A stretch of DNA of 64,000 nucleotides from Octopus sinensis (Eukaryota): positions 22,815,360 to 22,879,359 of the forward strand of contig NC_043019.1 of assembly GCF_006345805.1 (NCBI RefSeq), in the 5' to 3' direction. Below are positions 1-64,000 of the stretch, piece after piece. How positions within the stretch are numbered: the first letter of the stretch is position 1; each line of letters starts with the position of its first letter. Below the pieces are notes generated by a model that made no database searches, was not told the origin of the DNA, and saw only the letters and a program-made list of their open reading frames with translations. The translations under genes were made by a program, and so were the position numbers.

Positions 1-620
1 AAATGTTTTGATAGAATAAGCACTAGGCTTAACAAAAAAAAAAGTACCAGAGTTGGTTCATTCAACTATAAATTCTTCAAGACAGTGCTCCAGCATGGCT
101 TCAGTCTAATGATTGAAACAAGTATAAGATAAAAGACATGCAGTGAGATGGATGGGAAAAATCTGGGGTATAGGTACAAAACACTTGTTACCAAACACAA
201 AAACAATTGGACAGCCAGCCATCACTCACAAGGGTGAGAGTGGCTTGGTAACATGTACCATGCTTTCTTATAACAATTGTATTAAGTGCCTGTGTAGTCA
301 TAAGTAAATACAAGCACCTTCTAGACTATCCCACCCTTTGATCCAGTCACACATCCAGAATGTGACAAGGGGGCTGCAGCAGCACCCAGATGGTAGAAAT
401 GAAGTACCTTGCTGAAGGACACAATGCATTGCCCAATCCACTCACATGTATAAAGCACATCATCAACATCATCATTTAACGCTTGTCTTCCAAGTTGACA
501 TGCATCTGACAGTTTGTCAGGGTCTGACGTATTGGGAGGGCTGCATCATGTAGCAAGGTTTCTACAGCTGGATGTGGAATGTGCACACAGTACACACCGT
601 AAAGCAGTTTGTACTACAAG

Positions 621-852
621 GGGCGGCGAGCTGGCAGAAACGTTAGCATGCCGGGTGAAATGCATAGCCGTATTTCGTCTGCCATTACATTCTGAGTTCA
701 AATTCCACCAAGGTCGACTTTGCCTTTCATCCTTTCGGGGTCGATTAAATAAGTACCAGTTATGCACTGGGGTCGATGTAATCGATTTAATCCGTTTGTC
801 TGTCCTTGTTTGTCCCCTCTATGTTTAGCCCCTTGTGGGCAATAAAGAAATA
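621..852 (+). mobile_element. tRNA-derived SINE, family A (Meta/MESC-like core), full length
   Basis: A-box-like GAGCTGGCAGAAACGTTAG and B-box GAGTTCAAATTCC; core GTCGACTTTGCCTTTCATCCTTTCGGGGTCGA...AAGTACCAG resembles the Meta core; tail AATAAAGAAATA; short AAGGGG duplication at the flanks; many near-identical copies in the window. Confidence 0.85.
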
Positions 853-1319
853 AGGGGCAACCAGCCATAGAAACCATCCAAAAGACATTGTAGTATGATG
901 CGATATACAGTCCTCCAACTTGTTACATTTTGTCCAAATGTCCAAACCCCGACCCTGAGAATATGGTGAACAGACATTATATGATGATTTGGGTTTTTCT
1001 TTTTGCTTTTTTTTTTTTTTGGTGGTGTTGGTGATGAGAGGAGAGAAAGGGTACAAGAGAGATTTAATGCTGTTATTCTTCAATGTATTCCATACTTCCC
1101 CTGGTCCCTGATAATAATCTATAACCATCCTGCTCCTGCCTCTTCACCCCAGAAAACAAAAATGGAAGCATCAGTACTTATTTCCAGTCGAGCTGGAATA
1201 TCACTTGGCCTCCTGTCTTAATAAGGTTATAGAGGCATGACCCCGTAACCTTTGTTCTTATTCAAGCATTCCCATAATTAATTCTTCAACCATTCCACAA
1301 CATATCTGTGCAGCCCCCT

Positions 1320-1353
<34 letters not shown>

Positions 1354-2619
1354 CACAGATGTGTGTCTGTGTGTGTGCACTTACAAAAACAGAACCCAGC
1401 ACTTATATAGCCTATCTTTTCAGTTACTGCAATAATAAACTTGGATAATAATATACCAAGCCAAGAACTAACTATCCATATCTTAAATTATACTTTCTGT
1501 TTGTGTTGAGCTTAAAAAATTATTTATCTAGAAGATATGAAGGTAAAAAAACATAACATGTATATGCTTTTTCTTCACACACAAACACACACAGACACAC
1601 ACAACACTCAAGTACACCTAGTGCTCACGAAACTGTTGCTGTGATGTTTTATATGCATGCATATATATATATAGAGGCACACACACACACACATACACTC
1701 ATACGTGTGTGTTTACAAATATAGACACATACACTGACACACAAAATTAACTGTTGAGATTTAATTTCCATGTAGTAACAGCGTTATTTATAAACCATGA
1801 TGAAAATATTCAAGGATATACTGTAAACCATACAATACAAAGAAATACATGTGTATGCATGAGTGTACATGTGTGTGTGTACGTGTGTGTGTGTGTGTCG
1901 TAAATGAAGCAGCGTTTAACAACATTTTAGATGTAGCTTTATTTATGAGTGTGGTGTGTTCAGGTAGGAGTTTTGCGGTGGGGGTTGAGCTGTGCACTGG
2001 GGATAGGTAAGAGTTACGTGTTAAGGGTTGGCGTTATGTTTGGGGTAGGGGATTGCTTGTTGGAGTGGGCAAACTTTTAGGGGGGTAGGGAATAATGTGT
2101 TGGGGTAGGACTGTGAGTTGAAGGGAGAGTTATGTATTCGGGAATTATGTATTGGGGTGGGTTGAGGGTAAACAGATTTTCTTTTAAAACATGTAACCAA
2201 AGATCTGGCTACACTCCACCCCAACTACGCCATTTTCAATTATTTCCTAAATTAGCCATTTATGTTTTGTTTGGAACCATAAATATATCCCGGATTCCTT
2301 TAATGTTCCCTGTGTGGTAAGAAGCTTGTTTCCCAACCACATGGTTCTGGGTTCAGTCCCATTGCTTGGCACCTTGGGCAAACGTCTTCTACTATAGCCT
2401 CAGGCTGACGCGAGCCTTGTGTGTGGATTTGGTAGATGGAAACTGAAAGAAGCTTATTGCATACATATATTTATATATCTACATGTGTGTCTTTGTATCT
2501 ATGTTTGTCCCCTGCCATCACTTGACAACCGGTGTTGTTGTGTTTACAACCTCGTAACTTAGTAGTTCAGCAAAACAGACTGATGGAATAAGGGCCAAAC
2601 AGGTTAAAATAATCCAGAA

Positions 2620-2790
2620 TCCTTGTCCTGTACCAGATTGATCCCAAAATCTAACCAGTTCATGCCAGTGATGAGGCCAAACATCTATAAAAGTTTCATC
2701 TGAATCCATCCCGCGGTTCTTGAAATATCTACGGACAAACATGACTGAAAACAATACCTCTGCCTTCGCTGAGGCAGATGTAATAATAAT
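2620..2790. mobile_element. Non-autonomous DINE/Helentron-like (HINE-like) element fragment
   Basis: AAGTTTCATC..AATCC core-like motif and terminal stem-loop TACCTCTGCCT-TCGCTG-AGGCAGATGTA followed by (AAT)n. The family assignment is by resemblance only. Confidence 0.4.
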
Positions 2791-2977
2791 CCTTTCTACT
2801 ATAGGCATCAGGCTTGAAATTTTAAGCAAGGGGGATAGTTGATTACACTAACCCCGGTACTCAATGGGTACTTGGTTTATTGACCCTGAAAGGATGACAG
2901 GCAAAATCAACCTTGGTAGAATTTGAATTCAGAGTAGAAAGATGGACAAAATGTTGCAGTTCTGCCAGTACGCCACA

Positions 2978-3240
<263 letters not shown>

Positions 3241-3975
3241 GTTTCAAATTTTGTGGCCATTTATTGGGGGTGGGGGTGGACTACAATACGCAACTGGTAC
3301 TTAATCTATCGACCCCAAAAGGATGAAAGGCAAAGACGACCTTGGCAGAATTTGAACTTAGAACGCAGCGGCAGACGAAATACCACTAAGCATTTCACCT
3401 GGCATGCTAACGATTCTGCCAACGCTCTGCCTTATCATCATCATCATCATCATAATAATAATAATAATAATAATGAAACTAGAAGATTATCTGTGTTGGC
3501 AGCGGCATCATCATCATCATCATCAGAAAAAACCTTTAACCTTCAGATCTCATTGCTTCAGGATTTTAATGACATGATTGCTTATTATTAGAATGCTATT
3601 GTAGGGTTTGTGTGAGAGGTCAGATCTGGTCAGCTTGAACATAAAACAGGTAGAATATTTGGGCCTGATATGGCCAGTTTAAATGCTAAAGGGTTAATTA
3701 CATGGTCTAGGAAGAACTTTCTGGAGTCATTACTTTATTTGACCAATCACCTGTGGTTTTTGAATTGTCTGCTCAATCTCCTGTGATGTGTTGGTAGCCA
3801 CTGACATCTGAAGAACCAAAACAAACCCTGATGTCATAACCACTTGACACTGGATGATCCCGTGGAGATTCATCTCTTTCAGATCACACTTTTATCAGTA
3901 GTTGTAAGGTTCATACATTATGGTATTGTTACTAAAACATGAAATTAATGTATGTAGATTACAATTACGCATAAT

Positions 3976-4207
3976 CTTTCTTTACTCTTTTACTTGTTTC
4001 AGACATTTGACTGCGGCCATGCTGGAGCACCACTTTTAGTCGAGCAAGTCGACCCCAGGACTTATTCTTTGTAAGCTTAGTACTTAGTCTATCGGTCTCT
4101 TTTGCCGAACTGCTAAGTTATGGGGACGTAAACACACCAGCATCGGTTGTCAAGCAATGTTGGGGAGACAAACACAGACACAAAAACATACACACACACA
4201 CACACAT

Positions 4208-4260
<53 letters not shown>

Positions 4261-4426
4261 TACAACGGGCTTCTTTCAGTTTCCGTCTACCAAATCCACT
4301 CACAAGGCTTTGGTCGGCGCAAGGCTATAGCAGAAGACACTTGCCCAAGATGTCACGCAGCAGGACTGAACCCGGAACCATGTGGTTGGTAAGCAAGCTA
4401 CTTACCACACAGCCACTCCTGCACCT
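3976..4426 (-). mobile_element. tRNA-derived SINE, family B (CORE-like, internal TA/CA microsatellite)
   Basis: Minus strand: GGAGTGGCTGTGTGGTAAG (A box), GGTTCAGTCC (B box), CTTGGGCAAGTG CORE-like motif, internal (TA)n(TG)n, tail GAAACAAGTAAAAGAGTAAA; more than 10 copies in the window. Confidence 0.85.
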
Positions 4427-4794
4427 GTGTGTAACATTTCTTCCAATAGTGACACATAAGCACACTCTCTCTCTCTCTGTATGTGTGTGCCACTCCTACA
4501 CCTAAAAATCCGGGCATGTATGTTATAGCTAATGAAATATTTTGCATAATATAAGAGAAAGGAGTAAAAATTGTTTGGTGTGTGTCATGGTGTCCTTTTT
4601 ATGTGCTTGCCCCTCCTCACTTTAGAACCGGACCACACTACTGGAGAGAACAGTGGTCAATATGATTCTGATTAAACAAACTATCAGGATGGTGATAGAT
4701 GCAATGTCTTGGACTCTATGTCAGCTCCATCACAGTCAAACTGCATTTCTATTGATGGCTCACATACACACAAAGCATCAGATTTGGGTGTATT

Positions 4795-5212
4795 TAAGGC
4801 GGCGAGCTGGCAGAAACGTTAGCACACCGGGCGAAATGCTTAGCGGTATTTCGTCTGCCGCAATGTTCTGAGTTCAAATTCCACTGAGGTCGACTTTGCC
4901 TTTCAGCCTTTCGGGGTCGATAAATTAAATACCAGTTACGCACTGGGGTCAATATAATCGACTTAATCCTTTGTCTGTCCTTGTTCGTCCCCTCTATGTT
5001 TAGCCCCTTGTGGGTAATAAAGAAATAGGTATTTCGTCTGCCACTATGTTCTGAGTTCAAATTCCGCCGAGGTCGACTATGCCTTTCAGCCTTCCGGGGT
5101 CGATAAAATTAAGTACCAGTTACGCACTGGGGTCAGTATAATCGACTTAATCCCTTTGTCTCTCCTTGTTCGTCCCCTCTATGTTTAGCCCCTTGTGGGC
5201 AATAAAGAAATA
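4795..5212 (+). mobile_element. Family A SINE head-to-tail dimer with 15-bp TSD
   Basis: A full unit followed by a headless unit starting at GGTATTTCGTCTGCC (5028); AGATTTGGGTGTATT is duplicated at 4780-4794 and 5213-5227. Confidence 0.9.
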
Positions 5213-5402
5213 AGATTTGGGTGTATTGATAATTATACTGACCCAGTACTTGATTGGTATTTCCTCTTATCAACAACCTCACCCTTCTCCAGAAGGATGA
5301 GCTTGTTGATAAAATCCCACCACATTGTTGTGAAAAAGGAAAAAAAAAATGATAAATATACATTCACATAATTGAAATCTTGAAGCTACAAGATAATAAT
5401 AG

Positions 5403-5800
5403 CCGCAGGACTGGCTGTGTGGTAAGTAGCTTGCTAACCAACCACATTGTTCCGGGTTCAGTCCCACTGCGTGGCACATTGGGTAAGTGTCTTCTACTAT
5501 TGGGTAAGCCTTGTGAGTGGATTTGGTAGACGGAAACTGAAAGAAGCCTGTGGTATATATGTATATATATATATATATGTATGTTTGTGTGTATGTTTGT
5601 GTGTCTGTGTTTGTCCTCCTAGCATTGCTTGACAACCGATGCTGGTGTGTTTACCTCCCCGTCACATAGTGGTTTGGCAAAAGAGACCGATAGACTGGGC
5701 TTACAAAAATAAGTCCCGGGGTCGATTTGCTCGACTAAAGGTGGTGCCCCAGCATGGCCGCAGTCAAATGACTGAAACAAGTAAAAGAGTAAAGAGAGTA
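5403..5800 (+). mobile_element. Family B SINE
   Basis: Same head, CORE-like motif, microsatellite and AAAAGAGT tail as 3976-4426, in opposite orientation. Confidence 0.85.
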
Positions 5801-6389
5801 TAGAGCATTTTGGACTGAAAATGCAAAATGAGAGACAGGATGGGCCAGGCTGGAACATCATTGATTATTGTGTTGCTCAACTGGTGACAAACTGAGGACT
5901 AAACAACAACAACAGTATGAACAAGACACAAATCACAGCCTGACTATTTCCCCCGGTGGCTCAAATAAAAGGTGATATCGATGGTGAGCTATTTTTAAGA
6001 GGACTCGTTTTAACCTGAATGGAATGAGAAACTCATACAGCAATGTTCCCACGATTATCACCAATGACAACAACAACAACGATGATAATAATAATAATAA
6101 TGATAATAATAATAATAATAATAATAATGTAATGCAGTACAGCAGCAGCAGCAACAATAACAATTGCCACCGTAATGAGGTCGTTTGAACTGAAATTACT
6201 TTGATATGTTGAGGAAGGGACGGGGGTGAAAGCTGGAGGTGCGGAGTCTTGTGATAATCAAAATGTAAAGAATAACTAAGGGACAAAAAACAAAAAAACA
6301 TGAAAAGTTATTGATTCCTAATTTAGAAAGACACAAAATGGCAAATGTTTTGGGAAGGACATAGAATTTTTTGTTACAGTGTTATTTAA

Positions 6390-6609
6390 CCCTTTAGTGT
6401 TTAAACCGGCCATATCAGGCCAAAATTGTCTTCCTGTTATATGCTCAAACCAGCCAGCTCTGACCTCTCACACCTACCCTACAAAGTCATTCTAAAAATA
6501 AACAGGGACATCATCAAAATCTCAGAGTTACAAGATGCTGTACAATTAATTTAAAACAATGTGATTAAACAGGCTTTACATTTGACAGAGTAATCTGAAT
6601 GCTAAAGGG
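6390..6609 (+). mobile_element. piggyBac-type MITE, 220 bp
   Basis: TTAA|CCCTTTAG...CTAAAGGG|TTAA: TTAA target duplication and CCC/GGG termini typical of piggyBac. A second, diverged copy follows at ~6618-6835. Confidence 0.85.
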
Positions 6610-7179
6610 TTAAGGCTTAGCATTTAATACAGCCACATTCAGCCCAAATATTCTGCCTGTTTTATGTTAAAACTGACCAGATCCACTGACCTCTCACACC
6701 TACACTACAATGTCATTCTATAAATATACATTCACATAATTGAAATCTTGAAGCTACAAGATAATGTGTGATTAACTGAAAACAATGTGAATAAATAAGC
6801 AATACATTGGACAGAGTAATCTTAATGCTAAAGGGTTGACCAAGATAAGCACACATGGATGTGTGGAAAGAAGCTTGCTTCCCAAGCACATGGTTCTGAG
6901 TTCAATCGTATTGCATAACACCTTGGGCAAATGTCTTCTACTATAACCTCAGTCCAACCAAAGCCTTGTGAGTGGATTTAGTAGACAGAAACTGAAAAAA
7001 GCCCACAATTTGTGTGTGTGTGTATAACAAGAGGAGGGATATAATATCCAGGCAGATAATGAATTTCTCTATGTAAAATGCCAAGGCAGGTTTCTTCAGC
7101 CAGTGTATTTTATAGTGAACTTCTTTTAACTGGCATCCAAGGTTACAGTTTATTTCTTGACTACTTAGAGTGTAAAGTG

Positions 7180-7421
7180 TGTGCAGATGGCACGTAAAAA
7201 ACACCATTTGCGCATGGCCATTGCCAGTACCACCTGACTGGCCCTCGTGCCAGTGGCATGTAAAAGCACCCACTACACTCTCGGAGTGGTTGGCATTAGG
7301 AAGGGCATCCAGCTGTAGAAACTCTGCCAGATCAGATTGCAGCCATCTGGTTTGCCAGTCCTCAGTCAAAACATCCAACCCATGCCAGCATGGAAAGCGG
7401 GCGTTAAATGATGATGATGAT
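7180..7421 (+). mobile_element. Family C SINE-like retroelement with internal TGGCACGTAAAAAGCACC repeats and (GAT)n tail
   Basis: GGCATTAGGAAGGGCATCCAGCTGTAGAAAC core and CCCATGCCAGCATGGAAA..CGTTAAATGATGATG tail; many related copies. The (GAT)n tail suggests an RTE partner (inference). Confidence 0.75.
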
Positions 7422-7425
7422 TATA

Positions 7426-7854
7426 TACTCTTACTCTTTTTTACTCTTTTACTTGTTTCAGCCATTTGACTGCGGCCATGCTGGAGCACCGCCTTTAATC
7501 GAGCAACTCGACCCCAGGACTTATTCTTTTGTAAGCCCAGTACTTATTCTATTGGTCTCTTTTGCCGAACCGCTAAGTGACGGGGACATAAACACACCAG
7601 CATCGGTCTAGCGATGTTGGGGGGACAAACACAGACACACAAACATACACGTGCACACACACACACATATATATATATATATACATATATACGACAGGCT
7701 TCTTTCAGTTTCCGTCTACCAAATCCACTCACAAGGCTTTGGTCGGCCCGAGGCTATAGTAGAAGACACTTGCCCAAGGTGCCACGCAGTGGGACTGAAC
7801 CCAAAACCATGTGGTTGGTAAACAAGCTACTTACCACACAGCCACTCCTGCGCC
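7426..7854 (-). mobile_element. Family B SINE (young copy)
   Basis: Complete head-to-tail match to other family B copies, with CpGs largely retained. Confidence 0.85.
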
Positions 7855-8323
7855 ATATATATATAAAATATATATGAAGGTGGCTAGACACAATATAAAA
7901 CCAAAAAGAAAAAATTCAATTGTTACTAATAATGACTGAGGGTGCAGAAATGAATAAAAGAATATATATAGGCTTCAACTTAGCTATCACTCATAAGTGA
8001 GTATGACAATAAGATATCATGTGCTATGTCTTGCTAATTGTCATGAACTCTGTTGATTCTCCTACCCTTGTCCTAGTGGAACTTCAATGATTGTGACAGC
8101 TGGTAGGGAGAAAGAGAGAGAAGGCTGGGCTGCACCATGCTTGACTGTTTCAACACATTTACAATTGAATAAATAAAAACTAGAGCAATGTGAAAAAATG
8201 TGCATTGCCCAAGGGCATAACACACTGCCAGGCAGGAATTGAAATCAAATCCTTATGATTGTAAGCCCACCAGCCTAAGCACTTGATCATGCGCTTATGT
8301 TTGTGTTCGTAAGCGTATGTGCA

Positions 8324-8376
<53 letters not shown>

Positions 8377-9129
8377 TCACACACACAGATATATATACAT
8401 ATACATACATATATATATATGTACATACATACACGCACATAAACATACACGATATATGTTTGATTTTCGATTGCAACCATTTATTAAATATCTACCTGGA
8501 AGGCATCAACTTAGACCAGGTACTTGTGAAAGATTATTGATTAGCTATCAATCTGATCATGAACCAACACATGGAATCGGTATCATTACGTTAGAATTTC
8601 TATTGAAAAAAAAAAAAAAACAAAGAGAAAAACAGGAATAACATCAGCTGCTGTTATCATCCTCCATGTACACAGAGCACATTATATATTCATTGCTGAA
8701 ACCGTTTCCATTATGGTGCTCCGTGCATCATGTAACCAGCAAATTATCAGTTGCATTAGCATAAAATGTTTACTTATATTCAGAACGCTGCAGCCTCTAT
8801 TGAGGGAAAAAAAGACTAGATAACATGTTTGGTTTAGAGTTTATTGTTGTTTAGCATCAGGTCAGCATTAATATTTAATCAATACTCTTTGACCTATCTA
8901 CCTTATGCAGCTGTAAGCAACACCAATAATGATAAAAGGTGTTCTAGACAATGCAACCATCTAATCTCTTGGGATTTTTTTTTTTTGTTATTTTGTTTTT
9001 TCAGATGATACGTAGCTAGGCTTGTATCATCTGATGTATTCTTCCTGTTTATGAAATAAGAGTGCAGTGGGCTTATGTGGGAGAGTTTAGAGTTTTGATT
9101 GCTATTTCTAGCAGATTGAGCATCTACAT

Positions 9130-9380
9130 CAGTGGTTCACCTCAGAGGATCCATATAAGATTTTCAGTATTTTATGGGCCCCTGAAAAAAATTTTGCTTT
9201 AGATGTATGTATTGGTTATGTATTGCAAAAACCAGCTGGGTTTCTTTAACATTTTACATAGTCCAACCTACACAAGTTTCTATAAAACTAGTTTTTTAAC
9301 ATCAAATGGCTATAGGGGTCCACCAGAATAAAAATAGTAATCAAAGGGATCCATAGATAAAAGATGGTTGAGAACCCCTG
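9130..9380. mobile_element. hAT-type MITE
   Basis: Termini CAGTGGTTC.../...GAACCCCTG; exact 8-bp TSD ATCTACAT at 9122-9129 and 9381-9388. Relatives at ~42390-42872 and ~58222-58527. Confidence 0.85.
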
Positions 9381-9415
9381 ATCTACATAAAGGCCATTAG
9401 TGTTTTCAGACCTTC

Positions 9416-10083
9416 CAAACAGAACAATCTTAGGTGCTATGCAGAACTGTCAGTCAATTTTGAGAAAAGATGTTCTCACTTTTTTTTTTTTTTTCAATTT
9501 ATTCTGTCATCAATAACCATGAATGATTTTCATAAAAATAACTAAAATATTTTATGCAGTGCAAGCATCCAAGTATCAAATTTACTATCGGCTCCTCTCT
9601 TGTATGCTGTTTTGTTTGAATTGTTGTACATATGTAAATGCAAATGTTCCAGATAATAAAAATGTATGGAAACTTATATAAATGTTTGTATAGTCATTCT
9701 CAACTTCACACACAGCCTAGTGAAGTTGAGAATGACCATAATTTATTGCTCAACTTTGCACTTCAATCTTCCAACAACTTCACACACAGCCTAGTGAAGT
9801 TGAGAATGACCACACAAATATTTATATAAATTTCCATACATTTTTATTACCTGGAACGTTTGCATTTACATATATACATCAATAATTCAAACAGAATGTC
9901 ATACAAGAGAGGAGATGAGAATAAATGCGATAGTTGCAAGTTCTCATTACATGAAATATTTTAGTTATTTATATGAAAATCATTCATGATTATTAATGAC
10001 AGAATAAATTGAAAAAAATTAGAGCATCTTATCACGAAACTGACCAACAGAGTTCTGAGTAGAACCTCAAGCTCTTCTGTTTG
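9416..10083. repeat. Large imperfect fold-back palindrome (~290-bp arms)
   Basis: 9416-9709 is the reverse complement of 9794-10083 (e.g. TTTTCAATTTATTCTGTCAT vs ATGACAGAATAAATTGAAAA; GTCATTCTCAACTTCAC vs GTGAAGTTGAGAATGAC). Confidence 0.92.
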
Positions 10084-11192
10084 AGAGTTCACCACAATGA
10101 CATTTTATAACTTTTAGCAAAGCTTCTAGAATTTTCAGCAAAACTATTCATTAGGAAAATTCACAAAACTTATTTCTAAGTCAACTACTAATTTGGTTAC
10201 CCACCAGCCAATGTGATTGGTCAAACCAAATTCACATAAACATTTTATGGTGATGCAGTTAATTTCATGTAGCTGACCTTTGCTTTCAGAGCAATATAGT
10301 TACACTATGGACCTAAACTAGGGACACTGAATGAGAGGGGCCAAGCCTGGTAGAGGGAAGGGAGAAAAATTATATCTTCAAGCTGGAAAGTTGATACAAA
10401 TACTTGCAACAGAATGAAATCTGCAAAAGAAACCAAAGGCCAAACAGTGATGGCAGTGGTATAAAATGGGGTGACAAACCAAATCCACTAACCCCCTAAC
10501 AAGAGCATAGTTAAGACCATCCAGTAATCTTCTGCAGCAGTTTCTATCTACCTGATTTCACTCACAAGGCTTAAGTCAACTCAAGGTGCTATGAAATGGA
10601 ATTGAAACCAGAAACCAAGATACCAAGCAATTCGAAAAACTAACTCCTGAACTACTTGGCCATGTCAGTTAGAATTTCAGGAAAGAGCTGGGGTGGAGGG
10701 AGAAAGAAAATTAAAAGTGAGATGTGAGAAGTCTGCTAGATTTAGTGTATTTTTACAGTTGGAGTTCTTCTGTATTGGCATCAAGAGAAAGCCAATAATT
10801 TTCAGAAGCAACAGCCAACTGCTGCTGTAACAAGATTAAAAGAAAGAGGTTACAGGAAAGGTATAGTTCCAACAATGGAACCTTATAAGACGGTTGGTTG
10901 GCCAACAAGATGGTTGGCTGGTTAGTCGGCTGGCTGGCTGGCAAGATGAACAATAAGAGGGATGATTGATGGTGAGATGAATAACAAGACAAATGATCGA
11001 AGAGTTGTGGGATGGATGTAATTTTTGATAACAAGCATTCTTCAGTCTAAATTGATGGAAAACAATATGCCGATTTTTTTGTTCCCTTCCCTTTTTCTTT
11101 TTTGTTTGTTTGTTTGTTTGCTGAAGAACTGTATTTTAGTTATGCAGAATCTTCCATCTAACTATATATATAAATGCATCTATATCTATCAA

Positions 11193-11239
<47 letters not shown>

Positions 11240-12080
11240 GTGCACATGTGTGTGTGTTGTGTACATTATGTATGTATAATACATATGTGTGTATAAACAC
11301 ATATGTAGTTATAGAGGTGTGTGTGCCTATATATGTGTGTGCTCATATATTCACACACACACACATATATATATATAGATAGATAGATAGATACATACAT
11401 ATACATGTACATGTTCACATACATAAAACCTGTTACTATGCTAAAATCAAATGAAGTTCACTTCACGAACTGAGCTGCATTCAAGAAATCTAAGCAAAGC
11501 TATCAAGTTGCTATGTATCGTTCAAAGTATTGGTCGGTAGTAGTGAATTTTTGAAAGAGCACGATATTTAGCAGCAAAGAGAGGCGGGAGCAGTACTAGT
11601 GGCAGCAGTGGTGGTAGCAGTGGAAGGAGTTGTAGTTTAACAGAAGGGGAGGTAAAAAAAAAAAACAAAAAAAAAATCAATAGTCTGTTATAAAATTCCC
11701 TGAAAGTTAATACCATATGAGAAGTCAATGTTATTTTCGAGACTAAATAGCCATGTTGCTGCTGCTGCTGCTGCTGGTTCGGTAATAGCAGCAGCAGCAA
11801 TAATAATGATAATAACAACAGCAACAACAATAATAATAACAATAATTTTAGAATACATATGACTTCTAAGAAACACTATTTTCTTCAGATCATTCACAGA
11901 AGATCTGCCTAGAAGCACTTCAATCTTCTAACACTTAGCCGAAAATGCCATTTGACAATGATGATGATGATGGTGGTGGCGATTCTTTTTCTTCTTGCAA
12001 CTTTTGAATTATAGAATCTATAACACCTATATATACATACATATACATATATATATATATATGACGCTAAACGATGATGA

Positions 12081-12137
<57 letters not shown>

Positions 12138-12847
12138 CATATATATATATAGACACATACAAAAATATATTTGAAAGGCTGTGACCTTCATTTCCTTCCC
12201 AAGAACATATTTTTAGCACACATGAAGCATATTTACAAAATGGCATTTACTTTAAGAAAAGCAGCAAAGGTGTCGCGGTCTAGTTAAGAAGTTTCCTTTG
12301 CAGCCACAGAATTTCAGGTTCTGTCTCATTGTGTGGCACTTTAGACAAGTACATTCTACTACAGCCCCAAGGTCAACAAGTGCCATGTAAACAAAACTAG
12401 GTAGACAGAAAATGTTTACAAGTGCACCATATACATATATATAGCAGGAGTGGCTGCTTGGTAAGTAGCTTGCTTACTGACCACATGGTTTCGGGTTCAC
12501 AGCCTTGTGAGTGGATTTGGTGGATGGAAACTGAAAAGAAACCCGTCGTATATATGTTTATGTATATACATGTGTACATGTGTGTGTTTGTGTGTCTGTG
12601 TTTGTCCCCCTCCAACATCGCTTGACAACCAATGCTGGTGTGTTTACGTCCCTGTAACTCAGCAGTTCGGCCAAAGAGACCGATAGAATAAGTACTAGGC
12701 TTACTGACTCTGAAAGGATGGAGGGTAAAGTCAACCTTGGTGAATTTGAACTCAGACGAAGTTCCACTAAGCGTTTTGCCTGGCATGCTTACAATTCTGT
12801 CAGCTAGCCACCTTTTAATAATAATAATAATAATAACAAAATAACTA

Positions 12848-13940
12848 CCATCGGATTACAGAAATACCTATTTCAGAAGCAAGGAAAACTAATACAAATA
12901 GCCACAAAACATGAACAAAACAATAAACTGTTTTCTGTCTTTAGGGAAGCTGACAAATACAAAAAAGAAATCATAGTACTTAACAACTATGAAGAAAAAG
13001 AAGAAACAACAAAAGTTGTAAAACAACTGAAATCCAAACTAAAACTGGAACAGCAACGTATCATGATAAAACGATGGCAAGAAAAGCCCCTAGGTGGCAA
13101 ATATTGGGTTAAGCTAAACAGAAAAGAAATAGACAAAGCAAAATTCCAATAATGGCTGAGAAGCTCAGGACTCAAAGCAGAGACTGAAGGATTTTAAATT
13201 CCAGCACAAGCTCAAAGCCTTCCCACCAGAAATCACCAAAAACATGTAATGGAGAGAAATACAAGTAACTGCAGAATATGTGGAGATGGAGAAGAAACAA
13301 TAAATCATATTGTCTCTGGCTGCCCAGTTTTGGCTGAGAGGGAATATATTCATAGACACCACAGAGTTGGGACCTACATACACTGGAAGCTAAGCCAACA
13401 CTATGGAATAACAACAGAAAAAATTTGGTATAGGCACACACCAGGAAAGGTCACAGAAAATGAGAAAGCAACCATACTCTGGGATATGCCAATACACACA
13501 GATAGAGAAATTAAAGCCAATGGGCCAGATATAGTTGTCAGCGATCATGAAGAAAAAATACTTTTCAATCATTGTATATATACCAACAGATGACAATATT
13601 TCTCTAAAAGAAACAGAGAAACTTTCAAAATACAAAGATCTAGAAACAGAGTTAACTCGAAGGAAAAACCTAAAAGCAGAAACAATTCTTATTATAGTAG
13701 GTACATTAGGTATAATTAAAAAACATTCAGACAAATACATAACAAAAACACCAGGACTTACAAGTATATATAACATACAGAAAATCTCACTACTAGGCAC
13801 TGCACACATCCAACATAAAACACTTTAAATTCAGTAAAAATAAAAGCATCACAACAAATCACAGCACATACCCAAGGCACACAAAGCTGTACTTGGTAGT
13901 GCAGTAAAAGTACATGATAAAAATAAGACTACTGTATGAT
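12848..13940 (+). mobile_element. 5'-truncated, disabled R4/Dong-like non-LTR retrotransposon (C-terminal CCHC knuckle and restriction-like endonuclease)
   Basis: ORFs 13249-13593 and 13535-13828 give CRICGDGEETINHIVSGC (CCHC), RHHRV, ILWD, PDIVV and EKLSKYKDL...IIVGTLG; upstream frame reads WLRSSGLKAETEG; stops and frameshifts present; flanked by (TAA)n, the known Dong target. Confidence 0.9.
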
Positions 13941-15961
13941 AACAATAATAATAATAGAACGTTAAACGTTTTGGTGTATGACTTTTGATCCACCCTGCAT
14001 AGACATGTGTGTGCATATATATATATATATATATATACACTAGCAGAAAGACTTCCCTCCAGGTGGTTTTCTACTGTTCAAACCTGGAGTGTGTGTTTAT
14101 ATTAGAGATACTCTGTGTGTGTGTTTATATTAAGAGAGACAGTGTGTGTGTATGTGCGTGTAAGAGAGTGAGAGTGAGGAGAGAGAACATTGCAAACAAT
14201 GAATGAAATAAAAAATGAAATGAAAAAAATCATAGAAATAAAAGTTCATTAAAAACTATTTTGGACCAAATATTTAAATTTATGAACTTGAAATATCCAA
14301 TAATAAAAGGAAGTTCAGAAAGCAAATTTTTCTGAAAACTTCAATTTATTAAAAATTTCACTTGCTTAGTAAATATTTTAATAATTTGTCATAGTTGTAA
14401 TATATCTAATTTAAACAAACTTCAAGGTTTAGCATGCTAGAAATAGCAGCTATCACATAGTTATTATGTAAGGCTTATAGCGTTCTAAACAGCCATACCA
14501 ACAAAATTAGTTCTTAATTTCAAAAAAATAAATGTTTACTGGTATATTAAAAATTTTTCATTTTATCAAAAATAAGCCTCAAAGTTATACAGCTATTTTG
14601 TCTAATAGCATTCATTCATTCAATAAATAGTTTTTTTACATTACGTATATAGAATATAAAGTGTGTGTTTTGCAAATCGCGAATTAAATCTTGAAATGAA
14701 AACATTGAAATGAATGTAAATTAAATTATCATTAATGTAAATAGAGGCGAGAGAGAGTGAGAGACTGTTGTAAATGAAAACGGAAAACTTCGCCTGCAAA
14801 AAATTAATATTGTTTATTAACTCTACTCTACAGTGAATGCAATGAATATTTAAATTTGTGAAAATCTTGTAGTTCAAATATTCAATAACGTTCAGAAATC
14901 CAAACAACAGGAAATTTCTTAGAACATGAATTTATAAAATACTTTTCCAGACAGGCTTGCCTTTAATGATTACTTTCTTTTAATAACTGTTACACACCTA
15001 ATTAATAAGCAGCTTTCACCATTATAATATAGATAGATATATAGAGATTTTTTTTAAAAGTTACTAACTATCTAAAGAAATTATTTTTGAGAAAAACAAT
15101 GCCATGAACCTTTTCAAAAAAGGTTCTGATTCTGTGCATATGTTGTGTTTTCCTATACACATATTTATATAATGGGTTTCTTTCAGTTTCTGTCTACCAA
15201 ATCCACTCACAAAGGTTTCGTGAACCCAAACCTATAGAAGACACTTGCTCAAGGTGTCAGGTAATGGGACTGAACCCAGAACCATGCAGTTGGGAGGTAA
15301 ACTTCTTACCACATAGCCACACCTGCACCTGTGTCAGAGTTTTTTTTTTTTTTTACATTTCCATGAAAGAAGGCAGTGAGTTGGCAGAAGCAATGTAGCA
15401 GACAGAATGTTTTGCAGCATTTTTTCAAACCCTTCATGTTCCACTTTGAATTCCTGCTGAAGTCAACTTTGCTTTCACCCCCCTGTGAACGATAAAATAA
15501 AGTACCAGTGATGTATTGAGGTCAATGCAGTTGACATACCCACTTCCCACATAGTTGCTGACTATGCACCAAAATATGAAACCATTATAAAGCAGTGAGC
15601 TGGCAGAATCGTTAGCATGCCAGGCAAAGTGATTAGCGGCATTTCATCTGTCTGAGTGTAAATTCTGCCATGGTCAACTTTGGCTTTCATCCTTTCAGGG
15701 TCAATAAAATAAGTACCAGTTGAACACTGGCGTCAATGCAATTGACTTACCACTCCCCCAAAATTGCTGGCCTAGTGCCAAGATTTGAAACCATTATTTT
15801 TTTTTTTTTTTCTTCTTTCAAATTTGCTTCCATTTCTTGCCGAGTGTCTTCCCGACTCCTAGGGCAAAGAAACTCATAGTATACATTGGTAGGCCATTAA
15901 GCTAAACTCAATAGTTCATTCATTTTTTTTTTTAAGTTAAATTAAAATACATGGGTAGTAA

Positions 15962-16001
<40 letters not shown>

Positions 16002-16611
16002 TCTCCAAAGTAGAGATTTTAGTGAAGTCAAATGATAGAAATAATTAAATTTGGAATGAACAGATAATTAAATGAGAACAAAAATTTTGTGTGTGTATCT
16101 CTCTCTCTCTCTCTCTCCTTATATATATATATATTATACACACACACACAATATAGAAATCTTAATTTTATCTGAATTTTAATTTTCACCTTTTGCTTTT
16201 TAATCAGACTTAATTATCCTTACTCCTGAAGAGAAGGGAGGAAAAAACAAAAACAAAAAAAAACAACTCTGTTACACTGCCACAAGAAATAATCAAAAAT
16301 GTAGAAGAAAAGATGACATTGTGAATGAATGATAGAGCAAAATATTAATGATAGGAAGGAAATAAACTTCATTCTGAATCATAAACGAAATGAGCAGAAC
16401 TATTTGTCACCATCATAGACCATAATTAACCTTTGACTAACACCTGGTAACCATCATCATTATTATTGTCATCATTTACTGTTTGTTTTAGATGCTGGCA
16501 TGGCTTGGACAGTTTAACAGGATCTGATGAGCAAGATGACTGCAACAAACTCCAATGTGAGTTTTGGTACAGTTTTTTTAGGTTGGATGTTCTTAAATGC
16601 TAAAGGGTTAA

Positions 16612-16832
16612 CCCTTTAGCATTTAAACCGGCCATATCCGGCCAAAAGTATTCTGCCTGTTTTATGTTCATACTGGCCAGATCTGGTCTCTCACACCAAC
16701 CCTACTATATCGTTTTAAAAATTAACAGCTACCTCATCAAAATCTCATGGCTACAAGATAATACATGATTAGTTCAAAGCAATGTGGATGAAGAAGCACT
16801 AATTTTGTCAGAATAATGTGAACACTAAAGGG
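16612..16832 (+). mobile_element. piggyBac-type MITE inserted in a family C element
   Basis: TTAA|CCCTTTAGCATTT...CACTAAAGGG|TTAA. Confidence 0.85.
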
Positions 16833-17823
16833 TTAATGCCAACCACTACAGTGTGTACTGATTGCTTTCTTCATGGTGCCAGCACAAGTAAGGTTTCCAA
16901 GTAACTCACAAGACAGAGAAAAAGACTCTTTAAGAGAGTAGAGATGTAGTTGAGAAGAAGGAGGTGATTTTATGTCAGGTGTTGAGAGGTTAAAATATGA
17001 TAAAAGGGAGACGAACAGGTGTCTTGTTATAATGGAGACAACTCAGCTGGATGAAAAGACAGAAAAGAGATGGTAATGATGAGGTGTCAGTGTTGATGTG
17101 TTTGAGTTCCCATAATTTAATGGTTCAGGAAAAGAAACTGATAGAATAAGTACCAGATTTAAAATAGAATACTGAGGCAGATTCATTCCACTAAAATTCT
17201 TCTACACACAGTCTCAGCATGTACGCAGTCTAATGACTGAAACAAGTAAACAATAAAAGATAGATAGATAGATAGCTGGAGGAGGAGAGGGAGAGGGAGG
17301 GAGAGAGAAGGGGAAAAGGAAAGGGAATAATGAAATCGATTAAGAGTGAAAGTTAGAACAGCTGACCCAAGAAGGGAGCAGACTCTAGGGGCTATATATA
17401 TATCAAATTAAATATCACGAAAAGAGGGAGAGAGAGAGATTGATGTCTCACCTCAAGTAATTGTCAGTCCTTAAGGGATTTACCTGTCAACAATATGGGC
17501 CAATAGGCTGGGTGGGGAGGTTAATGATCTGATTAATAATGGCATAATGGAAACATTAGAATGTCAGGCACATTAGAGCGGCTTGTGGTGTTTAGTTACA
17601 TTTCAGCTCTTTACATTCTGAGATCAAATCTCACCAAGGTACAACTTTCACCTTTCATCCTTCTAAGAATTGGTAAAACAAAAAAAATACTTGTCAGTCA
17701 GAGGACCTAATATTATTAATAATTCATAAGTAATACCTTCCTTGCTAATTACTGAAAACGAAACCCTTGGTTTGAGAGCAACCCCCTTTTTTTCCTTACT
17801 TCCTCCAGCCTTGGAAACTTTAA

Positions 17824-18039
17824 CCCTTTAACATTTAAATCGGTTATATCCGGCTAAAATAATCTACCTACTTTATGTTCAGACTGGCCGGATCTGCCCA
17901 CCCCCCTCACACTTACCCTACAATGTCATTCTGAAAATAAACTATCACATCACTGAAATCTCAAAAGCTACAAGATTAACTCAGAACAATGTAAATAAAT
18001 AAGGATTACATTTAATGGAATAACCTGAATGCTAAAGAG
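17824..18039 (+). mobile_element. piggyBac-type MITE (diverged)
   Basis: TTAA CCCTTTAACATTT...AATGCTAAAGAG; internal homology to the other copies. Confidence 0.75.
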
Positions 18040-18085
18040 TTGTGGGTGCTGAAATTCCTTCTCAAACCAAAAAAACAAAAGAGGC

Positions 18086-18504
18086 TCTCTCTTTTACTCT
18101 TTTACTTGTTTCAGTCATTTGACTGCGGCCATGCTGGAGCACCGCCTTTAGTCGAGCAAATCGACCCCGGGACTTATTCTTTTTTGTAAGCCCAGTACTT
18201 ATTCTATCGGTCTCTTTTGCCGAACCGCTAAGTGACGGGGACGTAAACACACCAGCATCAGTTGTCAAGCAATGCTAGGGGGACGAACACAAACACACAC
18301 ACATACATACACACACACATATATATATATATACATATATACGACAGGCTTCTTTCAGTTTCCGTCTACCAAATCCACTCACAAGGCATTGGTCGGCCCG
18401 GGGCTATAGCAGAAGACACTTGCCCAAGATGCCACGCAGTGGGACTGAACCCGGAACCATGTGGTTGGTTAGCAAGCTACTTACCACACAGCCACTCCTG
18501 CGCC
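18086..18504 (-). mobile_element. Family B SINE (young copy)
   Basis: Full-length match to family B. Confidence 0.85.
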
Positions 18505-18520
18505 TGTTGTTGTTGCTTAA

Positions 18521-18740
18521 CCCCTTAGTGTTTAAACCGGCCATATCAGGCCAAAATTGTCTTCCTGTTTTATGCTCAAACCAGCCAGCTCTGACCTCTC
18601 ACACCTACCCTACAAAGTCATTCTAAAAATAAACAGGGACATCATCAAAATCTCAGAGTTACAAGATGCTGTACAATTAATTCAAAACAATGTGATTAAA
18701 CAGGCTTTACATTTGACAGAGTAATCTGAATGCCAAAGAG
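18521..18740 (+). mobile_element. piggyBac-type MITE, near-identical to 6390-6609
   Basis: TTAA flanks; 220 bp; 5 differences from 6390-6609 by eye. Confidence 0.88.
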
Positions 18741-19924
18741 TTAATCCTGGTCAGGTAGATCTGTTTATAATCAAAGACGATTCAACCTTGCCCATCCAGT
18801 CTTTTTGAACAATTTCTCTCAAATTATTAAATGTATCAAATAATATGCCGAAGCACCTCCACTACTTTGTTTTAAAGACGGCTGAACTGTGCTTCTCAAC
18901 AGTTTTGTAATACAGTGGCCCGTTTCACTATATGAGGTTTACAAATAACCATATTCTATATTTTGAGAAAAAGAAGGAAGGAAGGAAACAAATGTATCAC
19001 CAGTTATTTTAATCCAACAGAAACTAATCCTGTGCAGTGGCTTATTATCCGAATTATATCATACTGGTATCATGTAAAAGGCATTCATACTGGTGCCATG
19101 TAAAGTGTATTCATACTAGCAACAAGTAAAGAACAAGCATGCCAGCAATCACATAAAAAGCACCCAGTACACTCTGTAAAGTGGTTGGTGTTAGGAAGGG
19201 TATCCAGCCATAGAGACCAAACCAAAACAGACAATCAGAGCCTGGATAGCTCTCTGGCTGGCCAGCTCCTATCAAACCCTCCAACCTAAGCCAGCATGGA
19301 AAACAGATATCAAACAGTGATGATGATGATATAATTGTCTCTAGACTGAGCTGCTTTTTAGATATTTGCTAGAACTTGTGTTCCTAGAAATTACTAAAGG
19401 AGATGAAAATTTATATAATAAAAGCATATTTAATCTTGGTGCATCATCAATCAAGCTTCTACTCACTGAATACACAATGTCCAATGCATATTTTAATCCC
19501 AACAAAGATTTTTTTTCAAAAATGTGTTTAAATTATTGAACCTTGTCTAAATAATTTATTTCAAAGAAATGTAATGACCCTGCTTCCCATAAACATGCAG
19601 CATCTCCTAGTAATCCCTTAATATTTATCATCTTCTTGCGAACTTACAACTCCCCAAAGAACCATTGTGGTATAGTGATAAGAAAGAAAGATTTGGCTGT
19701 TATTTCTAGCAAATGGAAAAGTGACCTTGTGCAGGCTCTCCATGTACTCAATGTCTGATAATCTCAACAAGATTCAAGCTAAACCAATATTTAATCTGTT
19801 CGTGACTAGATTTCTAATGAGATACACTATCCTACATTTCAATTAATTTGGAAACTAATAATGATAATAATGAGAAGAAAAAAATTAAAAAAGCATTACT
19901 AAAATTAATTATTTTTTCCATTAC

Positions 19925-20010
19925 GAAATTGGTGTTGGGTTCTTCTATAAAATTTATGATGGAAGGTTTTAAACTGGGAAGTTTGGAACCAGAAGCTGTC
20001 TCTGGTGGAT
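19925..20010 (-). other. Candidate internal exon (86 nt; DPPETASGSKLPSLKPSIINFIEEPNTNF)
   Basis: Minus strand: acceptor TCTTCTCTTTTTCCTTTGATACCAG, open frame, weak donor TTC|GTAATG; sits in non-repeat sequence. No homology recognised. Confidence 0.25.
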
Positions 20011-20322
20011 CTGGTATCAAAGGAAAAAGAGAAGATTTAACAGCAAAATTAATAAACTGAGCAAATTCTCTTTACACAACCCTTTTCTCAGTTCTCTCAG
20101 AAGTCAAAAGTGGAAATTTGTCTGAGATTATTTGGTTAGTAGTAAAGTAGGAAATCAGATCTTAAGTATAGTAGTTTGGATTTAATAAAAAGTGCTTACA
20201 GAACATCACTCAACCAATGTGAAACCAAGGATAGAAATTCAACTCTTTTGATACCAACTTGAGATTTCTCCTACACACTTCATATTTTAAAGTAAATCAA
20301 AACATTCCAACAGAATTTCATG

Positions 20323-20745
20323 TTACTCTTTTACTCTTTTACTTGCTTCAGTCATTTGACTGTGGCCATGCTGGAGCACCGCCTTTTAGTCAAGCAAATC
20401 AACCCCAGGACTTAGTCTTTGGAAGCCTAGTACTTATTCTATCAGTCTCTTTTGCCGAACCGCTACATTACGGAGACATCAATACCAGCTGTCAAATGGT
20501 GATGGGTGACAAACACAGACAGAAAGACATACACAACACACCCACACACATAAACATACACATATACACACATACACAAACATACAATAGGCTTCTTTCA
20601 GTTCTTGTCTACCAAATCCACTCACAAGGCTTTGGTTGGCCTGGAGCTATAGTAGAAGATACTTGCCCAAGGTGCCATGCAGTGGGACTGAACCCAGAAC
20701 CATATAGTTGGGAAGCAAGCTTCTTACCAAATGGCCATACCCAAA
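20323..20745 (-). mobile_element. Family B SINE (older, CpG-decayed)
   Basis: Family B match; it explains the 197-aa ORF at 20259-20852. Confidence 0.8.
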
Positions 20746-21890
20746 CCTACATTTTTATTTATTTTTTTGTTTTACTTTCCCATTCATCTTCTCAACTTTG
20801 GTTAGATGGCTTTGTTCAAACCAGTGATACTTTCTTGGTTTCCATTGTTTAATAAGTGACTTTATTGCCTGTTCGTTTGTCCCCACCACCAACACAATAT
20901 TTTACTTGTAAAACAGTATGTCAAAAAAGACTAAGTAGAAAGGAGACTAATGGATGTTATAAAGAGGCTGTTACATGCAGAGGAAAACTGCCAAGTTTAG
21001 AGACAGCCCTTGGCACATAAACCAGGAGAGAAAGAAACAGCAACAAATTCCACCCTGACCATTGAACTGAAATTCTAAATTTTTCCTAAATTAAAAGTGA
21101 CAGCAGACTTAAAAGTTGTTTCTTCAGTGTTTTGGGGTCAGTTATTAAATGTGGGGTCCTAAATTGGAATTTCTCTTTTTTTTTTTGTGGCTACACTGAT
21201 GGTTTCTCTAGGTAATTCACCTCTGACATGATTAGTATTATGGTCTACTGGTCTACATTACTGACAGACATCAATATTATAAAAGAAATCATTATTATTA
21301 TTATTATTATTACATTCTGAGGTCAAATTCCACCAAAGTCAACTTTACCATTCAGGGTCAATAAAATAAGTACCAGCTGAGTACTGGGGTCAATGTAAGA
21401 GACTTACTCCTCCCTACAAACTTGCTGGCCTTGTGCCAAAATTTGAAATCATCATTATTGTTATTGTTATTATTATCATTATTATTATTAAGGCAGTGAG
21501 ATGGCAGAATTGTTAGCACACCAGGCAAAATGCTTAGCAGCGTTTTATCCATCTTTACATTCTGAGATCAAATTCCGCCAAGGTCAACTTAGCCTTTCAT
21601 CCTTTCAATGTCGATAAATTAAGTACCAGTCAAGTACTGGGGTCGATGTGATCAGCCATCCTCCTCCCCTCAAATTCCAGGGCTTGTGCCTATAGTAGAA
21701 AGGATTACTATTATGCTAAAAGACATAATAGAAATCATTATACATCAGTTATTGGGATTCTGTTATTGATAATCTAACAAAGAGCTTTGGATTGACAAAA
21801 TCCTTGGAGCATTTCTTCAAAGAATTAATATTCTTGGTTCAGATCCCACAGAGTTAACTGGGAATTTCATCCTTTTAAAGTCAATAAAAT

Positions 21891-22159
21891 CAGGGCTATG
21901 GAGCCAGAGTCATGGAGTCGGAAACAAGAGATAGCTGGAGTTGGAGTCATAGTTAGTAAAACTATACTAACTCCAGCATCTTTATTCTTTAATATGAACC
22001 AGTTATAACATTTAGGCCTACTCAAAGTACAAGCGTATGCATATGCTTTATGAGATATGTAGACCACAATCACTTAATTACATAAAGAGGAGTTGGAGTT
22101 GGAGGTGCCAACAGTGTCAGAGTCAGATTGAAGTTTTTTGTTTCAATTCCACAGCCCTG
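21891..22159. mobile_element. hAT-type MITE with GGAGTC subterminal repeats, nested in a family A SINE relic
   Basis: TIR CAGGGCTATGGAG.../...TTCCACAGCCCTG; exact 8-bp TSD AATAAAAT at 21883-21890 and 22160-22167. Confidence 0.85.
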
Positions 22160-22231
22160 AATAAAATAAGTATTGACAAGCCCCTTTCACTTATAACTGC
22201 CAGCCATTGTCCCTTACAGACAATTTTCACT

Positions 22232-22845
22232 AATATAGTAAATATAGAAAGATTTTTTCAATGAGGAGGATTAATAATACCAAAACATGTCGAGATTTGT
22301 CTCCCTTACTTATTAAAATCAGATTAAATCAAAATTGGTCCAGGAACTGTTTTCTTCTCCTCACCACATAACTATTATCAGCTCAGAAGTTTTTTTCTCT
22401 CAACATTAACTATGACAAACCTTAACCGTTTTATTATACTCCATTCTACAACGTGAGGAAATGATTTATTAACTGTTCCAATGATAACAAATCAAATAAC
22501 TTTTATAGAATGTTGCCCCTGTATTTATTTTTTTCAATATGGTAAATACAGAAAGATTTTTTCAATGAGGAGGGTTAATAATACCAAAACATGTCCAGAG
22601 TTGTCTCTCTTACTTATTAAAATCAGATTAAATCAAAATTGGTCCAGGAACTAACATTTTCTTCTCCTCACCACATAACTATTATCAGCTAAGAGGTTTT
22701 TTCTCACAATATTAACTATGACAAACCTTAACCGTTTTATTATATTCCATTCTACAACATGAGGAAATGATTTATTAACTGCTCCAATGATAACAAATCA
22801 AATAGCTTTTATAGAATGTTGCCCCTGTATGTATTTTTTTCAATA
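22232..22845 (+). repeat. Two-copy tandem repeat, ~304-bp unit, each with a decayed hammerhead-like motif
   Basis: Unit starts AATATAGTAAATATAGAAAG at 22232 and AATATGGTAAATACAGAAAG at 22536; the units are highly similar throughout. Confidence 0.9.
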
Positions 22846-23623
22846 ATAACTTGAGGGAAGATGCATTAAATAGGTTAGTAGGTCGAGTAATAAGAAGCAG
22901 CTCTTCCCTCGATAATGCCTTCTATTAGTTTCGACTTTTATTTCATTGGTAGATAACTAGAGAGAATGGGGAAATGTTTAAATTTAGCAGCCAAGCCAAG
23001 AAATCAACAATTCAACGCTGTCTTTTTTTCCCTTCTTTCTACTTCATCTCCAAGCCTGCCAATTTATCTAACGATGTTGCGTTACTGTTCTGTGAACAGC
23101 AACAAACTGACTGGGATAATTAGCATTGAAAGACGACTGCATTTATTCAAAGCAAATTAAAATTGGAAATCGCATTACCGTGAATTCATTGAAATCAATC
23201 CCATTCTAAATTATTCCTAATACACACACACACACACACACTGAAACAAAAACCATATACATACACATATATATATATACACATATATACATGTAAACAT
23301 GCAAGCATACATCACCACTGTCATCATAATGATGATCACTTTACATCATATTTCTTTTCATGCTGGATGAGCTTTTATGGATTGTTGTCGTGCATGTCCT
23401 CTTGCACACATGGCAACAGAAAAAAAAATCTGGCTTTGTTTACTGTCCTACATTGTGGACTGGGATACATCACATCAGGCCACTAGCACCAAAGAGCAGC
23501 TAACCCTTGTGCAGAGGACCAACACATTCACTTCCTTCAGTTCCTCACCTTCTCCCGACTTAAAAGGTCTTTATTTACATTATTTACATTTTACGGATAT
23601 TTGTCTTCATCTCGTTTGTTGTT

Positions 23624-23669
23624 AACACAATGTTTCGGCTGATATACCCTCCAGCCTTCATCAGGTGTC
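23624..23669 (-). ncRNA. Minimal type I hammerhead ribozyme motif in a Penelope-like terminal-repeat fragment (~23566-23710)
   Basis: Minus strand GACAC-CTGATGA-A-GGCTG-GAGGGTATAT-CAGCC-GAAA-CATT-GTGTT: intact cores, 5-bp stem II, stem I GACAC/GTGTT. Stem III reads CATT, probably CpG-decayed CGTT. Confidence 0.8.
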
Positions 23670-24309
23670 TTGGGGAAATTTCGAACTTGGATTCTCATTC
23701 TTAAGGTACTTGGCAACCCTGCTGGTACTGGTGCCACATAAAAGGGACCTGTGCTGGTGCCATGTAAAAAGTGCCAGTGCCATGTAACAAGCTCTTGCTA
23801 GTGGGACTAAATACCACAAAGTGTTTTCTTTAACCTTATCAATTTTGCTAATAATTTGCGCAGGTGGCACGTAAAAAGCACCTTAGCAGGATTTGAACAC
23901 TGAACCCAAAACACCAGGCTACATACTACAAGGCATTTTATTTGATACTTTACCAACTCTGCTAATTTACAATAACAATCCCTTATATTATAGGCACAAG
24001 GCTTGAAATTTTGTGGAAAGGGGTCCAGTCAATTACATTGACCCCAGTAGCTGAGTGGTATTTATTCCTTTAAATCCAAAAGGATGAAAAATAAAATTTA
24101 CCTCAATAGAATTTAATGTTAGAGCATAAAAAGCTGGAAGGAAAACCTCATCGTTTTGTCTGGAATGCTGACAATTCTAATAGCTTGCAATAATAATAAT
24201 AATAATAATGAGCAGTGACTCTAATGGCTTAACTGATTGGAAGTGCTATCATGTACATGTTTTCTCTTGGTGTAAAAGATGGGCTGGACTACAGTAATGA
24301 TGACGATGA

Positions 24310-24845
24310 TGATAAATGCCCTGATGCAGTACCAGGCAGTGGCTCTCATGGCTTCTGATCTTAACTGATTGGAAGTGTTATCATGTACATTGTTTTGTCT
24401 TGGTATAAAAGATGGGCTACAGCAAATATTCTGCTCAATATCACAGATTTGCTTGTCAGTTGTTTGACCTTAACCAGTTGAGCATGTCCCTTAGTGGCTG
24501 ACGATATGTGCATCTCTGATCACGAGCAGAAGTAGTGGGGGAGCATCATAGCCATGTGTTGAGAGGAATTCTTTGGGGTTTGGATAATTCATCTTTGGAA
24601 ACATAGGTGGTTCGTTCGACATCCTTAAGCAATCCTTATTCACAGACCTTTTGGGCAGGATGGACTATTAAATCAGAAGAAATTCTCACTAGGTCCCACC
24701 TGCAAGGTCATGTGTTGTTTATCTTGATACAAGATCACTATGTTACGCAGAGATGGTTGTGATGCATGTGCCTGGTGTACCCTTAACAGACAAGTAGCCA
24801 TGGTGAGTATACTGGGCTTCGTATATTTGCACCCCAGTGTCACTA
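24310..24845. mobile_element. Unclassified interspersed repeat next to (AAT/GAT)n, with a decayed partial copy at ~24211-24293
   Basis: CTTAACTGATTGGAAGTG..ATCATGTACA..CTTGGT.TAAAAGATGGGCT occurs twice; composition differs from the flanks; class not determined. Confidence 0.45.
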
Positions 24846-25025
24846 AAGGCAGAATCTGAACTCAAAACATAAAGAGGGTCAAAATCCAGCATGTTAAAGA
24901 TTTTGTCAGCTTGCCATTTAATAAATAATAATAATAATAGCGTCAAACTTTGGCACAAGGCCATCAATTTTAAGGGAGAGGGCAGAAACAATTAGATTAA
25001 GTCAAAGTAGCTTCTGTGAACTTAC

Positions 25026-25159
25026 CTTAAGTGCAATGGTATAAAGATATGGTTACATTTCCTCTAGCAGCAGCAGCAGCAGCGACATTGGCAGCAGCAG
25101 CAGCATCTTTCAATGTGTTTACGGTAAAATTAATCCATTTCATCAAAGGTTATTTCATC
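25026..25159 (-). other. Candidate non-coding exon (134 nt)
   Basis: Minus strand: acceptor TCTTTTTCTGTTTTATCATTTTCAG|G and donor AAG|GTAAGT are both near consensus; all three frames contain stops. Confidence 0.35.
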
Positions 25160-26020
25160 CTGAAAATGATAAAACAGAAAAAGATCAATATAAGAAATAT
25201 AAATATATAAAAAAAAAAACAAATATATTTGAGAGAGTCAAGACTATTGAAAAGGTTGCAAGACGCAACGAAAATTTTAGAAAATAAAAATAAGAAATAA
25301 GTGGAAATATTACCGGTAAATGTGTTAAATAATAAGACACTAAAAGAGAATGACTCTCCCCAGACACAACAAAATATGCTTCAACACACGAACTCATATA
25401 AAGAATCTTGCAAACCAATATCCAAAAACGAAATATATTTGAGTTCACTTCCCAATTATATAGTTTGGGGTTCATTCCCACTGCATGGTACGCTGGGTGA
25501 GTGCCTGCTAATATAACCCCCAGCTGACCAAATCCTTGTGAGAGCATTTGGTAGATCATCATCATTGCTGTCCTTTAATGTCCATTTTCCATGCTGGCAT
25601 GTGTTGGACTGTTTGACCAGAGCTGGTAAGGCCGGGAGCCACACCAGGTTCCAGTCTGGTTTGGCCCGGTTTCGACAGCTGGATGCCCTTTCACATGCCA
25701 ACCACTTTACAGCGTGTGAGATGAAAACTGAAAAAAAATCCCATCACATACATGCGTATGTGCATGCATGCATGCATGTGTACGCTTGTGTTGTTTTGAC
25801 AGCACATGATAGTTGTAAGTGAATGTCACCATCATGCAGCGTCATTTATTTCCAATCTTCCATGAAAATGTCCAGCTTTGGTGAACGATTAGCTCGCTTG
25901 GAAACAGGTGACAGTTGGTAACAGGAAGGACATTCAGCTGTAGATCTGCCTCAAGTCAGCCACTGATGTCGTGATCAGCCAGTGAGCTTGTTACAAAATA
26001 TATATATATATATATATATA

Positions 26021-26349
26021 TGTGCCGGTGGCACGTAAAAAGCACCATCCGAACATGGCCAATGCCAGCGCCGCCTTGACTGGCTTCTGTGCCGGTGGCA
26101 CATAAAAAGCACCAACTGATCGTGGCCGCTGCCAGACTCCCCTGGTACCTGTACTGGTGGCACGTAAAAAGCACCCACTACACTCACGGAGTGGTTGGCG
26201 TTAGGAAGGGCATCCAGCTGTAGAAACACTGCCAGATCAGACTGGAGTCTGGTCCAGCCTCCTGGCTTCCCAGACCCCAGTCGAACCGTCCAACCCGTGC
26301 TAGCACGGAAAACAGGCATTAAACGATGATGATGATGATGATGATGATA
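26021..26349 (+). mobile_element. Family C SINE-like element (young)
   Basis: Three GGTGGCAC(G/A)TAAAAAGCACC units, GGCGTTAGGAAGGGCATCCAGC core and (GAT)n tail. Confidence 0.8.
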
Positions 26350-26585
26350 TATGTGACAGAGGTAGTATTAATACTATAAGGTAATATTTATCCCCACTTA
26401 AATGTTGATGTTCTGTTAGAACAAATTATACTGCAGAATACTGTGAGAGAAACTCTTATATTGGCTTTTGGTGCAAAATGCACTCTTGTTTATGTCACTA
26501 GTGAGGAAATAAATCCTCACCATCCCCAGTCTCTTCTCTCCATACTACATAGTAAGGAAAGGAGAAACTGCATGCATGAGCAATT

Positions 26586-26894
26586 ACTTTTATTTTATTT
26601 ATGTACCCTTTTCAAGACTAGCCAGGCTCGTGGGCCCGGTTTCCCAGTTTCTATAGCGTATGTGTTCCCTCCAGCTGGACGGGACGCCAGTCCATCACAG
26701 CGTCGCTCAAGAAACAGGAAGAAAGAGTGAGAGAAAGTTGGGGCGAAAGAGTACAACAGGGGTTGCCACCACCCCCTGCCGGAGCCTCATGGAGCTTTAG
26801 GTATTTTCACTCAATAAACACACACAACACCTGGTCTGAGAATTGAAACTGCGATCCTCTGACTGCGAGTCTGCTGCCCTAACCACTGGGCCAT
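26586..26894 (-). mobile_element. tRNA-derived SINE, family D (Deu-like domain)
   Basis: Minus strand TGGCCCAGTGGTTAGG A box and GATGGACTGGCGTCCCGTCCAG..GAAACTGGGAAACCGG segment; related to 49787-50089. Confidence 0.7.
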
Positions 26895-27595
26895 ATGAAC
26901 AATTACTAGTCTTCTTATAATATGAAAACAACCTAGGCCTACACAGACACAAACGGATGTCAAAAGTCAACGATGAACAATGAAGGCCTCAGTTAAATTG
27001 ATCGCGGTAATTATTTTATGGATGGATACACACACACAATATGCAGTTGCAGGTATGGGTGTGTGCTTATGAGGCTCAGTTTTCAACCAGGTCATGTGGT
27101 TTTAGATTTGGCACCTATGCCTCACAGGTGAGATACTGTACGAACAATGGTGGTGCAGCATAGGTGCAGATGTGTCTCCTCAGGTGACTTGCCAAAAGGT
27201 ACTTTGTTTTTTAATCACTTATTTCTATAACGATCCATTTTGGTGGTTGCAGCATGCTATGCATCTACACAAGGAATTGAGATACAATGAAGGACTCATC
27301 TTGCATAAATAATAAAATAACTTAAAGAGTCAAACGTAAAAAATAAAATAAAAAATAAATACATGAATCAAATAAAATGCTATATACTGATAGTAAAATA
27401 TCATTAAATAATACCATAAAAAGCTATTAATATATATATATATATATATATATATCATCATCATCATCGTTTAACGTCCGTTTTCCATGCTAGAATGGGT
27501 CCAAACATGAAAACACAAATAGAAAACACAACAACGCAAGGACGTGGAACAAATATAGTATTATTGGACGCTCGGGAATGAAGGGAAGACGGAGA

Positions 27596-27630
27596 GTTTT
27601 ACGTTTCAAGCGGAGCTCTTCGTCAGAAAC
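27596..27630 (-). ncRNA. Minimal type I hammerhead ribozyme motif in a Penelope-like fragment (~27490-27675)
   Basis: Minus strand GTTT-CTGACGA-A-GAGC-TCC-GCTT-GAAA-CGT-A-AAAC: CUGAnGA and GAAA cores, stem II, loopless palindromic stem III (ACGU), GUA cleavage triplet, stem I GUUU/AAAC. Confidence 0.82.
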
Positions 27631-28778
27631 ATAGGAAAAGGAAAGATCCAGAGAAGGGAAGATGGAGGAAAAAAAATATATATACACACACACACACACA
27701 CATCTGTCTATATTTATGTATGTACACACATGGGGCACTTCCAGCTTCATCACAAGATATTGGCCAACCTGTGGTTATACAGGGTGCAGCAAAATAAACC
27801 CTCCAAGATTCCTTATCCATGACAAACATTTCAATAACAAACGTATGGTGTGCACTTGTTTAAACCATGATGGTTAACTTACAAAAACAAATTAAGAAAC
27901 AATAACACATTAGCTACAGGAAGACATCGTTAACACCTGCCTAACTTCCCTAGATCCACATCAATGGCTATGTAGAATATGGTAGACTTTTTCTGCCACA
28001 CCTGTGGTAGAAAAGAAACAAAAAACATCCAAGTGTCCACACATTGGGATGGAACCCAGGATCTAGTGGTTCAGAATGTAACTTTTTAACTACATTCCCA
28101 TACTTGTACCAACTTATAGTACATCATTCTACTATTGCATATATATATATATATATATAAAGAATATATATAAAAATACAAAATGGGACAAGAACGCAAA
28201 ACACTCAAATAGACGACACAAAAAATGGACGGGTCATTCGTATATATATATATATATATATAATGAGCCATTATTTAATGCTACTTTTATATTTCAGTAG
28301 CCTTGTGATAATAATAATAATCCTTTCTGCAATAGGCACAAGGCCTGAAATTTTAGAAGAAGGGTTAAGTTGATTGCATTGACCCCAGTACTCAACTGGT
28401 ACTTATTTTATCCATTGCAAAAGGATGAAAGCAAAGTCGACCATGGTGGAATTTGAACTCGGAATGTAAAGACAGACTAAATGCCACTAAGCATTTTACT
28501 TAGTATGCTAACAATTCTGCCAATTTGCCACCTTAATAACAACAACAGCAACAATGATGATGATTTCAAATTTTGGCACAAGGCCAGTAATTTCGAGCGG
28601 GGGGGGGGGATTAAATCGATTACATTAGCGCCAGTGCTCAACTAGTACTTATTTTATCGAACCTGAAGGGATGAAAAGCAAAATCTACGGTGGGAGAATC
28701 TGAACTCAAAATGTGAAGAAGGATGAAATACTGCTAAGCATTTTGCCGGTGCAGTAACGATTCTGCCAGCTCACCACC

Positions 28779-28817
<39 letters not shown>

Positions 28818-28895
28818 GTAATAGTAATGGTTTCAAATTTTGCCACAAGGGCATTTTGCCCGGTGCAGTAATGATTCAACCAGCTCACTGCCATA

Positions 28896-28938
<43 letters not shown>

Positions 28939-29257
28939 TAATAATAATAGTGCTGATAAGTTTAGTGCTTTTCTTTCACAAGAGTATTTTGAGAAATTTG
29001 CAGCATCAATGCATTTCCCAATGGCATCAATGACACGTGTGAAAAACCAGCAGATTGCTGACTCAGTCTCCAGAGAGTTTAGAACCCTGCACCCACCGCC
29101 ATCAACAATGAAAACCCTCTTCAATGCTACTTGTCCTTATGAATAATTTGAGCGGGATTCTTCCCTCACTATTTCCCAAAAAGGTGGGTGGGTGAATAAA
29201 TGATTAGTTGATAACACCATTACAAAAGAAGAACATCACAATCAACAGACACATATA

Positions 29258-29313
<56 letters not shown>

Positions 29314-29450
29314 ATATACACACACACATTAATATTGAACAGTGGGAATGAGTGCTCAACACTGCAATAGTGATACAGAAATATTCTTTAATGATATCTT
29401 TTTTAATGGTTTGTTTTGATTCTATGTTCATATTAGGTGCTTATAAAGTC

Positions 29451-29502
<52 letters not shown>

Positions 29503-30432
29503 TATATATGTATATGCTGGCATGGAAAGCAGATGATGATACACACACACACATCCATACATATACATATATGCATGCTCATCCAACACCCATACACACA
29601 CACACACTCCTGTATCACACATACCCCGTACACATCTACACTTGTGCATACACACCCACCCACACACGCTCATACATATCCCCCCATACACATCCATACA
29701 CACAAATCAATCAAGCCTCCAACCCTTCCCAACGCTCTCCCCCACCCACTAACCCGACACAACTCTGTCTTCATTAAAAGAAAACCAACAAACTTTAATA
29801 CTGCCTCAAAAAAAATTAAAACAAAATAAATAAAAAATACTCCCCGCCCCACCTACTGTGTAGTGTTGCTTGTTAATGAATGATAATGAAGAATAAATTA
29901 ACAAAAAGACAAAAAAAAAACATGACAAAAAGTACAGCAAACCCCCCCCCCAAACCTCACCAATTCCAAAGAGTGATGCAATGCACAGCAGGAAGCAGAA
30001 CTAAGGGCAGGGCAATTCTCAAAAAACAGGAAAAAAGTGATTTGAATTTAGAAAAGGGTTGGAATATGAGAGCTATGTGTTTAATTAATGATGAATTATT
30101 ATTATAACGATGTGGTTTAAGATCATTGGTGAAGAAGAAATTTAGTAAAATCCAGAAAAAGAAAAAATATATCGACATCGTCATCATTTTATCATCCACT
30201 TTTCCATGCTTCACATGGGTCAAATGGAATTGGTTACGGTCGATTATTTTTTGCAGCTGGATGCCCTTCCTGTTACCAACCCTCACCTGATTCCAAGCAA
30301 GGTAATATTTCCCCATAGCTAGACATGTTTTTCGTGGATGACTTGAAATGACACTGCTTTCATGGTAATGCTTGTTTACAACCATTTCATGATGGTACAC
30401 ATGAACACTCGCATACACACATACATATGCAA

Positions 30433-30463
<31 letters not shown>

Positions 30464-30472
30464 TATAGAAAC

Positions 30473-30505
<33 letters not shown>

Positions 30506-30538
30506 AACACATATATACACACACACACACACACAAAC

Positions 30539-30569
<31 letters not shown>

Positions 30570-30592
30570 AACACATATATATACACACATAC

Positions 30593-30630
<38 letters not shown>

Positions 30631-30674
30631 GAACACACATATAAACACGCATATATACACACACATATTTAGGG

Positions 30675-30960
30675 TATAGACCCCCTTCAGTCACTAAGAA
30701 AGTTCCCCAACAAAGCACAAGTCCAGGTAAGTTTATTTTTGGAAGACCAGCAGCCACCCATGCATACCAGTCTCCCCTCTCCGTGCCACAGATATTATCC
30801 AGGAGAAAAGCAAAGGCCAATACGTCACAACTCATTTCTACAGCTGAGCGAACTGGAGCAATGAGAAATAAAGTGCCTTGCTCAAGAACACAACACACAA
30901 CCTGGAATTGAACTTGCAACCTCAAAAGACTGAAGCTCTGACCATGAGCCATGCACCTTC
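30675..30960 (-). mobile_element. tRNA-derived SINE, family E
   Basis: Minus strand GCATGGCTCATGGTCAG head and TTGTGTTCTTGAGCAAGGCACTTTATTTC motif; homologous to 50305-50650. Confidence 0.7.
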
Positions 30961-31298
30961 ACATACATGTGTGCGTGTAAATGTCTGCCTGATGATGACT
31001 TAGCTGGCTGAAACTTTGAAGTCACTGTCAACAATATTCTTGTTTAAGAACAGACATGTTCAATTCAATTTGGGCATTAACCTTGAAGTTTTCTTTAGAA
31101 AACCACCCTACAAGTATCAGCTATCAGATATATTTTACAGTGAAAACTGATTGGTTTACTGAAGATACATCTGCAAATCTGTGAATACCCATGGAGTATA
31201 TATAAAGATTAACAAGGGGAACAGAGTAACATGTTTTATTGCATAAAACTACAATTGTTTCATCAATACTTTCTCCCAAAAATTATTGCAGGAATGCT

Positions 31299-31338
<40 letters not shown>

Positions 31339-31489
31339 ACATATGTAGAAACATTGCCAAATTAGACTGGAGCCTGGTGCAGCCTTCTGGCTTCCCAGAA
31401 CCCCGGTCGAACCGTCCAACCCATGCTAGCATGGAGAACGGACGTTAAACGACGATGATGATGATGATACACACACACACACACACACA

Positions 31490-31670
31490 CAATTGCAGCG
31501 TGAAAAACCATTAGATTCACTTCAACATTTAAATTTGATTTGCCAAAATATTTTCGTCACGTTCTCAAAGCGACGAAAATATTTTGGCAAATTAAATTTA
31601 AATGTTGAAGTGAATCTAATGGTTTTTGTGTTTCTTAAGTGGCTAATAAACACCTTCCACGCTGCAATTG
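31490..31670. repeat. Near-perfect hairpin (56-bp arms, 13-nt spacer) with an outer 13-bp inverted repeat
   Basis: 31503-31558 vs 31572-31627 with one mismatch; CAATTGCAGCGTG at 31490-31502 vs CACGCTGCAATTG at 31658-31670. Confidence 0.95.
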
Positions 31671-31927
31671 TTTTCGTTCCAGCACACGATTACAGATCAG
31701 ATTACTTGCTATGCAAGTACATCTCCATTATATATACATATATGTACATGCACAAAATAATACATCATATCAGTATTCTTTCAGCAACACTATAAAATGT
31801 CAATTCCTTGGGTATATGTATAAAGTAGTTTATACTTATACCAAAAGAATTGACATTTTCTAGTGTTGCTGAAACAATTTGTATTATTTTACAATTAAAT
31901 ATGTTGCTCACTCCACTCTCTTTGTTA

Positions 31928-31982
<55 letters not shown>

Positions 31983-33139
31983 CACACATAAATATCAAAC
32001 AATAAGAATGAGTGCTCAACATTGCATTGTTGGATAAAGAATTTTTATTTGTGGATTAAGGCTACCATTGGTTCCATATTAAGGAACCCCTTAATTATCA
32101 GTGTTTACCTCCATTTTGGACTAAAATTATATATATTTAACTATTTAAATATAAATAAAGATTCTGGTAGGATAGAAAGATAGGGTATTTCCAATGCAGC
32201 ACACAACCCAAGGTGTGGATTATCAACACTGTTGGATTGCAGAGTAATAACCAAAATTCTTCAGGTGTAGAAAATCCTGGTTTCACAACAGTAAAACATT
32301 GTGTGAGTTTAGTGAAGAGTAAAATATAATCCAAATAAGAAATGTAAAAGTCTTTGCCTTCTTATTCAGACTATATATAGATATATATCTTTTAGCTCTT
32401 ACTTGTTTCAGTCATTAGACTGAGGCCATGCTGGGGCACACTGCCTTAAAGAATTTTAAGTCAAATGTATCAACCCCAGCACTTATTTTTTTAAGCGTAG
32501 TACTTATTCTATCGGCTCTTTTGCCAAACCACTAAGTGGTGGTGGGGACAAAGACATAGAGACACACACACAAAACACATAAAACGGGCTTCTTTCAGTT
32601 TCCATCTACCAAATCCACCCTCAAGTCTTTAGTCAACCCAGCACTATAGTAGAAGACATTTGCTCAAGGTGGCAAGCAGTGGGACTGAACCTGAAACCAT
32701 GTGTTTAGAAAGCAAGCTTCTTATCACACAGCCATACACACACACACACACATCACAGGCTTCCATACAGTTTCTGTCTACTGAGTCCACTCACAAAGAT
32801 TGGTCAACTTTAGGCTATAGTAAAAGACACTTGTCCAAGGTGCCAAGCAGGAAGACTGAACTCAAAACCTCATGACTAGGAAGCAAGTTTCTTAACCACA
32901 CAGTCAATGCCTGTGTCTGTATGTATAAAAAAATAATAAATGGTTTAAAAACAAAAGTGGAAAAAAAATGAAAAGGTGACATGTTTAAAAATTATTTTGC
33001 AGTCTGAAATATTTTCCAAAGTGAATTTCATGAGAACAAAAAGAATTTTTTTCCCTATTTTCGAAAATTATATAATTTCTGAAATCTACATATATCTATA
33101 GATGCAGTTATGGCTGCATGGTGAAGAAGGTTTCTTCTC

Positions 33140-33415
33140 AACCATGGAGTTTAAAGTTCAATTTCACTGCATCAAACCTCGGACAAGTCTTCTGCTATAG
33201 CCCTGGGCTGACCAATGCCTTGTCAATGGATCTGGTAGATGGAAACTGTGATGAAGCCTGTTGCGTGTGTGTGTGTATGGAGTTTAGAGGTCAATTTCAC
33301 TGCATCAAACCTTGGACAAATCTTCTGCTATAGCCCTGGGATGACCAGTGCCTTATCAATGGATCTGGTAGATGGAAACTGTGATGAAACCTGTTGTGTG
33401 TGTTTGTGTGTGTGT
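33140..33415 (+). repeat. Tandem duplication (~130-bp unit) of a decayed family B SINE segment
   Basis: ATGGAGTTTA..TCAATTTCACTGCATCAAACC..GGATCTGGTAGATGGAAACTGTGATGAA occurs twice in tandem. Confidence 0.85.
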
Positions 33416-34676
33416 TTATCACTGTTTCTGCTGCTTGGCAACTAGTGCTTGTTTGCTACCTCTCTATAACTTAGCAGCTCACCGACTGAGATCAACAAAA
33501 AAAAAATACTATGATTGATTTGTCCAATGAACCCCTTGCAAGTCAGTGCTCCAGCATGGCCACATAGTAGTCCAATGACTGAAACAAGTAAGAGATAAAG
33601 GGTAAACGAAAAAGGAAGAGATTGTAAGCAATGCATAGCATTTGTTGTGCATCAGATGCAACAAATACATTGCAAATGTGTGCATTTGCTGCACATGTTG
33701 TACATGTTTGCATACATGTAAAACAAAAAACAAAACAAAAAAAAATACACTTCTAGTTGTAATTAGCATCTTGTTAATTGAGGCAGTTCTTTAGATTTTT
33801 GAAATTGAGAGGAAATTAACAGACTTTGCAGAGAAACTTGAGTCAGGTTAATTACATGGTTTAGTTTTATTTTTTTGTTTTGTATTTTTTTTTGGTTTTT
33901 ATGCTTTTCTTTCTTTTTCTTGCCTCCTCCCCAAAGGTGGTGGCAGTGGCAGGGTGAGGGGGTGGGATTTGGGATAATTTCACTGGATTCGTTAATGACG
34001 CATGATTGGGATGTTGGAATGATGGTAAATTAAGAGGTGCATGGCAGGGGTGGTGGTGGTGGTGGTGGTGGGGTAGAAGTGTCTGCTAAGAGCTGAAATG
34101 GTTAAAGTGGAGCCCAGCAGCAGCAACAGCAGCAGAACTACAAGGGCAAGCAAAGCTTGGGTGCAGATACACGGAAGTGAGAAATGCCTGGCATATTGGA
34201 TCGGTGAACCGTGTCCGGTACGGCTGCCAGCGTGAATAATATATTGGCATGACAGTGAGTGTGAGTGATGTGTGGTTGAGTGTGAGTGATGTGTGGTTGA
34301 GTGCGAGTGGTGTATGGTATGGCAGCAAGAATGAGAGCTGCTTGACAAATCTGACGATCTAACAAGGATCAGTGGTTATGGCACAGCAACAAGAATGAGT
34401 AGCATGTGGCAAAAGCAGCGAGGAACATGTTGGACGGCACTGCAAAGGTGAGCATGGTGCAGGCTGTAGTAGTGGTGGTGGTGGCGACAATGGTGGCGGT
34501 CGGTGATGTGTGATGAGAGTGAAGTTGTGCATGTTACCGAAGCCATGGTGGTTGAGATTGTACAAGAGCAATATGGTGATACAGTAAATAAATTACATTG
34601 TTATGACAGTAACAGTATAAGAATGGTATTATGAGGGATGGTATTATAAGGGAGGGATGTGGCAGAATGGTATCAT

Positions 34677-34909
34677 AAGGCAGCGAGCTGGCAGAATCGT
34701 TAGCATGCCAGATGAAATGCTTAGCAGTATTTCATCTGCCGCTATGCTCTGAGTTCAAATTCTGCTGAGGTTGACTTTGCCTTTCATCCTTTCGGGGTTG
34801 ATAAATTAAGTGCCAGTTACACATTGGAGTCAATGTAATCGACATAATCCCTTTGTTTTTCCTTGTTTGTCCCCTCTACATTTAGCCCCTTGTGGGCAGT
34901 AAAGAAATA
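34677..34909 (+). mobile_element. Family A SINE
   Basis: Full-length match; AGAATGGTAT(C/T)AT duplicated at the flanks. Confidence 0.85.
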
Positions 34910-35177
34910 AGAATGGTATTATGACAATGGTAAAAGTGCTGGTTCTAGAAATTGGTTTTACAATGATAGAAATGGTACCTTTTTATATTTTTGTTTTAGT
35001 CAGTCTGTGTAGGCGTGGCTGAGTGGTAAGAATTTTGCCTCCCAACCACATGGTTCCAGATTCAGTTCTCTGGCATGGCACCTTGGGCAAGTGTCTTCTG
35101 CTGTAGCCTTGGGCTGACCAAAGCCTTGTAAATGGATTTAGGAGACAGAAACTGAAGAAGCCTATCATATATATATA

Positions 35178-35600
35178 TAGGGTGCAATGGGTAAATTGTC
35201 ATCATTTTATATTTTTGATTTTGTGCATGTGCAGTTTGTTTTAGATCTTGTTGACAGCAGTTGAACACCATCTGTGAGGAAAACAGCACCATGACACAAC
35301 TCACTCTGCCAGAAATTTGAAAACAACATGATGCATTGCTTGAAATTCATGCCGGAAGCTCCATTATGAACATTTCAGAGTGTTTGGGTGTTAATCTGAG
35401 GATAGCGCAGAGGATTCAGAAAGAGTTGGATGAGTCTAATGGTGATTACAAAGGTATGGCAGCTTGGAAAGCTCACTCTGATTGTTCTGATAAGAAAAGA
35501 ATTATTGAATTTGGTGGTGAGATTCAGGCCATGATCGACAACAATCCCTCCAAATCAATGAGGTCCATCACCAGGGACATGGGAGTGTCTGAGTTTCACT
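35178..35600 (+). mobile_element. 5' fragment of a maT (DD37D) mariner-like transposon
   Basis: TIR TAGGGTGCAATGGGTAAATTG after (TA)n; ORF 35336-35605 encodes an N-terminal HTH region (..IDNNPSKSMRSITRDMGVS); homologous to 45120-45355 and 47491-47668. Confidence 0.85.
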
Positions 35601-35907
35601 CCTAAGGCATTAATCGACCTGGTGTTATACAAAACATTTGCCCAAAGTGTCGTTTTTGTGACAGAACCGAAAACCATGTGACTGCAAATGGGCTTCTTAA
35701 CCACACACATTTATATATACACATATAAGTATATATTTTATATATTTTTTCTCTCTCTCATTGGGTCTCTGTTGGTCAATGACTGACCAAGACTACTTTG
35801 TGAGTTTAGTCCTGGGTAAGATTTTTTTGAGATAGACAAGTAGCTGTCCATGCAGAGTACTTTTTCTTATTTGTAAATCAAAATACATTTCTGTCTCTCT
35901 CACTCCA

Positions 35908-36240
35908 TATATATAATCAAAATAAGCAAGAAGGATATCCAGAGGTAATGCAGTACGATTGTTTCATGCAACTCCATTTAATTGAACAATGCAAACATTA
36001 CTTCAATTTAAAATGTAGACCAATCTTCAGCTGCACAAAAAACATAGAATTTAATTAAATTCGAAGGACTCATTAGTATAATTTTATACAAAATTTGCAT
36101 TACCTCTGGATATCCTTGTTGCTTATTTTGATTATAATCACCTTATTTTAAATTGTATGGATAATACCATACTAAATTCTGGTGCCTTCAACTTAAGTAC
36201 CATAATCATCTGAATCTAAATTTTTACTGAACTTATTATA
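35908..36240. mobile_element. Probable Penelope-like fragment with a 41-bp inverted repeat, between (TA)n tracts
   Basis: 35912-35952 vs 36096-36136 inverted with one mismatch; CTGAAGA hammerhead-core-like motif on the minus strand at 36024-36030. Confidence 0.55.
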
Positions 36241-36259
36241 TATATATATCTCACAATTG

Positions 36260-36580
36260 AACGCACATGGCTTAGTGGTTAGAGTGCTTGGCTCACAGCC
36301 ATAAGGTCAGAAATTCTATCCCCAGTGGCAAATTGTGTCCTTGTGCAAGGCACTTTATTTCACGTTGCTCCAGTCCACTCAGCTGGCAAAAATGAGTTTA
36401 ACCTGTATTTTATAAGAGCCAGTCTTGACATATTCTTGTCACACTGAATCTCTCTGAAAGCTACGTTAAATATATGTGTATCTGTTGAGTGCTCAGCAAC
36501 TTGCACGTTAACTTCATGAGCAGGCTGGTCTGTTGATCAAATCAACTGGAACCCGTGTCATGGTAATTGACAGAGCCAGT
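36260..36580 (+). mobile_element. Family E-related SINE
   Basis: CATGGCTTAGTGGTTAG head and TTGTGTCCTTGTGCAAGGCACTTTATTTCAC motif; sister copy at 45860-46180. Confidence 0.75.
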
Positions 36581-38467
36581 TTATATATATCACATACGTT
36601 TAGAGTGAGTTAAGCAAAAATCAATTAAAGATAATGTTAGCAAATGGGAAAGCATTAAAACAATCCATAAAACATACAAACACACAAAATAAAAACACAT
36701 TAAGAACCATCTAAAATATACATGCACACACATCCATACACACTAAAAAGATTAGTAAAATACATACATATATGCACAGAGATTAAGTAATAACTAAAAT
36801 ACATACACACGCATACTCATTAACAAATAATTAAATATACACACACATTAGGAAATAAATACATACACACACACAGTAAACAATAACTAAAACACATATG
36901 TAAACATACACATGTATCAAGAACTAAAACATACATCCACATACATTAAAATACACACATAACTCTAATACATACACACACACTCACATTGGCTTCTAAT
37001 TTTGGTACAAGGCCAGCGAGTTCAGGGGAGGGGTAAGTCAATTACACTGACCCCCGTGCGTAACTGGTACTTATTTTATTGACCTTGAAAGGATGAAAGG
37101 CAAAGTCAATCTTGGAAAAATTTGAACTCAGAACATACAGACAGACGAGATGCCGCTAAGCATTCTGCCTGGAGTGCTTGGCAATTCTGCCAGCTCACCA
37201 CCTTAAATACACACACAGACTCAGATTTCAAATTTTGGCACAAGGCCAGCAATTTCACAAGAGTGAATGAATCAATTACGTCAACCCAATACTCAACTGG
37301 TACTTATCGATTCCGAAAGGATAAAAAGCAAAGTCTGCTTCAATGGAATTTGAACTCGAAATGTAAAGACAGAGGAAATACCGCTAAGCATTTTACCCAG
37401 TACAGTAAATACACACACACACACACACATGCATTAACAAACAATTTCCGCAAATACTTCCACATTGCTACTTAACTATGTGGAACACATAAAAAAAATT
37501 GTAGTCAAGTTCCTCTAATTTCGAAGACGTGTTTTAAAGTTTTTGATCATGAAACAATACGAAAAAAAAAAAGAACATTATAAACTATTGATAATGTAGC
37601 CAACACCACAAAAAAAAACAAAAGCAACAACTATGCCGTCATCCTACAGAACTTTAAAAAAAAAAAAAAATTAGCAAAAAATAGAAAAAAAAAAACGGAA
37701 GGGAAAAGCTACCAGAAACTCACAAACACATACAACTAAAATAAAAAGCTAAAACAAAAGAAATCACCAAATTTACGTCTAGGAAAATTACACAACAAGC
37801 CAGGTTATGTTGTTTTGACATTTAACTATATATTTGTGTGTGTGTGGATTAGCCGATTAACATAGTTTGGGTGACAGCTATAGTGGTAGTGCTGGTGGTG
37901 ATGATGCAGGTAGTTTTGATTGTGGTGATGGCTATGGTGGTAGTAGTGGTGGTTAAGTTGGTGTGCTGCTAAAGGTGATAGTGATGGCAGTCAGCAATGG
38001 TGGTTACGAGGCTTGCATTTTCTGTTGTTCTTTTATTTTGTGTTGCAGGCTCCATCATCATCATCATAAGGAGGAGATGGAGATGAAAGAGAAAAAAGAG
38101 AAGGAAGAAAAAAATGAGAAGACGATAACGACGATGATGGTAACAATGACTGGGAGGATAAAGTTATTCCTCAGACCAGGATACTTGCAACAGAATGGAA
38201 ATGCACCCAAGGCCCAGAAACTGATGTTGAATCAGGTGACAGATGAAGTATTTTCTCAAAAAAAAAAGGGATGGTTCCTCTATTGATTGTCCTTCCCTCT
38301 GAAGTGCTTTCTTCAGTTTTCATTGGTCAATCCAAGGGTGTGGAAAAAAAAGATGCTTGCCCAAGTTGACGTGTAATGAGATTAAACTCAAAAACTATGG
38401 AGTTACTAAGTAAACCTCTTAACTGAACAGCAATGTCAATACTCATTTGCAATTACCAGCAAAATAT

Positions 38468-38890
38468 CAGGTGTGGCTGTGAGGTAAGATGCTTGCTGCC
38501 CAACCACATGGCTCTGGGTTCAGTCCCACTGCATGGCACCTTGGGCACATGCCCTCTATTACAGCCTCTCAAGCCAACCAAAGTCCTGTGAGGTGGATTT
38601 GGTAGACGAAAACTGAAAGAAGCTTGTCACACACACACACACACATGTGTGTGTATATATTTATGTGTATGTATCTTTGTGTCTGTGTTTGTTCCCCGCT
38701 CACTGCTTGCCAACCGGTGTTGGTGTGTTTATGTCCCTATAACTTAGCAGTTTGGCAAAAGGGTACAATAGATTAGGTACTAGGCTATAAAAAATAAGTC
38801 CTGTGGTTGATTTGTTTCACTAAAACCCTTCAAGGTGGTGCTCCAGCATGGCTGCAGTCACATGACTGAAACAAGTAAAAGAATAAGAAA
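38468..38890 (+). mobile_element. Family B SINE (older)
   Basis: Family B head, CORE-like motif and tail. Confidence 0.8.
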
Positions 38891-39447
38891 ATAAAGCACA
38901 TCAAGGAAGATTGCTGTTGTTGTTGTTGCTGTCTAGCCTCCTCCTCTAAATCATCCTTCATTTAACAGGAGATGCGGGAGGCTGCATAATGACAAGAGAA
39001 GCAGTGCTTGACTGCTCAACCTGCTAGAAACAGCAACCAAATTTCTCTCAAATTACACCATACCATCTTAACCTTTTGACACCTAAAAGACTTCCAATAC
39101 ACTCTGTAGAGTGGTTGGCATCCAGCCATAGAAACCAAGCCAAAACAGACGACTAGAGCCTGGTGTTGCTCTCCAGCTTTCAAGCTCCAGTCAAACTGTC
39201 TAACACATAAAAGGCACTCATGCCAGTGACACGTAAATGGCTGATGACACATAAGAGACACCCAGTACACTCTGTATAGAGGCTGCTATTAGGAAGGGCA
39301 CCCAGTTGTAGAAACCAAGCCAAAATAGATGACTGGAGCCTGGTGCAGCTCTGTAGCATACCAGTTACAGTCAAATCATTTAACCCATGCCAGCATGGAA
39401 AACCTGTTAAATGATGAGATCAAATGGACATTAAATAATAATGATGA

Positions 39448-39764
39448 TGTGCCGGTGGCACGTAAGAGAACCATCCGAACGTGGCCATTGCCAGCGCCGC
39501 TCCGACTGGCCTCCGTGCCGGTGGCACGTAAAATGTACCATCCGATTGTGGCCGTTGCCAGCCTCATCTGGCCCCCGTGCCGGTGGCACGTAAAAAGCAC
39601 CCACTACACTCACGGAGTGGTTGGTGTTAGGAAGGGCATCCAGCTGTAGAAACACTGCCAGATCAGACTGGGCCTGGCGCAGCCTTCTAGCTTCCCAGAC
39701 CCCAGTTGAACCGTCCAACCCATGCGAGCATGGAAAACGGACGCTAAACGACGATGATGATGAT
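39448..39764 (+). mobile_element. Family C SINE-like element (young)
   Basis: Three GTGCCGGTGGCACGTAA units, core and (GAT)n tail; placed directly after the tail of an older copy. Confidence 0.8.
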
Positions 39765-40007
39765 AACAACTAACAGGATCATGATACTGAACAGGTAACC
39801 TTGGGTAAGCCTGATGTATGTTAATGTGTTCAGTAATGAAGAGGTGAAACAGAACACCCTGAGTAAAGTGTTCCTGAGTTCTGAGCAAGGAGAAAAAAAG
39901 ATGGAAGGTCACAACTGAAATGTTGATGATCATAATTCTGTTCAAATAGAGCTGACCTGGGAAGTGGGGCTAGTTTAAAACAACAACAACAACAACAGAA
40001 CTAAATA

Positions 40008-40600
40008 TATTTCTTTACTACCCACAAGGGGCTAAACAGAGAGGGGACAAACAAAGGGATTAAGTCGATTACATCGACCCCAGTGCGTAACTGGTACTTA
40101 ATTTATCGACCCCCCCGAAAGGATGAACGGCAAAGTCGACCTCGGTGGAATTTGAACTCAGAACGTAACAGCAGATGAAATACCTATTTCTTTACTACCC
40201 ACAAGGGGCTAAACACAGAGAGGACAAACAAGGACAGATATAGGTATTAAGTCGATTACATCGACCCCAGTGCGTAACTGGTACTTAATTTATCGACCCC
40301 GAAAGGATGAAAGGCAAAGTCGACCTCGGCGGAATTTGAACTCAGAACGTAACGGCAGACGAAATACCTATTTCTTTATTACCCACAAGGGGCTAAACAT
40401 AGAGGAGACAAACATGGACAGACATAGGTATTAAGTCGATTATATCGACCCCAGTGCTTAACTGGTACTTAATTTATCGACCCCGAAAGGATGAAAGGCA
40501 AAGTCGACCTCGGCGGAATTTGAACTCAGAACGTAACGGCAGAAGAAATACCGCTAGTCATTTCACCCAGCGTGCTAAAGTTTCTGCCAGCTCGCCGCCT
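40008..40600 (-). mobile_element. Family A SINE head-to-tail trimer
   Basis: One head (40530-40600) and three bodies; junction GAAATACCTATTTC at 40177-40190 and 40361-40374. Confidence 0.9.
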
Positions 40601-41039
40601 TTTGACAAGACCCTTCAAGGCAGTGCTCCAGTATGGCCACAGTCTAATAACTGAAACAAGCAAAAGAGAGTCATTGACACACATAACCTCTTTCCTTTTA
40701 CACATGACTTTTGATGATTAAATAGACAACATACACACAAACAATGTTGTTGATCTCCAAATAAGTTCTTACCCCAGTATTGTTCCTGGGAGCTAAATAT
40801 AGCGTCATATACATAACAAACAGAAGCTCATTGACCTTGAAGCTGTGTAAATTACGCACAACTTAAAATAGGCAACTAGGAAAGAAGTTTGCATCAAAAC
40901 AGTAGTAAAAAGGAATACTAAAAGCAAACTACTTTTCATACTATATTCAACGATTAATTGGTTCTCCAATTTTTATTATGCACACTAAATATGTGTATAG
41001 GATTACCCACAAATTCTGAATTTTCGTTTATATATGCTG

Positions 41040-41390
41040 TGCCTGCAGAGGACATGCAAAAGCTTGTAAGAAATGAGGCTAAAATGCTCTGCTGGGTGTG
41101 CAATGTCAGTGTGCATGTAGGATAGAGTTTAAGTGTGTGAAGAGAAAAACTGGGTATAAGAAGCATCAGATGTAGTGAGCAAGAGAGAAGACTGTGCTGG
41201 CATGTTCATGTGATGTGTATGGATGAGGAGAGCTGTGTAAAGAAGAGATGATCTCTAATCATGGAGGGAACCTATGGAAGGGTTAGACCCAGGAAGATGT
41301 GGTACGAGGTGGTGAAATATGATCTTTGGTTGTTGAGCTTCACAAAGTCATTAACAAGTGACTGAGGTGATTTGCTGTGCTTTGGAAGAG
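41040..41390 (+). mobile_element. Decayed 3' fragment of an RTE-clade LINE
   Basis: Translates to HVM.MDEESCVKK..MEGTYGRVRPRKMWYEVVKYDL, matching the RTE C-terminal GRPRKxW motif; a related minus-strand piece lies at ~43190-43325. Confidence 0.65.
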
Positions 41391-41648
41391 ACATCAAAAG
41401 CACCCATGCCGGTGGCACGTAAAAGGCACCTGTGCTGATGGCATGTAAGAGACACCCAGGACACTCTGTAAAGAGGATGGCATTAGGAAGGGCATCCAGT
41501 CATAGAAACCAAGCCAGAACAGATGACTGGTGCTTGGTGCAGCTCTCTGGCTTACCAGTTATAGTCAAATCATCTAGCCCATGCCAGCATGGAAAATATA
41601 CGTTAAATGGTGATGATGATATATGTGTGTGCATGTCCACATTATATA

Positions 41649-41683
<35 letters not shown>

Positions 41684-42012
41684 ATAATAATATTAGGGAG
41701 TATATCCAAACTTACAGTATACATTTATTTCACAGTATATCTCTAATTTAATTTATATTTATATATATATAGAAAGAGAGAGAGAGAGTTATCTATGTAT
41801 GACATTTAATGTATATACACTATTGAAGGGCTTGATTCATGAGAAAAATCAAATTCAATTCAGTCACCGCTATAATGTTTGCCTTGCTTCTGATAAATAT
41901 TGTGCTTTTATCAAAACATATCTACCAAGAGGATTTCCTCTCAGACAAATAGCAGTCTCTCAGTTAAATATGATACACAGAGAACAATTGTAATTTAATA
42001 CTGTTCCAACTT

Positions 42013-42047
<35 letters not shown>

Positions 42048-42163
42048 CACACACACACACACAGATATAAATGCAGGCATGCTTATGTGGTACTTGCTTC
42101 TCAGTCACATGGTTTGGTGGCCAGTTTCGCTGTGTGACACCTTAGGCAAATATCTTCTATTAA

Positions 42164-42384
42164 CCCTTTCGATACCCACCTGCCTGAAACCGCCTCTGAT
42201 TCTGTAGTACAAATGTCTTGTTTTCAAAAGTTCTGAATTAAAATCTTCCACTAAACCTTAGTCACAATTTATGTTCCTAACACTAGCTTAACGATAACTA
42301 AGTTATTTTACTAAATTCACTGTTGTATTTAAAATAATTGAAAGAAACACAGAGCACCTCAAAATAAATATGGTAACGAAAGGG
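42164..42384. mobile_element. piggyBac-type MITE, second family
   Basis: TTAA|CCCTTTCGATACC...GGTAACGAAAGGG|TTAA. Confidence 0.85.
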
Positions 42385-42561
42385 TTAAACTAGTTGTTCC
42401 CAACTATGGTCTATATGGCACTTGGGGGTCCATGTAAGACTTTGTTGTTAAAATTTATATGTAATAAATTGCTTATGCTTCTAGAATACACTAAATATTT
42501 GGATTTTTTAATATAAATTCTAATAATATTTAATAATAGAAATACAGCAGGATTTTTTTAA

Positions 42562-42780
42562 CCCTTTAGTGTTCGCATTATTCTGCCAAAATTAATGCTT
42601 CTTCATCCACATTGTTTTGAACTAATCATGCATTATCTTGTAGCTACGAGATTTTGATGAGGTAACTTAATTTTTTAAACAATATTGTAGGGTTGGTGTG
42701 AGAGACCAGATCTGGCCAGTTTGAACATAAAACAGGTAGAATATTTTTGGCCGGATATGGCCGGTTTAAATGCTAAAGGG
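42562..42780 (-). mobile_element. piggyBac-type MITE nested in a hAT MITE (~42390-42872)
   Basis: TTAA flanks; reverse-complement homologue of 16612-16832. Confidence 0.85.
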
Positions 42781-44469
42781 TTAAACACTTAATGATTATG
42801 AGGGTTCGCCAGATTCAGATAAGAATTAAAGGGGTCCAGAGATAAAAAAAAAATGGCTGAGAACCGCTGTACTGAAGCATTCCTTATCATTGTTTAACAT
42901 CCATTTTTCATGCTGGCATGGGATGGACAGTTTGACAGGAGCTGGTCAGCTGGAGAGCTGGCCAGACTACAATTGTGTTTTGACATGGTTTCTACAGCTG
43001 GATGGCCTTCTTAATGTCAATCACTTTACAGAGTGTACTGGGTGCCTTTTATGTGTCACTAGCATGGGTGTATTTACGTAGCACTGATATGTGTGCATTT
43101 TATGTGTTACTGACACATGCAAGGCAAAGACCTCACAGCTAGGAGACGGAGAGGATGCATGGCCATCGAGGACATACCTGTATGTATGGATGGCCAAGGG
43201 GTTTACTTAGCTTGATGTCTTCTCAAGTACAGTAAAATCACCAGAAGTCCTGGTCACTTATCATCTCCTCAGTGAGGCCCAGCATCTGAAGTTCCTTTCT
43301 CACCACTTCATCCCATGTCTTCAGCCTTATGAGTGGATTTGGCAGACAGGAACTAAAAGAAGTTTGTCATGTGTGTGTATGTATTTGCATTTCCTTATAT
43401 TAAGCACTGATTGTCTTGTGATGACAAGATAATCACTGTTTGTATAATGTTAGCATCATTCATATATAAGTAGTGTTGTTTGATGCTAATCTTTTGCAAA
43501 AACATGTCCAGCTAAGGAGAAATATTACTTTGATTAGAAACAGGTGAAAATTGGCAACAGGAAGGGCATCTGGCCATAGAAAAAGTTACCTTAACAAACT
43601 CCATCTGATTCATGGAAGCATGGAAAAGCGAACATTAAAACGATGATGAAACAATGAAGAGACACATGAAAATCTCCGGCACTTTCCCCAGACACCTGGC
43701 AAAGGAAGGCCCTATGGCATGGTGAATGGTACTGACTGCTGAAGCTCATAATTCCAGCCACTGAGGAGAAACAAGAGAGACAATGAAAGAGCACTTGAGA
43801 GGCATCATTTCTCTGTTGCATCAAGTAGATTCATCTGCAGCAGATATCATCATCACTGCAGATCAAGAGCAGGTTTTGTAGACTACATGTGAACCTAACA
43901 GAGATGATTACTGAACAGTCAACATCAACCTGTGACAGACAGTGGAAGAAGAATACACACACACACATTTATATATATCAAATTAAATGCACAACCGAAA
44001 GAGCTACTAATAGTTTCATACTATTATGATACCTGAACAGGCATATCTATAAAATATGGCATGCATCTTCAAGCAATCTTTCAGGCTCTGTTTATGTTTT
44101 ATATATATATATTTATATATATTGCAGACAAGACTGTACTTGAGCCGGTGCAACCCACTACAGGTGAATGAATACACAAACATAATATCAGTTTCAAAAT
44201 TTGGCAGAAGACCAGCAGTTTTGGGGGAGGGTAAGTTGATGAAATCAACCTCAAAGTGTGTGTGTGTACACACACACACACACACACAAAATAGGGTTTT
44301 CATGTATCTACCAGATTTACTCGAAAAGCTTTGAACAGCCCAAGACTATAATAGAAGATTCTTGCCTAAGATGCCATGCAATGGAACTGAACCCAAAACC
44401 ATATTGTTACATGGCAAGCTTCTTAAGCCCACACCCATGCCTTTACCACTGTGTATATATATATATATA

Positions 44470-45355
44470 TAGGGTGAGGTGAATAAACTTTCATCTAAAT
44501 TATGCAAAAATGAAAATAACACTGATATCTCATTTTAACAGATATATTTAGCAAAATTACATTAAAATATCTTGAAATACTAAAGAGTAAATTTATTCAA
44601 TAAAATCGCCATTGGCTTCAACCATGGTCCCCAGACAGCTTTGGAATCTCCTGCAACTCTTCTGGACAGTCCCTTTATTTAAGTTGGTGAATGCTACCAT
44701 AATTCTTGCCTTCAGTTCATCTTTGGTGTCACAAGTAGTTTTGTTGATTTCTTGCTCAACTGCACCCCACACATAATAATCAAGGGGGTTGCAGTCTGGA
44801 GAGTTAGGTGGCCAAATGTTGGGGGTGATGTGGTTGCAGAAAATGTCTGACAGCCATGACTGGGTCCTCCTGCTTGTGTGGCATGGTGCAGAGTCCTGTT
44901 GCGAGACATAGGGTCTTCCAGCAGCAGCTCTCTTCACCCAGCGCAGCACTACCTCCTCCAGGCACTTGATGTGGGCCTGCATGTTGAGTCTGAGGCCATG
45001 TGGGAAGATGAATGCAGGCATAGTGTTGCCAACACTAGTAATCACTCCAAACACCATGATGTTGACAGGATGTTTGATTTTTATCACTCTTTGCACATGT
45101 CTTCAGACTGCTTTGTCCTCAGATTGACAGTCAAACACTCTGAAGTGTTCACATTGAAGCTTCTGGTGCAAATGCCAAGCAGTACAGCATGTCATTTCCA
45201 AATTTCTGGCAGTGAATTGCATCATGGTGCTGTTTTTCTTAAAGACGGTGCCCAACTGACCCTACTATAGTGTGTAGTCGACAAAATCAAAAACAAACAA
45301 TGTACATGAGCGAAATTGAAAATATAACATGGCGACAATTTACCCATTGTACTCT
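44470..45355 (-). mobile_element. Internally deleted maT (DD37D) Tc1/mariner transposon
   Basis: ORF 44593-45096(-) contains QQDSAPCH...WPPNSPDCNPLDYYVWG with 37 residues between the last two catalytic Asp; both ends resemble (T/C)AGGGTG TIRs; the region with the first Asp is deleted. Confidence 0.92.
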
Positions 45356-45371
45356 GGATGGATGGATGATG

Positions 45372-45402
<31 letters not shown>

Positions 45403-47409
45403 GGGGCTACAAAGATAGAATTAGAAAAAGCTATAAGAGATATAAATGTGTGACCTATACCAGTACTAATCACTCACTAACAACAGCATTGTGAAAATAT
45501 CGAACATACCACTGTAGAAAAGCACTTCCGTTATATTTCCAAAACTTCCCGCCATAAACAGGCAGTTTATCAATAAAAGAAAATCAAGCAAAAAACGTAA
45601 CAAAAGATATCAATAATCAAAAATCAAACCTAAAGCTTCTAAACTATTGTTTTATGCCATTTAGCCATGACGCATTACTGTTTTGGTTACCTTTTGGTTA
45701 TTTTGTGAATTAACAATTAGAAACACAAATGAAACATAACTAGACTATGGCCACCAGTAAAAAACATGTTGCACAGCTTAGTGGTTAAATCCTTTTGTTT
45801 TGGTAGAATTTCCCTTGAAAAATTATTGCTCATTTTATTTATTTATATATTTATACTGTGAAAGCGCATGGCTTGGTGGTTAAGGTATTCGGCTTATGGT
45901 TGTAAGGTCCTGCGTTCAATTCTTGGTGGTATATCATGTCCTTGAGCAAGACACTTCATTCCACATTGTTCCAGTTCATCCGGTTGGCAAAATCAGTTGC
46001 ACCTGTAATCCCAAGAGCCAACCTTGTCACATTTTGTGTCATGCTGAATCTCTCTGAGAACTATGTTAAACGTACATGTCTGTGGAATACACAGCCACTT
46101 GCACATTAATTTCATGAGCAGGCTGTTCTGTTGATTGGATCAACTGGAACACTCATCGTCAATCCCAATGAAGTCCCAGTGTATTTACATACTGTTCCTT
46201 CCACTTAGACATAGGGTCTCTTCTCCTTTCTGTTCTTTTTCTGTCTTGCAGTATTGTTAAGCTGTTGGCTGGACTGCTACCTTATTTGCTCTGAGTTCAA
46301 ATCCTCCTGAGGTCATCTTTACATTTTATCCTCTCAGGGCCAATAAGAAAAAAAACTTAGTGACCTCACTAGTGCTGGTATCACAAAAAACAAAAGCTCC
46401 CAGTACACTCTGTACAGTGGTTGGTGAGCTGGCAGAAACGTTAGCACACCAGGCGAAATGCTTTGCGGTATTTCGTCTGCCACTACTTTCTGAGTTCAAA
46501 TTCCGCCAAGGTCGACTTTGCCTTTCATCTGTTCGGGGTCGATTAAATAAGTACCAGTTACACACTGGGGTCGATATAATTGACTTAATCCGTTTGTCTG
46601 TCCTTGTTTGTCCCTTCTGTGTTTAGCCCCTTGAGGATAGTAAAGAAATAGGTTGGTGTTAGGAAGGGCATCCAGCTGTAGAAACCAAGCCAAAATTGAC
46701 ATTGGAGCTTGACACAGCGCTGTGGCTCACTGGATCCTGTCAAACTACTCAGCCCATGCCAGTATGGAACAAGGACATTAAAAGATTTTAATAATAATAA
46801 TGAGCATCATCATCATTGCATTCAATCATTTCTATTGAGAAAGTATGATTTCCATATCAAGAAAAAAAAAAAGTTGATGCATTTTTTTTTTAAACATCAG
46901 TTTTTGTTTTCTAGGTTCCATGTTTCTACCATTGAATTCCCTGAACAAAAAAATGTAAATGAATATATAAATACATAAAACTATAACAAAACAACAGGAT
47001 TTAACCACTAAGCTGTGCAACATGTTTGTTACTGGTGGTCATAGCCTAGTTATGTTTCATTTGTGTTTCTAATTGTTAATTCACAAAATAACCAAAAGGT
47101 AACCAAAAAAGTAATGTGTCACGGCTAAATGGCAAAAAACAATAGTTTGGAAGTTTTAGGTTTGATTTTTGATTATTGATATCTTTTGTTGTTTTTTTAT
47201 ATTTTTTGCTTGATTTTCTTTTATTGCTAAACTGCTTGTTTGTGGCGGGAAGTTTTGGAAATATAACGGAAGTGCTTTTCTACAGTGGTATGTTCGATAT
47301 TTTCACAATGCTTCACATTGCTGTTATTAGTGAGTGATTAGTACTGGTATAGGTCACACATTTATACCTCTTCTAGCTTTCTCTAATTCTATCTTTATAG
47401 CCCTCTCTT

Positions 47410-47445
<36 letters not shown>

Positions 47446-47668
47446 ATGTGTGTATATATATATATGTATGTATGTATACACACACACACACAGGGTGCAA
47501 TGGGTAAATTGTTGCCATTTTATATTTTTAATTTTGCTCATGCACATTGTTTGTTTTTGATCTTGTCGACTACCCAGTATAGTAGGGTCAGTTGGGCACC
47601 ATCTGTGAGAAAACTAGCACCATGATGCAATTCACTCTGCCAGAAATTTGGAACTGACATACTGTACT
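45181..47668. repeat. Long inverted repeat (arms 45181-45802 and 46987-47668) with a SINE-filled spacer
   Basis: Collinear reverse-complement match over the mariner 5' end, the GA microsatellite and ~400 bp of other sequence (e.g. CATACCACTGTAGAAAAGCACTTCCGTTATATTTCCAAAACTTCCCGCCA vs TGGCGGGAAGTTTTGGAAATATAACGGAAGTGCTTTTCTACAGTGGTATG). Confidence 0.95.
46423..46650 (+). mobile_element. Family A SINE nested in a family C element
   Basis: GGTTGGTG is duplicated at 46419-46426 and 46651-46658, splitting the host's GTGGTTGGTGTTAGGAAGGG. Confidence 0.85.
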
Positions 47669-48806
47669 GCCAATTTGAACCATATACAGTGTTGCTGAGT
47701 TCAGACAACACAAAGAGCCAGAACAGACACCACAAGGCATCTCACCTCCGTCCTTTAAGAGGTCCATCAATCCATACCCTAGATTTACCTTTATTAATAT
47801 ATATCGAATTATACATAGGTATATACAAGATTTACACAGATATAAGAGTTAGATTCTGGGATCTGCCCATGGATCTTTCTCTTTGGAAATTTTAGCCTGC
47901 CACACTAAAAAAGTTTCTCCACCCATGTTTTAGACGGAAACAAGAAGAAGCCCATCATGTCTGTGTGTCTTTGCATTTCTCCCACACCACCACTTGACAA
48001 CTGGTGCTGGTGTGTTTGCATCCCCCAGAACTTAGCAGTTCAGCAAAAGAAACTGATAGAATAAGTACCAGGCTTAAAACGAAGAAAAAAAAAGCACTGG
48101 GGTTGATTTGCTCAACTAAATATTTGTCAAGGTGTTAAGATGCCCCAGCATGGCCACAGTCGTTAGACATGACTGAAACAAGGATGAAAGATAAAGCCTT
48201 TAATGTGGTGCTCCAGTATGGGCAATCCAGTGACTGAAAGAGATGATAAAAGATGATCATAGCTAGAACATCTCGGATCCAACAAGTCAAACAACACCCT
48301 TACCGCCCTTGCAGCTAACTCGTGATACGGGGGTGGGGAGTAGACAGGAACTAAACAACAACAACAGGTGTTTTATTTTTAGCCCAAAATTCACCTGACT
48401 TTTTTTATTGTGGCTTTATTCTTTGTTTTTCTATTTTATTTTATTTTCCTTTGAAGAAAACCTGTTGTCAACATGTAAGGGAGTGTGGATGGGTGGGTGT
48501 ATGTGTTGTTTATAAAACAACCGGCCAACAACCTTGCTAACCAACCAGCAAACCAGATACACCAAATTTGAATTTTCTCTAGTAAACCAATCGTCTACAT
48601 CAGGCCTGGGGCAACGCTGTGACGATGTGCTCGCATGACTTTCTGAACGACACAACAATGGAAAATTACCTTCAATGTTTTTTGCATAATATGACATACC
48701 TGATGATGGACCATGTGTTACAAGTGACCCACTTATCAAAAAAGATTGCCCATGCCCAGTCTACTAGATCTGCTAGAAATAGCAACTAAATCACTTTCAA
48801 ATCACC

Positions 48807-49219
48807 TCTCTTTACTCTCATTTACTCTTTTACTTGTTTCAGTCATTTGACTGTGGCCATGCTGGAGCACCACCTTTTAGTCGAGCAAATCGACCCCAGG
48901 ACTTATTCTTTGTAAGCCTAGTACTTATTCTATCGGTCTCTTTTGCCGAACAGCTAAGTTACGGGGACGTAAACATACCAGCATCGGTTGTCAAGCGATG
49001 TTGGGAGGGACAAACACATACACACACATATATATATATATATATATACATATATACGACGGGCTTCTTTCAGTTTCCGTCTACCAAATCCACTCACAAG
49101 GCATTGGTCGGCCCAAGGCTATAATAGAAGACACTTGCCCAAGGTGCCACGCAGTGGGACTGAACCCGGAACCATGTGGTTGGTAAGCAAGCTACTTACC
49201 ACACAGCCACTCCTACGCC
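48807..49219 (-). mobile_element. Family B SINE
   Basis: Full-length family B match. Confidence 0.85.
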
Positions 49220-49282
49220 TATTCTCATTAATAAAAAAAAAAAAATATTGTAATATTTTGTGTTGTTAGCTTGACACACAAC

Positions 49283-49770
49283 ATCATCATCACTATTATC
49301 TAACGTCCATTTTTCCATGCTTGGGATGGTTTGACAGGAGCTGGCCAGCTGTCCAGATTCCAATTATCCATTTTAGCATGGTTTCTGCAGCTGGATGCCT
49401 TTCCTAATGCCAACCATTTTACAGAGTGTACTGGGTGCTTTTTATATGGCACTGGTATGGATGTTCTTACATGCACTGGTACAAGTGTTTACTACATGGC
49501 ACCAGCATGGGTGCTTTTACGGGTGCTTTCTATGTAGTACTGGCACAGGTGTTTTACGCGACACCAACACAGGTGTTTCTTAGGTGCCACCAGCATGGAT
49601 GGTTTACTATGCAACACCAGCACAGGTGTTTTATATGGCACTAGCACAGGTGCTCTCCACGTGGCACCAATATGGGTGCTTCTTCCATGGCACCAGCTCA
49701 AATGCTTGTATGTGGCACTGGCATGGGTTACTTTCCACATAGCACCAACATGGGTGCTTTTAAGTGGTAC
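49283..49770 (-). mobile_element. Family C element with an expanded, degenerate ~22-24-bp internal repeat array
   Basis: Tail and core at 49283-49435, then many TGGCACCAGCATGGGTGCTTTT-like units. Confidence 0.75.
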
Positions 49771-49786
49771 AATATCAGAAATGTGG

Positions 49787-50089
49787 GGGCACATGGCCTA
49801 GTGGTTAGAGCAGTGGACTCGCGGTCAAGGGATCATTGGTTCAAATCTCAGACCAGGCGATGTGTCTGTTTATGAGTGAAACACCTAAGCTCCATGCAGC
49901 TCCGGCAGAAGGTAATGGTGAACTTCACTGACTCTTTCACCACAACTTTCTCTCACTCTTTCCTCCTGCATCTTGCAGCTCACCTGCGACGGACCGGCGT
50001 CCCGTCCAGGTGGGGAACCTATACGCAAGGAAACTGGGAAACCGGCCCTATGAGCCAGGCAAGGCTCAAGAAGGAACAAACAAACAAAC
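49787..50089 (+). mobile_element. Family D SINE (Deu-like domain)
   Basis: TGGCCTAGTGGTTAG A box, GGTTCAAATCTC B box, GACGGACCGGCGTCCCGTCCAGG segment and (AAAC)n tail. Confidence 0.8.
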
Positions 50090-50304
50090 TAGAATAACTT
50101 CTGATCAAAGACCCATCCAAGTGAAGATGACCCAGGAATAAACAATTACAAAAACAATTTCTTTCCTAGTTACCTTTTTTCTTTTCATTCAATATTCACA
50201 GACGTGAGGCTGAAGAGTGGATGTAATAAATACTATTTGATTTTCTCTTTATTCGTCTATATTACAACTGACATAATTTACTACACACACTCTTTATCGA
50301 TGTG

Positions 50305-50650
50305 AAGGCACATGGCTCAGTGGTTAGGGCATCCAGCTCACAATCATGAGGTAGTGAGTTCAATTCTCAGACCAAGCTGTGTGTTGTGTTCTTGAGCAAG
50401 ACACTTTATTTCATGCTGCTCCAGTTCACTCAGCTGTAGAAATGAGTTGCGACATTACTGGTGCCAAGCTGTATCAGCCGTTGCTTTTCCTTGGATAACA
50501 TCAGTGGTGTGGAGAGGGGAGGCTGGTATGCATGGGTGAGTGCAGGTCTTCTATAAACCTTGTCCGGACTTGTGCCTCAGGGGGTGACTTTTTAGGTGTG
50601 ATCCCATGGTCATTCATGACTGAAGGAGGTCTTCACCCTCTACCCTTCTT
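50305..50650 (+). mobile_element. Family E SINE
   Basis: TGGCTCAGTGGTTAG A box, GAGTTCAATTC B box and TTCTTGAGCAAGACACTTTATTTC motif. Confidence 0.8.
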
Positions 50651-50943
50651 TATTGATAAAAACATACACATTCATAAACATAGATAAGTACATACAAACA
50701 TCTACACAAGCACATATACACAAACTCATAACCACATGTACATATACAAAACAAAAATCACATACACACACACAAGCACAACTTTATATACATACAAAAT
50801 CAAAAATGCACAACACACACAATTTACAATTTCCCATACTTGCATATACACACATATAAAAATCAAACAATTTCATACAGATACAAAAAAATCATATCTT
50901 CATACATGCATATATACATACATACATATATTCAATACATATA

Positions 50944-51327
50944 TACTCTTTTACTTGTTTCAGTCATTTGACAGTGGACATGCTGGAGCACCGCCTTTAG
51001 TCGAGCAAATTGACCCCAGGACTTATTCTTTGTAAGCCTAGTGCTTATTCTATCAGTCTCTTTTGCCGAACAGCTAAGTTACAGGGACGTAAACACACCA
51101 GCATCAGTTGTCAAACGATGTTGGCGGGGATAAACACAGACACACAAACATATATACATACATACGATGGGCTTCTTTCAGTTTCTGTCAAACAAATCCA
51201 CTCACAAGGCTTTGGTTGGCCCGAGGCTATAGTAGAAGACACTTGTCCAAGGTGTCTGGCAGTGGGACTGGACCTGGAACCATGTGGTTGGTAAGCAAGC
51301 TACTTACCACAAAGCCACTCCTATGCC
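50944..51327 (-). mobile_element. Family B SINE
   Basis: Family B match; an oppositely oriented copy lies at 52017-52470. Confidence 0.82.
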
Positions 51328-52864
51328 TATACATACAATATCATGCACACATACACAACTTCATACATACATACATACATACATACATAAATATATGGAA
51401 ACAATATCACACAGACACACAGCTTCACACACATATACAAACACACACAGTTTTATAAAATGTAAAAGAAACGTTTTCAAACACACACAACGCTCAAACA
51501 AACAAAAACACACTGTAAAACACACACACACATTGCAGTTATTTATCTGCTTCGCTAGTTACCACATAACTAACTGCACTAAGATACCAGCTCCACCATC
51601 ACCAACGCCGCCATGCAACCACTGCCACTGCCACTACCATGCAACTACTAAACAGTGTCTTTTCTGAGGTTAACAGAGGAGAGGGAAGAGAAGTGTGCAG
51701 TAGGAGCAGCATGGCAGTGGATTCTGGATAAGTGCAGTGGTGGTGGTGGTAGTGGTGGTGGCAGCGGTGTAGTTTCAACATTTCATACATTCTCCACTGA
51801 TGACAGCAGACATTACAGTTGTCAGACATGACAGAATAAGGGACAGACAGACAGACAGACGGACAGACAGGATGGCTAGCAAGCTTGGTCCCTTTGGAAA
51901 TATTCAGCTGCTAACTCCCACTATTAACTTACACAGATATTGTATTATCGGGGACCATGCAAAAAAAAAAAAAAAGCCTCAATATATGGTCATGGAACTT
52001 GCTAGAAATAACAGCCAGGTGCAGGGGTGGCTGTGTGGTAAAAAGCTTGTTCCCCCCCCCCCCGACCATGTGGTTCCTGTTTCAGTCCTACTGTCTGACA
52101 CATTGGGCAAATGTCTTCTACTATAGCCTCAGGTTTACCAAAGCCTTGTGAGTAGATTTGGTAGACAGAATCTGAAAGAAGCCCGTTGTATGTGTGTATA
52201 TGCATGTGTGTGTATGCATGCATGTTTTTGTGTGTGTGTGTATGTGGATATTTACGTGAGTGTTTCTTTGCATCTGTGTTTGTTCCCCCACCATTGCTTA
52301 ACACCCAGTATTGGCATGTTTGCGCCCCCCATAACTTAGCAGTTTGGCAAAAGAAACTGACAGAATAAGTACTCGGCTCAGAAATAAAAATAAGTCTTTG
52401 GGTCACTATATTTGGCCAAACCCCTGCAAGGCAATGCTCCAGCATGGCCACAGTCAAATGAGTGAAACAAAAAACATGTAAGATTAATTAATTATCCACA
52501 TTGTTTTGAATTAATCATGGATTATCTTGTAGCTTAAGATTTCAGTGATGTGGTTGTATATTTTTAGAATGACATTACAGGAAATGTGTGAAAGTATAGA
52601 TCTGGTCAGTTTGAATATAAAACAGGTAGAACATTTGGGCTGGGTAAGGCTAATTTAAATTCTAAAGGGTTAAACATAATAGTCCAGGCAAAAAAAAAGA
52701 AGACAGTTTTGGTCATGGTTGGAACCCCTTTGACTGTAGGTCGCTTGACTAGGGACTAAACAAACAACATTTAGAAATACATTCAACTTGTGGCCCCAAA
52801 GATCTGAAAAATGGAGTTGTTGAATGTGATAATATATCAACAGGAAAGTTCTTCTCATGTTCTT

Positions 52865-53401
52865 TCATTCACTGGTTTGGACAATAGGCATGCTGGAGTT
52901 GAGCTCATGTGGTGCAAAGGAGCGAAGAGAAAAGATTAATTCCTGTTCATGGTAAAGGCGTGAGTCTGGATGGCCCCTGTGCAAAGAGAGTCTGAACACA
53001 AACAGCTGTTGTAGTGAATGCCTGGTAAAGCAGAAATGGCATAAGACCAGAGTGTCATTGCCAAGTCTGATGTCGTGGAGGTGCCCCGCAAACCAGTCAG
53101 CCAAGTGACATCCTGTTTGACCGATGTACAGGGAAGGGCAGAAAGAGCAGGAAATGCAGTAAATGACATTGCTGGAAGTGCAGGTAAAGGAGTTGGTGAT
53201 GTTATATGAGTGATGATAGATGCCTGTGAGGATGGTGGTGTTAGAGAGGTAGAGGTGGTGTTGGAGAGGTACAGCAGCATGGGTGGGAGCAAGGGAACGA
53301 GCCAGGCTGGGAGGTGAAGTTAGGGAAGAAATTGTGGACCAGGAGGTCAGACAGGTTGTGGGCTTGTTTGAAGGAGGGAAGGGGTAGGTTGGAGAAGACA
53401 T
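52865..53401 (-). mobile_element. Penelope-like element fragment encoding a decayed GIY-YIG endonuclease
   Basis: FTCTSSNVIYCISCSFCPSLYIGQTG.HL..WFAGH...HF...R..HEQELIFSLRSFAPHELN: VIY-YIG motif with Cys residues as in Neptune-type Penelope elements; the conserved Arg positions are degraded. Confidence 0.9.
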
Positions 53402-53940
53402 GCAAGGTGGAGGGGTTGCACTGGAGTCACTGGAAGTCTCGGAGAATGGTGCACTGGAGGAGCTAGTATTGCACTTAGGCCATGCTCATGTGTTTCTATT
53501 TCACTTTCTATGGCGCATTCATCATAAATGATGGTATGCTATGGTGAAATGCATCACAGTTATAATTACTTGGAGGGCAATTTGAACTTGGAAATGTGAA
53601 ATTAGGCAAACCAAATAATACAAAGCATTTTTTTATCCGATGCTCTACTGATTATCTGATTCTGTCATCAGTCTGAATAGTTAATTTGGATGTGAGGAAG
53701 AGATCAATGGCGACTGAAATGTACTTTTATGTGTGTGTGTGTGTACGTGCGCATGTGTTTTGGGTAAAGAGAGAGAGAAAGAGACAGACAGACAGACAAA
53801 AAGAGAAGTGTAATAAAGATGGAATTTCAATATAAATGCCAGTATTCACTTAATGTAACAAAAAGCTAATGACAGCTCTCTTAAGAAGCCACATTTTCTT
53901 TTTTGTGAGTGGACTTCATAGACAAACAAAAAGAAGCCGG

Positions 53941-53985
<45 letters not shown>

Positions 53986-54245
53986 TGTGCGAGTATGTGT
54001 GTGTATGGTTGTGTCCTGTTTTTGATATTGTGTGATTGTTGTAAATGGTTGTCATACAGGGTTGCATCAGTCACTTCCAATATTCTGAGGAAATATTACC
54101 ATGTTTGGAATACAAGTAAGTGTTGGTGACAGGAAGGGCATTCAACCCAAGAAAATTTGCCTCTAATCAGGAAGTGGACATTAAAATGATGGTGACAACA
54201 GTGATGGCAATCTTCCTTTTTAACCGTTAAGCATTTAGATTATTC

Positions 54246-54686
54246 GGATCTTTTCGGTTTGAACAGTAGTTTTTTCTAGCGGTGTCATATGAAATTGTCA
54301 CCCATAATTATGACCCTAGTATCGATCTATTGCATTTCAATCTATTTTAGGGTTAGGGGTTAGAGTTAGGGTTAGTTAGGGTTAGGGGTGGGGAGAAGGG
54401 TATCTTTTTTTCTTCAGAAATGTAAATAAACCCAGTCTGTTTCATAAACGAGGGACATTTTCATATGGCAAAGAATGTTTTCACCTCAATAGACGTCATT
54501 GATTGGTTGAAATTGCAAAAATTGATGAAAAAAAAACAACAAATATCTTATAAACTATAGAATTTTCTCAATAAGGCCAAGAGAAAAAGATGTTTTATAA
54601 ACACATTCTACCAGTATACGAAGTTTAAAAGTGTTTAGTTATGTGGAAATTATTTTAAAAAACTGCCGTTCAAACCGAAAAGATCC
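54246..54686 (+). mobile_element. Merlin-like MITE carrying TTAGGG repeats (copy 1), nested in a piggyBac MITE
   Basis: TIR GGATCTTTTCGGTTTGAAC/GTTCAAACCGAAAAGATCC; exact 8-bp TSD GATTATTC; GG termini with an 8-bp TSD fit Merlin. Confidence 0.85.
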
Positions 54687-55230
54687 GATTATTCTGTCAA
54701 ATGTGATGCTTGCTTATTCACCTTGTTTTGAATTAATCATCTCATAATTTCAAGATTTCAAATAATGTAATTGTTTATTTCTAGAACGACACTGTAGGGT
54801 GGGTGTGAGAAGCCAAATGTGCCCAGTTTGAACATAAAACAGGTAGAAAACTTGGGCTAGATAAGGCCGGTTCAAACACTAATGGTTTAAAGAATAGATT
54901 GCAGAATTTTTGACAGCTATTTCTAGCAAGTTAAACAACAAACCACGTAGGGATCCCTTTGTTAGCAGTGAAAACATTGTCGATAGTGTTGGTGATTGAT
55001 GCTGGTACCTGTATAGTGGGAGGATGTTATTTAGCTCTGACCCAGGAGATAACCTATGACCAAAGGTGTTCCAGCAATGACCACCTCATCCTTTTTATCT
55101 TCCTATATTTAACATTTTAGCATTTAAAGCAGCCATATACGGTCCAAATATTCTCTGCTTGTTTTATTTTCAACCCAGATCTGGGCCCTCATACCTACCC
55201 TACAATGTTGATCTAAACGTAAACAATCAC

Positions 55231-55444
55231 GGCGAGCTGGTAGAATCGTTAGCACGCCGGGCGAAATGCTTAGCAGTATTTCGTCTGCGGTTACGTTCTG
55301 GGTTCAAATTCCGCCGAGGTCGACTTTGCCTTTCATCCTTTCGGGGTTGATTAAATAAGTACCAGTTACGCACTGGGGTCAATATAATCGACTTAATCCG
55401 TTTGTCCCCTCTGTGTTTAGCCCCTTGTGGGTAGTAAAGAAATA
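55231..55444 (+). mobile_element. Family A SINE nested in a piggyBac MITE (~55110-55517)
   Basis: 12-bp TSD GTAAACAATCAC at 55219-55230 and 55445-55456. Confidence 0.88.
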
Positions 55445-56385
55445 GTAAACAATCACATCATAATCTTGAAACTATAAGCATTACATTTGACAGAGTAATC
55501 TGAATGCTAGAGGGTTAAAGACTAGGATGTCTGCTCTGTGAAAGATATAACTGCTATTTCTAGCAGATGGAGCAATAGCCATAGTCTCTCCCTGTTTTTT
55601 TTGCTTGACTACTGGGTAAGCTAAGAGAAGCTATAGTGATGGTGGTGGTGGTAGCGAGATAGGGCTGCCAGTAGCTGCAAAAGGGTAGATCTGTGTATAC
55701 AAGGTAGTCACTTTATGTGCAGGGAAAGGGAGGTGGAAATAGAATTGAGGCTAAGGGGACGGGCAAAGGTCAGAGACGAGAGTGGAAGGCAGGTCAGGGT
55801 AGTGGGAGGAGATGGGACAGACAAGGATTTATTTTGGAAGTAAATCCCTGGCTGCTGATGTGTCAACTGGTGGAAAGTAAATGGATGGCGGCGGGGGGGG
55901 GATTGAGAGAAGTGCGGGGGGGGAACAAGAGGATGAGAAAAGGGAGAAGAGAAAAGGGGAGGGTGAGAAAAATTGATGGTGCTGTGACGGGGGATGGAGG
56001 AGGAGGACAGAGTTAGCAGAAGTGCAGAATTGTTTACCCTCCCACCTTTGTTGACTACAAGGAAAAGGGGATGGCTAGGTGTGGAAGAGGAAGGAGGGGC
56101 AGAAGGGGACAGAAAGACCGAAACACAGATGGACGGACGGACGGACAGACATACAGACTGGGAACTTGTCAAAACATCCTTTATGAGTGAGTCGGTGTGA
56201 CTCAAGCATCAGGCGTCTGAATTATGACTGGCACTCCACGTACCACTGCACTCACCACTCCACTCCACTCATCCTCGTACACATTGGAGTTGTGGTGGTG
56301 GTGGTTGTTCTTGTTGGTGGGCGGTGGTGATGAGGGATTTCAAATTACGTCTCTGCATTGCTGGAAAACGAAACGAGATAGTCGT

Positions 56386-56544
56386 ATGTACGTACGTACG
56401 TACGTACGTACGTATGTTTATGTACGTACGTACGTAGGTTTATGTACGTACGTACGTAGGTTTATGTACGTACGTACGTAGGTTTATGTACGTACGTACG
56501 TAGGTTTATGTACGTACGTACGTAGGTTTATGTACGTACGTACG
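56386..56544. repeat. 22-bp minisatellite TACGTACGTACGTAGGTTTATG built on (TACG)n
   Basis: Five perfect units at 56423-56532 plus variant and partial flanking units. Confidence 0.95.
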
Positions 56545-56737
56545 AATCTATGTGTATGTGTGAACAGGAGGATGGAGGGTATCAGATTTTAATAGCAGAT
56601 CACATTTGTTTCCCCCAGTTATGAGTTGCTGAGTTTATTATATTCAAAGACCAATTATACAAGATCATTCTTTATAATTACTAAGTGGTTGAATAATATT
56701 ATATTATATTATATATAAAAAAAATATTAAAAATATG

Positions 56738-56785
<48 letters not shown>

Positions 56786-56816
56786 AAGCTATTTATCTCG
56801 GCTTCCGTCGTCACCT

Positions 56817-56854
<38 letters not shown>

Positions 56855-57381
56855 TGATGACGGAAGCGGAGACAAATGGCTTTTTTTTGACCGGTGTGGT
56901 GATGATGGAGGTGGTGGTGAGAGATACCGGTACAAAAAAAAGCCTGACAGAACAGAGGAAAAACTTCAATGGTGTTATAACACACCACCACCACCAACTC
57001 CACCCTTCCTTCTACCTACCCATGAACTAGTTCCATAACTAACACCCTTAATGCATCCATCACTGGACCAAACCCATGCCCCTTCTTCCTCATAACACAC
57101 GTCTTACCCATCCACACACATATATATATATATATGTATTATGGCGCTGTGATGTGGATGCGGAGGAAGGAGTGAAGTGGCTGGAAGGGAAAGTGTTGGA
57201 AATAAGGCCTCCGAACAACATCAAACGGCATTTTTCTTTCCTTCCACCTCTACCACCACGACTGAAACAAAAAATCCTTTCCACTCCACCCCTAGCCTAT
57301 CATTCATTCACTCAGTTCAGTTGTCACAGGCAAGAGAAGAATTAGACAAATAGATAGGCACACACACACACACATATATAT

Positions 57382-57414
<33 letters not shown>

Positions 57415-60400
57415 CGGACGGACAGACAGACAAACTGACAGACAGACAGAGTGAGAGACAGACAGAGTGAGAGACAGACAGACAGATAACAGATGAAGAG
57501 AGATACTGTGGTGGTGAAGCCCGGCCGGTACTTCAAAAAGAAATTGCATGCTTCTCATGCTCTGAATATCACACCTCCTCCCTTTTCTATAGGATACCTC
57601 TTCCTATCACTGACTCGCAGTCAGGCATATCAGGACGGGAGGGGAGATGAGGGGGATAGAGAACGGGGGAGGAGAAGTAGGAGGTGAAGAAGGGTTGTAT
57701 AAATAAGGAGAACTAGTAGCTGTGGTAGTAGCGGTGGTGGTGGTGGTGGTGTTAGTGATGGCGATGGTAGCGTTGCTGGATAATGTTAGTATGATGCGAA
57801 GGGATGGAACGGAACGGAAGGAATGATGACTTGTAAGGAATAGCGTAGCCATAGCCTTCTGCCAGGCGGCCCCGGTTTAACCAACCATTTAGCCAAATAA
57901 GCACGTGCTTAGGGCACCTCAAAGATCCCTACCCCCCATAACCTAGTGCCAGTTTACTGCGGAGCTAATGGTGCAGTGGAACCAAAGCCACACACAAAAT
58001 GTTGACGCTATGCGTTTTCTTTTGTTTCCTGTTGTTCTTTGAAAATTTCGTTCCTTACAATTCTGCTGATAATTATTATTGTTTCTACTTCAGGCACAAA
58101 TCCTGAAACTGCACTCGATTACATCAAACCCACTGCTAGACTGCTACTTATTTTATCAAACCTGAAAGGATGAAAAGACAAAGTTGACCCCAGCAAGGCA
58201 TTTTTCTCCAATCTTCTAACCTAGTGATTTTCAACCATTTTCTTTTTTTTTTTTTTTTCACCTATGGGCCCCCTTTGATTCCTATTTTACTTCTGGAAGG
58301 AAACCTCCACAGTCATTTTTATAATTAAATATTAAGCTGTGTCTGGGGAGAGTCATTCTCTTTTGGTGCCTTATAATCCAAAAACAAAATAAATATTAAG
58401 CATTGTTTTAAAAAAGTTCTTGAAATATTTTGCTTTGTAGAAGTATAACCAATTTATTGCAGGTAAATTTTAACAACAAAATCTTATGTGGATCCCCAAA
58501 GGTCGTGTGGACCCCGGTTGAGAACTAACCATTCTACCATTCTAATCATTCTACCAGTTGTCTCTGATATAAATTAGGTACAAGACCTGGATCTTTTCTG
58601 TTTGGATTTCACTTTTCAATTCGTTCAATTTTGTTCCAATTAATTTCAAATTTGGTATTGATGTAATTTTGTATGCTAATTATAGAAACGAAATTCATTT
58701 TTTCTTGAAACTAAAAAGTTAATAGCTTTTAAAGTTTGCAAATTTTGGGTAATTTTAGCCAATCAAAAGCCAAATATATATTAGTGTCTGTTTTCATACT
58801 AACAAACCAAACCGTTGTGTCGTCTGCTTATCCATCTGTTACGTTGTGTTTTCGTACTTTTGCCCGTCTGTTGCTGTCGTTGTGGGGTACGAGAACCTAA
58901 GACCTCGACAAGATTTGAACTCAGATATATAAAGAGGTGATACAAATACTGCAAATACTTTTTGTCTAATGCTTTAATGCCTTAATATTTATTCTTAATT
59001 GTTTTTAATTTAGGTACAAGACCAGAAACTTGGAGGATGGAAACAGTCAACTATATCCACCCCAGGAAGCTAAAAGACTAAGACGTCCTCAGCAGGATTT
59101 GAACTTAATATAAAGAGCCGGAACAAATACTGATTACAAAGCATTTTGCCCAACACACACACGATTCTGCTAATACATCACCTTAAGCTTGTTTCTCAAC
59201 CACATGGTTCCGGGTTTAGTATGGCACCTTGGGCAAATGTCTTCTACTATATATAACCTTTGGTTGACCAAAGCTTTGTGTGTGGATTTGGTAGATGGAA
59301 ACTGAAAGAAGCCCGTCTATATCTGTGTGTGTGTGTATTTGTACCCCACCACTGTTTGACAACCGGTGTTAGTGTGTTTACGTCCGTAACTTAGCGGTTC
59401 AGCAAAACAGAACCGACAGAATGAGTACCAGGCTTTAAAAAATGTACTGAGTTTGATTCATTCGACTAAAAATTTCTTCACTTCACACCAGTCTTTAAAA
59501 ACTGGTCACATTAGACAATGCCATTCTAGATATTTCTAAAACGTGAGAAAAGTCACGGCTGGAAAGCCTTTGATTGGATCTGCTCAATCGGGTCTGAACC
59601 AGGGGAACTAAAGCAACCACCGTCACCATCACATTTACAGTATACCACTAGCACCACCATCCTTGTCCCCTATTACCAATATTTCTTGTGGAATTGTGAT
59701 GGTGTTGGAATGGCAGTGAGGAATGAAAACAAAGAGAAACTGCCATATTTAATAATGATAATAGTGAAAAATAATTTAATAAAATTAAAATGGTTTTTAA
59801 ACCAGACCAACGCCATAGCGAAGAAAGAGAGAATTAAAACGGATACAAAGAGCATGTTTGTCTTCTCATTAAATAAAGGTGGGGGAGGCTAAAAAAAAAT
59901 TGTCATTAACATTTTGGCGAGCGGTGAAGGGGTAGCCATAACCATTCCCCCTCTCCACCACCACAATTGTGCGTTTATCCCCATCACCACCACCACCACC
60001 AACACATTTGTCCTCCTATCGCCTCTACCGCCACAGCCCCCCATCTTCTCCACGACATCGTTTCTAAGCCACCAGCAAATGTCCTCTCCTCTCATAAAAA
60101 CATCCGAAAGCCTTAATACGTCACGACCACAACCATCACCATCACTACTGTCGCCACCATCAATAATAAACTTCAAAAGGAATTCCTTTCGACTTTAATA
60201 AATAATAAAGAATGTACGCAGCCATCATCAAATACAATCTTCCTATCTCCGTGTCCCTGGCCTCGTTTCCACAACCACCGACACCACCACGGTCATGGCC
60301 ATCATGATTATCACTACTACCACTGTAAGTACGGCCATGATCACTGATGCGGCCGTTTTCACCACCACTACCACTATTGTAATCACGTTGAAAATCGATC

Positions 60401-60479
60401 TGCTAGAAATAGTAGCCAAAATTCCCTTAAACTTCTGACAACATTTACAAGTGAACAACTGGGACAAAATTTTTTTCTC

Positions 60480-60903
60480 GGATCTTTTCGGTTTGAACGG
60501 CAGTTTTTTCTAGCGGTGTCATATGAAATTGTCACCCATAATTATGACCCTAGTATCGATCTATTGCATTTCAATCTATGTTAGGGTTAGAGTTAGGGTT
60601 AGGGTTGGAGGAAGGGTATCTTTTTTTCTTCAGAAATGCAAATAAACCCAATCTGTTTCTTTAAACGAGGGACATATTCATACGGCACAGAATGTTTTCA
60701 CCTCAATAGACGTCATTGATTGGTTGAAATTGCAGAAATTGAAGAAAAGGAAACAACAAATATCTTACAAACTATAGAATTTTCTCAATAAAGCCAAGAG
60801 AAAAAGATGTTTTGTAAACACATTCTACCAGTATACGAAGTTTAAAAGTGTTTAGTTATGTGGAAATTATTTTTAAAAACTGCCGGTCAAACCGAAAATA
60901 TCC
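60480..60903 (+). mobile_element. Merlin-like TTAGGG MITE (copy 2)
   Basis: Same TIRs; 8-bp TSD TTTTTCTC. Confidence 0.85.
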
Positions 60904-62220
60904 TTTTTCTCTCTCTCACATACATACACACACGCTAGCCGCCTCGAGCCATCACTATACACAAGTGTTGTTTAGATCTGGGCTTAAGCTTGCAGATTCA
61001 AAAGTGTTCCAGTCGTGACCACCTCATCTTTTATTCATATACCGTTATCCTTAACTACATTAGTCTATGTGACCTTCATTTGTTTAAAATAAAATAAAAC
61101 GGTAGCATATCGTCAGAGCAGTCGTGTGGTTCCAGCCGTCACTATCTCGTTCGATGCATTGGATAAGTTCATAATTTTGAAAGAAAACTAATTGTGCTTC
61201 GTATATTAGCTGTTAATTGTTCGAAGTCTTCAATTACACATTCGATACACTTGAAGAAATTTAACAGTCATGCTTCACCCTACAGTTAACAAGGAATGTA
61301 ATTAAGACAATTTTTAGTTCAAATAGCACGGGATAGTCAGGGATGGTATGTTTTATCGTATCTAAACTAGACTCTTACTATCCACTAGTTTAACTTTTGT
61401 CAAAGTAAAAAATATTTTGACTACAATTGGGACCCAAGAAATGAACCAGCATAGAAAACATTATCTTTTAACTTTTGTTTCACGGGTTTGTGGCCAAACT
61501 GGGGCACTGCTGTGAAGGATTTTAGCCGAACACATCGATCCGAGTACTTAATTTTTAAAAGTCCGTTGATTATTCGCTCAAAGGGAATTCTCCCAAGATG
61601 CTGTGCAGTAGGACTGAAACTGAAACCTTATGGTTGCAAAGCTAGCTTCGTAACCACACACAAATATTAAAAAGAAAAATTTTTTAAAGGCGAGATGGTC
61701 AAGGTAAGAACGCCTTTGATTATAGAGTCGGTGATGAGAGCTGAGCTGAAGCTAAATTGAGGGGAGGGTGCCCCATCATCATTGTTGTCGCTGCTGTTGC
61801 ATTCAACAGATGTAGCATATGCCCACATTGCCCTCTACTCATACATCACGGCTTTCATAATACAATGTTGCCACGTGGTCGGCCATTAACCCTGCTCACA
61901 CCACCTCCGGTAGTGAGATTAGAATCCCTAGGCAGAATCCGAGCCGAAACAAATAGCGCAAGACATCCCTGTCCGACACTGACAATTTACCCTAATCCAC
62001 TGCCCTTGAATAGTACTTTATTTTATGGACCCCCAAAAGGATAAAAAGCGGAAGTTGATCCCAAGATGATTTGAATTCAGGGTGCACAGAACTGGAAATA
62101 AATATTGGTTTCAAATTCTTGTACAAAGCCAGTAGTTGTACCGAACCCCAGTGCTCGACTGGTACTTACTTTATCGACCCCAGAAGGATGAACTCAGACA
62201 GTAAAGACGGGCGAAATACC

Positions 62221-62452
62221 TATTTCTTTACAACCCACAAGGGGCTAAACACAGAGAGGACAAACAAGAGCAGACAAAGGGATTAAGTCGATTATATCGA
62301 CCCCAGTGCGTAACTGGTACTTATTTAATCGACCCCGAAAGGATGAAAGGCAAAGTCGACCTCGGCGGAATTTGAACTCAGAACGTAGCGGCAGACGAAA
62401 TACCGCTAAGCATTTCGCCCGGCTTACTAACGTTTCTGCCAGCTCGCCGCCT
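62221..62452 (-). mobile_element. Family A SINE (young) joined at its tail to a degenerate second body
   Basis: Junction GAAATACCTATTTC at 62213-62226. Confidence 0.85.
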
Positions 62453-62713
62453 TAGAACAGGAAATAAATATTGCAAAATATTTCTATCCGACGCTCTTCA
62501 CGACTCTGTTAATCCGCCGATGGCAGGAAAAGTATAGCCTCGCTCGAGACACACTACCGCCCCTCGCCTCACTCAAGCAACGCAACAGGGTTTTGAACTA
62601 TATGACAAATACAAACTTAAAGGTCCTGTATGGAGAGATATCACAGCAGCACACACATACGATTAGTTTTACTGTTTAAATTAATCATTGTTGCTATCAC
62701 GACAATGTAAACA

Positions 62714-62727
62714 TTTTGGCGCGAAAA
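62714..62727. promoter_or_regulatory. Candidate E2F site TTTTGGCGCGAAAA
   Basis: The reverse complement contains TTTCGCGCCAAA, the classical overlapping E2F site; it lies in CpG-retaining unique sequence with TTTGAA ~30 bp downstream. Function is unverified. Confidence 0.35.
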
Positions 62728-63188
62728 ATTCATTTAGTTTCCGCCATTAGTGATAAATTTGAAACGTTCTGAATATTTTTACACACACACATATACACGG
62801 ATAGCTGTCTAAGAATCCATAAGTTAGAAAAAAAATTGCGAGAAAGGTAATTTGGAGAATGAGGCTGAAAGGATTAAAGTCAGGCACTTTCATCTCTGGC
62901 CCTGGATTGGTGAATTACTTCACCTTTCACCTTAAAAGGAAAATAGGGCTACAGAGAAAATGCCTGACTGTGAAGATGTTTGAAAATCGATGGAAGAATG
63001 TAGCACGGATGTTGCGTATGGATGTAACCTCGTGAATGCGACACAGGATGTATCTCGGGCATCAGTGGCGAGGCGGGGCTCGTGGGGTTCGAATTAAACC
63101 CGCTCCCCACTCCGTCTGTAATGTCTTCCGGTCTGTCCTAGCATTCGATTTTATATTTTAATTTTTGTCAACTTTTTAATGCCATTTT

Positions 63189-63603
63189 GGATCTTTTCGG
63201 TTTGAACGGCAGTTTTTTCTAGCGGTGTCATATGAAATTGTCACCCATAATTATGACCCTAGTATCGATCTATTGCATTTCAATCTGTTTTAGGGTTAGG
63301 GTTAGGGGGAAAGGTATCTTTTTTTCTTCACAAATGTAAATCAACCCAATCTGTTTCTTAAACGAGGGACATATTCATACGGCACAGAATGGGGTTTTTT
63401 TACTTCAATAGACGTCATTGATTAGTTGAAATTGCAGAAATTGAAGAAAAAAACAACAAATATCTTACAAACTATAGAATTTTCTCAATAAAGCCAAGAG
63501 AAAAAGATGTTTTATAAACACATTCTACCAGTACACGAAGTTTAAAAGTGTTTAGTTACGTGGAAATTATTTTTAAAAACTGCCGTTAAAACCGAAAAGA
63601 TCC
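63189..63603 (+). mobile_element. Merlin-like TTAGGG MITE (copy 3)
   Basis: Same TIRs; 8-bp TSD GCCATTTT. Confidence 0.85.
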
Positions 63604-63911
63604 GCCATTTTTTGTATAATCATTCGTTCAGTTTATATTGTCCCCTATTTGTTAGCCCCTTGTGGGTAATAAAAAAAAAATCATCTCTTCGCTCGCGTTG
63701 GCGCTCACGTTGAACAACACTGCAACCTAGCAGCTCACAGCGGATTCTTAACCCGCTCTAACTTTACCCGTTATCTCCAGAGGTAATGTACCTCTCGCGA
63801 ACGGAGCTAACGAACTACGCGCTGACATAGAGATGGTCGCCGGGAGCAAACCCCATGAAATGAGAACCAAATAAACAACCACTGAATTGCACTCGCTTGT
63901 AAGCCTCTTTT

Positions 63912-64000
63912 GGATCTTTTCGGTTTGAACGGCAGTTTTCAACATAATTTCTAGGTAACTAAAAAATTTTAAACTTCGTGTACTGGTAGAATGTGTTTAT
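63912..64000 (-). mobile_element. Merlin-like MITE (copy 4, reverse orientation, cut by the window edge)
   Basis: TIR followed by the reverse complement of the element's right subterminal sequence (AAACTTCGTGTACTGGTAGAATGTGTTTAT). Confidence 0.8.

Follow-up and report, generated by a model that had tools for sequence, protein, structure and literature searches.

Nested self-insertion of a SINE at fixed bases in Octopus sinensis, with a probable part for read-through RNA in the choice of target

Why should the tail of one SINE be joined, again and again, to the same internal base of the next? The question is raised by a SINE dimer in a 64,000-nucleotide stretch of the Octopus sinensis genome (NC_043019.1, positions 22,815,360 to 22,879,359), the whole of which is called the window below. 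A preliminary description of this DNA had noted that the joint is an inverted repeat and had offered three causes: a structure-guided template jump, reverse transcription of a circularised headless RNA, and site-specific self-insertion.

The joint in the window and in the genome

The 14-mer GAAATAGGTATTTC was found without a mismatch at all four places given earlier, 5022-5035 (+), 40177-40190 (-), 40361-40374 (-) and 62213-62226 (-). With up to two mismatches it occurs 10 times in the window, a number attained in 0 of 100 shuffles (mean 0.89). A fifth exact copy at 12861-12874, absent from the earlier list, was rejected as a SINE junction, its flanks being without SINE tail or body. The features of the SINE loci are as follows.

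4780..4794, +, 5' target-site duplication of the dimer, starting AGA, the motif class that goes with C222 in the tail
4795..4844, +, SINE head, positions 1-50, 5' arm and loop of the predicted head hairpin
4812, +, position 18, the second insertion site, within the dimer's head
4845, +, landing site, first base 3' of the predicted hairpin loop
4845..5027, +, unit 1, positions 51-234, tail base T222
4990..5027, +, 3' terminal stretch common to a LINE provisionally of L1/Tx1 type and an ORF1-only element
5022..5035, +, tail-to-position-51 junction
5028..5212, +, unit 2, positions 51-234, tail base C222, with two genome-unique variants in common with unit 1; likely the resident copy of the dimer
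5213..5227, +, 3' target-site duplication of the dimer
40008..40601, -, trimer of a head and three units with two position-51 junctions, units 1 and 2 sharing private variants
62221..62454, -, young family-A head and unit of the 62 kb composite
62108..62220, -, degraded body and tail of the resident copy, a member of the older SINE family B3, with the joint at position 51
62089..62107, -, 3' copy of a 19-bp duplication (1 mismatch) that brackets the 62 kb composite, the 5' copy being 62455-62473
622..852, +, family-A monomer
34676..34909, +, family-A monomer with tail C222 and a duplication starting AGAAT
46423..46650, +, family-A monomer with GGTT directly after it
55230..55444, +, family-A monomer with a 12-bp duplication

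As had been claimed, the dimer lies within a single 15-bp duplication, whose copies are perfect, and the two variants common to its units are private: the pair occurs twice in the 2.72-Gb genome, both times in this dimer. The statement that three loci share one junction needs qualification, as the joint is the same but the loci are unlike, the second unit at 62 kb belonging to an older family with another tail. The proposed check that one duplication surrounds each array gave a divided answer: the 4795 dimer and the 62 kb composite have one, whereas a duplication around the trimer was looked for and none was found. Elsewhere in the window there are a lone tail-only fragment with a poly(A) end and no SINE body upstream (63638-63680), two tandem repeats of two copies each, with periods of 306 (22232-22845) and 133 (33144-33409), and an old SINE head on the minus strand that is cut off at about position 124 and fused directly to another repeat family (12500-12814).

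The SINE of family A, called SINE A, has 234 bases and at least 116,979 tails in the genome; its terminal ~35 bases are 82% identical to a LINE end. Stretches of its head look A- and B-box-like by eye, the A-box-like one lying near 4808-4820 in the dimer, and in its central domain the element may resemble the Nin/Deu-domain SINE superfamily. ARAGORN found no tRNA in the window, and Rfam likewise gave none in 4700-5300. A head variant, G46/C51, which lacks the GGTA site of the SINE, is carried by 29 of 75 A monomers. Variable target-site duplications, mostly of 14-18 bases, were observed at 93 of 176 terminal tails; the remaining 83 are without one under the scoring used.

A genome-wide count of the exact 20-base joint gave 35,298, and the reversed control gave 0. 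When re-entry was left free over positions ~42 to 72, 32,263 matches were obtained, and a hand count placed 100 of the 100 among the matches listed at position 51, two of them after an extra 6-base repeat of the tail. Joints near the start of the head gave 1,471 matches, with 99 of 100 among the matches listed at position 18 (hand count). In an 864 kb sample that was not centred on junctions (overlapping 3-kb loci removed, 67 kept), 84 of 183 A tails (46%) continue into a SINE, 67 at position 51, 16 at position 18 and 1 at position 50; as 600 of the 864 kb are contiguous blocks from regions rich in position-18 matches, the 51:18 ratio may be too low. There are therefore two fixed sites, only one of which has a complement of the tail. 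The fixed breakpoint of the preliminary description thus holds in a widened form, 83 of the 84 joints using one of two bases, and the re-entry positions, which it had proposed to plot genome-wide, are narrowly set, at 51 with a second site at 18.

From joint to nested unit

The joint is indeed an inverted repeat as sequence; a fold is not predicted, the value for the 14-mer being 0 kcal/mol. The head, by prediction, forms a hairpin of 13 pairs (-15.6 kcal/mol, z -4.1) with a loop that ends just before base 51, and the re-entry bases are paired with GAAAUG of the head inside it. The joint is an inverted repeat because the SINE tail resembles the 5' arm of this hairpin.

The tail might nevertheless pair with the re-entry site and so direct a template jump, or reverse transcription might run round and round a circular RNA without a head. 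A real 6-base complement lying 2 bases off the joint, the private variants common to the units of the 4795 dimer and the homogeneity of long arrays would all suit such a route. Complementarity as the cause, however, fails on several counts: the joint has no stable fold and the re-entry bases are, by prediction, already paired in the head; position 18 is without a tail complement; a LINE ending in GAAATT uses the same base; and other motifs are the targets of elements that share this tail end. A circular headless RNA fares no better: of 312 arrays, 263 begin within bases 1-40, and those that begin at positions 51-60 number only 4, one of them behind a LINE tail and none with a clean headless start. 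No peak of headless starts at position 51 was found in the 312 arrays, which argues against a circle or a cut RNA, either of which predicts such a peak. An Rfam scan of 4700-5300 identified neither a ribozyme nor any further RNA family, its two hits being due to chance (E 4.7 and 5.3), and a retrozyme or circular-RNA retroelement was rejected for want of a ribozyme and of near-identical headless repeats from a single template. Array units differ in age and family, and composites that read old head, young unit and old body do not agree with a template jump as the main route. This whole explanation is largely refuted, and we give it very little probability.

Those composites reveal what happened instead. 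The genome has 23 matches in which an old-family unit directly follows an A tail, and all were examined. At four loci (L144, L148, L151 and L193) an old head runs to position 61, 61, 65 and 73, respectively, and is followed by a full young A and then by the old body from position 51; the first three start at position 1, and the fourth (2-73) lay outside the 23-match set. This arrangement is therefore that of an ordinary insertion with SINE bases as the target duplication. Among the 23, 3 were unscored and 4 more were without a head, which left 16 composites; measured against the A consensus after masking of 20 diagnostic sites, a step that may leave residual family differences, their divergence is 0.133 for the head, 0.033 for the inner unit and 0.119 for the last unit. 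The head is more diverged than the inner unit in 16 of 16, and the old-family base T22 is present in 12 of the 16 heads. Apart from the nestings with two heads, most of the 23 have a single head, and it is an old one. An old head on single-headed composites means, therefore, that the incoming 5' end merged with the resident head, and a headless unit of 184 bases thereby arises without any circle. Young A units are nested at a fixed base inside copies of the same and of older SINE families, and we hold this with high confidence; site-specific self-insertion is thus the one of the three offered causes that has been borne out.

Comparison of the units of 41 A|A dimers showed a difference of 0.097 within dimers and 0.102 between them. 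The expectation that units are closer inside an array than to other copies is therefore not satisfied for most dimers; unusually close units were seen in 7 of the 41, the 4795 dimer of the window among them, and 28 of the 41 have no shared private variant. As the variant pair of the 4795 dimer occurs only in its two units, it arose at that locus, and the likeliest reading is that one unit was copied onto its neighbour once insertion had taken place, which is not typical of dimers. In four arrays with at least 5 A units, the mean neighbour distance is 0.041 (0.016-0.053) as against 0.096 in dimers, so that long homogenised arrays of the kind called SINE-derived satellites are represented by these four longest arrays only, and not by most dimers. 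In an 11-segment array (L212, G000 C1 193.88 Mb), the inner units are internally deleted and a shortened satellite unit recurs with a period of ~94 bases. At another locus (L069, near 937) two SINE bodies lie in inverted orientation at one spot.

The uniform long arrays and the genome-unique variant pair at 4795 are what would be expected if DNA-level duplication or unequal exchange alone had built the multimers, as proposed for the SINE satellites of squamates (PMC10702118). Such a process leaves unexplained the dimers without a common private variant, the motif bias of ordinary insertions (see below) and the joints between families at one base. The nested cases refute it as the only origin, and in that role it is the least probable of the explanations weighed here; as a later step that lengthens arrays it stands.

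A further possibility is that a few master multimers were retroposed whole, reverse transcription from an inner tail giving the monomers and the motif bias. One duplication often encloses an entire array, chains of a T222 unit, a C222 unit and then a position-18 B1 unit recur, B1 tails are equally frequent at the end of multimers and of monomers (9 each), and 19 of the 41 A|A dimers finish with a unit of the A203/C222 type. Among 62 unselected dimers, 42 have a second body more diverged than the first and 14 a less diverged one (p=1e-4), in favour of nesting. In A|A dimers alone, however, this gradient is weak (25:12, p=0.11), and its weakness, together with the A203/C222 last units, fits re-copied master dimers. 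On the other side, the 41 dimers comprise 19 haplotype pairs, many arrays finish with the tail of another family (B1, B2, B3), and last units come from four families, so that descent of the multimers from one dimeric master, which the preliminary description had named as the finding that would speak against it, is not what was observed. A Mantel test of first- against second-unit similarity was not significant (rho 0.05, p=0.098), and neither the old-young-old composites nor the four nestings that keep both heads are accounted for. The correlation of head and body age in the 62 unselected dimers is weak (rho 0.13 for body 1, 0.24 for body 2). Master multimers as the general explanation are accordingly improbable, while whole-multimer retroposition probably adds a share even where nested insertion is the rule.

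Enzyme and RNA as probable factors in the choice of target

The tail of the SINE is common to LINEs that carry an endonuclease-like ORF and a reverse transcriptase (RVT_1, Pfam 1e-26), the best solved-structure match being human L1 ORF2. A zf-CCHC domain was found in ORF1-only relatives and zf-RVT in a sister LINE lineage, and homologues carry PF03372, PF00078 and PF13966. The domains by which the Tx1 clade is recognised, CCHC in ORF1 and an AP-type endonuclease, reverse transcriptase and C-terminal zinc finger in ORF2, are all represented, and the label L1/Tx1-type is used provisionally. A young LINE lineage with this tail has SINE position 51 next in 64 of 66 cases among the matches listed (hand count), the base there being C51 in 43 and G51 in 21. 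From the shared tail, the position-51 lineage may be taken as the putative source of the enzyme that mobilises SINE A.

Several observations on these relatives are recorded here. The position-51 LINE lands more often on the G46/C51 head variant, even though this variant is without the GGTA site. Four of four full-length copies of this LINE (L306-L309, G000 C1) have SINE 1-66 in front and begin after base 66; bases 62-68 occur in two spellings, two copies each, and in L306 and L309 the spelling is not that of the copy downstream, as though SINE-head bases had been carried at the 5' end of the LINE RNA. The ORF1-only element with the SINE tail mostly has AGAAAC next and is stacked in 1.75-kb arrays, head-to-tail with up to 7 listed copies, some of which end in SINE position 18 (L180, L264-L293). 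Related tails have motifs of their own, namely TATC repeats, GTG, ACATG (5/5) and GGATG. A related-tail LINE lies in (TATC)n microsatellites (L071, L100, L119, L195, L203, L213, L232, L254-L263), with zf-RVT in L232; it was dropped as a direct partner, the tail being in common but not the target.

The target motifs of ordinary insertions were sorted by the first six bases of the 93 duplications, which gave 32 of the GGTA class, 15 of AGAA, 36 of TATA and 10 of none. GGTA corresponds to SINE position 51 and AGAA to position 18. In the upstream, target-derived copy, 68 of the 93 fit a motif at 4 of 5 bases, as against a background of 9%, and the information is confined to bases +1 to +5, with little upstream of the duplication. 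The motif goes with the lineage of the tail: in ordinary insertions T222 is found with GGT 25:1 and C222 with AGA 14:1 (p=6e-9), and the T222:C222 ratio is 157:6 at position-51 junctions and 2:23 at position-18 junctions. Four of the 176 terminal tails lie in the antisense strand of SINE-like sequence, each at a GGTA or GATA, from which it follows that the short motif alone draws insertions, far less often than position 51 does.

A trace of the template was sought in the two copies of each duplication. When 70 duplications were anchored from base 6 onward, with one of more than 3 mismatches set aside, bases 1-5 held 34 mismatches in 350, and where these bases differ the copy beside the 3' end of the SINE keeps the motif base 22 times as against 2. 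In a strict set of 54 duplications, the 3' copy fits the motif better at 10 loci and the 5' copy at 0, with 6 ties (p=0.002). Mutations acquired after insertion would strike both copies alike; bases 1-5 were therefore likely present in the template RNA. The junctions agree: GG begins 60 of 67 and CG 0 of 67, though C51 is present in 31 of 97 A heads, and in old-type units T53 stands at 342:23 in junctions as against 19:81 in heads, the former ratio being an upper bound because some T53 junctions may be mutated B1 units.

Could the enzymes alone account for all this? The site would then be set only by the endonucleases of several Tx1-type LINEs, one per tail variant, and any RNA pairing would be incidental. 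The 64 of 66 placements at position 51 together with the use of both C51 and G51 favour a real nicking preference at this base, and this makes it the strongest rival; the full-length LINE copies behind SINE 1-66, the separate motifs of the related tails, the position of base 51 at the border of the predicted hairpin loop and the endonuclease-set targets that are frequent in Tx1 families (PMC4494074) all point the same way. Yet this LINE uses C51 more often than G51 while none of the 67 SINE junctions starts with CG, and an enzyme acting on DNA leaves the 10:0 better fit of the 3' copy unexplained. There is also little information upstream of the duplication, and the ORF1-only element, which has T222 and targets AGAA, indicates that base 222 itself does not select the enzyme. 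The G-only junctions of the SINE and the asymmetry of the duplications thus call for an RNA term besides the nicking preference, and endonucleases alone are an unlikely, though the least unlikely, alternative.

We consider it probable, from these sequence patterns, that target choice is steered by read-through RNA bases past the SINE tail. Besides the strict placement of the LINE, it counts against steering that 12 of 67 unselected dimers carry the G46/C51 head without a GGTA site, and that homology ends at about base +5/+6 in non-SINE targets. True inheritance of the motif from each landing site is less certain than steering, and we put it at a little under an even chance, as a fixed 3' motif in a few master copies would yield the same asymmetry.

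The following course of events is proposed, and as a whole, nested self-insertion with read-through RNA pairing and a borrowed enzyme of L1/Tx1 type, we judge it the likely explanation. The SINE RNA would extend a few bases past its tail into the previous landing site, and these extra bases would pair with the nicked target and prime reverse transcription by the borrowed enzyme. Insertion at position 51 produces the tail-to-body joint and a duplication of 11-23 bases from SINE position 51 onward. In most cases the head of the resident absorbs the incoming 5' end, presumably through homology and either at integration or in a subsequent deletion, so that one head and a headless unit of 184 bases remain. 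A copy ahead of GGTAT, AGAAA or TATAT may pass its motif on through the read-through transcript, by which once-nested copies would keep finding SINEs. Some arrays are made longer and more uniform by duplication or conversion among adjacent units, as the long ones demonstrate, and some multimers were likely re-copied whole.

The most general form of the proposal is that the SINE, the LINE and the ORF1-only relatives share a short heritable RNA guide which lies outside the element, is taken up from the previous landing site through read-through transcription and overwrites mismatched target bases, one lineage having become self-homing and having seeded tens of thousands of proto-satellites; this we advance tentatively, as not quite evenly likely. 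Through targeted nesting followed by local amplification, a dispersed retroposon can pass directly into tandem repeats, on the scale of nearly half of all copies in one SINE family. If read-through RNA does steer, the target preference of a non-LTR element would be heritable without a change of protein and reprogrammable by five bases, and fast target switching of Tx1-type elements would become directly testable, the asymmetry of the duplications being a mark for which any genome can be scored. Repeat libraries will miscall such composites as separate families and misdate them.

Relation to known systems

Full-text searches of the literature listed no account of this system, and repeat databases (Repbase/Dfam) or supplements may hold one; in the part of PMC13282606 consulted, 'nested' and 'satellite' are not mentioned, and PMC4758252 and PMC6007223 provided background only. 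The parts of the system, namely headless multimers, a self-insertion hotspot, target sharing by Tx1 elements and SINE satellites, have published precedents. The nearest in form are the TSD1-(SINE)n-TSD1 arrays of a mollusc, the blood clam Scapharca broughtonii (PMC11481361), multimers of tRNA-type SINEs for which unequal recombination was suggested. They share with the present arrays one full head, repeated head-truncated units, one duplication and some mixing of families. They differ in that their inner units lose the tail too, whereas the tails are whole here, and in that they make up ~3% of copies, whereas 46% of the A tails in our sample are joints and nesting occurs at two bases.

Self-insertion at one base and in the sense orientation has been reported for Alu, with a hotspot at position 133 that was explained by pairing of the RNA tail with the target (PMC2836564). 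In Alu a fixed poly(A) meets an A-rich linker and both copies remain whole; SINE A, in contrast, is without poly(A), has three motifs linked to lineages and usually has its incoming head merged with that of the resident. The crocodilian SINEU and its partner Tx1-Mar share a common target in another repeat and insert in tandem (PMC4494074), the target being Mariner and the targeting ascribed to the endonuclease, whereas here the target is the SINE itself.

With respect to priming, RNA 3' bases that resemble the target improve its accuracy in R1Bm and SART1Bm, R1Bm being said to need downstream target sequence (PMC7265360), and 4-6 matched bases suffice for L1 (PMC3649969), which is the length of the motif here. 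These elements are autonomous or have a fixed tail and one target, and the parts of these two papers that were consulted describe no heritable, switchable motif of a SINE. In squamates, SINE-derived satellites consist of tandem partial SINEs with the longer arrays more uniform (PMC10702118); the long arrays described here have the same uniformity, and differ in that seeding, ascribed to recombination in squamates, is by targeted insertion.
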